Assembly: GCF_009914755.1 (NCBI RefSeq) | Contig: NC_060935.1 | Length of the DNA: 64,000 nt | Direction: 5' to 3' (one strand) | From: the human T2T-CHM13v2.0 reference genome, Homo sapiens | Shown here: piece by piece, positions 1 through 64,000 of the stretch | Numbering within the stretch: position 1 is the first letter of the stretch | Layout of the letters: every line of letters begins with the position of its first letter | The notes under the pieces: model-generated | What the model was told of the DNA's origin: nothing | Seen by the model: the letters and a program-made list of their open reading frames with translations, nothing else | The model's database searches: none | Translations under genes and position numbers: made by a program

Positions 1-1972
1 AAGAAAAAAATATTTAAATTGTATCTAACATTCATCGTTCTCTGTACCCCACATCATTCCTGTTTTTTTTTTCTTTTAAATAGACATAGTGTACATAGCC
101 ATTCTCTCATTTCCTTAATCATGTTCACAACAGGTTTATCTGTTTTCTCAGTCTTTGAAAAATGCTAAATTTTGAATTTATTTATCCTTTAGGCTAGTTT
201 AGGTTTTTATATTTTACACATTTTTTAAATCTTTGTATATTTTCTCTTTCTAATATTTTATTTTTTCTTACCTTGTAAAATGAGTAATAACTTTTTCATT
301 TTTTATTTATTTATGAATAAATTTAAAGCTATACAATTTATTTTGAAGGTATCTTTTGCTGTATTTCATAGATTTTGGTGGGAAATATTATTCTTTTTCT
401 TATTTCATAATCCATAATTTGTTTTAATATTCTGTTTAATCCATGGGTTGTTCAAAAGTTTAATTTTTTTTATTTTTGTATACTCGTATCCTAACTTTTT
501 GTTAAAATTGTTGTCTTTCTCTTCTAAAAACCTCTATTTTATTAGCTAATTCTTTTAACTTCTCTCATCTTCTTTCTTTTTCTGTTTATCCACTTTAGGA
601 ATTATGAAATTAGTCTTTGTCCATTCAGTATAGAAAGAGGAGATAGTTCTGTAAATGGTTAAAGATTGGGTGGTCTGCCATTTGTACAGGCTAATAAGTC
701 ACCAGCCTTCTGTTTACTCTGTTTGTAATCTATGCATGTCAAAAGTGGGGATAACTCCTGCCAACCTGCAAAGCTCTTTCTAAATTATTTGAAGGCCAAG
801 AAAATGGGGGATACTAGTACTAGGTGTTGCTAATTTCTTTCTTCTCTTCCTACCCTATCTGGGACCTAAGCAACTTCTGAGATTTTCCTTTCCCAGGACT
901 CTGCTGTACTGATTTACAGGCTTGCATAAAGGCTGGAGAGAAAAAAGTTTCCATCTCTGCATCACAACTTCCAGGCTTTTGCTTCCTGTTAGCATCAGCT
1001 GCTATTTAGCTATGTAGAGCAAGTAAAATGGCTGCTTAGGAACTCACTGGAACTGAAAGGCAAGCTGGAGACATTATTTTGGCATGTTTCTAGATTTCCC
1101 TTTATACCTTTTAAATAAAGTTTTAATTCTGGAAGTTTATAAACTTATCTTTGGCTTGCAAGAGATATAAGATAGTTCAGTACGTACAGCAGAATGGAAA
1201 TCTGAATGCCGGGCTCTCTGCAGTTTCAGCTTTATCCTTGATTGGCACTTGTCCTTAAATCTAAATTTTCTGAAATCCTAGCTTCCACAGCTTATCTTCT
1301 TTGTTGCAACTGCAAAGTCAAACAAGCAAGCTCAGATAGGAAACTTTAGTGCAACCACATTACAGATATTCCATTGTAAAGTACTAACACTTCTTGCATG
1401 GCAATATTGATAACCTCATTTCCTATCTGGTGTTTGAATATGAATCATTGACGATTTAAAACGAGTAAGTAAAATAATAAGGATTGTAGTGGCATTACTA
1501 TTGACCTATTCCAGCCTTGCCCCTTCCCTTAATGATCTCCTAAAAAAAAATCCTTCCTTCATGTTTCTTTCAGCATGATTTTCTTGAATTGCAAACCTAC
1601 TCATGGCACTCTCAGGTGTAAAACACGAAAATGCTTCCTCATAGCTTTTAGCATTTTTTGTTGTCACAAAAAGCAGCTATCTGATTTTTATTTAACACCA
1701 TAGTGCTGCCTTTGACTGCCAGAATATAATTTTCAGTTTATATTTATTTATTGAATAAGTAGTTCACCCAAAGCAGTGGGAGCAGTTTTGTTCACCTTGA
1801 TGACAGGAATTGTGCCTAGTTTTATGTGTCCACACCAAATTTGACACCTGCTATGTGTTCCATAAATATATATTGAAGAAAGTAAGAGATGAAGGAATAG
1901 ATACAGATATGTGTTTTTCTGAGATTTTGAGGAGAATTATCCTTATTGTGGTACAACATTTAGATATGCTGA

Positions 1973-2301
<329 letters not shown>

Positions 2302-2315
2302 AAAACTTAATTTTA

Positions 2316-2870
2316 AACTAGAAATACCATTTGACCCAGCCATCCCATTACTGTGTATATACCCAAAGTATTATAAATCATGCTGCTATAAAGACACATG
2401 CACACATATGTTTATTGCAGCACTACTCACAATAGCAAAGACTTGGAACCAACCCAAATGTCTGACAATGATAGACTGGATTAAGAAAATGTGGCACATA
2501 TACACCGTGGAATACTATGCAGCCATAAAAAATGATGAGTGCATGTCCTTTGTAGGGACATGGATGAAGCTGGAAACCATCATTCTCAGCAAACTATCGC
2601 AAGGACAAAAAACCAAACACCGCATGTTCTCACTCATAGGTGGGAATTGAACAATGTGAACACATGGACACAGGAAGGGGAACATCACACACTGGGGACT
2701 GTTGTGGGGTGGAGGTAGGGGGGAGGGATAGCATTAGGAGATATACCTAATGCTAAATGAGGAGTTAATGGGTGCAGCACACCAACATGGCACATGTATA
2801 CATATGTAACTAACCTGCACGTTGTGCACATGTACCCTAAAACTTAAAGTATAATAATAATAAAAAAAAG
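2316..2870 (+). mobile_element. 5'-truncated L1PA (L1PA3/4-like): ORF2 C-terminus, 3'UTR and poly-A
   Basis: Translates as LEIPFDPAIPLL...HRMFSLIGGN*; G-rich 3'UTR, ...ACTTAAAGTATAATAATAATAAAAAAAA; no convincing TSD. Confidence 0.93.
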
Positions 2871-3319
2871 AAAATTGTTTTCCTAAACTTATTTCTTCTG
2901 AAATGTCCAGAGTACAAAATACTGTGTTCAACACAATGCAACAACATACAGTCTGTACAGAATTGCATTTTCCTCACCACTTCCCTCAGCAGTCATATTT
3001 CTTTTTATCTGGATCCACTTGTCCCTGAGGTGCAACTAATCACTATTCTTTATACAGATCTGAGAACAAAGCCTTGCAAATACTGATACTCAATTAATTC
3101 TTGGGAAGTGCTTTGGTGAACACTTTTATGATAAAAAAGAATAAAATGTAGTTAGAAAGGGCCTTGAGTTACTTAATTTTGTATTCTCCCAGTTTCCTGA
3201 AGAACACAAAATTTAATTTACCCCTGTAGTCTAATATTAATCTTATTTTTAAAAATATTGTTTTAGTGCTTTGCTTAGTAATCCATTCTATTGTCTATTA
3301 GTCAGATTATCCTAGAATC

Positions 3320-3500
3320 TAGTATCTTTAACCTAGGTGGCCTTAGGTATGTTCCATAAAAACTATAACGTCAAATTTCTTCATCAGCAATATGGAAATA
3401 ATAGCTCTATCCTAATAGGCTTGTTGTGAGGATTAGAAATAAAATACACACTAAGTACGTAGAACAATGTCTGGCACTGATTAAGGGCTCAGTATATTTT
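3320..3500 (+). mobile_element. MIR SINE fragment
   Basis: Degenerate MIR core: ...TTTCTTCATCAGCAATATGGAAATAATAG...GGCTTGTTGTGAGGATTAG...AGAACAATGTCTGGCAC. Confidence 0.55.
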
Positions 3501-3924
3501 AGTTATGTTTTTGTTGTTATTCCACATAATATCATATTTTAATTAGTTGCAAGCTCACAGGAGAATGAATATGGCACCACAGCAGCCAGAGTCAGTGTAA
3601 AGAGAAACCTCCAAGTGAGGAATGATTAAGTTGCCCACTATGCTTCCTTCTCCCTTAAAAGTGCCTTTTCTGTTGCATATGTTGATCAAATGAGCAGCCC
3701 ATGACCCATATTCAAATTATGTGTATCTGAATTTTTGAAAATGCATGTATTTAAAGATTCCTAGCACTTCATAGCCAGAAGAAATGTTGATGTCTATAAT
3801 GTCTCCCCCTAATTTTACCAGTGAGAAAACTGAGAACCAAAGAGGATGATTATCTTGATTGAGGTCATGAATAAGCATTCTGACTCCTCACCTGATTCTC
3901 TTTCTCTCTGTCTCTTTCATATAT

Positions 3925-4130
3925 TTAAAGAATATTATTTTGGAATAGTTTTAGATTTACAGAGAACTTACATGAAAAATACGGAGTATGATGCACACCC
4001 AGTTTCCTTGTTATTATCATCTTGCATTACTATGGTATGTTTGTCATAACTAATGAACCAACATTAATGCTTTATTAACTATAATGCATATGTTTTCAGG
4101 TATCATGTTTTCTCCATGATATCTTTTTAT
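3925..4130 (-). mobile_element. Old L1M 3' end fragment
   Basis: AATAGTTTTAGATTTACAGAG...CATCTTGCATTACTATGGTATGTTTGTCATAACTAATGAACCAA resembles the reverse strand of L1MB/MC 3'UTRs. Confidence 0.55.
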
Positions 4131-4214
4131 TTTTTTTGGTTGTGCCTCAACATTGTCCACCTATCCAAACCAGAATTGCTTTGGCCTGTGGAGGGGCTCC
4201 CCTTAAAATGTAAA

Positions 4215-6015
4215 ATAACTAAAAAAGTGCATGAGAACAATGTCTCACCAAATAGAAAATAACACCAAGAAGTTAGAAATTATTTCAACAAATAAAATGG
4301 AAAGTTTGCAGTTGAAAAATACAATTTCAGTGCTAGAGGGGCTCAACAGTAGATGTGATGAGACAGAAGAAAGTATAAGCAAACCTGAATATAGACAAAT
4401 TAAGATGATCTAATATGGAACAAAAATGAAAAAGAATGCAGAGACTTCAACAGAGCTTCAGATTCCTGTGCAGCATGCTTATCATACTGGCATACACATG
4501 ATGGAAGTCCCTGGAAAAAAAGAAGGCTGAAACAGAATAATACTTGAAGGAATAATGGTCAAAAGCTTCCAACATTTTATGAAGTACATTCATGTAAACA
4601 CCTAAGAAGCTCAATGAATTTCAAATAAGATAAACTCAAAAATACCTACACCTAGACACGTATATTTAATTTATCAGAAACCAAAGACAGAAAATTGAAA
4701 GCAACAAGAAAAATGTGTCCCATGATATACAAGGGATCCTCAATAATATTAGCAGCAAATTCCTCATCTGAGACCATGGATGCCAGAAGGCAGTGGGATG
4801 ACTGAAAAGAAAATGAAGAAGAAATTAAGACATTACCTGATAAACACCAGTTGAGAGAATTTGTCACTAACAGACATGCCCTACAAAAATTACTAAAGAA
4901 AAGTAATTCAGTCTTGAATGAAAGGTCAAATTCTAATCCATATGAAGAAATCCTGTAATCCAAACCATAAGCTGTAATCCAAATCCACATGAAGAAATAG
5001 AGTACCCTACAACTACTTATGTAAGTATACATATATATATATATACACACACACACACATACACAAGATAGTTAAAAACATTTCATGCAAAAACCTGTAC
5101 ATAAATATTCATAGCAGCTTATTCACAATAGCCAAAAAGTGGAAATAACCCAATTATCCATCAACTGATGAACAGATAAACTATCATATAACGGCCTTCA
5201 ATGAAATATTTATCTATAAAAAGGAATAACACACTGACACAGGCTATGACATGAAAGGACTTTGAAATTGCTGTGCTAAGTGAAGGAAGCCAGGCGTAAA
5301 AGGCCACACATTATATAATCCCAGTTATATGAAATAACACAAATAGACAAATACATAGGAACAGAAAATAAGTTAGTGCTTTTAGGGGCTGAGGGAAAAG
5401 AGGAATGGGGAATGAATGCTAATAGTCACAGGGTTTATGTAAAACAAGAAAGTTCTGGAATTAGACAGTGGTGATGGTTGCACAACCTGAGGACATGCTA
5501 AAATCCATTGGCTTGTAAACTTCAGAATAGTTAATTATGTTGTCTTAAATATATCTCAACTTAAGATGCACATGCACACAAAACAAAGAGTAAGTAAATT
5601 ATAGAAAAAGCTAAATTATAGAAAAAGCTAAAGAAATAGTGGTATATTCATGCAATTGTATGCTATTTGGAATTATAAAGGAATGAACTAAAGATGCTGA
5701 CAAGATGAATTTCAAAAAGATTTTGAGGAAAAGAAGCCAAAACAAGAGTACATTCTGTGTTATTCCATTCAATTGAAGTTTTAGTGTAAGCAAACAAAAC
5801 TATAGAAACATATTAGACAGTGGTTGCTTGAAGTAGTGGTGGGAGAATGGACTGAGAAAAAGTATGAGGCAACTTCAGTGACAGTGATATTCTTTATGTT
5901 GATTTGTGTGGTGTTTATTTAGATGTATACATTAGTCAAAACCGATTAAAGTGTGCACTTAATATCTGTGTATTTTATGTAAATTTTAAGTCATTACAGT
6001 TGACTTATAAAAAAA
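4215..6015 (+). mobile_element. Old L1M fragments (ORF1-like ~4215-5000; 3' end-like ~5075-6015)
   Basis: A-rich, decayed ORF1-like text (LEGLNSRCDETEESISKPEYR; AGCAAATTCCTCATCTGAGACCATGGATGCCAGAAGGCAGTGG), then L1M 3' motifs (TTCATAGCAGCTTATTCACAATAGCCAAAAAGTGGAA). Confidence 0.65.
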
Positions 6016-7687
6016 AGAATGAGGTAAGAAGTAGTAAGGCCACTTCTGCTGGATTTTAGAACGCTGGAAAATCTGATGTTGGCAATTAAGCCAAATTTAT
6101 TCATTTACTTCACAGGTTTGGGAAAAGAGAAAGTTGTCATTAAATTGACATCAAACAACCAGAAGACAACTTGGGAAAAAGCAGGAATTTATGTCCTTCA
6201 GCTTTTGCTAAGATATTCATGCCATGATATTTGGCCTATGTGAGTAAAGTCTGTCTCTTTGGTTATCTGTAAAATTTATATAAAATATCAATCTATAAAG
6301 ATTAAGTAATCAAAAAGGTACAGGTGTGAAGCTGCAACTCCTTTTTTCTCGGTATGATGTCCTTTGGGGAGATCTTTTCTCTTGAGATCTAGGAAGTACA
6401 TTCATTTATTCTGATACTATTTGCTACCAACATATACATATTCTAGCAGGATGATCATCATTTTGCCCTTGGAATAGAAGTGAAAGAAGAATTGAATGTT
6501 TATGCCAGAGAGGATGTCAGATACATTTATTGGATACCTACCATATGTTTAGCATTTTGCTATATTCTAATTTATTCCTCAAAACTAACCAAAAAAGTGA
6601 GTTTCTATTTTTTATATAAAATACACAAAATATAATATATATTTTGAAATACTCCATTTCTATAAATCCCCATGGCATAGGCTGAGGTTTAAAGGGATTA
6701 TATAACTTATCAAAAACACACCTGTAAGTATCAGAGTTTATATTCAATACTAATTTTGTTTGACTTCAAAATTTGTCCCCTTACTGCTATATCAGATTCC
6801 CTTCCAATTGAGGACCTCTTCTCATGGAGAAAAAAGTTAAGAACAAGAGAAGAAAACTGCCTTGCTCAAGTACACATAGGATAAAACTAAGTGACTGAGC
6901 TGGAATACCAACAGCAGCCTAATAACTTTAATTCAGTGATTTTTCCACCAAAGACTCAACAGCAACTGATAAGTGAGTAGTACTTCTTAACTCTGGTATG
7001 GTTTTTCTGGTGTTTATTCCATGCCTAGATGTTTGCTGATTCTGCAGGCACATCTCTATGGCACCATGTCAATGGTGCCTCTCAGGGATTACAGATCTTC
7101 CTTTGTGTATCAATTGACCTTAGGAGCTTTTCCCAAACCAAAAGAAATAATAGAAGAAAAGGCTAAATATTCTATTTTCAACTTACTTCTCTTGAAAATG
7201 AAACAAAGAGATTTCTGTGGTGAGAATACATATTCAAAAATATAAATCTTGCCAGGGAGTTTGATGTTTTCTTAAGAATGATTTGTAAACATGGACCTCT
7301 AATTACACTGTCATAGAAACTATAGTTTCTAAAATAATTGGAAATTAAAGTCATCCATTCAGTATAAAATCACCAAATTTGATCCCTTCCAGAAAACTGA
7401 GTCAGAATTCAGTGTTCTCTGTCACTTGGGAATTTTTTTGTGAGGATTAAATTAGACAACGCAGGTCGAGCATTAGAACATTGCATGGTATTTAATAAAA
7501 CCTTAAGAAGGATTAGAAATAATGGTGATAATAATGAGGATGATGATGGTATTGGTAAGGTTCTTCTCAAAGAAATTATAGAAGAGTGATGACAAATTAA
7601 TTCAAAGAAAAAGAAATCAAGGAGGCAGAGGTTTCAACATTAAATATGTACATTGCTTTAGAGCTATTTTCTCTGTGCGTTATTTTT

Positions 7688-9574
<1,887 letters not shown>

Positions 9575-9879
9575 TCACTCTTAGAGTCTAGCTTCACATA
9601 GAAAGAACAGTGAGTTAAGAGAAACAGGGATGTAAAAGGGAATAGAAGGAACACAGTTATTGCAAAGAGTTACCAATTGGCCATTGTACTTGATACATAA
9701 ATAAGAAACAACTTTAGTTAATATTTTGATCCCGGTGAAATTATGTTTTGTTATAGGGGGAATAAAATAATAGAAAGAGAAATATAGAAAATTTGAACAA
9801 TTTGCTTTCTCTAATCTTTTGTATGTATACACACACACCAATCTTAGATACATTTAGATATATTTCATTGGGACAAATA

Positions 9880-10460
9880 TATGTACATATTATATAGATT
9901 ATAACCCTTCAGGGCAATTTATAAAGAATCCCACCAATTAGGATACTAATATATATTATTTAATTATATATTAATATATAAGAACTTATAAAATATATGT
10001 AATAATACAGCCTCATAGTTGTATCTTTTTGATTACTTAATCTTTATAGGCTGAGAGTATATATAAATTTTATACATAACCAAAGAGACAGACTTGACCC
10101 ACAGCCCAAATATCATGGTTATATTATAATATATATACACACATAATATATAATAATATATACGTAATATATAATAATGTATATATAATGAATATATGTT
10201 GTAATATATACTATATATCAGATATATACTTATATATTTGTTAATATATAACATTTTCTTATAATTTAGTATATAATATATAAATATATAATATTTATAT
10301 ATTTTTATCTAGTTATATATATTTTTGTCTATTTATAATTATAGATAAGAATATGTGTATGTATACATATGTGTGTACATATGTATATGTGTATATATAC
10401 ATTTATGTGTATGTATGTGTTTTTGTGTGTATATATATAGATATATATACACACATTAGG
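9880..10460. repeat. AT-rich low-complexity / (TA)n-(TATG)n region
   Basis: Long degenerate TA, TATAA and TATG runs seen directly. Confidence 0.85.
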
Positions 10461-10807
10461 ATACTAAAATTTATATATCAGTGTCCTAATTGGTTAGATT
10501 TGATATTAATAAAAAGCAATCTTTGTGCTCTAAAGAATAAAATAATCATATTGAAAGATCTGATTATGATACTAATTTAATGAATTTCTGTTACCAAGCA
10601 AAATGTGGAACCATCCAAAGAAAACTGTGGATCGTTACAGTTCTATTAGTTTATGTTTCATGTATTTTGTTCTTGGGTGCACGTACATTTAGGATTGGCG
10701 TGTCTTTTTGGCAAATTGATCCTTTATCACTGTGTGATGTTCCTATTCATTCTTAAAGTCTTTCTTGCTCTTAAGTTTTCTTTGATGTTTATATGGTCAT
10801 TCCATCT

Positions 10808-11372
10808 GTGGTTGACTCTCAATGACTCACACACTTGTATCATGTCCTCCCTTGAGGCTGAGCAGCAAATATCATGAAACTATATTATGTTCTATGACAA
10901 AAGTTTAGAGGTTTTGCAGATGTAACTAAGGTCCTCAAAGAGTTGATTTTTAGTTAATTAGTTAATCAAAAGTGTGATTATCTGAACAAATCAGGCAAAC
11001 CCTTAAAAACAGAGAAAGGAATTAGCAGCAGATTGTCCACTAATAGCCTCAATAAGGCAAATGGCCATTTTGTTGAGAAGACCATGTGTCAGGAAATGGC
11101 GAGTAGCCTTCAGATGTTGAGAGCCTCAGTCCTACCACCACAAGGAGCTGAATTATGCCAAAACCAGTGAGCATGGAAGGGAAACCCAAGCTTCACCTGA
11201 GATTGCAATCCTGGTAGGCACCTTTATTTCAGATTATTGAGTCCCTGAGCATAAGATTTAGCTAAACTATACCTGGACTACTGACCTACAGACATTGTGA
11301 TATAATAAATTTGTTTTGTTTTAATCCACTAAATTTAAGATAATTTGTTATGCCCTGCTAGAAACCAATCCA
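10808..11372 (+). mobile_element. MLT1 (MaLR) solo LTR, MLT1E/F-like
   Basis: Starts TGTGG; contains TTTTGCAGATGTAACTAAGGTCC and CCACAAGGAGCTGAATT; ends with AATAAATTTGTTTTGTTTTAATCCACTAAATTT...TAATTTGTTA. Confidence 0.7.
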
Positions 11373-12049
11373 ACACTAGTTTTCCTTTGTTCTGTGTTTT
11401 CATGGTATATCTTTTCCATCTTTCTTTTTATTTTTAAGGTACCCATATTACTATATTTTGTATTTTGTTGTTGATAGCATGTAGTTGATTTCTTAAATTA
11501 TTCTGACAATTTTTGTTTTTCAATTGGTATGCTTAGGCCACTTATTTGAGGTACATCAATATAATTATTTAGGTTTGTATTTATGTCTACAATTGTATTA
11601 TTTGCTGTTTATTCTCTCAGTTTCTTAGCTGCAATCCATGGGAGAACAAAGGTACAATGTGAATAATTCATCTTGATCAAAACTAAATCAAGAATCTGTT
11701 CACTTTTAAATAATTCAGAAGAAGAAAAAAATTATATTTACTAATGTATTTACTTTTCTAGTTATTTCTATTTCTTCCAATAAATAAGAATTTCCATTTG
11801 GTGTTATTTTCTTTTAGGCCAAAAGCCTTTCAATTTTCAATTGTAATTTTTTGCATATGGACCAGGACCAGCTTTCAAAAACTCCTGTTTTGTTTTGTCA
11901 ATCTAGAATTATCTATATTTTGCTTCCATTTTTGAAAGTTATTTTAACTAGCTATAAAATTCTATGATGGTGATTTTCTTTTTACTGCATTTTGAACATG
12001 TTCCATTGTTCTTAGACAGCCTTTTATTTTTCTATTTTTCCGCCCCGTG

Positions 12050-12051
<2 letters not shown>

Positions 12052-12096
<45 letters not shown>
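12052..12096. repeat. Pure poly(T) run, ~45 nt
   Basis: Direct count of uninterrupted T. Confidence 0.95.
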
Positions 12097-12098
<2 letters not shown>

Positions 12099-12314
12099 CA
12101 TGGCTTTCATCAATATGCCTAGGTATGGTGTTCTTTGTATGTACTCAGTTGAGATTTACTGAGTTTCCTGGATCTGATACGTATTCAGATACACATTGTT
12201 CTTACACTCTTCAAGTGATCGTGCTTTAGCACTCTTACTGTTCTTATAGAACATGGTTTACTACTCTAGCCATGTTCTTTTGTAAAATTAGTTAATTCAT
12301 TATTTAATCATTTC

Positions 12315-12868
12315 AAATTTTATTTTAGATTTAGGGGGTATATGTACATGTTTGATACATGGGTATATTGCATGATGGTGAGGTTTGGGGTACAGATCCT
12401 GTCACCCAGCAAGTGAGTATATTACCAAATAGGTAGTTTTTCAACCAATTCTCCTTTCCCTCTCACCCCTGTCTAGTAGTCTGCAATGTCCATTATTCTC
12501 ATCTTTATGTTGATTTATACTCATTGTTTAGCTCTCACTTATAAGTGAGAACATGCAGTATTTGGTTTTCTGTTCCTGAGCAATTCACTTAGGATAATGG
12601 CTTCCAGCTGCACCCATGCTGCTGCAAAGGACATGATTTTGTTCTTTTTTATGCTGCATAGTATTCCATGGTGTATATGTAGCAAATTTTCTTATCCAAT
12701 CAACCATTTGGGGGCACCTAGGTTGATTCCATGTCTTTGCTATTATGAATAGTGCTGTGATAAACATACAAGTGCATGTGTCCTTTCGACAGAGTGATTT
12801 ATTTTCCTTTGGGTATACACCCAGTAATGGGATTAATGAGTCAAATGGTAGCTTTGTTTTAGGTTCTT
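12315..12868 (-). mobile_element. Older primate L1 3' end (L1PA15/16- or L1PB-like)
   Basis: GGGTATATTGCATGATGGTGAGGTTTGGGGTACAGATCCTGTCACCCAG...ATAAGTGAGAACATGCAG; minus-strand translation MFITALFIIAKTWNQPRCP. Confidence 0.85.
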
Positions 12869-13429
12869 ACACATTCTGAGACTAAGCTCATTCATGCTTC
12901 TCTAAATATGTAATATGAACACCTTTGAGTTTAGAAAGCAGAACTTTAACTACAAAGTTCCACTAAGACCTGTACAAAAGATTTCCTTCTTCTATGGCAG
13001 ACTAAGGAGTGATATAACACTTCCCTGAAGAATGGTGTTAAAAATTGCAACAGAAATATAACAATCCTCCCCAACCCCACAGCCTATCGCCTGGCTCTGG
13101 ATACCTAAAAGATGCATGCATGCATTCATTCATTTCAGAAATACTCATTAATAAGGCCATGTCCTGTAGGCACTGCGTCCGTAGTGATGAATAAGACAGA
13201 CAAATCTGTGGGTCAGTTTCATAAATAATGATTGCTAGCAGGAAATAATACAGAATAGGGACAAAAGGAAGGAAGCCACTTTAGATTGATCAGTAAAGAT
13301 AACTTTGAGGAGGAACCATTCGGCTAAATGGTGAGAAGTAGACAGTAGTGCAAATATTGGAAAGAACATTTAAGCTAGATAAAATAACACTGTAAAAAAG
13401 CATAACTGACATATCAAAGAAATTTAAAA

Positions 13430-13800
13430 TATCATAAGGAACTCTTTTGAACAACTCCATGTAAATACATGTAACCAACTAGATAAAATTGATAATTCCT
13501 TAGGAAATTGGTAGAGATAATAAATAGAGCAATCTCCATAAAAGAAATAGAAAATATCATAAAGTAACTCCCCCTCAAATAAAAATAAATAAATCAAAAT
13601 TAAAACTACCATGTCCCAATAGTTTCAGAGGGGAATTCTATGAAGTCTTTAAAGATCAGATTATCCTAGAGCTGCTTAGATAGTCCAGAGTACAAAAAAA
13701 GAAAAGCTTCAAAATTGAAAAACTATTTTCATAAAATTAATATAAAATTGACAACAAAATCTGACAAATATTGAAGACACAAAGCACAGACCCATGCAAT
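13430..13800 (+). mobile_element. Old L1M ORF2 fragment
   Basis: Decayed ORF2-like text (AACTAGATAAAATTGATAATTCCTTAGGAAA..., CCCAATAGTTTCAGAGGGGAATTCTAT). Confidence 0.55.
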
Positions 13801-13999
13801 TTATGGCAGGTACCATATGCATATTTTGTTTAATTCTTGGAACAAACCTGAAAAGTTGGAGTTATTATTTCATTTTACATGTGAGAAAATTGAGGCTAAG
13901 TAAAGTTGCCCAGTGTTTTAGAACTTGTAAGGAAGCAACAAATTTTACCATGTTGACACAGCATACTTCCAGGGCTATCACTCCCAGGTTGTCAACTTC

Positions 14000-14250
14000 A
14001 TCTATTCATTAATTCATAAATTAATTCATTCTACACACATTTCTTGAATGCCTACTATGTGTCAGGAACTGTACTAGGTGCTGAAGGATAGACAACAAAA
14101 TAGAATAATAAACAAAAAATAGAATAAACAACAAAACAGACAAAAATTCCTGCTTGCCTGGAATTGATATTCTAGTGAGGGAGACAGACTATATGCAAAA
14201 TAAAAAGTAAAACATGTAATTTGAATGGTAATATTGTTCTGGAAAAATAA
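14000..14250 (-). mobile_element. L2 LINE 3' end
   Basis: TTCATT repeats, then CATTTCTTGAATGCCTACTATGTGTCAGGAACTGTACTAGGTGCTG...AGACAAAAATTCCTGC. Confidence 0.7.
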
Positions 14251-15439
14251 TGTGTATACCTGGCTTGGACCTTTACTCAAGCATGTCAATTGTAACAAGA
14301 CATCTCAAGAAATTGAGAAATTTGAACACAGACTAAAATAATATGATAGTTAATTTTATTAGATTAGATAATGGCATGTGGAGTACTCTAAACAGAAGTG
14401 AGACATAAATGCAGAAAACCTGCTCTTGGATGCTGATGTGAAAGTCAAAATTTCAGACTTTGGCTTAAGTAGCAAATTTGTCTTTGGCAACAAGATGGAT
14501 ACCTCCTGTGGCAGTCCCCCATGGGACCCTAAATTCTTCCAGGGCCAAAGGTATGATGGGCTTGAGGTTGATGTGTAGAACTTGGGAGTCATATATACAC
14601 TGATCAGTGGGGCTCTGCCTTTTGATGCACAGAAATCCAAGGAGCTGTGAGAGGAAGTACTGAGAGTGCAATACCATATTCCCTTGTACATATCCATGGA
14701 ATGTGGAAACCTGCTCAAGAAATTTATCCTTCTAAATCCCAGCAAGAGAGTCATATTAGAGAAAATAATTAAAGATTGATGGATGAATGTAGACCATTAA
14801 GATAATAAACTAAAGCCAGATGTAGAGCCATTCCCTGACTATTAGGACTCCAGTGGACTGAGTTGACAGTGTCTGTGGTTACATACTGGAAGAGACCCAG
14901 GACTCACTCATGGGCCAGGAGTACAATGAAGTGATGGCCACCTATCTGTTCCTTAGCTAGAAGAGGTCTGAGTTGGAGGACTGCACCATCATTCTGAAGC
15001 CCAGTTTTCAGTTGATTTGAGCAATAGCAGTGTACCTTTCCATCCCATAGAGTATAGCACAGCAACTCTGCCAACCCCATACAGCTGAGTTCCAGAAAGC
15101 CTGCCAATTCCCACCTTTAATTCCCACTCTCAGAATACCCAAAGTAGCAATGCAGAAAATCAGTGGCCTGTGGAGGACCAGGAGTCAGGGACGAAGACCA
15201 ACAGTATAGCCAGTGGGTCTGCCAGGCCCCTCCATGGTCTGGAGAGGAAGAAAAAAAACCCTCCAAAGCAATTTCTCCACAAACACAAATCAAAGCAGAA
15301 ATTTACAACTTTTGGAGAGGGCCAGCCTTGGTGAGTTATCCACTCAGCATGGAAAAGACTGCCTGACTATGCCGGGGTTTGGGTCTCCATGGCTTCTGCT
15401 TCCACCATAGTGTCCCCAGTTCCTCTCAGCCTGCACCAG

Positions 15440-15810
15440 TGCCTTAGTGCATTATAGCCACTATAATCAAATACCTTAGACTTGGTAATTTATAAACAAC
15501 AGAAATGTATTGTTCACAGTTCTAGACACTGGGAAGTCCAAGATCTATGGCTGTAGCAAATCCAGTGTCTGGTGAGGGCTCATTCTCTGCTTCATAGATG
15601 GCTCCTTCTCACTGTGTCCTCAAATGGCAAAGGGACAAACAAGCTCCCTCAGGTCTCTTTTGTAAGGGCATGAGTCCCATTCATGAAGGCAGAGCTCTCA
15701 TGATCTAATCACTTTCCAAAGGCCTTATCTCTTAATACTATTGCATTGCTTGTAACATATAAGTTTTAACATATAAATTTTGGGAGGACACAAACACTCA
15801 GACCATAGCA
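15440..15810 (-). mobile_element. MLT1A/MLT1A0-like MaLR solo LTR inserted in the MARK2 pseudogene
   Basis: TG...CA termini (TGCCTTAG...GACCATAGCA), 371 bp, typical ATAAACAACAGAAAT...CACAGTTCT...GGGAAGTCCAAGATC; 5-bp TSD ACCAG/ACCAA. Confidence 0.85.
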
Positions 15811-16135
15811 ACCAACAATTAAGATGGCCTTGGTTCAGCATAATCCTGCCTCAGACCTGACCCCAGGAGAATAACTCTCTATTCCAGTGCAAGGCCCCAG
15901 GATGTTCCTGGGTTTTGGCCTATGCTTCACAAACAGCCTTTGCAGTAGTGGTGGTTTCTGACAGAACCAACTTTCTCAGAGTGTGTTCAAAGGAAACTTC
16001 ATTCTCACTGGCATACTCCAATAGATGTATGACTTGCAGAATTTGCCATATGATGTGACCCCAGTCTAGGGCCAGCTATTGGGAACTTCTTCAGCAAGTT
16101 CTCATTCAAATGCATACACAGAAATCTCGGTTTCA

Positions 16136-16347
16136 CAATGAGAACACATGGACACAGGGAGGGGAACAACACACGTCGGGGCCTGTTAGGGGATGCAAGG
16201 GGAGGGAGAGCATCAGGACAAATAGCTAATGCATGCAGGGCTTAATAACTAGGTGACAGGTTGATAGGTGCAGCAAACCACTATGGCACACGTTTATCCA
16301 TATAACAAACCTGCACATTCTGCACATGCATCCCAGAACTTAAAAAG
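16136..16347 (+). mobile_element. Short L1 3'UTR insertion (L1PA11-13-like) in the MARK2 pseudogene
   Basis: CAATGAGAACACATGGACACAGGGAGGGG...CCAGAACTTAAAAAG; ~16-bp TSD AGAAATCTCGGTTTCA (16120-16135) / AGGAATCTCAGTTTCA (16348-16363). Confidence 0.9.
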
Positions 16348-16910
16348 AGGAATCTCAGTTTCAGGTTTGCTTGAAACAACCTGAAATAACCAGAAACCAA
16401 AGACCAAGTGAAGATATGGTCTTATGTGGTGGGCAGCCAAGGCAATGATAAAGAGAAATAATTTCTCAAGGCCAAAATGTGTCCACCACACTTTCCATGG
16501 AGAATGAAGATCATGAGCACCATGGAACCTAAGGTGGAGAAGGTGCAGTAGGTAAACGGCAGTGTGTGAAATGTACAAGGAGTATGTGCCATTTTGCATG
16601 CAGGGCTTGCTGGGCCAAAGGCACTTCATGCAATGGAAGGTGGAGGTGTGTAAACTGCCCTGGTGATCTCTCTGCAGAGTTCAATTAAAGCAGGTATCAA
16701 GCACTTTCATGGCAAAAAAGGAGTGGAATCTTTAAAAGCCTTCCAGTATCCTCCTGGGAGACAGGAGGGGGCAGCTGGCATAGCTGCCAAGCCTGCCATT
16801 CAGTCCCTACCTGGGAGAAACTGTATGGATTAAATTGATGGGCTTCCTCCAGGGGCACTTCTCTCCTCTCTGCCCTCCTCTTTCATGTCTGTGAGGGAGA
16901 GAAAATGGTT

Positions 16911-17308
16911 TTGTAGAAATAAACATAGTGCAAATGAAAACAGGCTACCTAGTCAAAGTTGCTGGAGCAAGGTAGTCAGAGCCCATCACTTGCCTTTGGC
17001 AGAGATTCCAATGTAGGCAGGGCAGTAGGAAAGCTTTATATTAAAAGAGGAAGGCTTCGGAACTCATCGGAAGCTGTTGGCATGAGGAACCTGGGGCTTC
17101 TTATATGATTGGTATGTGGAGCATATTTGAGTTTTTCTGGTTGCCTCAAGTTGGGAAGGGTTTGAGAAGACAAGAGCAAAAAATTAGACCACTGGCAGTT
17201 ATTGACCAAGTTCTGACTTTTCTAGGTCAATTACTTGCACAGGTTGTAGTTTAGCTGCCTAGACTTATTGCTGCGGGTATGGTGAATCAGACTATGTTGA
17301 GTCCCTCA
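16911..17308 (-). mobile_element. ERV1-type solo LTR (MER67-like) in the pseudogene 3'UTR
   Basis: TG...CA ends (TGTAGAAATAA...GAGTCCCTCA); CATCACTTGCCTTTGGCAGAGA...GAAAGCTTTATA, GATTGG, GGAGCATATTTG; UTR-like sequence resumes after it. Confidence 0.6.
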
Positions 17309-18190
17309 ATTCTTTACCTGCGCAGAAATCTACTTTTCTTTCCTCTTACTAAAAGGAGGCAAAAGAAAGGAAGGTAGAGTGGGTAAAGACAGAACACTCC
17401 TTGAATAATGCAGGTGCACAGAATTTTCCACCTAAAGTAGATGTTTTTTAATTATCAAAGAAAAAGAAAAAAATATTCTGTGGCCACCTTTCCTCCCTGT
17501 CCCATTGAAACAGTAGAGATGGCTTATGAGGTTTCCCAGGAAGGTGGCTCATGGCTTGGAACACTCTCAGGCTGGAGTGATGGAGCTCCCTGTTAGGCCT
17601 TCCCAAGGTGTACCTTTACCCTCTCCTCTCCTTTACCTTCTCCTCTCCTTTCTCCTTTCCAAGGTGCTTCACCCTCTCCTCTCCTTTCTCTTTTCCAAGG
17701 GAACCCAGAGGTGGCCTGCTCCTGGGCTCAGGCTCCTGGACTTAAAGCCTGGTTGGCTGTGGCTGGGTATAGGGTAGCCCAGGGTAGGTGGGACTAGTGG
17801 GACTCACTCTTGGGCTGCAGAGATGGGGGTGACGGGCTTTGGCCTCCCTCTATGCTGAACCCTCTTTCCTCACTCCTTCCATGGAGCTGGGCATTTCCTC
17901 CTGCAAGCTTCTGTGCAGGAGGTATTTGCTCCCCTCAAGAATGCATGCCATGCTTCCTCTGTCAACCTCATGGAAAGAAGGAAGGGAGGGGAGGGTACTA
18001 CAGGGGCATTCAGCTTCTCATGTCATAGTAATCCCATATCATCATGCATCTGATAATTTTTAAAGTTTATTGTGGTCATTTTACATTAAAAAATAATAAA
18101 AGTTAAGCAGTAGATTTTGAGGTTATTAGGGACGTAATATCTTTAATCACTCTTTTAGGACCTTGGTATTTAATCACCAGTAAGCAATAG

Positions 18191-18415
18191 CTTCAAAGTT
18201 TTGAGATCATCAAGGGACAGATATCTTTATTCTTACCAGAAATTGCTTTAAGTAGAGTAGAGGTATTGTTGCAGCTTCAGAAAGTCTCACTTCACCTCTG
18301 GCTTCACTCCAAATTTTTGAGACCACCTAAGGACAGATATCTTTGTTCTTAGCAGAAATTGCATTAACTAGGGATATTGTTGCAGTTTCAGGTAGTCTCG
18401 CTTCACCTCTGGCTT
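18191..18415. repeat. Diverged tandem duplication, ~115-bp unit x2
   Basis: GGACAGATATCTTT(A/G)TTCTTA(C/G)CAGAAATTGC...TATTGTTGCAG...CTTCACCTCTGGCTT occurs twice (units start ~18191 and ~18307). Confidence 0.85.
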
Positions 18416-19719
18416 TGGATGTTTGAAGGTGACTTAAAGCATCTTTTTTGTGGAGTGCAAGTTTCCTAGATCTTGAACTTGCTAGACTGAGACTAAGAGA
18501 TACCAGGTCTGCAAGTCCATAAAATTTTAAGAGCACAAAACCACAAGATTCAGAGAAAATGAGAACTCAAGCCTGTGAAACTGCAAAAGAGCAGCCCGTA
18601 AGAATGCAGGAGTGTGGTATCACCATGAGACTGGGAGACCACAAGACTGCAAGGCCGTGGGACTGGCATTATCAGACATTGAAATTGGGAGACCGAGACT
18701 GCAGATCTCTTTCTGCTTTCCAGCTATGCTTTCAGTCTCTGCTTACTCAGCAAAGTTTCACTGTAAAGGAATTCCTCATTATGGAGAATTGCCTTTGCAT
18801 TTGAGTCTTCTTTAGATTCAAATTTGAAACACCAGCTTGCAGGCTTGTCAACATTTTGAGAGATTTACTTCTGAGCAAAGAATTCCCTGACAAGCTCAAT
18901 CCTCCACCTGATCTGTTCCCAGCCTCAGCAATTGGCCCTGTTTGTGAATGCATCTTCTGTTATCACCCATGGAGCACTTACCTCTCAAGAGTTAAGATTT
19001 CTTAGACTCCTTCATGTCCACAATTATCAAATGCCTTTGAGGAAAAAGTATGTATTTATGCTTTAGTAAGAAATTCTAGTTGTTTGGGAGGTAATGAAAT
19101 CCTTATCTTCTCCATCTTAACTAAAAGTAAAAATTCCAACTTGATTTCTGGTAGCTTTAGGAAAAACTCTGTCACATCTATGGCTTCAGCAGTGAGTAAG
19201 TGGTCAGGGATATATTTGGGTAACAATCTCTTAGTTTTGGAGAAATTACAACCCTTACCCAAACAGAAAGAGGGCAGGGGTTGGCAGTGTGGGTCATGGA
19301 TTAGAGTTTTTTGGCAATCTCATTGTTGCAGAAGCTCTCTCTTAAATCCCTGTCTTGAATCAACACCTGGGAAAAGAAACCGAATCCATGTACAACAGTG
19401 GGGAGAGGTGGTGGGTTTAGGATAGACCCTGGCTGTCTTCCAAAGAGATAACAAACTGAGACCACTTTTATGATAAATGTCATGGTGCTTTTGCAAAAAA
19501 GATCTCTGTTATTAAAAATTATACACCTCCTTTTGTTTCAGAGTTAGTTGGCTGGGATTGATTTTTTTTCTGTTACTATAAACATAAAATAAAATAAAAT
19601 ATGAACCCATGTAATCTGAAGACTTTCTAAAGAAATCCTTTAGTAGTCAGTGCCAACATTAAATGTAAATCAACTTATTTCACTCCACTGCACTTCAGAA
19701 ACCAATTTCAATTTCTCTC

Positions 19720-20164
19720 ACATTACAAGCCAAGAACTTTATGATGACAAACATAGTTTGGGGTAGAATCTCCCTGAGCCTCTTCTCCAAGCTCACATCT
19801 TACAGTTCTGCCATTGTAGCCTACCTCCTACTATTACTTAACAGGCCAGACTTTCACATGGAGTGTTCCCTCTCCCGTTGCCACAGATTTCCATATGGCC
19901 AATTTCTTAGTCTTTGCCCACATGTCATGCTCTCCATAAACATTCCTATTTATAAGCCCATTGACTTGGTACCATCTCCTTTAAGAGCATTTATTACCAT
20001 CGAATATCCTATATATGTTACTTGTTTTGTTTATTATTTATTTCCTGTTTCCCCAACTCCCCCTAAAATGAGAGTCCAATAATAAAAGAAATCTTAGTCT
20101 TTTTGATTCACTAGTGTATCCTAAGGGCTCAGACGAATGCCTAGCCAGTAGCAATAACTCAATA
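19720..20164 (+). mobile_element. L2 LINE 3' end, cut by Tigger3 insertion
   Basis: ...TTCACTAGTGTATCCTAAGGGCTCAGACGAATGCCTAGCCAGTAGCAATAACTCAATA matches the L2 tail; Tigger3 begins right after the TA. Confidence 0.6.
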
Positions 20165-21404
20165 CAGTCACGCATCACTTAACATTGAAGATAGATTCTG
20201 AGAAATGTGTCATTAGGTGATTTTTTCATTGTGTAAATATAGAGTGTACTTACACAATCCTATATAGTATAGCCTACTACACAGTTAGGTTATATGGTAT
20301 AAACAACTACACATCTAGGCTATATGCTTTAACCTACTACACACCTAGACTATATGGTTTAGCTTACTGTATACCTAGATTATGTGGTGTAGACTACTAC
20401 ACACCTAGGCTATATAGTTTAGCCTACTCCTCACCTAGGCTGCATGGGATAGTCTATTATATACCTAGATTATATGGTTTAGCTTACCACACACCTAGGC
20501 TATATGGTTTAGACTATTAAACACCTAGACTACATGGTTTAGCTTATTATACACCTAGATCATATGGTATAACCCATTACACACCTAGGCTATATGGCTT
20601 ATCCTACTACACACATAAGCTATATGGTTTAGCTTATTACACACCTAGATTATAAGGTGTGGCCTACTATACACCTAGGCTATATGGTTTATCCTACTAC
20701 ACACATAGGCTATATGATTTAGCTTATTACCCACCTAGGTTATATGGTGTAGCCTACTATACACCCAGGATACATGGTTTATCCTACTACATACCTAGGC
20801 TATATAGATAAGCTTATTACACACCTAGGCTATATGGTGTAGCCTATGACACACCTAGGGTATACAGTTTATTTTACTACACACCTAGGCTACATGGTAT
20901 AGCTTAATACACACCTAGGTTATATGGTATAGCCTACTAGGCTATATGGCTTAGCTTACTATATACCTACATTATATAGCATAGACTACTATACACCAAG
21001 GCTATATTGTATAGCCTTCTACACATCTATGTTATAGTAGCCTACCACACACCTAGGCTATATGGTTTATCCTATTACATACCTAAGCTATATGGTTAAG
21101 CCTACTATATGCCTAGATTATATAGTAAAACATACTATACACCTAGGTTTAGCTTACTACACAGCTAGTTTATTTCATATAGCCTACTACACACCTAGTT
21201 TATATGGTATAAATGATTGCACAATGAGGCTATATGGTTTAGCTTAATACATACCTAGATCATATGGTATAGCCTACCACACAGCTAGATTATATGGTAT
21301 AGCCTATTGCTCCTAGGCTACAAACCTGTACAGTGCTGAATATTGTAGGTAATTTTAATATAGTGGTATGTGTTTATCAAAACAAATCTAAACATAGAAA
21401 AGGT
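20165..21404 (+). mobile_element. Tigger3 (MER7/Golem-type) DNA transposon with internal minisatellite; right end missing
   Basis: TA then CAGTCACGCATCACTTAAC...TTCTGAGAAATGTGTCATTAGGTGATTT; after the array GCCTATTGCTCCTAGGCTACAAACCTGTACAG...AAACATAGAAAAGGT; colinear with the reverse complement of 46761-47105. Confidence 0.9.
20261..21305. repeat. 30-bp minisatellite, ~35 copies, consensus ACACCTAGGCTATATGGT(A/T)TAGC(C/T)TACTAC
   Basis: Exact 30-bp phase over 22 units (20281-20937), then ~13 further units with small deletions. Confidence 0.95.
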
Positions 21405-24610
<3,206 letters not shown>

Positions 24611-25150
24611 AGAATTGAGAGTGCAGAAATAAGCTCATATATATGTATGAACAACTGATTTTTGACAAGGGTGTTTGGACCAAAAAGCGTGAAGAATAAA
24701 AGAAAAATAGATAATTTTTACTTCAATAAAATTAAAACACTTGTGTTTAAAAGGACACTATCAAGAAAGTGAAAATTCAGAGAAAATATTTGCACATCCT
24801 ATACCTAAGGAACATGTATCTAGAATAGATAAGGACTTCTTCAAACTCAATAATAAAAAGACAACTCAATTTTTTAAATGGGCAAAGGATCTGAATGGTT
24901 ATTTTTCCAAAGGAGATATACAAATGACTAATAAACACATGAAGAGGTACTCTATGTGACTAGTCATCAGGACAATGATCAAAGCCACAATGAAATATCA
25001 CCTTATCACCTCACAACTATCAGGCAGCTAGAATCAGAAAGTCAGATAACAACAAGTCTAGTGAGGATGTGGAGAAAATAGAACTCATTCATTTCTGGTG
25101 AGAATGTAAAATATAGTAATGTAATTTATTAAGAATAGTTGGAGTATGGG
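24611..25150 (+). mobile_element. Old L1M ORF2 3' fragment
   Basis: AGAATTGAGAGTGCAGAAATAAGCTC...AACTGATTTTTGACAAGGGTG; FFKWAKDLNGYFSKGDIQMTNKHMKRYS. Confidence 0.75.
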
Positions 25151-26096
25151 AGTACTAAGGACCTTCCAGACATAGTGCAAGTTAATCTGCAGGACTTGAC
25201 TACTCTGGGATAATGTGTGTCTTCTGTTTGAAAGAGATGTTTGAATTGACATCTGAAGGATGATTACCATTAACTTGGTAAAGGAGAGGAAGACCATTTC
25301 AAGCAAAGGGTATTATTTGCATAAATACCCTGAGCATGAAATGAAAATGATGCATTGGATAGGCAGAAGAGGGAGCTTGCTTGGTTGAAAAGCAGTAAGT
25401 AAAGTTACAAATGGCTGATGTAAGGCTTGTAGTACAGACAGGAAGCAGATTGTGTAAAACTTGGTGCTTTATATTAAATAGTGCTTTTAAATCTGATTTA
25501 CTTTCCATACTGATATGCAATACTTCTCTAACTCCTTCAACCATGATTGATTAACCCATTCTTATTGACCTATGTGGAGAGGATGCATTTGAAGTGCAAT
25601 ATTTTAACTCAGACGGTTTCAAAGGATTGTAATTTTATTATTTTTAAACTTAGAAGTTACAAATGCTCACATAGTGCTTCTTATACTCCTAGAGAGATGT
25701 TTAATGGAGTGGATGAGGCTCATCAGTAATTAGCAGCTTTGCATATAATTAGTCCTTTGATGCCTTATAAACCAGTTTCTCTCTTAAGTAAACTTCAGAG
25801 TTATGTTTACATTTTCAATTATTTTTTCCGAAAGAACATATTTCACAAAAGGAGTGAGTTGAAAGGATTTTACCAGCATCATTTTGCTCCTTTGGGAGAT
25901 TCTAAATGCATATGCAAAATCTTCTGGAAGAGAATCTGTTTTGATCAGAAATCAGTGACTGAGGAAGCCTCCCTGAGGTTTTAGACACACACACACACAC
26001 ACAGCATGAAGAGATTTTCAACAAGGCAAAAATACAAATGTTGGGATCGGGACAATCAGGGAAGAAATACAATGACCTCTTTAAAGCAAGTGAAGG

Positions 26097-26099
<3 letters not shown>

Positions 26100-26167
<68 letters not shown>
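26100..26167. repeat. Compound (TA)n(CA)n microsatellite
   Basis: About 22 TA units followed by about 11 CA units. Confidence 0.95.
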
Positions 26168-29100
26168 TATATTTAAATCAAATGAAAGAAATATATTTAA
26201 TATATATTGAAAATACATATATAGAAAAAACAGGAAATAAGTAGCCGTAGGCAGACCTTTCAAAGACAAGTAATTTATTTATATACATACATAAAAACAT
26301 ATAATTTATGTTATAAAATTATATATGAATGTATATTTTTAAATTATATAAAATTATATGTAAATATATATTTTCTAATATAATTATATATTTTATATAA
26401 TTAAATATATATTTTTTTCTTCACTTAATTTAAAGAGGTCCTTGTATTTCTGCCCTGATCCCAAAATTAGTATTTTCTCCATGTTGGAAATTTCTTTATG
26501 CTCTCTGTACCCTAATTATATTTAGTGCTACACAATGGGGACAGGAAAGGGAAATGGGAGAGTTGTAAACAAAAATATGAAACCAAAATCAAAAAATGTG
26601 CTGGTTTCTCATACTTGCTCCCCAATCAAATGGTAAAATGTATGTGATTGTATATGAGGGAGGCATGGATGTATAAGATTCGTGGACATAAAGCTGTTGA
26701 ATTTGAGTATTTTTGTGTTTTTGTGATTTTACATTTGAATCATTGTGAGAGATGTGAATGTATGTGATGTGTATATAAACTTGTTCATAAAACTAGTAAC
26801 CTGAGACTTTTCTGGTCTATATATTCGAAGTCATTTTTTCTTTGGATGTCTGCCTGTGAGCAGCTTGTGAAATGGAGACTAAATTACTTGTCTTTGAAAT
26901 GCCTGCCTACAGCTACTTATTTCCTTTTTTTTTATTGTTACTGGTCAACCTGTTAGTCAATTAACAACATTTATTGATTTTAACATGCTAAGCAGAAAGA
27001 GGTGCTAACTATAGAGACAGTGGCTTTAGAGAACTCATAGAAATAAAGAGAAATAGCAGGAATTAAATGGCTAAATATAGTCTAGTCTCTTGAATAAACA
27101 AATGACAATAGTTCTTTTTAAGAGCACTCAAGAATAAAAAGATGATATAGAACAGAGCCTTTGCAGAAAGGGTTATGATTCCTATTTTTCTGTGTCTCAT
27201 CTTATGGGCTTCAAATGTCAAAATGTTGTTGGTAGGTTGGTTGGTTTTAATTTGGAGCCATTGGACATCTCATAAACTCCCATTCTCTAGTGAATACTGT
27301 TGAATACTGTTGAATATGACTTTTATGGGCCAATTCTTTTACTACTTGGCAATCTCAGTTATACATAAAGAAAGAAAAAACATAAGAAGTGAATGAAAGG
27401 AAGAAGAGGTGGACCCAGAAAAGAAAGGCCCCAAAGGACAGTCAAAATACAAGAGCACTGGAGTAGGAAGCTAGAGGCCTAAATTCTAGTAATTACTTGG
27501 CCATTAAGTAGTATATGCAACTATATCTTCTAACCTTACTGTTAGTGGACTTAAGTGGTTGCCCTAAGTTTTCAGAATGTGTTCTGTGGTAGTACTTCAC
27601 AGGTCACCCTGGAGGATAAGAGATAGGATTGTTACCTATTTTATGATATACATTTAATTAGGAAAAGACTCTGGCCCTAATAGCAGCATGAAAATTATTG
27701 GATAGAGTATTCTCTCATACCCTTCCTTGTTGAAAAATTCTCAAAATTCAGCACTCAACTAGGAAGATTGGACCTGCTAGGTTGTGGCTTCTGGAAACTA
27801 CAAAGCGGCACTGTCATTTGAGCACAGACTGGTCTCTTGAAGGTAGCAGTTTTCTCTCACAGTATTTAGAAATTCAGAGAGAATGATATGTTTAAAGACC
27901 ACAGAGAGATATTTTAAAGATTTCAGTAATCTCTGACTACAAAGTGTTCTTTTTCCAGTGTAGTCTTGTTTGGGGAGCTTCCACATTCAGCAAGAGTGTC
28001 AGAAAGCCATACTATAATGTGCCTAGAGAGGAAATTAATAGCAACATGGTGAGGACTCACTGCAAGAACCATAAGGGAAGTATATACTAGTTAAAGTAAA
28101 CGCTGACAGATATAACAGATATGCCTCCAAAATCTCCGTGGATTAATGAAATAGAAGTTTATGTTGCTAACGTAAAGTCTAGAAAATGCATTTCTGATCA
28201 AAAGATTGTTCTCTACCAAGAGGTCATTTAGGGATAAAATGTCTTTCCATTTTCCAACTCTGCTGTCTTCAGTCTACAGCTTCCCAGGTCACTGTGCTCA
28301 TCAGGAGAGAATGAAGTTGTCATGTGGGAAGTTTCTATGAATCAGTCCTGGAACCAATATACATCTCTTCTGCTCACATTCTGCACTAATCTGTCACGTG
28401 ACCATTTGATTACTGCAGGGCATACTGGGAGAGATAATCTGTGTGACTAGGAGAAAAAAAAAAGAGTTCAGAAGCCAGACTATGCTTCATAGCACTAAAT
28501 CATCAGAAGACCTCTATAACATAGATTCCATTATTATGTCCCGTCTGTAGCTGAGAATATGGGACCAAAAAGAAATTAAATAGTAAGTTCCAAATATGGG
28601 ATTTGAATCCATTTCCCAATACTGCCAAAAATACTTTTCCCAATAAAGCATGGAAAATTCAATATAATTCAGAAGGCCCTTCTCCCCACCTTCAATGCTT
28701 CATTCTTTGTAAATTACTGAATACTCTACTCTATATGTTAGAATTCTTTGCTTTTCTGCAAATCTAGTTGAAACTGGGTAGAGGGAAAGTGGCAACATAG
28801 TTAAGACATAATAGAAAGCTACAAAACAAAAGAGATGCAAACGTTACATTATGGTCAAAAATGTAAAACACACATAGAAGATGACTGGAAAGAAATATGC
28901 TCAAAAGATCAATCGAAGCTGCTCTGTGGGATGGCAATATGGAAACACTTTATATCTTAATACAATTTACTTTCCTATATTGTTTTAATTTCGAAAATTG
29001 ATACGTTTGCATTTATAATAAAACATTCATTATAAAAAGAAAGGGTGCACTGGCACAAGGTCACTGTAGTTTGATGGTGATGGGAGAAGCAGCATTTGCC

Positions 29101-30049
29101 AAGTCCATTACCATTTCCCTCAGTGAATAAGACATGAATGGACCCTGCTCTCACAATGGCACACAGCAGTCCTATGGGGAAGAGGGAGGACAGCAAAGGC
29201 CCTGATTGGGTTTCTCTTGACATCTGCTTATTTATTGCTGAAAACTCCATTTACCAGTTACCAGATACAATTGTGCACACCAGGAGGTCACGATTAACGA
29301 TTTAAGCTCCTTTAATTTGTGTTTCTAATTATTATAATTTGGATGCTTTAAAAACATAGAGTATCTAATAACGTGTTGCATCACAATTCCCAGAACTGGA
29401 AAAATTTAATCAACTATCATGGTCCAACTCCTCTGTAGAAGTTACTCCAGTGACTTAGCTTTACATGTCAACCTCATCTGTGCAGAAATTCTGCTTTTTG
29501 AGTCCCTGTAAAAGAGACTGTGATCCAAATGACTCTACACCAACCCAAATGGGCACTGGATTAAGAGCCTATGGAACTGCCTGACCAGAGACTAATAGGT
29601 TTTTATCTCTTGAGAACCCAAACAAAGCAAGAGGACTGCAGTCAGTCAGTTGCTGCTGGATGTGGAAAATGTACGATTGTAAAGCATTGTGAATGCTAAT
29701 GGTGTCGTAGAAACCAAGGACCAAGAAGAGGTTGATGTTATGGGAGTAAGATCTAAGACTCCTGCCTAAAAGTCAATCCTTAGAGAGACAAGATGGAAGC
29801 AGCTGCACAGCAGAGATGAGAAAGAATTATGGCACCCAGCAGGATTGAGTCAGAGAGAGAAAGAGGAGCAGTCTGATACCTCCCTGAGTCCTAGGGGACT
29901 CCCTCCAGTTTGCTTCCATGATGTATCACTGAACCTATACAACTTGCCCCCTAAAAAAAGGGGGCAGTGAGTGATCTAGGAAGCCTGTTGCAGTGAAACA
30001 CACAGCACTAGTTCAGAAATCTCTCTAGAATCACATTTCTCCAAATAAA

Positions 30050-30850
30050 TTTGTTACTTTTACAGCTTTATTTGAGGTATACTATACAAAACATAGAATA
30101 CAACACACAGCATATATTTAAAGTGAACAACTTTGTAAGTTTTGACATAAGTATTTACCTAGGCAACTATCACGATAATCAAGATAATGAATGTATCCAG
30201 CACCATCCAAAATCTATTTTTGCCTCTTTGTGATATCTCATTCCCAATCCTCCCTACCTCTTCCTCTCTTCAGGCACCAATTGATCTAATTTCCATCACT
30301 AGAAATTAGTTTTAATTTTCTAGATTTTTAAGTAAATGGAATCATATAGTAGTTGCTTTGATTCATTGCTCTAGTTTCTTTTGCTCAGCATAATTATTTT
30401 GAGATGCACCAATGTTGTAGCATGAGTCCATAGTTTATTACTTTTTATTGCTGAGGAGTATCCCATTATACAGATAAACCACATCTTAAGAAATTGATTC
30501 ATATTTTGAAGGACTTTTGAGGTATTTTTATTTGGGAATATTAAAAATAAGGCTGCTATGAACATTTGTGTACAATGTTTTGTTTGAACATAATCTTTTA
30601 TTCTATTTATTTTTTCTTGATAAATTTCTAGAGGTGGAACTCCACATCATAAGATAGGTATATGTTGAACTTCTTGAAATGATCAAACTCTTTTACAAAG
30701 TTTTGTGCCATTTATATTCCTCCCCAGGAATATATGAGAGTTCCGTTTTCTTCACATTCCACAAACACTTGGTTTGGTTATCTTTTTCTTTTAATTTTAG
30801 CCATTTTAGTAATACTACATTGTGGTTTTAATTCCACTTACCTAAAGGTA
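30050..30850 (-). mobile_element. Old L1M (L1MB-like) 3' end
   Basis: ACAGCTTTATTTGAGGTATA...AAATGGAATCATATAGTA...CTCAGCATAATTATTTTGAGAT; minus-strand MFIAALFLIFPN. Confidence 0.8.
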
Positions 30851-30860
30851 AGTAGATATC

Positions 30861-30893
30861 AGATAGATAGATAGATAGATAGATAGAAGATAG
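30861..30893. repeat. (AGAT)n tetranucleotide microsatellite
   Basis: AGATAGATAG... about 6 perfect units plus a variant. Confidence 0.9.
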
Positions 30894-31149
30894 AGAAAGG
30901 CGGTAGTTTCCCAGTTATGTGCCTATGTAACACTTATCAAATTGTCTACCTTAAATATGTAGACTTTTTCAAGTTCAGTTATGCCTTATTAAAGCAGTGA
31001 AAAAAAAGTAAAAGCAATATCTGGGGGAATGTGATTCTAAAATATATCTTTATACAAATATTTTCTAGATTCCGCTATGCTGATTTACTTTTATACAAAT
31101 TTGTTATACTAAATGCATACTGTGTTTCTGGCTGTAGCTTTAAGTTTTG

Positions 31150-34100
31150 GCACAGAATAGGGCTAGGCTCCCAAAGTTATTGTTCCTTTTCAAGCTTGAC
31201 TTGGCTATTCTAGGTCCTTTGATTTTCCATATGAATTTTAGAAATAGTTTTTTAACTTCTACAAAAATGGCTTGCCATGATTTTGCTTGGAGATACACTG
31301 AAAGTACAGACTGATCTTAATACTGAGTCTTCCAATTCATAAACATAACAAATATATACATTTTTAGGTCTTTTTCTTTCAGCAAGGTTTTTGAGTGGCC
31401 CATCTACAGGTGTTACATATCTTTTGTCATATTTATCCCTAAGTATTTAATATTTTTGGTACTATTGTAACTGGTATTGTTTTTATAATTTTCATTTCAA
31501 ATGTTTATTGCTACAAATATAATAGTTTTTTAAAAAAATCTTACATCTTGCAATCTTGCTAAACTTATGTTAGTTTTAGTGATTTTATTGTAGGTTTCAT
31601 CAGATTTTCTGCATAGACAATTATGCAAATAAAATATTTTTTCTGTAGTGTGAATTTTTTTTATTTTTCCATTTCTTAGTTTGCCTTATTTCACTGACTA
31701 GAACATCCAATACAATGTGAATAGAAGTGGCGAGAGAAAATTTTGTCTTGTTTGCAATCTTAGGGAGAAAGAATTTAGTCTCTCAATATTGGGTATAAGA
31801 TTAGCTGTAGGTTTTTTATAGATGCCCTCTATCAGGTTGAGGAAATTTTTTTCTATGGCTACTTTGCTGAGAATTTTCAAAAGGAATAGATGTTGGATTT
31901 TGTTAATACTTTTTATGCACCACTGATAATAAGAATACATTTTTTCTTATTTAATTTGTTAATATGGTGAATTATATTCATTAAATTTGATTGCTACACT
32001 AACCTTGTGCTCTTAACATAAATTCCAATTGGCCACAGTACAGATTTTAACCAAAAAATCAATTTCTTGAGTGATATTTTCCAAGATGATTTAGGTCATC
32101 TATCTCTTCTGAGTGAGCTTTGATAGTGTCTTTCAAGGAATTTACCTTATTCATTTCAGTCGTCAAATGTATTGCCTTGAAGTTATCGATACTATTCCTG
32201 TATTATCTTTAAAAACCTTATTATTTGAAATAAATACAGACTACTATAGGGAGTTGCAAAACTATAGTCCTGTGTACACTTTACCCAGCTTTCCCCAGTG
32301 GCAACAACTTCTGCAGCTATCATTCAATGTCAAAACCAGAAAATTATTTCAACTAGACCTTATTTGGTTTTTACCATTTAACCTGAATTTATTTGCATGT
32401 GTGTGTATGTGTAGTTCTATTCAATTTTACCCTGTGTATAGATTTCTGTAACCTTTACCACAATCAAGATAGATTATTCCATCACTGCCAAAGAACTCCT
32501 TTGTTCTACCTCTTTATCCATACTCCCTACCCCATCCATCCTGTCCCAGTCCCCTGACAACCAATAATCTGCTTACCATCTCTATAATTTCGTCATTTTG
32601 AGAACATTACATAAGTGAAATTACAAAGCACATAGCACTTTTAGATTGACTTTTTTACTTAACATAATGCATTTGTTAATAGTTTATTTCTCTGTATTGC
32701 TAAATAATATTCTGTCGTTATGGGTATATTAGAGTTTGTTCAACCATTCACCCTCTGAAAGACATCTGCACTATTTCCAATATTTTTCTATTACAAATAA
32801 CGCTGTTTTGAACATTTGTGGGTAATTTTTATATAATCTTTTTTTTAAATTATCAGATGTAATATCTAGGTAGTATGGTAAATGAATGTGTAGTTTTGGG
32901 GTTTCGTTTGTTTTTATTTTTCAGAAACTGACAAACTATTTGCCAAAGTGACTCTGCTACTTTACACTTCTACCAACAATGTGTGAGACATCCAGTTTCT
33001 CTGCATACTTGCTAGCATCTGGTATTGTCTCTATAATATTTAATATTAGCTGTTCTAATAGAAGTGTAGTGATAGTTCATTCATTGCAATTTTAATTTGC
33101 ACATATCAAATGGCTAACAATGATGAGCATTTTTTATGTACTTTACTTTGCCACCTGTAGCTCCCTTTTGGTGAGATATCTGTTGCTTATCCCTTTGATA
33201 GCTTTATAATCGGTAGCAGCAGCATCTCTCTGATTCCTTATAGTGAAATTGATGTCATGTTGGTTTTCTCAGTCTAGACATATGTTTACTAATATTCCTT
33301 ATTTTTTCAAATGAAACATCTTCCTTGCTTTCCTATCTGATCTTTCTTATTATCCTTCTTCTGTTTACTGTGGCTATATACTTTTCTTCTTTTTGTAGTT
33401 TCTGAAGGTGGAAGTTGAAGTTGTTTGAGATATTCCTGCTTCTCTGATGTATCTTTTTTTCTGATATTTTTATAGTATAAACGCCCCATTAAGGACTGCT
33501 TTAGTGTTATGTAACAAATTTTGAAATACTAAGTTTTTTGATCAAGTTAAAATTATTTTCTAACCTCTTTTTGATTCCTTCTTTGACATATGGATTATTT
33601 AGAAGTGTTCTATTTAGTTACCAAAGATTTAAAAATTTTTATATAGAGATATTTTTGTTATTAATTTCTAATTTAATTCCATGGTATCAGAGATTAAATT
33701 CTGTAAGACTTAAGTCCTTTCAAGTTTATTGAAATTTGTTTTATTGTACCAAATATAGTCTGGCATGATAAATGTTCTAAAAGCAAAGCACTCAAAAATG
33801 AAATGCATTTTCCTAATTTTGTGTGGAGTGTTCTGTAAATACACATTAGGCCAAGTTGGTTGATTGTGTTTTCCAAGTCTTCTTTATCTTTAATGATTTC
33901 CTGTGTACTTGTTCTATCAATTTTTCAGAGAGATATTGACGTCTCCAACTATAATTGTGATTTGTCTATTTCTCTTTGTTTATTTATGAATTTTTGCTTC
34001 ATATATTTTGAAACTCTGGCATTAGGCATTTAAACATTTAAAATGGTTATCTCTTCTTGATAAATAGAACTCTTTATCTTAATGAAATTCACCTCCTCAT

Positions 34101-34260
34101 CCCTGGTAATATTCTTGGATCTGAAATCCACTAAGTGTGTTGTTCCTATAGCCATCCTAGTTTTGTGTGTGTGTGTGTGTGTGTGCGTGCGTGTATGTCA
34201 GCATAGCATATTATTTTTCATACTTATACTTTAAATCTAAAGCTATGAATAGGTTAAAAG
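31150..34260 (-). mobile_element. Old L1M ORF2 fragments with a nested L1M 3' end (~32220-33190)
   Basis: Minus-strand KIQHLFLLKILSKVAIEKNFLNLIEGIYKKPTANL (RT-like) and MENTINQLGLMCIYRTLH (EN-like). Confidence 0.75.
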
Positions 34261-34267
34261 TAAATTT

Positions 34268-34560
34268 TGTTGTTTTTGTTGTTGTTTGTTTTTGTTTTTT
34301 TTGTTTGTTTGTTTTTTGAGACAGAGTCTTGCTCTGTCGCCAGGCTGGAGTGCAGGAGGTGCAATCTCGTCTCACTGCAACTTCCGCCTCCCGTGTTCAA
34401 GCAATTCCCCTGCCTCAGCCTCCCAAGTAGCTGGGATTACAGGCGCATGCCACCATGCCTGGCTAATTTTTTGTATTTTAGTAGAGACGGCGTTTCACCA
34501 TGTTGGCCACAGTGGTCTTGATCTCCTGACCTCGTGATCCACCCGCCTCGGCTCCCAAAG
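34268..34560 (-). mobile_element. Alu (AluSc-like), slightly 5'-truncated
   Basis: (TTG)n/T tail; TCTGTCGCCAGGCTGG variant; ends at CTCCCAAAG; degenerate flanking repeat TTAAAAGTAAATT / TTTAAAGTATAATT. Confidence 0.9.
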
Positions 34561-34619
34561 ATTTAAAGTATAATTCTTATAAGCACCCTATAGTTTGGAA
34601 TGTCTAAAAAGTTAATAAC

Positions 34620-35830
34620 CTTTATTGTTTTGAATAGTTTTAGGTTCACCGAAAAAAAAATGAGTGAAAAGCACAGAGTTTTCATATATGCCCTCACCTC
34701 CCACAATTTCCTCTATTTTTAATATCTTACATTAGTGTGGTACCTTAGTTCCAATCGATGATGAAACTATATACATTATTATTGACTGAACTTCATAGTT
34801 TACATTAGGATTCACTCTTGGTGTTGTATATTCTATAGGTTTTGACAAATGTATAATGACATGTATCTACCATGTCAACTGAGAAAAATGGCAAGACAAG
34901 TCTCAATCATTTTAGGAGGTTTATTTGCCAAGTTAAGGATGCACACCAGGGAGACAGGACTATGCCTTTCTTGGAAGATGATTTTGAGGGCTCCAAATTT
35001 AAAGGGGAAAAGGTGGAGCATTGAGAAGTACACAATTTTCATGTAAGAGAGGTTAGGGAAAAAACAGTCATTTATGCCTTCATCTGGCTCAGTGTATCTG
35101 CATTTGTTACATAAGATGACATAGACAAATGGGGCAGAGAAAAAATGTAGATAATCTGCATTTTTACATAAGATAACATAGACAAAATGGGGCAGGGGAC
35201 CAATTAGATATCGTTTATGTCTGGTGGGCAGGGGAGGTGACTGCACCTGTAAAGATAAGCTATGAATGTGCATTGCCATGGTGAAATTTTAACAGATACG
35301 CCTTAAAGATCTTGGAGCTCACTAGGAATTTCCTTGTGGGCAAAATATGGGGGAAGCGTGTAGCTTTTCATATTTTAGCCATCTTATCTAGGAGCCAAAA
35401 GGGGAGGAAGGTTTGCATGACCCAGTTTCCAGCTTAACTTTTTCCTGTGGCTCAATGAGTTTGGGGTCCCTAGGTTTATTTTCCTTTCACAACCATACAG
35501 AGCAATAGTTTCACCACCCTAACAATCCTCTGTGCTCTACCTATTCATCCCTCTTTTGTTCTCCCCAACTTCTGGTAACCACTGATATTTTCACTTTTTC
35601 TATAGTTTGTCTTTTCCAGAATGTCATATACTTAGAATCATTCAATGTGTAGCCATTTCAGTTTAGATCCTTTCATTTAGCAGTATGATTTAAGATTCCT
35701 TCATGTCTTTTCATGGATGGATAGCTTATTGATTTATTCACAGAGTAATATTTCATTGTGGATTTACTACAGCTTGCTTTATCCTTTCACCTACTGAAAG
35801 ACATCTTGGTTGTTTCTAAGTGTTACGTTA
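34620..35830 (-). mobile_element. L1MC-like 3' end split by a MER4 LTR
   Basis: AATAGTTTTAGGTTCACCGAAAA...TGTATAATGACATGTATCTACCA, resuming at 35492 with CATACAGAGCAATAGTTTCACCACCCTAAC. Confidence 0.75.
34873..35491 (-). mobile_element. MER4A-like ERV1 solo LTR
   Basis: TG...CA ends (TGTCAACTGAG...TTTTCCTTTCACA); perfect 4-bp TSD ACCA at 34869-34872 and 35492-35495. Confidence 0.85.
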
Positions 35831-36474
35831 TTAGTAAAGTTGCTGGCATTGTTTTTTACTTCTATCTTTTCGTTAGATTGTTTTACATTTCATTTACATT
35901 TAATGTAATTTTTAAGATTTCCATCTATCATCTTGTTATTAGTTTCTATTTGTGTGATTTGTTTATCGCTCTTTCTACCCCCTCCCTTTTGCCTTTTGTT
36001 GATAAAATCAGTCTATTTATGATTCTATTTTAAGCATTTTACTTATTATTTATAATTTTTGTTTTAATTTAGCAACTGACTTAGGGTTTATTGAACACAT
36101 ATTTAACTTATAATTATACGCCTTCAAGTAACTTTGTAGTATTTCATATATAGTATAACAACCTTGCAGTATCTTCCCTCAGCTTTTGTAATCTTGCTGC
36201 CATATACTTTACTTTTATATATGCCATAAGGTACACAATAAGTTATTATTTTTATGTAAATGGTAAATTATTTTGGAAGACATTTAAATAGAAACAGTTA
36301 TATATTTATCCATGCCATTACCATTTTTGGAGCTCTTCTTTTATATACATCCATGTTTCCATCTCCTATAATTTTAGTTCTGTGCTTAAAGGAGTTATTG
36401 TAGTACAGGTCTGCTAGTGATAAAATCTTTCAGGTTTTATTTATGTGAAGCCTTTATTTTTTCATGGTTATTAA

Positions 36475-36780
<306 letters not shown>

Positions 36781-37552
36781 TGGATATGGAATTTTAATTC
36801 TAATTTTAGGGCAATTTTATTCTTTCAGTACTTGTAAGTGTTGTTTTATCTTACATTTGTTTCCAGTAAGAAATTGCTTGCCTTCTTCATTTTTTAAAAA
36901 ATCTCTGTATAAATCTCTGTATATAGGCCTATTTTTATTCTGGATGCTTTTACATATGTTTTCTTATCATTTTTTTGGAGCAGTTTGACAGTGGTGTGCA
37001 TTTATGTAGCTTCCTATTTTGCGTGCTTGGGGTAAATTGAACTTCATGGATCTGTGGAGTTTTACTTTATATTTAATCTGGAATTTTTTCAGACATTATT
37101 TTATCAAATAGTTTTTCAGTCCTGGACCCCTCACTTCTGGAACTCCAATTGTACTCATACTACGCCACTTGAAATTGTCCTAAAACTCACTGGTGCTCTC
37201 TTTATTTTGTTTTTCTCTTCTTTTTCTCTATGTGTTGCATTTAAAATGGTTCCTCTTGTTGTGCCTTCACTTCACTAATCTTTTTATTGCACAATGTTTA
37301 ATGGGTATAATTCTCAATCAGTATATTATTCACCTCAGATACTGTAGATTTATCTTTTAAAGTTCAATTTAGTTTTTTGTAATAACTCTCATGTTACTAC
37401 ATTAGCTTTTTAATATGATAAATATTGTTATAAAAATTATTTTCATGTCCTTATCTACTCTTTTTAACATCTGTGTTCATTCTGGTTTATTTTGATTATT
37501 TGATTGTTTTCATTGATTATATATGGCACTTGATAGTGGCATTGCAGGACAA

Positions 37553-37640
37553 GAATGGATAATGATTGATATTCTGGAATGGTTCTGGGGCATTTGGAAT
37601 GGATAATGATTGATATTCTGGAATGGTTCTGGGGCATTTG
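37553..37640. repeat. Perfect 44-bp tandem duplication
   Basis: GAATGGATAATGATTGATATTCTGGAATGGTTCTGGGGCATTTG x2, identical copies. Confidence 0.95.
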
Positions 37641-37679
37641 GCTTTGCATATGAAAAATTTCAAGAATAAAAGTACATAT

Positions 37680-37786
37680 ACAATCTAGGTTTGTGTAGGT
37701 ATACTCTATTATGTTTGCACAATGACAAAATCTTCCAAAAATGCATTTTTCAGAATGTATCCTCATCATTAAGTGATGCATGCTGT
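37680..37786 (-). mobile_element. Tigger3 terminal fragment
   Basis: ATCTAGGTTTGTGTAGGTATACTCT...CAGAATGTATCCTCATCATTAAGTGATGCATGCTG then TA; matches ~47005-47107. Confidence 0.8.
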
Positions 37787-38196
37787 ACTCCAATCCTTTA
37801 AAATGTGTTTTTTTCTCAGACTCAGTCTTCTCACATACATACATAAATTGAACCATACCAAACAGCTGAGAATGATGTCTAGAATTCTCTGGAAAAACAT
37901 CTCTGTATGCCTAGTTCTGTTCTCTCTCGCAGTCTTCTCTGCAAATTCTTGCCTAAAGTTATAGTTATCTTTGGCTTCTCAATTCAGAAAATCTGCCAGA
38001 CTCCACTTGGTTTCATCATTCATATGCCATTACTGAATATTCTCTCCAGGCAGAAAACTGTGGCAACCTTAGCTTTCACTTCATTAATTTCTCATTTCTC
38101 AGAAATCTCTATCCTTCCATCCCCAGTATAGTGTCTTGAAAATCATTGTTTCATGTATTTTTCTAATTTTGCAGTGTTTCAGGTGCAAGGGTAATC

Positions 38197-38229
<33 letters not shown>

Positions 38230-38779
38230 TATATATATATATACACACACATACGTATACACGTGCCATGGTGCTTTGCTGCACCCATTAGCCTACCATC
38301 TACATTAGGTATTTCTCCTAATGCTATCCCTCCCCTAGCCCCCAACCTCCCCCACAGGCCCTGGTGTGTGATGTTCCCCTCCCCGTGTTCATGTGTTCTC
38401 ATTGTTCAACTCTCACTTATGAGTGAGAACCTGGAGCAATTGGTTTTCTGTTCCCGTGTTAGTTTGCTGAGAATGATGGTTTCCAGCTTCATCCATGTCC
38501 CTGCAAAGGACATGAACTCATCCTTTTTCATGGCTGCATAGTATTCCATGGTGTATATGTGCTACATTTTCTTAATCCGGTCTATCATTGATGGACATTT
38601 GGGTTGGTTCCAAGTCTTTGCTATTGGGAACAATGCTGCAATAAACATATGTGTGCATGGGTCTTTACAGTAGAATGATTTATAATCCTTTGGGTATATA
38701 CCCAGTAATGGGATTGCTGGGTCAAATGGCATTCCTGGTTCTAGATCTTTGAGGAATTGCCACACTCTCTTCCACAATG
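38197..38779 (-). mobile_element. L1PA (L1PA7/8-like) 3' fragment, tail end replaced by a (TA)n(CA)n microsatellite
   Basis: Minus-strand FLKDLEPGMPFDPAIPLLGIYPKDYKSFY; 3'UTR runs into dinucleotide repeats at 38197-38260. Confidence 0.9.
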
Positions 38780-39381
38780 GAGGCCAATAGTAAATGTTCT
38801 CATAATTATGGAATTAAAGTAATGTTAATTTTAATTTTAAAGTAAATTTAATTCCTCTGAAGGGTAATCTTTTCCCTTTTACTCCATCCTAGTAAAGTAT
38901 AAGTCCCCTAAATTATTTTTCTTAAAAAAAAAATCAAACATTATTCCTCTTAAAATAAAAAGCCAGAGTTACGTAAGTTTAGGAAGTATTAAAAATTATC
39001 GGGGATTGGCCAAGATGGCCGAATAGGAACAGCTCCGGTCTACAGCTCCCAGCGTTAGCGACGCAGAAGACGGGTGATTTCTGCATTTCCATCTGAGCTT
39101 TGAAGAGAGCAGTGGTTCTCCCAGCACGCAGCGGGAGATCTGAGAACAGGCAGACTGCCTCCTCAAGTGGGTCCCTGACCCCTGACCCCCGAGCAGCCTA
39201 ACTGGGAGGCACCCCCCAGCAGGGGTGGACTGACACCTCACACAGCCGGGTACTCCAACAGACCTGCAGCTGAGGGTCCTGTCTGTTAGAAGGAAAACTA
39301 ACAAACAGAAAGGACATCCACACCAAAAACCCATCTGTACATCACCATCATCAAAGACCAAAAGTAGATAAAACCACAAAG

Positions 39382-40398
39382 ATGGGGAAAAAACAGAACA
39401 GAAAAACTGGAAACTCTAAAAAGCAGATCGCCTCTCCTCCTCCAAAGGAACGCAGTTCCTCACCAGCAATGGAACAAAGCTGGAGGGAGCATGACTTTGA
39501 CGAGCTGAGAGAAGAAGGCTTCAGACGATCAAATTACTCTGAGCTATGGGAGGACATTCAAACCAAAGGCAAAGAAGTTGAAAACTTTGAAAAAAATTTA
39601 GAAGAATGTATAACTAGAATAACCAACACAGAGAAGTGCTTAAAGGAGCTGATGGAGCTGAAAACCAAGGCTTGAGAACTACGTGAAGAATGCAGAAGCC
39701 TCAGGAGCCAATGCGATCAACTGGAAGAAAGGGTATCAGCAATGGAAGATGAAATGAATGAAATGAAGCAAGAAGGGAAGTTTAGAGAAAAAAGAATAAA
39801 AAGAAACGAGCAAAGCCTCCAAGAAATATGAGACTATGTGAAAAGACCAAATCTACGTCTGATTGGTGTACCTGAAAGTGACGGGGAGAATCGAACCAAG
39901 TTGGAAAACACTCTGCAGGATATTATGCAGGAGAACTTCCCCAATCTAGCAAGGCAGGCCAACATTCAGATTCAGGAAATACAGAGAACGCCACAAAGAT
40001 ACTCCTCGAGAAGAGCAACTCCAAGAAACATAATTGTCAGATTCACCAAAGTTGAAATGAAGGAAAAAATGTTAAGGGCAGCTAGAGAGAAAGGTCAGGT
40101 TACCCTCAAAGGGAAGCCCATCAGACTAACAGCGGATCTCTCAGCAGAAACTCTACAAGCCAGAAGAAAGTGGGGGACAATATTCAACATTTTTAAAGAA
40201 AAGAATTTTCAACCCAGAATTTCATATCCAGCCAAACTAAGCTTCAAAAGTGAAGGAAAAATAAAATACTTTACAGACAGGCAAATGCTGAGAGATTTTG
40301 TTACCACCAGGCCTGCCCTAAAAGAGCTCCTGAAGGAAGCACTAAACATGGAAAGGCACAACCGGTACCAGCTGCTGCAAAATCATGCCAAAATGTAA
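39382..40398 (+). pseudogene. L1 ORF1p, inactivated
   Basis: MGKKQNRKTGNSK...LLQNHAKM*, with in-frame TGA at 39673-39675 and 39829-39831. Confidence 0.95.
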
Positions 40399-40446
40399 AG
40401 ACCATCGAGACTACGAAGAAACTGCATCAACTAATGAGCAAAATAA

Positions 40447-44290
<3,844 letters not shown>

Positions 44291-46760
44291 ACAATGAGAA
44301 CACATGGACACAGGAAGGGGAATATCACACTCTGGGGACTGTTGTGGGGTGGGGGGAGGGGGGAGGAATAGCATTGGGAGATATACCTAATGCTAGATGA
44401 CGAGTTAGTGGGTGCAGCGCAGCAGCATGGCACATGTATACGTATGTAACTAACCTGCACATTGTGCACATGTACCCTAAAACTTGAAGTATAATAATAA
44501 TAATTTAAAAAAAAAGTGTAGGGATTGAGTAGTGGAAAAAAAAACAAAAAAAATTATCAAGCAGGTGTCTTTGCTATAGGTATTTTCAGAAACTTGAGTT
44601 TTCTAATGTAATTTCCTTACAAATATCAAAGGGTACAAAAATAGCAGAAGCCATTTTAAACTATAAGCACTTCATCTGCCTTGTGGATTAACCAATATGC
44701 TTAATTCCTTCTGGAAAACATTACGAACAATGCCCTCAGTTTGCTGTAAAAATGTGATGAATGACTTCTTTTAAGCTACTTGCTTCAACTACCTCCAGCT
44801 GTGTATTTAAAAAATTCACATTTTTTATCTGTTTAGGTCAATAGTAAGTGCTCTAATTATGTAATTAAATTAATTAAATAGTACTTTTTAAACACCATGA
44901 AATAAATGTGCAAATTTTTAAGGGATATTATTTTACACTAATTAAGTAGGACATCTTGATAAAAGTTATTGGCAAAAAATAAGTTGATACTGATTTAGTC
45001 TTAAGGAAGAAATCTAAAATGCAGAGTAAAGATAATAGTAAAAATTTAGACTTCTTCAGAGATTTTTTCACAATTAAAAAACATTCTCACATCCTTCACA
45101 AAAAATTGAAACTAGAAAAAATGATTGACACTGCAATCAGTGGACTCATACTCAAATAAAAGACTTTAGCTTTACAGCAAAAGACTGGCAAATAAATGCA
45201 TATTTGTATGCTTTATATTTAAGTAAAATTCTAAAGATACATATACATTGTTTTAAATTTTTTTTTGCCTTAAGCACATTTTTACTTACAAAGCTAAACA
45301 CAAGTCCTAATAAGATTGGTTTTTAAAGCTTCTATTCTATTCGAGTAGTTTGTTCTCTACTCTAGTAATTTTCTTATTCTATTTAATTATGTATTTTTTT
45401 AGATTATTGTTTCTCATTGCTAACCAGCTTTGGCTGAAAAATGTTCCAAAATACTTGCTTTTGTGGCTTTTCTTCATTTCCATTAGTAATAGAGTTAGAT
45501 TGACAGTTCAAAGCAACTTAAAATTATTTTAAGCCACTTTTGTCTGAGAATTCCCATGTAAAGCAGGATAAATACCATATATAATGAATTAAACAGGTAG
45601 GTGGAAAAGTTGGTTTCTGATGAACCAACACAACCCCCAGAAGATGGGCATTAAAAATGTTCTTCAAATGTCTTTCGACAATAGGGCAGAGAAAGAATGA
45701 AGATAATTTTCAAAGTCACACAAAGGACATTTTGTTTCCAAAGATCACTTTAGAAACAAGAAATCAGGATTGAGTCTTGCCATATTCCCTCTGTCTACAC
45801 CATTTTAGTATTCAGATTAGAGAATGTCTAGAACTTACTGGAACCTAAATGACACCAGTCTTTTAAGCTTTAGTTTTACAATACAGAGATAAGACATTGG
45901 GAAAATAAAATAGGATTACAGAGACCAGTACTCTGAATAGCTAAACATGACATAAAATGTTATTATATTTACTTACTTTTTGTCTTGTTTTCATTTTGTC
46001 TGACTATATAAACAATAAAACTCTCTTAGTTTCTAATAGATTAAAAATATCTTTAATGTTGAGATACTGTGTCAATTTAGAGCTCTTAAATCAGACCCTC
46101 CTATTAATTTAAAGTTCCCTTGTTTTCAGTTAAATCAAGGGAGGCAAAATATTCACAAAGCCTCCTTTGTAAGTTCCATTGATGCTCCCATCTTTTTCTC
46201 ACTCTCCTAGTGTCTTCATTTTATCTTTACCACAGATTGAATTTCATAGTCAGCCAACTGAAACACTGCTTTGCATTTGTTTCAACCTCCTTGATTCTAT
46301 CTCTAGGTTCATTCTATTCTGTTGTTAAAATCACAGTCCTGGGTAAATGCAATTCCTTACCTACTCAGAACTGCATCAGTATAGCTAGATGTGGCTGGAT
46401 AAATGTGTATGACCACTCAGGTTAAAATCATTACCACAAATTTCAAGCCCAACCTTTATTGCTTGACAGTAAAACTACATTTCTTCAGTCCACTCATTTA
46501 CTTACTTGTAAGAAGATTATTTTATGCATTCCTTTTTCTCTTCAAACCCCATTCTCATTTGAGTTTCTACTTCATTAAGGAAATTGAAGTACTTGAGAAG
46601 AATTTCTACAAACTTCCACTACTGAAACTACTGACATACTAGCATTTGTGTTTATACACTTGCCCTTTTTTCCTATGTATACACATAGATTATGCATGCT
46701 CCTATTTAAAGCCAATTCTCCAAATTTCCACCATATAACACCCTTTCATCTATTTAAGTA

Positions 46761-47105
46761 CATTCATGTACTGCATAACGACATTTTGTTCAATGACAGG
46801 CCATATACACCAGTGGTCTCATAAGACCATACTACCTAATGTTTACTGTACTTTTTCCATATTTTAGATTTGTTTAGATGCCCAAATACTTACCATTGTG
46901 TTGCAATTGCCTACAACATTCAGTACAGTAACCTGCTGTACAGGTTTGTAGCCCAGGAGCAATAGGCTATATTATATAGCCTAGGTGTGTAGTAGCCTAA
47001 GCCATCTAGATTTGTATAAGTACACTCTGAGGTTTGTACAATGATGAAAACACCTAATAATGCATCTCTTAGAATACATGTCCATCCGTAAGTGATGCAT
47101 AACTG
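46761..47105 (-). mobile_element. Complete Tigger3a (MER7A-like) non-autonomous DNA transposon
   Basis: 345 bp; TA on both sides (46759-46760, 47106-47107); degenerate TIRs CATTCATGTACTGCATAACGAC / CCGTAAGTGATGCATAACTG. Confidence 0.9.
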
Positions 47106-47135
47106 TAATTCATTAAAAAAAAGTTCCCCTCTCTC

Positions 47136-47816
47136 CAAATGGATGGAACTAGAGGCTCTTATTCTAAATGAAATTACTCATATACAGAAAGTCAAAACTT
47201 GCATGTTCTCACTTATAAAAAGCAGCTAAATAATGGGTACACATGGACATACAGACAGGAGGGAGTGAGGTCTGAAATACTCCCTATCAGGTACAATGCA
47301 CACTATTTGGGTGATAGGAACACTAACAGCCCAGACTTCAGCAGCATGCAAAACACCCATGTAACAAAATTGTACTGTGTTTTAGGCCATTTTTGCATTG
47401 CTATAAAGAAATACCTCAGGCTGGGTAATTTATAAAGAAAAGAGGTTTAATTTGCTCATGGTTTTGCAGGCTGCCCAGGAAGCCGGTGCTGGCCTCTGCT
47501 TATGGTGAGGCCTTAGGGAGCTTATAATCATGGCAGAAAGCAATGTCACATGGTTAGAGCAGGAGCAAGAGAGAAAGTGTGGAGGTGCCACACACTTTTA
47601 AACAACCAGATCCCACTTAAACATAGAGTGAGAACTCACTCATTATCATAAAGACAGCACCAAGCTATTCATGAAGAGTCAACCCCCATGACCCAAACAC
47701 TTCCCACCAAGCCCCTCCTCCAACACTGGGAATCACATCTCAACATGAGGTTTGGAAGGGGAACCTCCAAACCATATCAAATTTGTACCCCTAAATCTAT
47801 AAAAATGAAAAGTTTA
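47136..47816 (+). mobile_element. Short L1MA-like 3' end with long TSD, interrupted by MSTA
   Basis: ATGGATGGAACTAGAGGC...GCATGTTCTCACTTATAA...TGTACCCCTAAATCTATAAAAAT; flanked by AAAAAAGTTCCCCTCTCTC / AAAAATGTTCCCCTCTCTC. Confidence 0.8.
47378..47779 (-). mobile_element. MSTA-like MaLR solo LTR
   Basis: TGTTTTAGGCCATTTTTGCATTGCTATAAAGAAATACC...CCAAACCATATCA. Confidence 0.88.
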
Positions 47817-47849
47817 AAAAATGTTCCCCTCTCTCTTCCATATCATCAT

Positions 47850-49180
47850 TTCTTTCTTTATTGAATGATTACATCAGCATTTAAACATACTGCTACTTCT
47901 TCTATTTTAAAAATAAAGTCCCCTGACCTCACTTGGCCTCCAACTACCATTTCATTTTTCTATTTCCATCTATCAAAAAACTTCTCTCAAAAATATTTTC
48001 TATCATGTTTTTCCTTCCATTTATTTCAATCCACTTCATTTAAACTCTCTCCACTGCCCCACTGAAACTGCTCTTACTGACATCACCAATAGTCTCCATA
48101 TACTAAGTCTAATCACATATTCTCATTTTTCTTGAACTATTATCAGCGTTTCACACAGTTTATTACTCCCTTCTTCTAAAAACTATTTGTCTGTTTAGCT
48201 CCTAGGATATCACACTCCTTCCTACTCATTTGTTTCTTTTCAATCTATTTTGCAGGTTTTTCTTCTTTCTCTGATATTTTAGCTTTGATGTAACCCAAGG
48301 CTCAATTCCTAGACCTTATCTCCTCTCTCTCTACACTCACGGCTAGGATGAAATCATCCCCAGTGTCATGGCTTTAAATACTATTTACATGCTAATAATT
48401 CCCAGCCAGGTTTTCTTCTCTGAAATTATAATATATAGAGTCAGGTGGTTGCCCCTGAAATCTAAACTGCTGTATTAACTATCATGCCCAAAACAAAACT
48501 CTTAACTTTATACCCCACGTTCAGATTTACTCCACATATGTTTTCCTCATGTCACTTAATGGTAGACAATTCTATTTATTTGCTTAGATCAGAAATCATT
48601 GCCTTCTTACTTTTTCTCACACTACACATTTGGTTCAGTAGATCGTCCTCCACTTAAATTGTATATCCAGAATCACATGACTTCACACGTTTCCAGCCTA
48701 AGTCACTGCTTTCATGGATTACTGCAATTTATTTCTAACTGGTTTACCTACCTTCACCTTTGCTCATCTATAGTCTATTCTCAGCACAATGGCCAAGATA
48801 ATTATATAAAGAGTAACAGGGTCATGTCATTTTTCTGTTCAGAACAATGCAGTCTTCCTCCATGGCACTGAGAATAAAAGCCAAAGTTCTTAAAATAGTC
48901 TGTGAGACCCTATTAGACCTGACTTCCTATTATCTCTCAGATCTCATCTACCATTCTAACTCAGCACTGCATGGCCACCCTGGCCTCCTCACTGTACAAG
49001 TATATACCAAAGATGAAACTCCTTAAAAACTTTGTAAGCCTTTTCCATCTTCCAGGAATTTCTCTCTCAAATAGTCAACGTGCCTCACTACCACATATCC
49101 TTCAAGCCCCTGTTATACTATTAATTTCCCTGTGAAGCCTACTCTGACCAACCCTGTTTAAAACTGCATGCCACTATCCA
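47850..49180 (+). mobile_element. L2 LINE body fragments
   Basis: Pyrimidine-rich L2-like text (CCACTGAAACTGCTCTTACTGACATCACCAAT, CATGGCTTTAAATACTATTTACATGCTAATAATTCCCA, AGAATAAAAGCCAAAGTTCTT). Confidence 0.65.
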
Positions 49181-49202
49181 GCCCTCCCAAAACCAATGCC
49201 TT

Positions 49203-49690
49203 TGTATGATTCAGATAAGAAAATAAGTCACACCATATTTTAAAAACAGAGAACATTTAATATAAGGAATTGATGACTAAGCTGTAGAAGAGCTGAGAAG
49301 CCAAAAAGAGGTTGGAGAAGCAGCCTGGGCATTAGCAACAGCAAGAAACTTCTACAACAACCTCATAGGACCAGAAGGCCTAGCAAGGGAATGATGTTAC
49401 CGGAACCCTGAATCCAGGTCTTCTGGTGGGAGCTAAAACCATAGTGGAGGTTGTTCAGCTAAACCTCTACTGGAACCATAGAAGAGGGACCGTTTGGCTG
49501 GATGTCCCCAGAATCACAGAGAGGTAGAAGGAGAAATACTCCAGTTTCTGTACTCCTGAGCTCCTTTGTTTCACATTGGGTAAACCCACCTAAAGACCAG
49601 AAGGCCATGGAACTTGAGTAACGTAGCTCCCTGTAATGCATGGTAAAACCAAGATAAGCAGACGGTAGCAGGTTGGTGCACTTACCATCT
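49203..49690. mobile_element. Probable ancient ERVL-type solo LTR (family uncertain)
   Basis: More GC-rich, purine-biased ~490-bp block starting TGTA that interrupts L2-like sequence; ATTTAATATAAGGAATTG...GAGCTGAGAAGCCAAA. Confidence 0.4.
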
Positions 49691-51197
49691 CCTTTGTGTA
49701 CCAAATAATGTGATTGGTTTATTATCTCTTTGCCTTAACAAGATCAAAGGTGAACAAGGGAATGGATATCTGTTTATTTTATTTACTGGGATATCCCTAG
49801 CATTTAGAAACATGTCTGCCACACAGATGTCAAATGTATTTGTAGAATGAGGGAATATGGTAGAATATGAGGGTTGAGAAATGGATTTGCTTCTTACACC
49901 CATCGCAAAACTTTTACTTTTATGAATTAAAATAATGTACCTATGTGATCATTTGTATCCATTAGGAATTACTCGTAAGGATTTATTGTAGAAAAAGTTA
50001 TCAGAGCAAAAGAACAAACATTCAAAATAGGTGGCACACAGAGGACAGAAGCATAACTGCCTCCCACAGGTCACTTGTAAGAAAGTGGCGTTTCATGACT
50101 TTTGAAGAAAGTATAAAAGAGGAATACTTGTTCAAGTGCTAAAGAGAGTTCGAAGGAGGGATAGAGTGAAGATAAAGAGGATTTCAAGCAGCTGCGCATA
50201 AAGTTTTAGAGTGATGAATAAGGGATAGAGAAATTTTAGGACATTATCTTGGACTAGGAATTGGATGCCCTTTAACAGTTTGTCAGTGATGACTATAATG
50301 ATAGAAGAACCCTTAACTACCTGTTTCCTCGGAACTGCTTCTTTGAATTTAATAGTACCAAGGCTGTGGCATTAGTGTCCCTGGGATTTATAGGGGTTAC
50401 GGCTTACCTAAATGTGTGCCAGTCTCACTCACAAGATAAACGTAGCTTATCTTAGTAGCTAGATGACACTACTGCCTAGTTTAGAAAATTAGATCTTCCT
50501 AGATAAGCCATTTATTTACCAACAAGAAATGTGTATATGAATCTTATTTGTTCCTATTAATCTATTTAACATTTATTTACAAATGCTAGAGATACAGCAA
50601 CACGGACACAATTCTTGCCTTCAAAAGTAATGCACGTTAAGGTATATGGGACAGAAAAAAGGAGACGGAAAGTATAATATGATAAAGCATAGTATAAACT
50701 ATAAATGCCATGAACTATTCTTTTCTCATGAGATAATTTCTAATAGTGACCTTCAGCTAGCTTGTAATTACTGTCTAATTACAAACAGTTTCTTTCTCAT
50801 ACAAATCAAAATTTGAGAGTTAAGGTAGAAATTGTTCTTTATTTTTCATTTTTTAACTTAATCCCAAATGCAATTGCAGAAAATTATTCTTTAAAGAGGA
50901 AAAAAGTAAGTATTATCTTATCTTCTTCATGGTTCCAGTGGAGACACAGCCTTAAAAACTCTTTGTCTACAGCTAATGGCAAACATTTTTTTCTTTCTTT
51001 TTTGGTTCTTCTCAACTTAAGTCCTGGAATGGTTAATATACATCCTTGAGTCTTTATGTATAAGCTTTTGTGAGAATATAGGGCTCAACTTCACATTATT
51101 TTCTAAAATTCAGAGACTCAAGAGTTTAAATGCTATAAAGAGACCTATAAACACTCTTCTATGAAACTTCTTTTTTTTATTTAACCAGTTGTGTGTG

Positions 51198-52037
51198 TTT
51201 TTTTTTTTATTATTATACTTTAAGTTGTAGGATACATCTGCACAATGTGCAGGTTTGTTACAAATGTATACATGTGCCATGTTGGTGTGCTGCACCCATT
51301 AACTTGTCATTTACAATACGTATATCTCCTAATGCTATCCATACCCCCTCCCCCCACCCCATGACAGGCCCCAGTGTGTGTTGTCCCATCCTAAGTCCAA
51401 GTGTTCTCATTGTTCAATTCCCATCTATGAGTGAGAACATGCGGTGTTTGGTTTTCTGTCCTTGTGATAGTTTGCTCAGAATGATGGTTTCCAGCTTCAT
51501 CCATGTCCCTACAAAGGACATGAACTCATCATTTTTTATGGCCGCATAGTATTCCATGGTGTATATGTGCCACATTTTCTTAATCCAGTCTATCATTGAT
51601 GGACATTAGGGTTGGTTCCAAGTCTTTGCTATTGTGAATAGTGCCGCAATAAACATACGTGTGCATGTGTCTTTATAGCAGCATGATTTATAATCCTTTG
51701 GGTATATACCCAGTAATGGGATGGCTGGGTCAAATGGTATTTCTAGTTCTAGATCCCTGAGGAATCGCCACATTGACTTCCACAATGGTTGAACTAGTTT
51801 ACAGTCCCACCAACAGTGTAAAATCGTTCCTATTTCTCCACATCCTCTCCAGCACCTGTTGTTTCCTGACTTTTAAATGATCGCCATTCTAACTGGTGTG
51901 AGATGGTATCTCATTGTGGTTTTGATTTGCATTTCTCTGATGGCCAGTGATGATGAACATTTTTTCATATGTCTTTTGGCTGCATAAATGTCTTCTTTTG
52001 AGAAGTATCTGTTCATATCCTTCGCCCACTTTTTGAT
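51198..52037 (-). mobile_element. 5'-truncated L1PA (L1PA4/5-like)
   Basis: Reverse L1 3'UTR and ORF2 C-terminus (MIDWIKKMWHIYTMEYY...); T-runs at both ends, right one followed by AA (EN site). Confidence 0.94.
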
Positions 52038-53669
52038 TTTTTTTTTTTTTTAAATGAACTACTGTCATCACCTTCCTCATTCTGCTGTACCTCCCTGCAT
52101 TAACTGATGAGGGCATTTTTCCCCCTCATTCAGCTGTTACCTTTTTCTATTCTCTTTTCTCTTCTATTCCCTAATTTCTTCTGTTATCTCTTTTCCTCCT
52201 TTTTAAACTAATCTCCTTGTATCCTCTTTAACTTTCTTTTCTTATCTTTTTCCTACACTTCCTCTCCACACTTATTTCTGGGAAGCTTATATACTCCTGC
52301 AATTTGAATATTGCTGTTATGTTGACAGTGATAAAATAGACATATCTATCACAAAACTCTCTCCTGGCTGCAGGCCCCCATTTCCTACTGTCAAAGATAC
52401 AGCTCCGCTGTGCTCCAGGCTGGAATTCACTTTCCCAAATACCTTCCCTGTAACCTCACTACTTATTGCACCACGCTGTCCTATGAGCAGTGGTAAAAGT
52501 AAGCACGATGGATTCATATACATCGAGCTTCTGATCCTGGCTCAACCACTTGACTGCTGTGCAACTTCAAGAATAATTTCAAACCTATTTGAGATTTTTA
52601 TCTTATGCAAAATAACTTGATAATCCTTACCTCATAATTTTGTCATGATGATTATGATGACACATAAAAAACTGAGTTATTCTATCCTTAGGGGTTCATT
52701 ATAATGGATTAAACATAATCCCACATGCGGTGGGTTCCTTAGGATGCTTCTTTATCTCTTTAGGGATTCTAGGGGAATTTGGTACCTGATTTTCCTATTA
52801 TATTTGGTTTTGAGATCCTACTTTCAGTGAATGAGAGCAAATAATAGACTTATTTTGGTAGTAAGTAAAAAATATGGCCACAATTTTTTTGCAGTAACTT
52901 TCATTAACAGATGGGCTTCATTTCCTTAGCCTTTGAATTTGGGGTGGCTCTGTGACTCTACTTTGACCAATAGAATATGACACAGTGACACAGTGCGATT
53001 TCTGAGCCTAAAGCTCAAGAGGTCTTGCAGCTTCCACCACTGCTGTCTCAGAACACTGAAACTTACTAAAGGATAATTTTCTTTTCTGTGAAGAGAGATA
53101 CCAAAAGTACTGTCCTCATTAAGATTTTTTTAAGGATTACATGAGATGGTACAGGTCAAAGGTTCAGCACAGAGTAAGTATTTGGTAAACGTAATCTATT
53201 TTCCTCTATAGTTTCCTCATTATTATAAAAAACAACATTATTTTAATTGTAAAACTCTCTCCAAGCCATAGTGAATTCCAGGTCACTCTTCATATTGTAT
53301 ATACTCTCCCCTCCTTGCCATTGTGCATTATTACCTCCTTCTATAATGTCTTTCTTCACCCTGAAACCAAATTTTATTCATTGTGTTCGTTCGTACCCAT
53401 TCCCTAAGGACCAATTTATGAATTATCTTCATGCATTCTTCTTTTAGCCTTCCTTCCCCAAACTAAATCCATCTCTCCCTTTTTCCCAGCTGCACACCCA
53501 CAACACCTTGTATGACTCTCCACTCTCATATTTACTACATCAGTGTAAATTCGTGTTCATTTTTGTGTGTCCAGGAAAGACTGATATTTTGGGGAGCAGG
53601 CATCATACAAATATTTCTTTATATTATCATTATTGTCATGATTATGGCCACAATTTATTCTGGGTTTCC

Positions 53670-54541
<872 letters not shown>

Positions 54542-54791
54542 GGCTCTTTAATTCATTTTTAAAATCACTTAAATTTTCTTACTGTGAGCACACGTGGTTG
54601 ACTTTTTATAGAGATAAGAAAACTATACATAGGGAGGTTAACTTGTTCAAGGTCACAAGACTGTTAGGCAATGCCTATAATTCAAATCCTGGATATTATT
54701 GTCTCCAGATTCTGAGTTCTTTGCTGCTATTTGGTACAGCCTGTAAGACTTCCTCAGTCACAGCTGTCCCCTTCCACAGGGTTGACTAAGA

Positions 54792-55308
54792 CAGGGGACC
54801 CCCAACCCCTGGGCAATGAACTAGCACTGGTCCTAGCTTTTTAGGAACCCAGTGGCACAGCAAGAGATGAGCATGAGTGAAGCTTCATCTTTATTTACAG
54901 CTACTCCCCATGGCTGCATTACCACCTGAGCTCTGCCTCATGTCACATAAATGGTGGCATTAGATTCTCATAGGAGCATGATCCCTATTGTGTACTGTGC
55001 ATGTGAGGTTGCCCAATCCTTACGAAAATCTAATGCCTGATGATCCGTCAGTCTCCCATCACCCCCAAATGGGAACTTCTAGTTGCAGGAAAACAAGCTC
55101 AGGGCTACCGCTGATTCAAGATTATGGTGAATTGTTTCATTATTGCATTATATCTTACAATGCAATAATAATAGAAATAAAGTGCATAATAAATGTAACA
55201 CGCTTGAATCATCCCTAAACCATCCCTCTATCTCCCCGCCCCTGGTGCATGGAAAAATTGTCTCCCACAAAACCTGTCCCTGGTACCAGAAAAGGTTGGG
55301 GACTGCTG
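54792..55308 (+). mobile_element. MER1A (hAT-Charlie) DNA transposon
   Basis: TIRs CAGGGGACCCCCAACC / GGTTGGGGACTGCTG; 517 bp; perfect 8-bp TSD GACTAAGA (54784-54791, 55309-55316). Confidence 0.92.
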
Positions 55309-55781
55309 GACTAAGACATATTTAGCAAAGTATGTTGCCTGGTGCTAAACATTGATTCAAGGTGTCGATTAATATATCTTAATTTCATACTTCTATTTTC
55401 TCAGTGCATCCTCTAATAATAACAAAATCGACTTCCTTTTAGTTATTGAGAGTTGGGAAAACATATGGGAATGTTTTTAAAGACCAGTTATGAAAGATAT
55501 TTCTAAATGGCTGCAAAAATAAGTAAATTGTGAAATAAAGTTTGAAACAAATATTAATCCATTTGGATAAAGCTAGTTTTAGATCAGTGTAGAAATTATT
55601 AAAATAGATTTAAGCAACTCTTGAGTAGCTATGAGATCTGGGGCTATTCACTTTCTTTCTTTCTCTGGGTCTTTCTTTTCTCATCTGTAAAATGAGCTAG
55701 GGTTGGATAAAGTAACTGTACCATCGAGTCCCACCGACAGTCCAGATTGTTTCCCAGTTTTTCTCTTTTTAATTTTGGATG

Positions 55782-55801
55782 GTACCACTAGGTGGCAGCA
55801 G
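55782..55801 (+). promoter_or_regulatory. Candidate CTCF binding site
   Basis: GTACCACTAGGTGGCAGCAG closely matches the CTCF core CCAC(C/T)AG(G/A)(G/T)GGC(A/G)GC; motif only, no occupancy data. Confidence 0.55.
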
Positions 55802-56489
55802 GAATTTAATAATACTTATCTTTTCCTTAGTTCTCTGGTTTCCAAAAAGATATTTTGCTTGAGTAGGAATCATTTTGGAGAATACTACTACCATACCACC
55901 ACCACATTAAACACAACTAAAAAACAAAGCTAAAGCACACAGTAACGAAAACAAACCACTTCAAACTCACCTCAGCATATCACTATCTTATGAAATACAT
56001 TATCACAAGGTCTAAATTTTTATTATTTATTACATATCTTAATTCTATGAACTCTAAACATGTGTATACAACTACCAGCTCAATATTTCAACTTGGATGT
56101 CTAATAAGTACCTTACACCTAAACACAGCCAAACAAAACTCAATTTCTCTCTCACAACCCTTACACCTTCAAAGCTTTTGCCATCTCAGAAAATGAAAAT
56201 ATTATTTCCCACGTTTCTTAATCCAAATATCTAGTAGACATAAATTGATTGCTTCTTTCCCTCCTATTCTACAACCCACCCGTCACAAATGCTTTGACTT
56301 TACCTTCCAAACCCATTGCTAAAATTTCCATTTATGTCTGTCTTCACTGCTACCATCGCTTTCTCTTGCTGGAATGAACTCAAAACCCACTAATTGGACT
56401 TCCTATTTCTCTTTTTGCGCCTCTACAATCTATGTTCTGCATTTTAACTAGAGTGATTGTTTCAAATATAATATAAATAATACCAATAC

Positions 56490-56797
56490 GGCCGGGTGCG
56501 GTGGCTCACTCCTGTAATCCCAGCACTTTGGGAGGCCGAGGCGGGCGGATCACGAGGTCAGGAGATCAAGACCATCCTGGCTAACACGGTGAAACCCCGT
56601 CTTTACTAAAAAAAAATACAAAGAATTAGCCAGGCGAGGTGGCGGGTGCCTGTAGTCCCAGCTACTCTGGAGGCTGAGGCAAGAGAATGGCGTGAACCCC
56701 GCGGGGCGGAGCCTGCAGTGAGCCGAGATTGTGCCACTGCACTCCAGCCTGGGCGACAGAGAGATTCTGTCTCAAAAAAAAAAAAAAAAAAAAAAAA
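56490..56797 (+). mobile_element. AluY (AluYe-like variant), full length
   Basis: GGCCGGGTGCGGTGGCTCAC...; variants GGCGAGGTGGCGGG and GAACCCCGCGGGGCGGAGCCTGCAG; pure ~25-nt A tail; perfect TSD AATACCAATAC (56479-56489, 56798-56808). Confidence 0.95.
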
Positions 56798-56830
56798 AAT
56801 ACCAATACTACTCTGTGGTTTAAAACTCTC

Positions 56831-57308
56831 CGCTATAGCGTGCATATTTGTTCCCTCAAAATCTCATGTTGCAATTTGATCCTAGTGTTGGATGTGGGGT
56901 CTAATCAGAGGTTTTTGGGACATGGGAGTGGATCCCCCCTCATGAACAGATGGGTTGGAAGGAGTGAATGAGTTCTAGCTCTATTACTTCCAGTGAGAGC
57001 TTGTTAAAAAGAGCCTAGTACCTCCCACTTCTCTGTCTTATTTCCTCTCTTGTCATGTGGTCTCTCCGAACTGGCTCTCCTTCACCTTCTTTCATGAATG
57101 GAAGCAGCCTGACACCCTCACCAGATCTTCCGTTCTCCAGCCAGCAGAATCATGGGCCAATAAGCCTCTTTATTTCAGTTTGGTGCAAAATTAATCGCAG
57201 TTTTTGCCATTACTTTCAATGATAAAAACAGCAATTACTTTTGCACCAACCTAATACATTACCTAGCCTCAGTTATTCCTTTATAACAACACTAAATGGA
57301 CTAAGACA
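56831..57308 (+). mobile_element. MSTB-like MaLR solo LTR containing MADE1
   Basis: CGCTATAG...AAAATCTCATGTTG...ATGGACTAAGACA; 5-bp TSD CTCTC/CCCTC. Confidence 0.85.
57175..57254. mobile_element. MADE1 (Hsmar1-derived MITE), 80-bp palindrome
   Basis: TCAGTTTGGTGCAAAATTAATCGCAGTTTTTGCCATT-ACTTTC-AATGATAAAAACAGCAATTACTTTTGCACCAACCTAA followed by TA. Confidence 0.92.
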
Positions 57309-58264
57309 CCCTCCAAAATATTCTCATTGCCCTTAAAAAAATTCCAACTCTATGCCATGATCTATGCATGTTTTCATAATCCCGTGGCTTTCTACCCTTA
57401 CAGTTTACACATTCACTCCTCTGCTCCAGCAACACTGAGCATCTCCCAACCTACAAACACACACACACACACCCCAATCCCTCCTGCTTTAAGTTGGTTC
57501 TTCCCTCTGTCTGGAAGGCTCCAATACTACCAATGCCTGGCCTCTTTTCATCCTTCAAGTCTCAGCTTATGGAAGTCCTACCTGCCTAGACCATCTGTGG
57601 TGCCAATGGACACTTTCTTTACATTAGCCTAATTTGTTTCCATTTCAGCAATTACCACTCTTTGAATTATCTTGTCTGTTTGTTTGTTTACTTGCTTATT
57701 ATCTTTCCTCACTAAAATGTGTTACTTAGGCCAGAAATAGATCATGTATTCACCACAGTGCATATATTTCAAATGAAGTATGGATATAATTGGATTTTTC
57801 ATGAAAGGTTAAAAGGGTACACCAACATCACAGGGAGAAACAGGATTTCCCTATGGATCTTTGGTCTTCATTGAATCCAGCCATTTAAAAGCACTTATTT
57901 TTCCGTGAAAATCCTCATATTACAAGCATTTTTGGTCTTAATGTTTTTTTCTCTCTCAGTAACCATTTAACAACAAAATAATGTTATTTATAGCCTCTTA
58001 GCAATGACAACAAGTAACATTTGAGTCCTTACTCTGTGCTAAGCCCAGGGCTAAATACTTTATATTTCCAGTATACTAATTATTAAAACTTCTCTGTGAT
58101 TGGAGTTCATACTGACATTTTCTAAAATATTACAGTCAATGCAGCAAATGAGAGTAAGGGCTACTGCCAAAATCTCCCAGGTCTGAAGCTAGTATATACT
58201 GGAGCCAGGACCTCATCTCTAGCAGTACTGGTCCAGAGACTGTCCATTCATTCAACTGCCTTTT

Positions 58265-58750
58265 TGCCTTGGTTTGTTGTGGCTGCTAAACAAATTACCA
58301 CAAATGTAGTGGCTTAAAACAATGCTTATTTATTCTCTTACAGTTGCAGAAGTCAGAAGTCTGAAGTCATTTTTACTAGGTTAAAGTTAAGGTGTAGTTA
58401 GAGCTAATTTATTCTGGATTCTAGGCAGGAAGAATTTGTTTTCTTGACTTTTCAACTTCTAGTGGCTGCCTGTATTTCTTGGCAGTGACTCCAAAGTGCA
58501 GCAGTCCAGTCTCTCCTTCAGTCATTACATCACCTTCTCCTCTGCCTCTGACTCCTCCTGCCTCCTTTTTATAAGGATCCTTGTGATTACAGTGAGCTAA
58601 ACCAGATAATCCGGAGTATTTTCCCACATCTCAAGATTCTTAATCACACACACATTCAAAGTCCTCTTTGCTGTATCAAGTAACCTTCCCAAGTTCCAGG
58701 GATTGGGTTGCAGATATATTTGGGGGACCATTTATTAAGCCTCATCACAC
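58265..58750 (-). mobile_element. MLT1 (MLT1D/E-like) MaLR LTR
   Basis: GGCTGCTAAACAAATTACCACAAATGTAGTGGCTTAAAACAA...ATAAGGATCCTTGTGATTACA...TTTGGGGGACCATT. Confidence 0.75.
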
Positions 58751-59863
58751 AACCCCATTGCTAGCCAGAGATAGGGAGGAGATACTGGGGTGTCATATGC
58801 ATGACCTAAGTGACTTGCCTCCACACACCAGTCTCTCTACAAGTAATTTAACCTACTGCTTCAGCAAAATTACAGAATGCAGAACATCATGGACCTTTGA
58901 CTTCACTCACAAATAATTGATGCTGAAAATGCTTGTGGTATACTATATATTGATAATAAACATGCCTGCAAAGTGTTAAACACAAATGTTGAAAACTAAG
59001 TTCTAATTCATTCCCTTTCTACCTCTTAAGAATCACTCTGACATGCTACAGATAATTATTATTTGAAAAGGGAGAATACTTTTTATAAGGTTCAAAAACC
59101 TTTGCTTATTACAGATATGACCTAAATGAATTAACTTAAAAAAAATTAATGCTGGGCTTTATTAAACCAGCTCCTCAATGCCAGTTGTTAAAAAATGATA
59201 CTGGCAAGCAGTGAAATACCTTGTAAAGTGCCCAGTAGCATCTATAAATAAATTTACAATTCACTTAGGATGGAAACAGTAAAGAGGAAGACTAGAATAT
59301 ATCAATAGGGCTGTAAAATGATGCTTTTGCTTCCATTTACTTCTGACCTCTCAATTACAAAGGCTCCTCAAAAGAGGGTAGAGCGTCACCCCCACATTGC
59401 TGCTCTCAGCATATCTGGCAACACAGACCTTCCATTGAAACTTTCATTTCATTACATCCCTGGAGGCAGAAGAACTTTCCAAGTCCAAAGTGGTTCTTTA
59501 AGAGGAATAGTTTAAGCACAGGATCATCTGCAATCAAGGTCAAATTGTCTCCATGGTACACTTTTTAAAAAAGCCACTATAACTGAGAGTTTCGATTTAT
59601 TTCTCTTTTGCAACGAGATGAGAATATATGATACTACTAGGAGAAATTGTAATTTTGCTATAAAGAAGCGTTTTTCAAATTGTTTCTGACAAAACATGAG
59701 ATCATTTTGTAAGAAAAAAGTTTGAAATATTGTTGACAAATGTTTATTCTATGGTTCTCTTACAGGAATTTGAAATACCAGAGTAGCTTAACAAAGACTC
59801 TGAGAAGTCCTGCAATAAGGAAGTATCATTAACTTTGTTGAACATTTTTTACCATTGACTCCA

Positions 59864-60270
59864 TGATATAGTTTGAATATTTGTCCCCACTCAAATCCCA
59901 TGTTGAATTGTAATCCCCCATTTTGGGAGTGGGGCCTGGTGGGAGGTGTTTGGGTCATGGGGGCAGACACCTCATGGCTTGGCACTGTACTTGCAACAGT
60001 GAGTGAGTTCTCATGAGATCTGGTTAACTGTTTGGCACCTCCTCCCTCCTCACTCCTACAAGAGATGTGAAGGAGTGCCATGTGATGTGCAAGCTCCTAC
60101 TTCGCCTTCTACCATGAGTAAAAGCTCCCCGAGGCCTCCACAGAAAATGAGCAGATGCCCTTGTTATGCTAGTACAGCCCACAGAACTGTGAGCCAATTA
60201 AACTTCTCTTCTTTTTAAATTACCCGGTCTCTGCTGTTTCCCTATAATAATGCAAGAATGGCCTAATACA
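59864..60270 (+). mobile_element. MSTA-like MaLR solo LTR
   Basis: TGATATAGTTTGAATATTTGTCCCC...GGCCTAATACA; 5-bp TSD CTCCA/CTCCC. Confidence 0.88.
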
Positions 60271-61179
60271 CTCCCTTATCTGCATACCGTGTATCTCCAT
60301 TTTATAGAAGGATGCTTTGTGACGTATGCTATAAGAAATACTGCTCTAAAGAGTTTTTGTAGATGAGATGGCTAAAGTATCACAGAAATGGTATTGTGAA
60401 CAACCATTCTGAAATGGATGGGCCTTGGAAATAATGATCTAAAAATTCAGAAACTAAAATATTTGTCCCATGAAATACTCTCTAAATGAGTTCCATGTCC
60501 ATGTAAATTTAGGCAACATTGCACATTATATCCATTTTCTTAGAGAGTAAACATGCTGGAAAAAAAAACAGCGTTACTTTATCTAATTAAATTTTAGAAG
60601 GTTTATTTGAATATCAAAATTCATTTCCCCCCAGGAGTAATGATAAATACTAGGGGAGCTAGTGTGAAAAGTGCTTTGGAAAAATATGATGTGGTAGCAA
60701 GAAGAGATTTAAGATTCCAACCAATTCAGATTTAATTTTTGGCTCTGCTACTTGCCAGATGAGATTTATTTATGTGGGAGTTTCTGAAGATTCCCATGGT
60801 AAATAGTATTCCTCTTCCCTGCTTAGGTTTTGAAGAAGTTGAATAAATAATTAAATGTAAATGTTGATAGCATAAGATGACCTTTATCGCTAACAGAGGT
60901 CAGGTTTTAGGACATAGCTAAAAGTCTGCTAATGCTGGTGGACTTGCTCACACAGAAAGAACACCCTTGCTAAAGAGGAAGAAGAGGGAAGAGATGTCAA
61001 TCATGTGCATATATGGACATTTTAAATAAGTTCTTCTATTTCTAGGGGGGCTGAGGGATGGAAGGAGTGAAAAGAAGCCAGCAGTACCACACCTCTAAAA
61101 TTCCAAATTCCCTTCAGTGAAAAAGAAACATGAAACATCTCCTCCAGACATATAACCCCATCTTTGAAAAGTGGAGATA

Positions 61180-61910
61180 TCATCCACACAAAAGCCTTCA
61201 CATGAATACTTATACCAGCTTTATTCATAATAAGCTCAAACTGGAAGGAACCAAGATGTCTTTCAATAGGTAAATGGGTAAACAAGCTGTGATATGGCCA
61301 TACAGTGGGATATTACCCAATGATAAAAAGAAACGAAATACTAAGCTGTGAAAAGACAGGAAGGACCCTTAAATGCATATTGCCATTTAAGGAAGAAGCC
61401 AACCTGAAAAGGCTACATGGCATTTTGGGAAAGGCAAAATTATAAAGAAAGTTAAAGGATTGGTGATTCTACGGGTTTCAGTGAGAGGAAGAGAAGGGAT
61501 GAATAAGTGAAGCATAGGGGATCCAAAGCGTGTGATACTATATGATATCATTTTATATGATACTGTATTCTGTAAAAGATTATAGTTCTATATGATACTA
61601 TAGTGGTGGATAGATAATATTGTGCATTTGTCAAAATATATAGAACTGTAGAACACAATAATAGAACTTAAATTGTGGGCTTAGTTGATGATAATATATC
61701 AATATTGATTTATTATTTGTAACAAATACTCCACACTAACGTAAGTAATAATAGGGGAATGTAATAATAGGGGAAACTGTGTTGGTGGGGAGGGAGGCAT
61801 GATATATATGGTACTCTGTACCAATGCCCAATTTTTTGTAAATTTAAAACCATAATAAAATTAAGTATATTAGTTATAAAAATTAAAATAAATATTAAAA
61901 ACAAAAAATA
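61180..61910 (+). mobile_element. L1MC-like 3' end
   Basis: CCACACAAAAGCCTTCACATGAATACTTATACCAGCTTTATTCATAAT...TTTTTGTAAATTTAAAACC, then A-rich tail. Confidence 0.78.
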
Positions 61911-62566
61911 TATTAATATGTAATTCATATGACTGCTCAAATGATGGAACAAATATGTGTACCATGTGTATCCTCTATTTAATCCTAATTAATATCCATA
62001 GCCATCCTATTGAATCTATCCATCCCATTACTTTCTATTTTCTGGATTCAGATTATAATCAGTATTTTTAATCTCTGCCTAACTGGGCTATTTCCCAGTG
62101 ACACATTCTCACAAGATGGAGTGTAATGGGAGCAAGACCAAATTCTTCCTCTCATCTTCTTTAGACCCGCTGGGAGATGAAAGAGAAGATTCCTAGCCAA
62201 GATTGAGAATGAGGTGTTAGAATGAATACACAAAGTGGTTGGCAGATGTTGATAACAAAGAAGGGGCATGAGGAAATAAAATGGGCAATCTGTTCTTCAC
62301 CTAAGAAACTGGGCTCATCCTCATCTGCTTGGGGGAAAAATTATACTTTGACTAGCAGTTCTTAGAGGTAGAAGAAAACTGTCAGGGACCCAGTTTGTCT
62401 TCTGTTGTTTTAATCTATCTGCCAGAAATTAAATCACCATGCTTTCTTTATTATGGCCATCTATGTGTAGTACTGATTCTTGTCAAGAAGGAGAAAGCAT
62501 TTAGGGACTAGGGTGCCTAGACAAAAGTAATCCACCAATTCTCTTAAAAAACCATTAAGAGCTACT

Positions 62567-63088
62567 TGTATTAGCTTAATATTGCTGTGTAACAATTTAC
62601 CACAAATTTAGCAGCTTAAAACAACAGCCATTTATCAACACTGCAGTTTTCTAGGTCAGAGTCTGGAAGGCTCAGCTTTTTTCTCTAAGTTTCAAAGGAC
62701 CAAAATCAAAATGTCTACAGGGGTGTGTTCCTCTTTGGAGGCTCTGGAGAACAATCTATTTCCAGGATAATTTATATCATTTGGACTGGGCACAGTGGCT
62801 CATGCCTGTAATCTCAGCATTTTGATAGGCCAAGGCAAGAGGATTGTTGTTTGATCCTAGGAGTTTGAGACCAGCCTGAGCATATAGTGAGACCTCATCT
62901 CTACAAAAAATTTAAAAATTAGCTGGGTGTGGTGCCACATGCATGTTGTCCCAGCTACTTTATTTGGGAGGCTGAGGCAGGAGGATTGCTTGAACCCAGA
63001 AGGCAGAGGTTACAATGAGCCATGATCATGCCACTGCACTCCAATCAGAGCAACAGAGACAGACTCTCAATCTCTCTCTCTCTGTCTC

Positions 63089-63135
<47 letters not shown>

Positions 63136-63532
63136 TTGGCATAATTCAGTTCTATGTAGTTGTAGAAACAGGGTGTCTGTTTCCATGCTAGCTGTCATCT
63201 AAGGATCATTGACAGCTTCTAGAAGCTGCCTGCCTTCCTTGATTTTTGCCCTCTTTTACTTCAAAGCCAGCAATGGTGGAACAAGTCCCTCTCATACTTT
63301 GAATCTTTTGCCCTTTTTCCATTTCATCACTCTTTCTCTTCTGCCTCTCTCTTCCACTTTTAAGGGTCTATTTGATTACATCAGGTCCAACTGGATAATG
63401 GTGAATAACCTCTCTATTTTAAGATCAGCCAATTAGCAACCTTAAAGTTCCTGTTGACATGCAGCAGAATATATTCGTAGATGTAACATCAGAGGATAAA
63501 ATATTATGAGGAATTAAAATGCCACCTTCCAC
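62567..63532 (-). mobile_element. MLT1 (MLT1E-like) MaLR LTR split by an AluJ
   Basis: TGTATTAG...ATTGCTGTGTAACAATTTACCACAAATTTAGCAGCTTAAAACAAC; resumes after the Alu with TTGGCATAATTCAGTTC. Confidence 0.72.
62784..63135 (+). mobile_element. AluJ-like SINE with tail converted to (CT)n(CA)n(TA)n
   Basis: GACTGGGCACAGTGGCTCATGCC...GGATTG...AGGAGTTTGAGACCAGCCTG...CATAGTGAGACC-like AluJ features; compound microsatellite at 63070-63135. Confidence 0.88.
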
Positions 63533-63569
63533 ACAAATGTTATTATAAATGTATGTATGTATGTATGTA

Positions 63570-64000
63570 TTTTTTAATAATTTCACCTTTTATTATAAAT
63601 TAAAGGGTACATATACAGATTTCTTACATAGGTATATTGTGTAATGCTAAGGTTTGGGGTACAAATGATCCTGTCACGGAGGTAATGAGCACAGTACCCA
63701 ATAGGTGGCTTTTCAGCCCTTGCCCTGCATCATCTCTGCCCTGTCTAGTAGTCTCCAATGTCTGTTGTTCCCATGTTTATGTCTATGTGTATTCAATATT
63801 TAACTCTCACTTAAACTGAGTACATGCGGTGTTTGATTTTCTGTTCTTGCATTAGTTGACTTAGGATAATGGTCTCCAGCTCCATCCATGTTGCTGAAAA
63901 GCACTTCATTTGTTTTTATGGTTGCATAGTATTCCATGGTATATGTACCATATTTCCTTTATCCAGTCCACTGTTGAGGGGCACCTAGATCGATTCCATG
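63570..64000 (-). mobile_element. Older primate L1 3' end (L1PA16/L1PB-like), runs off the window
   Basis: GGTATATTGTGTAATGCTAAGGTTTGGGGTACAAATGATCCTGTCAC...CATAGTATTCCATGG; similar to 12315-12868. Confidence 0.85.

What the first reader, a model, noticed from the sequence alone, without database searches (positions are those of the whole stretch)
39001..39381. LINE-1 retrotransposed from a spliced mRNA (SpIRE 97/622 junction at 39097/39098)
Seen: the L1 has an intact 5' terminus and TSD, but its 5'UTR is only 381 bp, and ...CATTTCCATCTGAG joins directly to CTTTGAAGAGAGC exactly after element nt 97. Known: in L1HS/L1PA consensus, CTGAG is followed by the donor GTACC and CTTTGAAG is preceded by the acceptor ...GACAG (~nt 621); copies spliced at these sites are called spliced integrated retrotransposed elements. 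Inference: ~524 nt were removed as a GT-AG intron before reverse transcription. That deletes most of the CpG-island sense promoter, the antisense promoter and ORF0, so this copy was probably transcriptionally crippled on arrival despite complete ORF1/ORF2 spans.
Basis: partly seen in the sequence, partly recalled or inferred. Interest (0 to 1): 0.8.

Follow-up and report, generated by a model that had tools for sequence, protein, structure and literature searches.

The report
Known spliced LINE-1 copy (SpIRE97/622-85)
This is a dead, roughly 10-20-million-year-old human LINE-1 copy that was reverse-transcribed from an RNA whose 5'UTR had lost a 524-base intron; this very copy is already listed in a 2018 catalogue of such elements, so it is an ordinary, known case.

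Summary
Window 39001-44506 is a full-length-type L1 (+ strand). Its 5'UTR is only 381 nt, and ...CATCTGAG|CTTTGAAG... joins at 39097/39098. Unspliced L1s from the same genome carry a median of 524 nt there, starting GT and ending AG. A 10-bp target-site duplication (AAAAATTATC) flanks the element.

Larson et al. 2018 (PMC5860796) list this exact locus as SpIRE(97/622)-85: L1PA3, hg38 chr11:29416064, TSD 10, EN site TTTT/A. Their S1 Data shows the same flanks and 5' sequence. The assembly holds 135 matches to the 30-nt junction probe and none to the reversed control.

- **Coding state:** both ORFs are broken. ORF1 has two premature stops; ORF2 has one frameshift and two premature stops.
- **Subfamily:** the copy sits at the last L1PA3 stage before L1PA2 and lacks the 129-bp ZNF93 segment.
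- **Origin of the junction:** SpIREs occur at every stage of the unspliced master lineage, which argues for repeated independent splicing.
- **3' end:** the tail holds a 20-nt non-L1 insert between two A-runs. It maps to one L1-free site on chr2, probably an orphan 3' transduction that the catalogue scored as "No".

Interest is low.

The parts
38991..39000 (+). 5' copy of the target-site duplication, AAAAATTATC. The site reads TT|AAAAA, which is the L1 endonuclease site TTTT/A on the bottom strand.
   Evidence: S1 Table gives TSD 10 and TTTT/A; the printed empty site is
39001..39097 (+). L1 5'UTR exon 1 (L1 nt 1-97), ending ...CATCTGAG. It has the usual 5' length, with 3 private differences at nt 6-8.
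   Evidence: the 24-mer at the 5' end is unique in the genome
39097..39098 (+). 97/622 splice junction. A median of 524 nt, starting GT and ending AG in unspliced copies, is missing here.
39098..39381 (+). Remaining 5'UTR (L1.3 nt 622 onward). It lacks the 129-bp ZNF93-site segment that older copies carry at window 39252-39256.
   Evidence: for the 129-bp segment
39382..40398 (+). ORF1, 338 codons plus TAA, of normal length. It is broken by in-frame TGA at codons 98 (39673) and 150 (39829).
   Evidence: Pfam Transposase_22 and Tnp_22_dsRBD
40399..40461 (+). 63-nt spacer between the two ORFs
   Evidence: a 63-bp spacer is described in the paper's introduction
40462..44290 (+). ORF2. It is open for 530 codons, shifts frame within 42011-42051, has in-frame TGA at 43238 and 43937, and ends at 44288-44290.
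   Evidence: Pfam Exo_endo_phos and RVT_1
44291..44506 (+). L1 3'UTR
44507..44515 (+). First A-run (9 A)
44516..44535 (+). 20-nt non-L1 insert, GTGTAGGGATTGAGTAGTGG. It has one other exact match in the genome, at G000:C2:145788243 (+). With the neighbouring A's the match covers window 44514-44544, 31 of 32 columns.
44536..44548 (+). Second A-rich tail, A9-C-A3, up to the start of the 3' TSD copy
44549..44558 (+). 3' copy of the target-site duplication, AAAAATTATC

Best explanation
Window 39001-44548, with its TSDs, is SpIRE(97/622)-85, a late-L1PA3 LINE-1.

**How it arose.** It was made by ordinary target-primed reverse transcription of an L1 RNA that began at the canonical L1 start and lacked nt 98-621 of the 5'UTR. 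That segment has the boundaries of a GT-AG intron, with the donor inside the RUNX3 site. It was most probably removed by the spliceosome from the transcript of an unspliced source element during this round of retrotransposition.

**What the copy was like on arrival.** It kept the first 97 nt, the last ~284 nt of the 5'UTR and both ORFs, but lost most of the internal promoter. It was therefore a poor source of further copies.

**What it is now.** It has since decayed: about 2.2% private changes, two stops in ORF1, and one frameshift plus two stops in ORF2.

**Shown versus inferred.** The structure, the junction, the TSD, recurrence of the junction at independent sites, and identity with the published locus are shown. 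Splicing as the cause, and the weak promoter of this particular copy, are inferred; the promoter assays were done on an L1.3-based construct.
For: - **Gap boundaries.** The two-block alignment has a gap bounded by GT...AG, median 524 nt.
- **Recurrence.** There are 135 junction matches and 0 for the reversed control. Among 36 SpIRE 5' flanks, the window's is unrelated to all others, and only L004/L026/L027 share a flank as segmental duplicates.
- **Insertion hallmarks.** A 10-bp TSD, a TT|AAAA site and an A-tail are present.
- **Already in print.** S1 Table gives SpIRE(97/622)-85, PA3, chr11:29416064, 5503 bp, TTTT/A, TSD 10. S1 Data prints the same empty and filled site.
- **Repeated independent origin.** Across 36 SpIREs and 32 unspliced copies, SpIREs occur at each successive stage of the lineage that leads to unspliced L1PA2. 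By diagnostic columns they number 6 in the old 129-bp-containing group, 4 at 555A/398G, 12 at 555C/398G, 4 at 555C/398A (including the window), and 10 in the young clade. A lost intron cannot be regained, so these stages need separate splicing events.
- **No close relative.** The best identity is about 96-97% to spliced and unspliced copies alike. Of 33 rare positions in 1500, most are unshared or CpG-type.
- **Published assays.** Luciferase activity was 267-fold (wild type) versus 7-fold (97/622) over background, and retrotransposition was about 7% without CMV.
Against: - 97/622-spliced cDNA was not detected by RT-PCR or northern blot from an L1.3 5'UTR in HeLa cells, so no RNA evidence for this splice was seen in the paper I read.
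- Within one evolutionary stage, the data cannot tell a fresh splice from a copy of a SpIRE parent.
- A SpIRE can act as a source: bioRxiv 10.1101/2025.02.02.635956 reports that the RAP1GDS1 SpIRE used a host promoter (passage only).
- The label 'SpIRE' is clustered on the tree: 15 changes against a shuffled mean of 23, with 0 of 500 shuffles as low. My SpIRE sample was biased, because L002-L010 were chosen for likeness to the window.
- No orthologous ape locus could be examined.
Confidence: 0.9

Rival explanations
1. The junction was inherited. The element is a daughter of an earlier SpIRE97/622 that was still transcribed, from its weak residual promoter or a nearby host promoter. On this view no splicing happened in the round that made this copy.
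For: The SpIRE 5'UTR keeps about 7-fold luciferase activity over background and about 7% retrotransposition. A SpIRE in RAP1GDS1 is reported as a source. Copies carrying the short-L1PA3 marker seem enriched for SpIREs: 8 of the first 100 marker hits, against 3 of 100 for the young marker and 3 of 100 for the long marker (crossed with 17; Fisher p = 0.078, or 0.024 if the SRGAP2 duplicates count once).
Against: None of the 35 other distinct SpIREs examined (of 134 other junction matches) is a close relative, and none shares the window's private variants. The element starts at L1 nt 1 with no host exon at its 5' end, unlike the RAP1GDS1 daughters described. The 3' insert points to a chr2 site that holds no L1 in this genome, so no extant SpIRE is the parent. 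SpIREs are spread over all stages of the unspliced lineage.
Confidence: 0.12
2. A full-length L1PA3 inserted here, and a later genomic deletion between the two AG dinucleotides removed 524 bp.
For: There is a 2-nt AG microhomology at the junction. No orthologue could be checked.
Against: The identical junction occurs at 134 other places in the genome, with unrelated flanks in the sample examined. The ends are exactly GT and AG, with a pyrimidine-rich stretch before the AG.
Confidence: 0.01

Closest known systems
SpIRE97/622 (Larson et al. 2018, PLoS Biol, PMC5860796)
   Same: Same donor (after nt 97) and acceptor (before nt 622), the same ~524-nt loss, TSD, A-tail and EN site. This very locus is entry 85, classed PA3.
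   Different: Nothing essential differs. The catalogue scores 'Transduction: No', yet a 20-nt unique insert lies between two A-runs at the 3' end. The text held for S1 Data is cut before the 3' end, so I could not see how the authors marked it.
SpIRE97/790, SpIRE97/853 and SpIRE97/976
   Same: Same donor G98U99 and the same mode of origin.
   Different: They use other acceptors. 97/976 also truncates ORF1p, and 97/790 is confined to L1PA1-2. Here the acceptor is at 620-621 and ORF1 has full length.
L1 3' transduction, orphan type (recalled concept; Moran 1999 and Goodier 2000 not read here)
   Same: The order is L1 3'UTR, A-run, unique non-L1 DNA, second A-tail, TSD. The unique DNA maps to one other locus.
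   Different: It is only 20-32 nt long, and no L1 lies within 1.5 kb upstream of the matching chr2 site in this genome.
Processed pseudogenes
   Same: An intron is removed before L1-mediated reverse transcription, and the copy has a TSD and an A-tail.
   Different: Here the template is the L1's own RNA, acting in cis.

Membership tests
SpIRE97/622 | The body is an L1PA1-L1PA6 element with ORF1 and ORF2 | tested here: met
   Pfam Transposase_22, Tnp_22_dsRBD, Exo_endo_phos and RVT_1. Identity to other L1PA copies is 94-97%.
SpIRE97/622 | 5'UTR nt 97 is joined directly to nt 622, and the missing block starts GT and ends AG in unspliced copies | tested here: met
   acceptor AG in 27 of 27 resolved loci out of 33, median gap 524 nt. 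GT is partly built in by the way the loci were fetched.
SpIRE97/622 | Hallmarks of target-primed reverse transcription: TSD, 3' A-tail, L1 EN site | tested here: met
   10-bp TSD at 38991-39000 and 44549-44558, site TT|AAAA, and A-runs.
SpIRE97/622 | Listed in the published catalogue | tested here: met
   S1 Table row SpIRE(97/622)-85, and S1 Data with identical flanks and 5' sequence.
SpIRE97/622 | Strongly reduced promoter activity of the 5'UTR | not testable with these tools
   Shown only for an L1.3-based construct. There are no expression data for this copy.
L1PA3, short form lacking the 129-bp ZNF93 segment | The 129-bp segment is absent, and the copy lies outside the L1PA2/L1PA1 clade | tested here: met
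   There is no insert at window 39252-39256, where 13 of 32 unspliced and 6 of 36 spliced rows have one. The window lies outside the young clade (95* support). It carries the older states at columns 228, 247, 882 and 964 and the younger states at 398, 540, 555 and 741. The paper classes it PA3.
L1 3' transduction | Unique non-L1 DNA lies between the L1's A-run and a second A-tail that abuts the TSD | tested here: met
L1 3' transduction | The transduced DNA maps immediately downstream of a source L1 | tested here: not met
   There is one exact match, at C2:145788243. No L1 lies within +-1.5 kb, and no sibling insertions carry DNA further downstream.

The most novel reading that the evidence does not exclude
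The 20-nt insert in the tail, 31 of 32 columns with its A's, is an orphan 3' transduction that the published catalogue missed. It would tag a lost, never-fixed source L1 at a single L1-free site on chr2 (G000:C2:~145788241). If an ape or human haplotype still holds that source, this would be a parent-daughter pair. Such a pair could show directly whether a 97/622 SpIRE was spliced de novo or copied from a SpIRE parent. A weaker side reading is that SpIRE97/622 formation peaked (about 8% of copies) in the short interval after L1PA3 lost the ZNF93 segment.
Probability: 0.5. Interest if true: 0.3.

Novelty: already known. Interest (0 to 1): 0.12.

Why it matters
It matters little by itself. The element confirms a described class and is entry 85 of the published list. 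SpIREs matter as a record of how splicing cripples L1 and of the trade-off at the RUNX3 site, which doubles as the splice donor. This copy adds only small points: its place at the last L1PA3 stage before L1PA2, its dead ORFs, and a possible orphan transduction that could lead to its parent locus.

Tried and rejected
- **Close relatives.** The 25-mer with the private TG at 39226-39227 has 3 other hits. All three are older unspliced copies, about 92% identical and carrying the 129-bp segment, so the sharing is coincidental. The 5'-end 24-mer is unique.
- **Full-length copies for a longer tree.** A smaller request of 20 x 1651 nt was granted. The tree therefore rests on 1067 columns and is mostly unresolved, with 42 of 65 inner forks open.
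I used plain 25-mer markers instead and crossed the listed places by eye. Only the first 100 places of each marker are listed, and two-mismatch SpIREs are listed only up to chr5, so the fractions are lower bounds.
- **Sibling insertions** with a longer chr2 transduction were not found. The only other hit is an 86%-identical second copy 940 bp downstream on chr2 itself.
- **The 112-aa antisense ORF** at 38996-39334 has no Pfam match and I took it as chance.
- **The 20-mer in S1 Data** gave no hit, but the stored text of each sequence is cut, so this says nothing.
- **Post-insertion deletion and assembly artefact** were rejected. The same sequence is in hg38 (as printed in the paper) and in this assembly.

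Full report
**1. What is there**

Window 39001-44506 (+ strand) is an L1.
- It starts GGGGATTGGCCAAGATGG at 39001. The ORF1 ATG is at 39382, so the 5'UTR is 381 nt.
- CATTTCCATCTGAG ends at 39097 and CTTTGAAGAGAGC follows at 39098.
- The flanks carry AAAAATTATC at 38991-39000 and again at 44549-44558. The upstream context TT|AAAAA is the L1 endonuclease site.
- NCBI masks 39006-44523. The element lies in an intron of LINC02755, antisense to it (hub annotation).

**2. Is the gap a GT-AG intron?**

The window's own genome is held as G000. The window is C11:29512001-29576000.
- A 22-mer ending in the donor GT has 2745 exact matches and 0 for the reversed control.
- Against 10 such unspliced loci, window 39001-39500 aligns in two blocks, ~9-97 and 96-500, lying 520-526 nt apart. 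One locus has its own deletion.
- With 20 further loci and 3 found by another route, 27 of 33 could be resolved by exact anchors. All 27 end the missing block in ...TCTGACAG. The block is 520-526 nt in 24 of 27, median 524.
- GT is built in for 30 of the 33 by the way they were fetched.
- The junction is ambiguous by the dinucleotide AG.

**3. Recurrence**

- The 381-nt 5'UTR matches at least 40 other places end to end at 94-97% (only 40 of 2566 candidates were scored).
- The 30-nt junction probe has 135 matches at <=2 mismatches (52, 28 and 55 for 0, 1 and 2 mismatches) and 0 for the reversed control.
- Among 36 SpIRE 5' flanks, only L004/L026/L027 share a flank at 98-99%. These are segmental duplicates on chr1. 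Two other pairs share short repeat-like stretches. The window's flank matches none.

**4. Already in print**

Larson et al. 2018 (PMC5860796) is the source. I read sections 6-9, 11, 14 and 16, passages elsewhere, S1 Table part 1, and passages of S1 Data.
- They define SpIRE97/622 and report 116 in hg38, 53 of them L1PA3.
- S1 Table lists SpIRE(97/622)-85: PA3, chr11, start 29416064, 5503 bp, EN site TTTT/A, TSD 10, transduction 'No'.
- S1 Data prints its empty and filled sites, which are the window's flanks and 5' sequence.
- On an L1.3 construct, the 97/622 5'UTR gave 7-fold luciferase activity over background against 267-fold for wild type. Retrotransposition without CMV was about 7%.
- They did not detect 97/622-spliced cDNA in HeLa cells.
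- The word stem 'phylogen' does not occur in the main text.

**5. State of the copy**

- ORF1 has normal length (338 codons plus TAA) but in-frame TGA at codons 98 and 150.
- ORF2 is open for 530 codons, changes frame within 42011-42051, has TGA at 43238 and 43937, and ends at 44288-44290.
- Pfam finds the L1 ORF1p domains, the endonuclease and the reverse transcriptase.
- In the first 1500 nt, the window's base is rare (<25% of 45 comparators) at 33 positions, or 2.2%. Most are unshared or sit in CpG-decay contexts. At recalled neutral rates this fits roughly 10-20 Myr, in line with L1PA3.

**6. Where it sits in L1 history, and whether the junction was made anew**

I built a query-anchored alignment of 1067 columns from 36 SpIREs (35 distinct loci plus the window) and 32 unspliced copies. 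L065 was dropped as truncated.
- The tree is comb-like. It runs from a 129-bp-containing group, through a grade of 22 rows without the segment (20 SpIRE, 2 unspliced), to a supported young clade of 27 rows (10 SpIRE, 17 unspliced).
- The label is clustered: 15 changes against a shuffled mean of 23, with 0 of 500 shuffles as low. The SpIRE sample was biased towards the window's kin and towards exact junctions.
- At diagnostic columns the window has the younger states at 398, 540, 555 and 741 and the older states at 228, 247, 882 and 964. That is the last step before L1PA2.
- SpIREs occur at every stage: 6, 4, 12, 4 and 10. The lineage that continues to L1PA2 is unspliced, so these stages need separate splicing events.
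- Within a stage, parentage cannot be resolved. The window has no close relative.
- A 2025 preprint reports a SpIRE in RAP1GDS1 that became a source through a host promoter (passage only). The window's element starts at L1 nt 1 without host sequence.

**7. Side count**

| 25-mer marker | Exact hits | SpIRE places among first 100 listed |
|---|---|---|
| Short L1PA3 form | 189 | 8 |
| Young form | 1199 | 3 (the one duplicated SRGAP2 insertion) |
| Long form | 884 | 3 |

SpIRE places are those. Fisher p is 0.078, or 0.024 if the SRGAP2 duplicates count once. This is suggestive only.

**8. The 3' end**

- After the 3'UTR come A9 (44507-44515), GTGTAGGGATTGAGTAGTGG (44516-44535), A9-C-A8, and the TSD, whose first five A's are the last five of that A8 run.
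- The 20-mer has exactly one other exact match, at C2:145788243 (+). The two-mismatch hits (9) are no more frequent than for the reversed control (14).
- About 0.004 exact matches are expected by chance.
- The chr2 match extends to AAGTGTAGGGATTGAGTAGTGGAAAACAAAAA, 31 of 32 columns.
- No L1 lies within 1.5 kb of the chr2 site, and no other insertion carries DNA from further downstream there.
- My reading, at about 55-60%, is a short orphan 3' transduction from a source L1 that never became fixed. The alternative is a template switch onto a chr2-derived RNA.
- The catalogue's 'No' was probably an oversight, but the stored S1 Data is cut before the 3' end.

**9. Verdict**

The element is already known, down to this locus. 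Interest is low.

Noticed in passing
window 44507-44558; L051 1499-1530 (G000:C2:145788241-145788272): A 20-nt unique insert lies between two A-runs in the L1 tail. It matches a single L1-free site on chr2 (31 of 32 columns with the adjoining A's). It is probably an orphan 3' transduction, although the published table says 'No' transduction.
   Followed up: partly
G000:C2:145788241-145788356 and C2:145789181-145789295: The chr2 segment that holds the 20-mer has a second copy, 86% identical, about 940 bp downstream on the same strand. Its nature is unknown.
   Followed up: no
genome-wide (crossed): SpIRE97/622 copies make up 8 of the first 100 hits of a marker for L1PA3 copies lacking the 129-bp ZNF93 segment. 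For the markers of younger and older copies the figure is 3 of 100 each. This hints at a peak of 97/622 SpIREs just after the deletion, but the statistics are weak.
   Followed up: partly
L004, L026, L027 (G000:C1:205597410, C1:121324184, C1:144089976): Three SpIRE97/622 copies share 98-99% identical flanks. They are one insertion copied by the chr1 segmental duplications; the table names SRGAP2B for one of them. The 135 junction matches are therefore not 135 separate insertions.
   Followed up: partly
two-mismatch rows: Many two-mismatch junction matches share the same two differences (CCAACTGAG and ...AGAGTAG). They are probably an older subfamily's version of the same SpIRE junction.
   Followed up: no
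window 38700-38782: An older L1 ORF2/3'-end-like fragment (+ strand) ends about 220 bp upstream of the SpIRE. It falls inside the masked stretch 38190-38782.
   Followed up: no

What the first reader, a model, noticed from the sequence alone, without database searches (positions are those of the whole stretch)
44491..44558. 20-nt 3' transduction barcode on the spliced L1
Seen: after the L1 end (…GAAGTATAATAATAATAATTT plus an A9 tract) come 20 non-L1 bases, GTGTAGGGATTGAGTAGTGG (44516-44535), then a second A tract, and only then the TSD AAAAATTATC matching 38991-39000. The L1 end has no perfect AATAAA. Known: L1 transcripts that read past their weak poly(A) signal carry donor-flank sequence. 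Inference: the 20-mer tags the source locus, so the unspliced parent of this SpIRE, and any siblings, may be identifiable.
Basis: partly seen in the sequence, partly recalled or inferred. Interest (0 to 1): 0.72.

Follow-up and report, generated by a model that had tools for sequence, protein, structure and literature searches.

The report
L1 tail tag, parent lost
A 20-base tag in the tail of an old, dead human LINE-1 copy on chromosome 11 matches exactly one other place, on chromosome 2, where no LINE-1 now sits; it is likely a short read-through capture from a parent element that has since been lost, an ordinary process seen here at a copy whose published entry lists no such capture.

Summary
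Observation confirmed: A9 (44507-44515), 20 non-L1 bases (44516-44535), A9-C-A3, then a 10-bp TSD. The L1 is the published SpIRE97/622-85 (Larson 2018; scored PA3, 'Transduction: No'). In the whole assembly the 20-mer has one other exact copy, chr2:145,788,243 (+), extending to 26 nt; the reversed control has none. The chr2 site is native and old (part of a local duplication, 86% identical, colinear) so the flow was chr2 to chr11. But no L1 lies there, nor any young same-strand L1 within 179 kb upstream, and no sibling carries the tag. The tag starts right after a TT|AA step and is followed by a GU-rich stretch; no poly(A) signal lies in the flank until +202 to +322. Best reading: a 'parentless' short 3' transduction from a donor L1 that sat at this chr2 point and is now absent, cleaved just past its own weak signal (or primed on the flank's A-run). 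The source locus is identifiable; the parent and siblings are not. Short and parentless transductions are known; 2 of 3 comparable L1 tails here also hold short tags. New member of a known kind; small correction to a published table.

The parts
38991..39000 (+). 5' target-site duplication (10 bp), after a TT|AAAAA endonuclease site
   Evidence: EN site TTTT/A and TSD 10 also in Larson S1 Table row
39001..44506 (+). Spliced L1 (SpIRE97/622-85), PA3/PA2 boundary; 381-nt 5'UTR with splice junction at 39097/39098; ORF1 (39382-40398) has stops at 39673 and 39829, ORF2 (from 40462) is in pieces
   Evidence: unspliced relatives align only from query position 96
44504..44509 (+). TTTAAA, the only poly(A)-signal-like hexamer at the L1 end (weak variant; status recalled)
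44507..44515 (+). First A tract (A9), likely the donor's own tail
   Evidence: donor origin inferred
44516..44535 (+). 20-nt tag identical to chr2:145,788,243-145,788,262 (+); 26-nt match with flanking As (44514-44539)
44536..44548 (+). Second A tract A9-C-A3; its C may echo the chr2 A4-C-A5 after the tag
   Evidence: templated origin of the C is inferred and weak
44549..44558 (+). 3' target-site duplication

Best explanation
The 20-mer is a copy of chr2:145,788,243-262, likely carried as a short 3' transduction from a full-length donor L1 that would have sat just before it and is absent from this genome. Steps: (1, shown) the tag lies inside the TSD between two A tracts and has one exact source; (2, shown) the source is old native chr2 DNA with no L1 and no scar; (3, inferred) a PA3/PA2-age L1 had inserted at the chr2 TT|AA step on some ancestral haplotype, so the tag is roughly its 3' TSD plus a few bases; (4, inferred) its transcript was spliced in the 5'UTR and ended about 26-32 nt past the L1's own weak hexamer, helped by the GU-rich flank, or was primed on the flank's A4-C-A5; (5, shown hallmarks, inferred process) this RNA was inserted at chr11 by target-primed reverse transcription; (6, inferred) the daughter became common while the donor allele was lost or never reached this haplotype.
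For: Unique exact hit, control 0. Direction: chr2 copy A has a paralogue 940 bp on, 86% over 174 bp, colinear; tag equals copy A 20/20 and copy B 16/20. Tag is in sense orientation to an A tract on both sides; match begins right after TT|AA (bottom strand ACTT/AA). 30 nt starting 10 nt after the tag are 23/30 G+T, top 1.3% of windows in 200 kb of chr2 (post hoc). No flank hexamer until +202 (TTTAAA), AATAAA at +322. 'Parentless' transductions are the usual state in dog assemblies (17 of 18, PMC7980453; 24 of 27, PMC13141329). Short tags between A runs also in 2 of 3 similar L1 tails with a good TSD.
Against: The donor itself is not seen anywhere: no L1 at or upstream of the site, no sibling. 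ACTT/AA fits the TTTT/A consensus at only 2 of 4 T positions. No AATAAA in the daughter; spacing of 26-32 nt is at the upper end of the 10-30 nt quoted in PMC13009371. The GU-rich test was chosen after seeing the sequence. Larson et al. scored this element 'Transduction: No'; the tail of their hg38 sequence could not be seen because long runs are cut.
Confidence: 0.8

Rival explanations
1. No donor ever sat on chr2: the reverse transcriptase first primed on the A-run of an unrelated chr2 RNA (or DNA end), copied about 20-26 nt and then switched to the L1 RNA's poly(A) tail, or the two RNAs were ligated.
For: Explains the missing donor and missing siblings directly. A-runs flank the match on both sides. 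Template switching and RNA ligation make L1 chimeras (passages of 10.1101/2025.02.02.635956).
Against: The chimeras in the passages read place the foreign RNA 5' of the L1, not in the tail. It does not predict the TT|AA start or the GU-rich stretch. Transcription of the chr2 + strand is untested.
Confidence: 0.11
2. Spliced transduction: a distant upstream L1 on chr2 read through and spliced from just after its tail to an acceptor at TTTTCTTAAG, giving a tiny last exon.
For: The chr2 match starts at a pyrimidine run ending in AG; this L1 RNA was evidently spliced once already.
Against: No young + strand L1 in chr2:145,609,501-145,819,499; best long match is 86% and on the - strand. The acceptor is short and ends AAG, a weak form (recalled).
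Confidence: 0.06
3. Chance: the tail decayed or gained untemplated bases and the chr2 match is coincidental.
For: Nine other places match at 2 mismatches, as many as the control's 14. Published table says no transduction.
Against: Exact 20-mer expected 0.005-0.008 times, plus 6 more matching bases; 26-mer at 3 mismatches has no other hit; a G-rich 20-mer is not A-tail decay.
Confidence: 0.02

Closest known systems
SpIRE97/622-85 (Larson et al. 2018, PMC5860796)
   Same: This very element: hg38 chr11:29416064, same flanks, TSD 10, EN site TTTT/A.
   Different: Their table lists 'Transduction: No'; here a 20-26 nt tag is mapped to chr2. Other SpIREs in that table do carry transductions (705, 186, 111, 39 bp; a possible 31 bp one).
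Partnered L1 3' transductions, short class (PMC13009371; PMC9311842, 7-997 nt)
   Same: L1 end, A tract, unique flank, new A tract, TSD; tag names the source locus.
   Different: Those are young L1HS events with a source L1 found; this is a roughly 3%-diverged copy with no source L1 present and no flank poly(A) signal.
'Parentless' LINE-1 3' transductions (dogs: PMC7980453, PMC13141329)
   Same: Transduced sequence maps to a site with no adjacent LINE-1.
   Different: In dogs the parent is thought still to segregate; here the age makes loss more likely than present-day polymorphism (inferred).
L1 chimeras by template switch or RNA ligation (10.1101/2025.02.02.635956)
   Same: Foreign sequence inside one TSD pair with an L1.
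   Different: Foreign part there is 5' of the L1 in the passages read; here it is in the tail.

Membership tests
L1 3' transduction (partnered) | Non-L1 sequence between the L1 3' end and the final A tract, inside the TSD | tested here: met
L1 3' transduction (partnered) | The extra sequence maps to another genomic locus in the same sense | tested here: met
L1 3' transduction (partnered) | Source locus is the original, not a copy of the daughter | tested here: met
   older local paralogue, colinear
L1 3' transduction (partnered) | Source L1 directly 5' of the mapped sequence | tested here: not met
   none in this assembly; hence filed under the parentless class, not as a traced parent-daughter pair
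L1 3' transduction (partnered) | Poly(A) signal 10-30 nt before the end of the transduction | tested here: inconclusive
   only TTTAAA at the L1 end, 26-32 nt before; GU-rich stretch after
Parentless 3' transduction | Mapped source has no adjacent L1 and no scar | tested here: met
Parentless 3' transduction | Filled allele exists or existed at the source point; chr11 empty site lacks the tag | not testable with these tools
   no other human or ape genome is held (header)
SpIRE97/622 | 5'UTR joined at positions 97/622, with TSD, EN site and A tail | tested here: met
   381-nt UTR, junction 39097/39098; relatives align from position 96; listed as clone 85
   segment absent (two older hits split at query 252-256; passage), but published label is PA3; no consensus library on hand

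The most novel reading that the evidence does not exclude
The tag marks the exact base where an extinct, once-active PA3/PA2 source L1 stood; the filled allele survives in another ape through incomplete lineage sorting (or as a rare human allele), and such 7-26 nt tail tags, overlooked in curated tables, form a genome-wide fossil map of lost source elements that would let one measure how often active L1 parents were purged while dead daughters fixed.
Probability: 0.15. Interest if true: 0.55.

Novelty: new member of a known kind. Interest (0 to 1): 0.3.

Why it matters
For this locus: it corrects one row of a published catalogue and gives a base-precise address (chr2:145,788,241-243) for a vanished parent L1, which can be checked in ape and pangenome assemblies. 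More widely it illustrates that tags near 20-26 nt are still uniquely mappable in a complete assembly, so old L1 tails can record lost donors. No effect on a gene is shown; the daughter is a dead copy in an intron-scale stretch of LINC02755 (hub annotation).

Tried and rejected
Siblings: 20-mer at up to 2 mismatches gave 11 places: 2 exact, 0 at one mismatch, 9 at two, none of the 9 after an L1 end or A tract, control 14. A 17-mer with five leading As gave one more hit, chr1:27,385,261, which is an Alu tail sharing only 12 non-A bases: rejected. 861 bp of chr2 flank found no copy elsewhere, 1 of 1 candidate scored, so no longer or orphan transduction seen. The daughter's exact 34-nt end is unique. 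The AAT-repeat-TTT end is shared by 52 places including this one and in the 10 read spans older and younger diagnostic states at 88-96% identity, so it is no lineage mark. Donor upstream on chr2: none in 210 kb. Decayed long TSD: rejected. Szak et al. 2003 on transduction families is not held; not read. Not in print: no paper holds the 20-mer or the four terms; supplements of Hoyt et al. (T2T transduction tables) and of PMC9311842 were not seen and could list this event. Precise dating by aligning full-length relatives was left undone; age rests on the 96-97% identities (38 of 28,255 candidates scored).

Full report
Observation. The window shows a 5.5-kb L1 at 39001-44506 (+), followed by A9, the 20-mer at 44516-44535, A9-C-A3 and a 10-bp repeat of 38991-39000. 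Ten bases is the longest exact TSD. There is no AATAAA at the L1 end; among 13 hexamers scanned (list recalled) only TTTAAA at 44504 is present. ORF1 has stops at 39673 and 39829 and ORF2 is in four pieces. The 5'UTR is 381 nt with a junction at 39097/39098, and unspliced relatives align only from position 96.

Identity of the element. The supplement of Larson et al. 2018 (PMC5860796; I saw the abstract, sections 7 and 8, passages and supplement rows) lists it as SpIRE(97/622)-85, PA3, hg38 chr11:29416064, EN site TTTT/A, TSD 10, 'Transduction: No'. The tail of their sequence is cut in the held text, so I could not see how they marked it. Their table accepts transductions for other SpIREs, down to 39 bp. 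The element lacks the 129-bp segment said to be lost between PA3 and PA2 (two older hits split at query 252-256), so it is at the PA3/PA2 boundary. Nearest scored relatives are 96-97% identical (38 of 28,255 candidates), which suggests an insertion older than the human-chimpanzee split (inference from recalled divergence rates).

Source of the tag. A whole-assembly search found 2 exact places: this one and chr2:145,788,243 (+); reversed control 0. The match extends to 26 nt, and the 26-mer at up to 3 mismatches still finds only these 2, control 0. At 2 mismatches the 20-mer has 9 further hits against 14 for the control, giving about 0.005-0.008 expected exact hits. The chr2 site is part of a local duplication: a second copy 940 bp on is 86% identical over 174 bp and colinear. 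The tag equals copy A and differs from copy B at 4 bases. So chr2 is the old native sequence, it bears no insertion scar, and the flow was chr2 to chr11.

No parent, no siblings. Blastn of the window L1 against chr2:145,609,501-145,819,499 found only old fragments; the longest is 80-86% identical and on the - strand. None of the nine 2-mismatch hits follows an L1 tail; the one extra 17-mer hit is an Alu tail; 861 bp of the chr2 flank has no copy elsewhere. These counts are lower bounds by the tool's own note.

Mechanism. On chr2 the match starts directly after TT|AA (bottom strand ACTT/AA), a passable but imperfect endonuclease site, and is followed by A4-C-A5 and a stretch that is 23/30 G+T (top 1.3% of 30-nt windows in 200 kb, a post hoc test). 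The first flank hexamers lie at +202 and +313 to +322. The simplest account is a donor L1 inserted at the TT|AA step whose transcript ended 26-32 nt past its own weak terminal hexamer, inside or just beyond its 3' TSD, or was primed on the flank A-run; it was spliced in the 5'UTR and retrotransposed once. The donor was probably unspliced, since SpIREs are mostly dead ends (abstract). The donor is inferred, not seen. Rivals are template switching or RNA ligation with an unrelated chr2 RNA (0.11), a spliced read-through from a distant L1 using the TTTTCTTAAG acceptor-like run (0.06; nothing within 179 kb), and chance (0.02).

How ordinary. Fifty-two places share this L1 end, this one included. 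Of 10 fetched, 6 had their 5' end in view; 3 of these gave a TSD of 11-17 bp, and 2 of the 3 hold a 7- or 11-nt tag between A runs; the other 3 gave only 7-bp matches or none. About a quarter of L1 insertions carry transductions and short ones are often missed (PMC13009371; abstract, introduction, section 9); germline ones range from 7 nt (PMC9311842, passages). Sources without an adjacent L1 are called parentless and are the majority in dog assemblies (PMC7980453 and PMC13141329, passages). The T2T repeat preprint lists 183 high-confidence L1 3' events and calls this an underestimate (passages); its tables were not seen. Text searches for the 20-mer and for lost PA3 sources found nothing.

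Verdict. Real, well supported and locally new (a missed micro-transduction with a unique, empty source site), but a new member of a known kind. Interest 0.3; the bolder reading, a surviving donor in an ape and a fossil map of lost sources, has probability about 0.15.

Noticed in passing
L001:1441-1614 and 2380-2553 (chr2:145,788,183 and 145,789,122): 174-bp local direct duplication, 86% identical, 940 bp apart; looks like the minus-strand 3' end of an L2 element (recalled, untested).
   Followed up: partly
L040 (chr1:224.186 Mb) and L044 (chr2:134.017 Mb): 5'-truncated L1s with 17- and 11-bp TSDs and short 11- and 7-nt tags between A runs; L040 also has a 5' inversion. Too short to map.
   Followed up: partly
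one search hits C15:68552580, C8:68789116, C1:121320804, C23:99985500, C10:45365692, C6:116192235: L1s that align across the 97/622 junction, so likely other SpIRE97/622 copies; not checked against the published list.
   Followed up: no
window 21405-24591 (+), 7696-9557 (-), 51204-52051 (-), 2316-2863 (+), 38249-38780 (-): Other, older 5'-truncated L1 pieces at 85-94% identity to the SpIRE; the last lies 220 bp before its 5' TSD.
   Followed up: no
L029, chr2:145,612,344-145,612,436: Very short L1 piece (about 90 bp) with a 5' inversion, 94-97% identical to the window L1.
   Followed up: no
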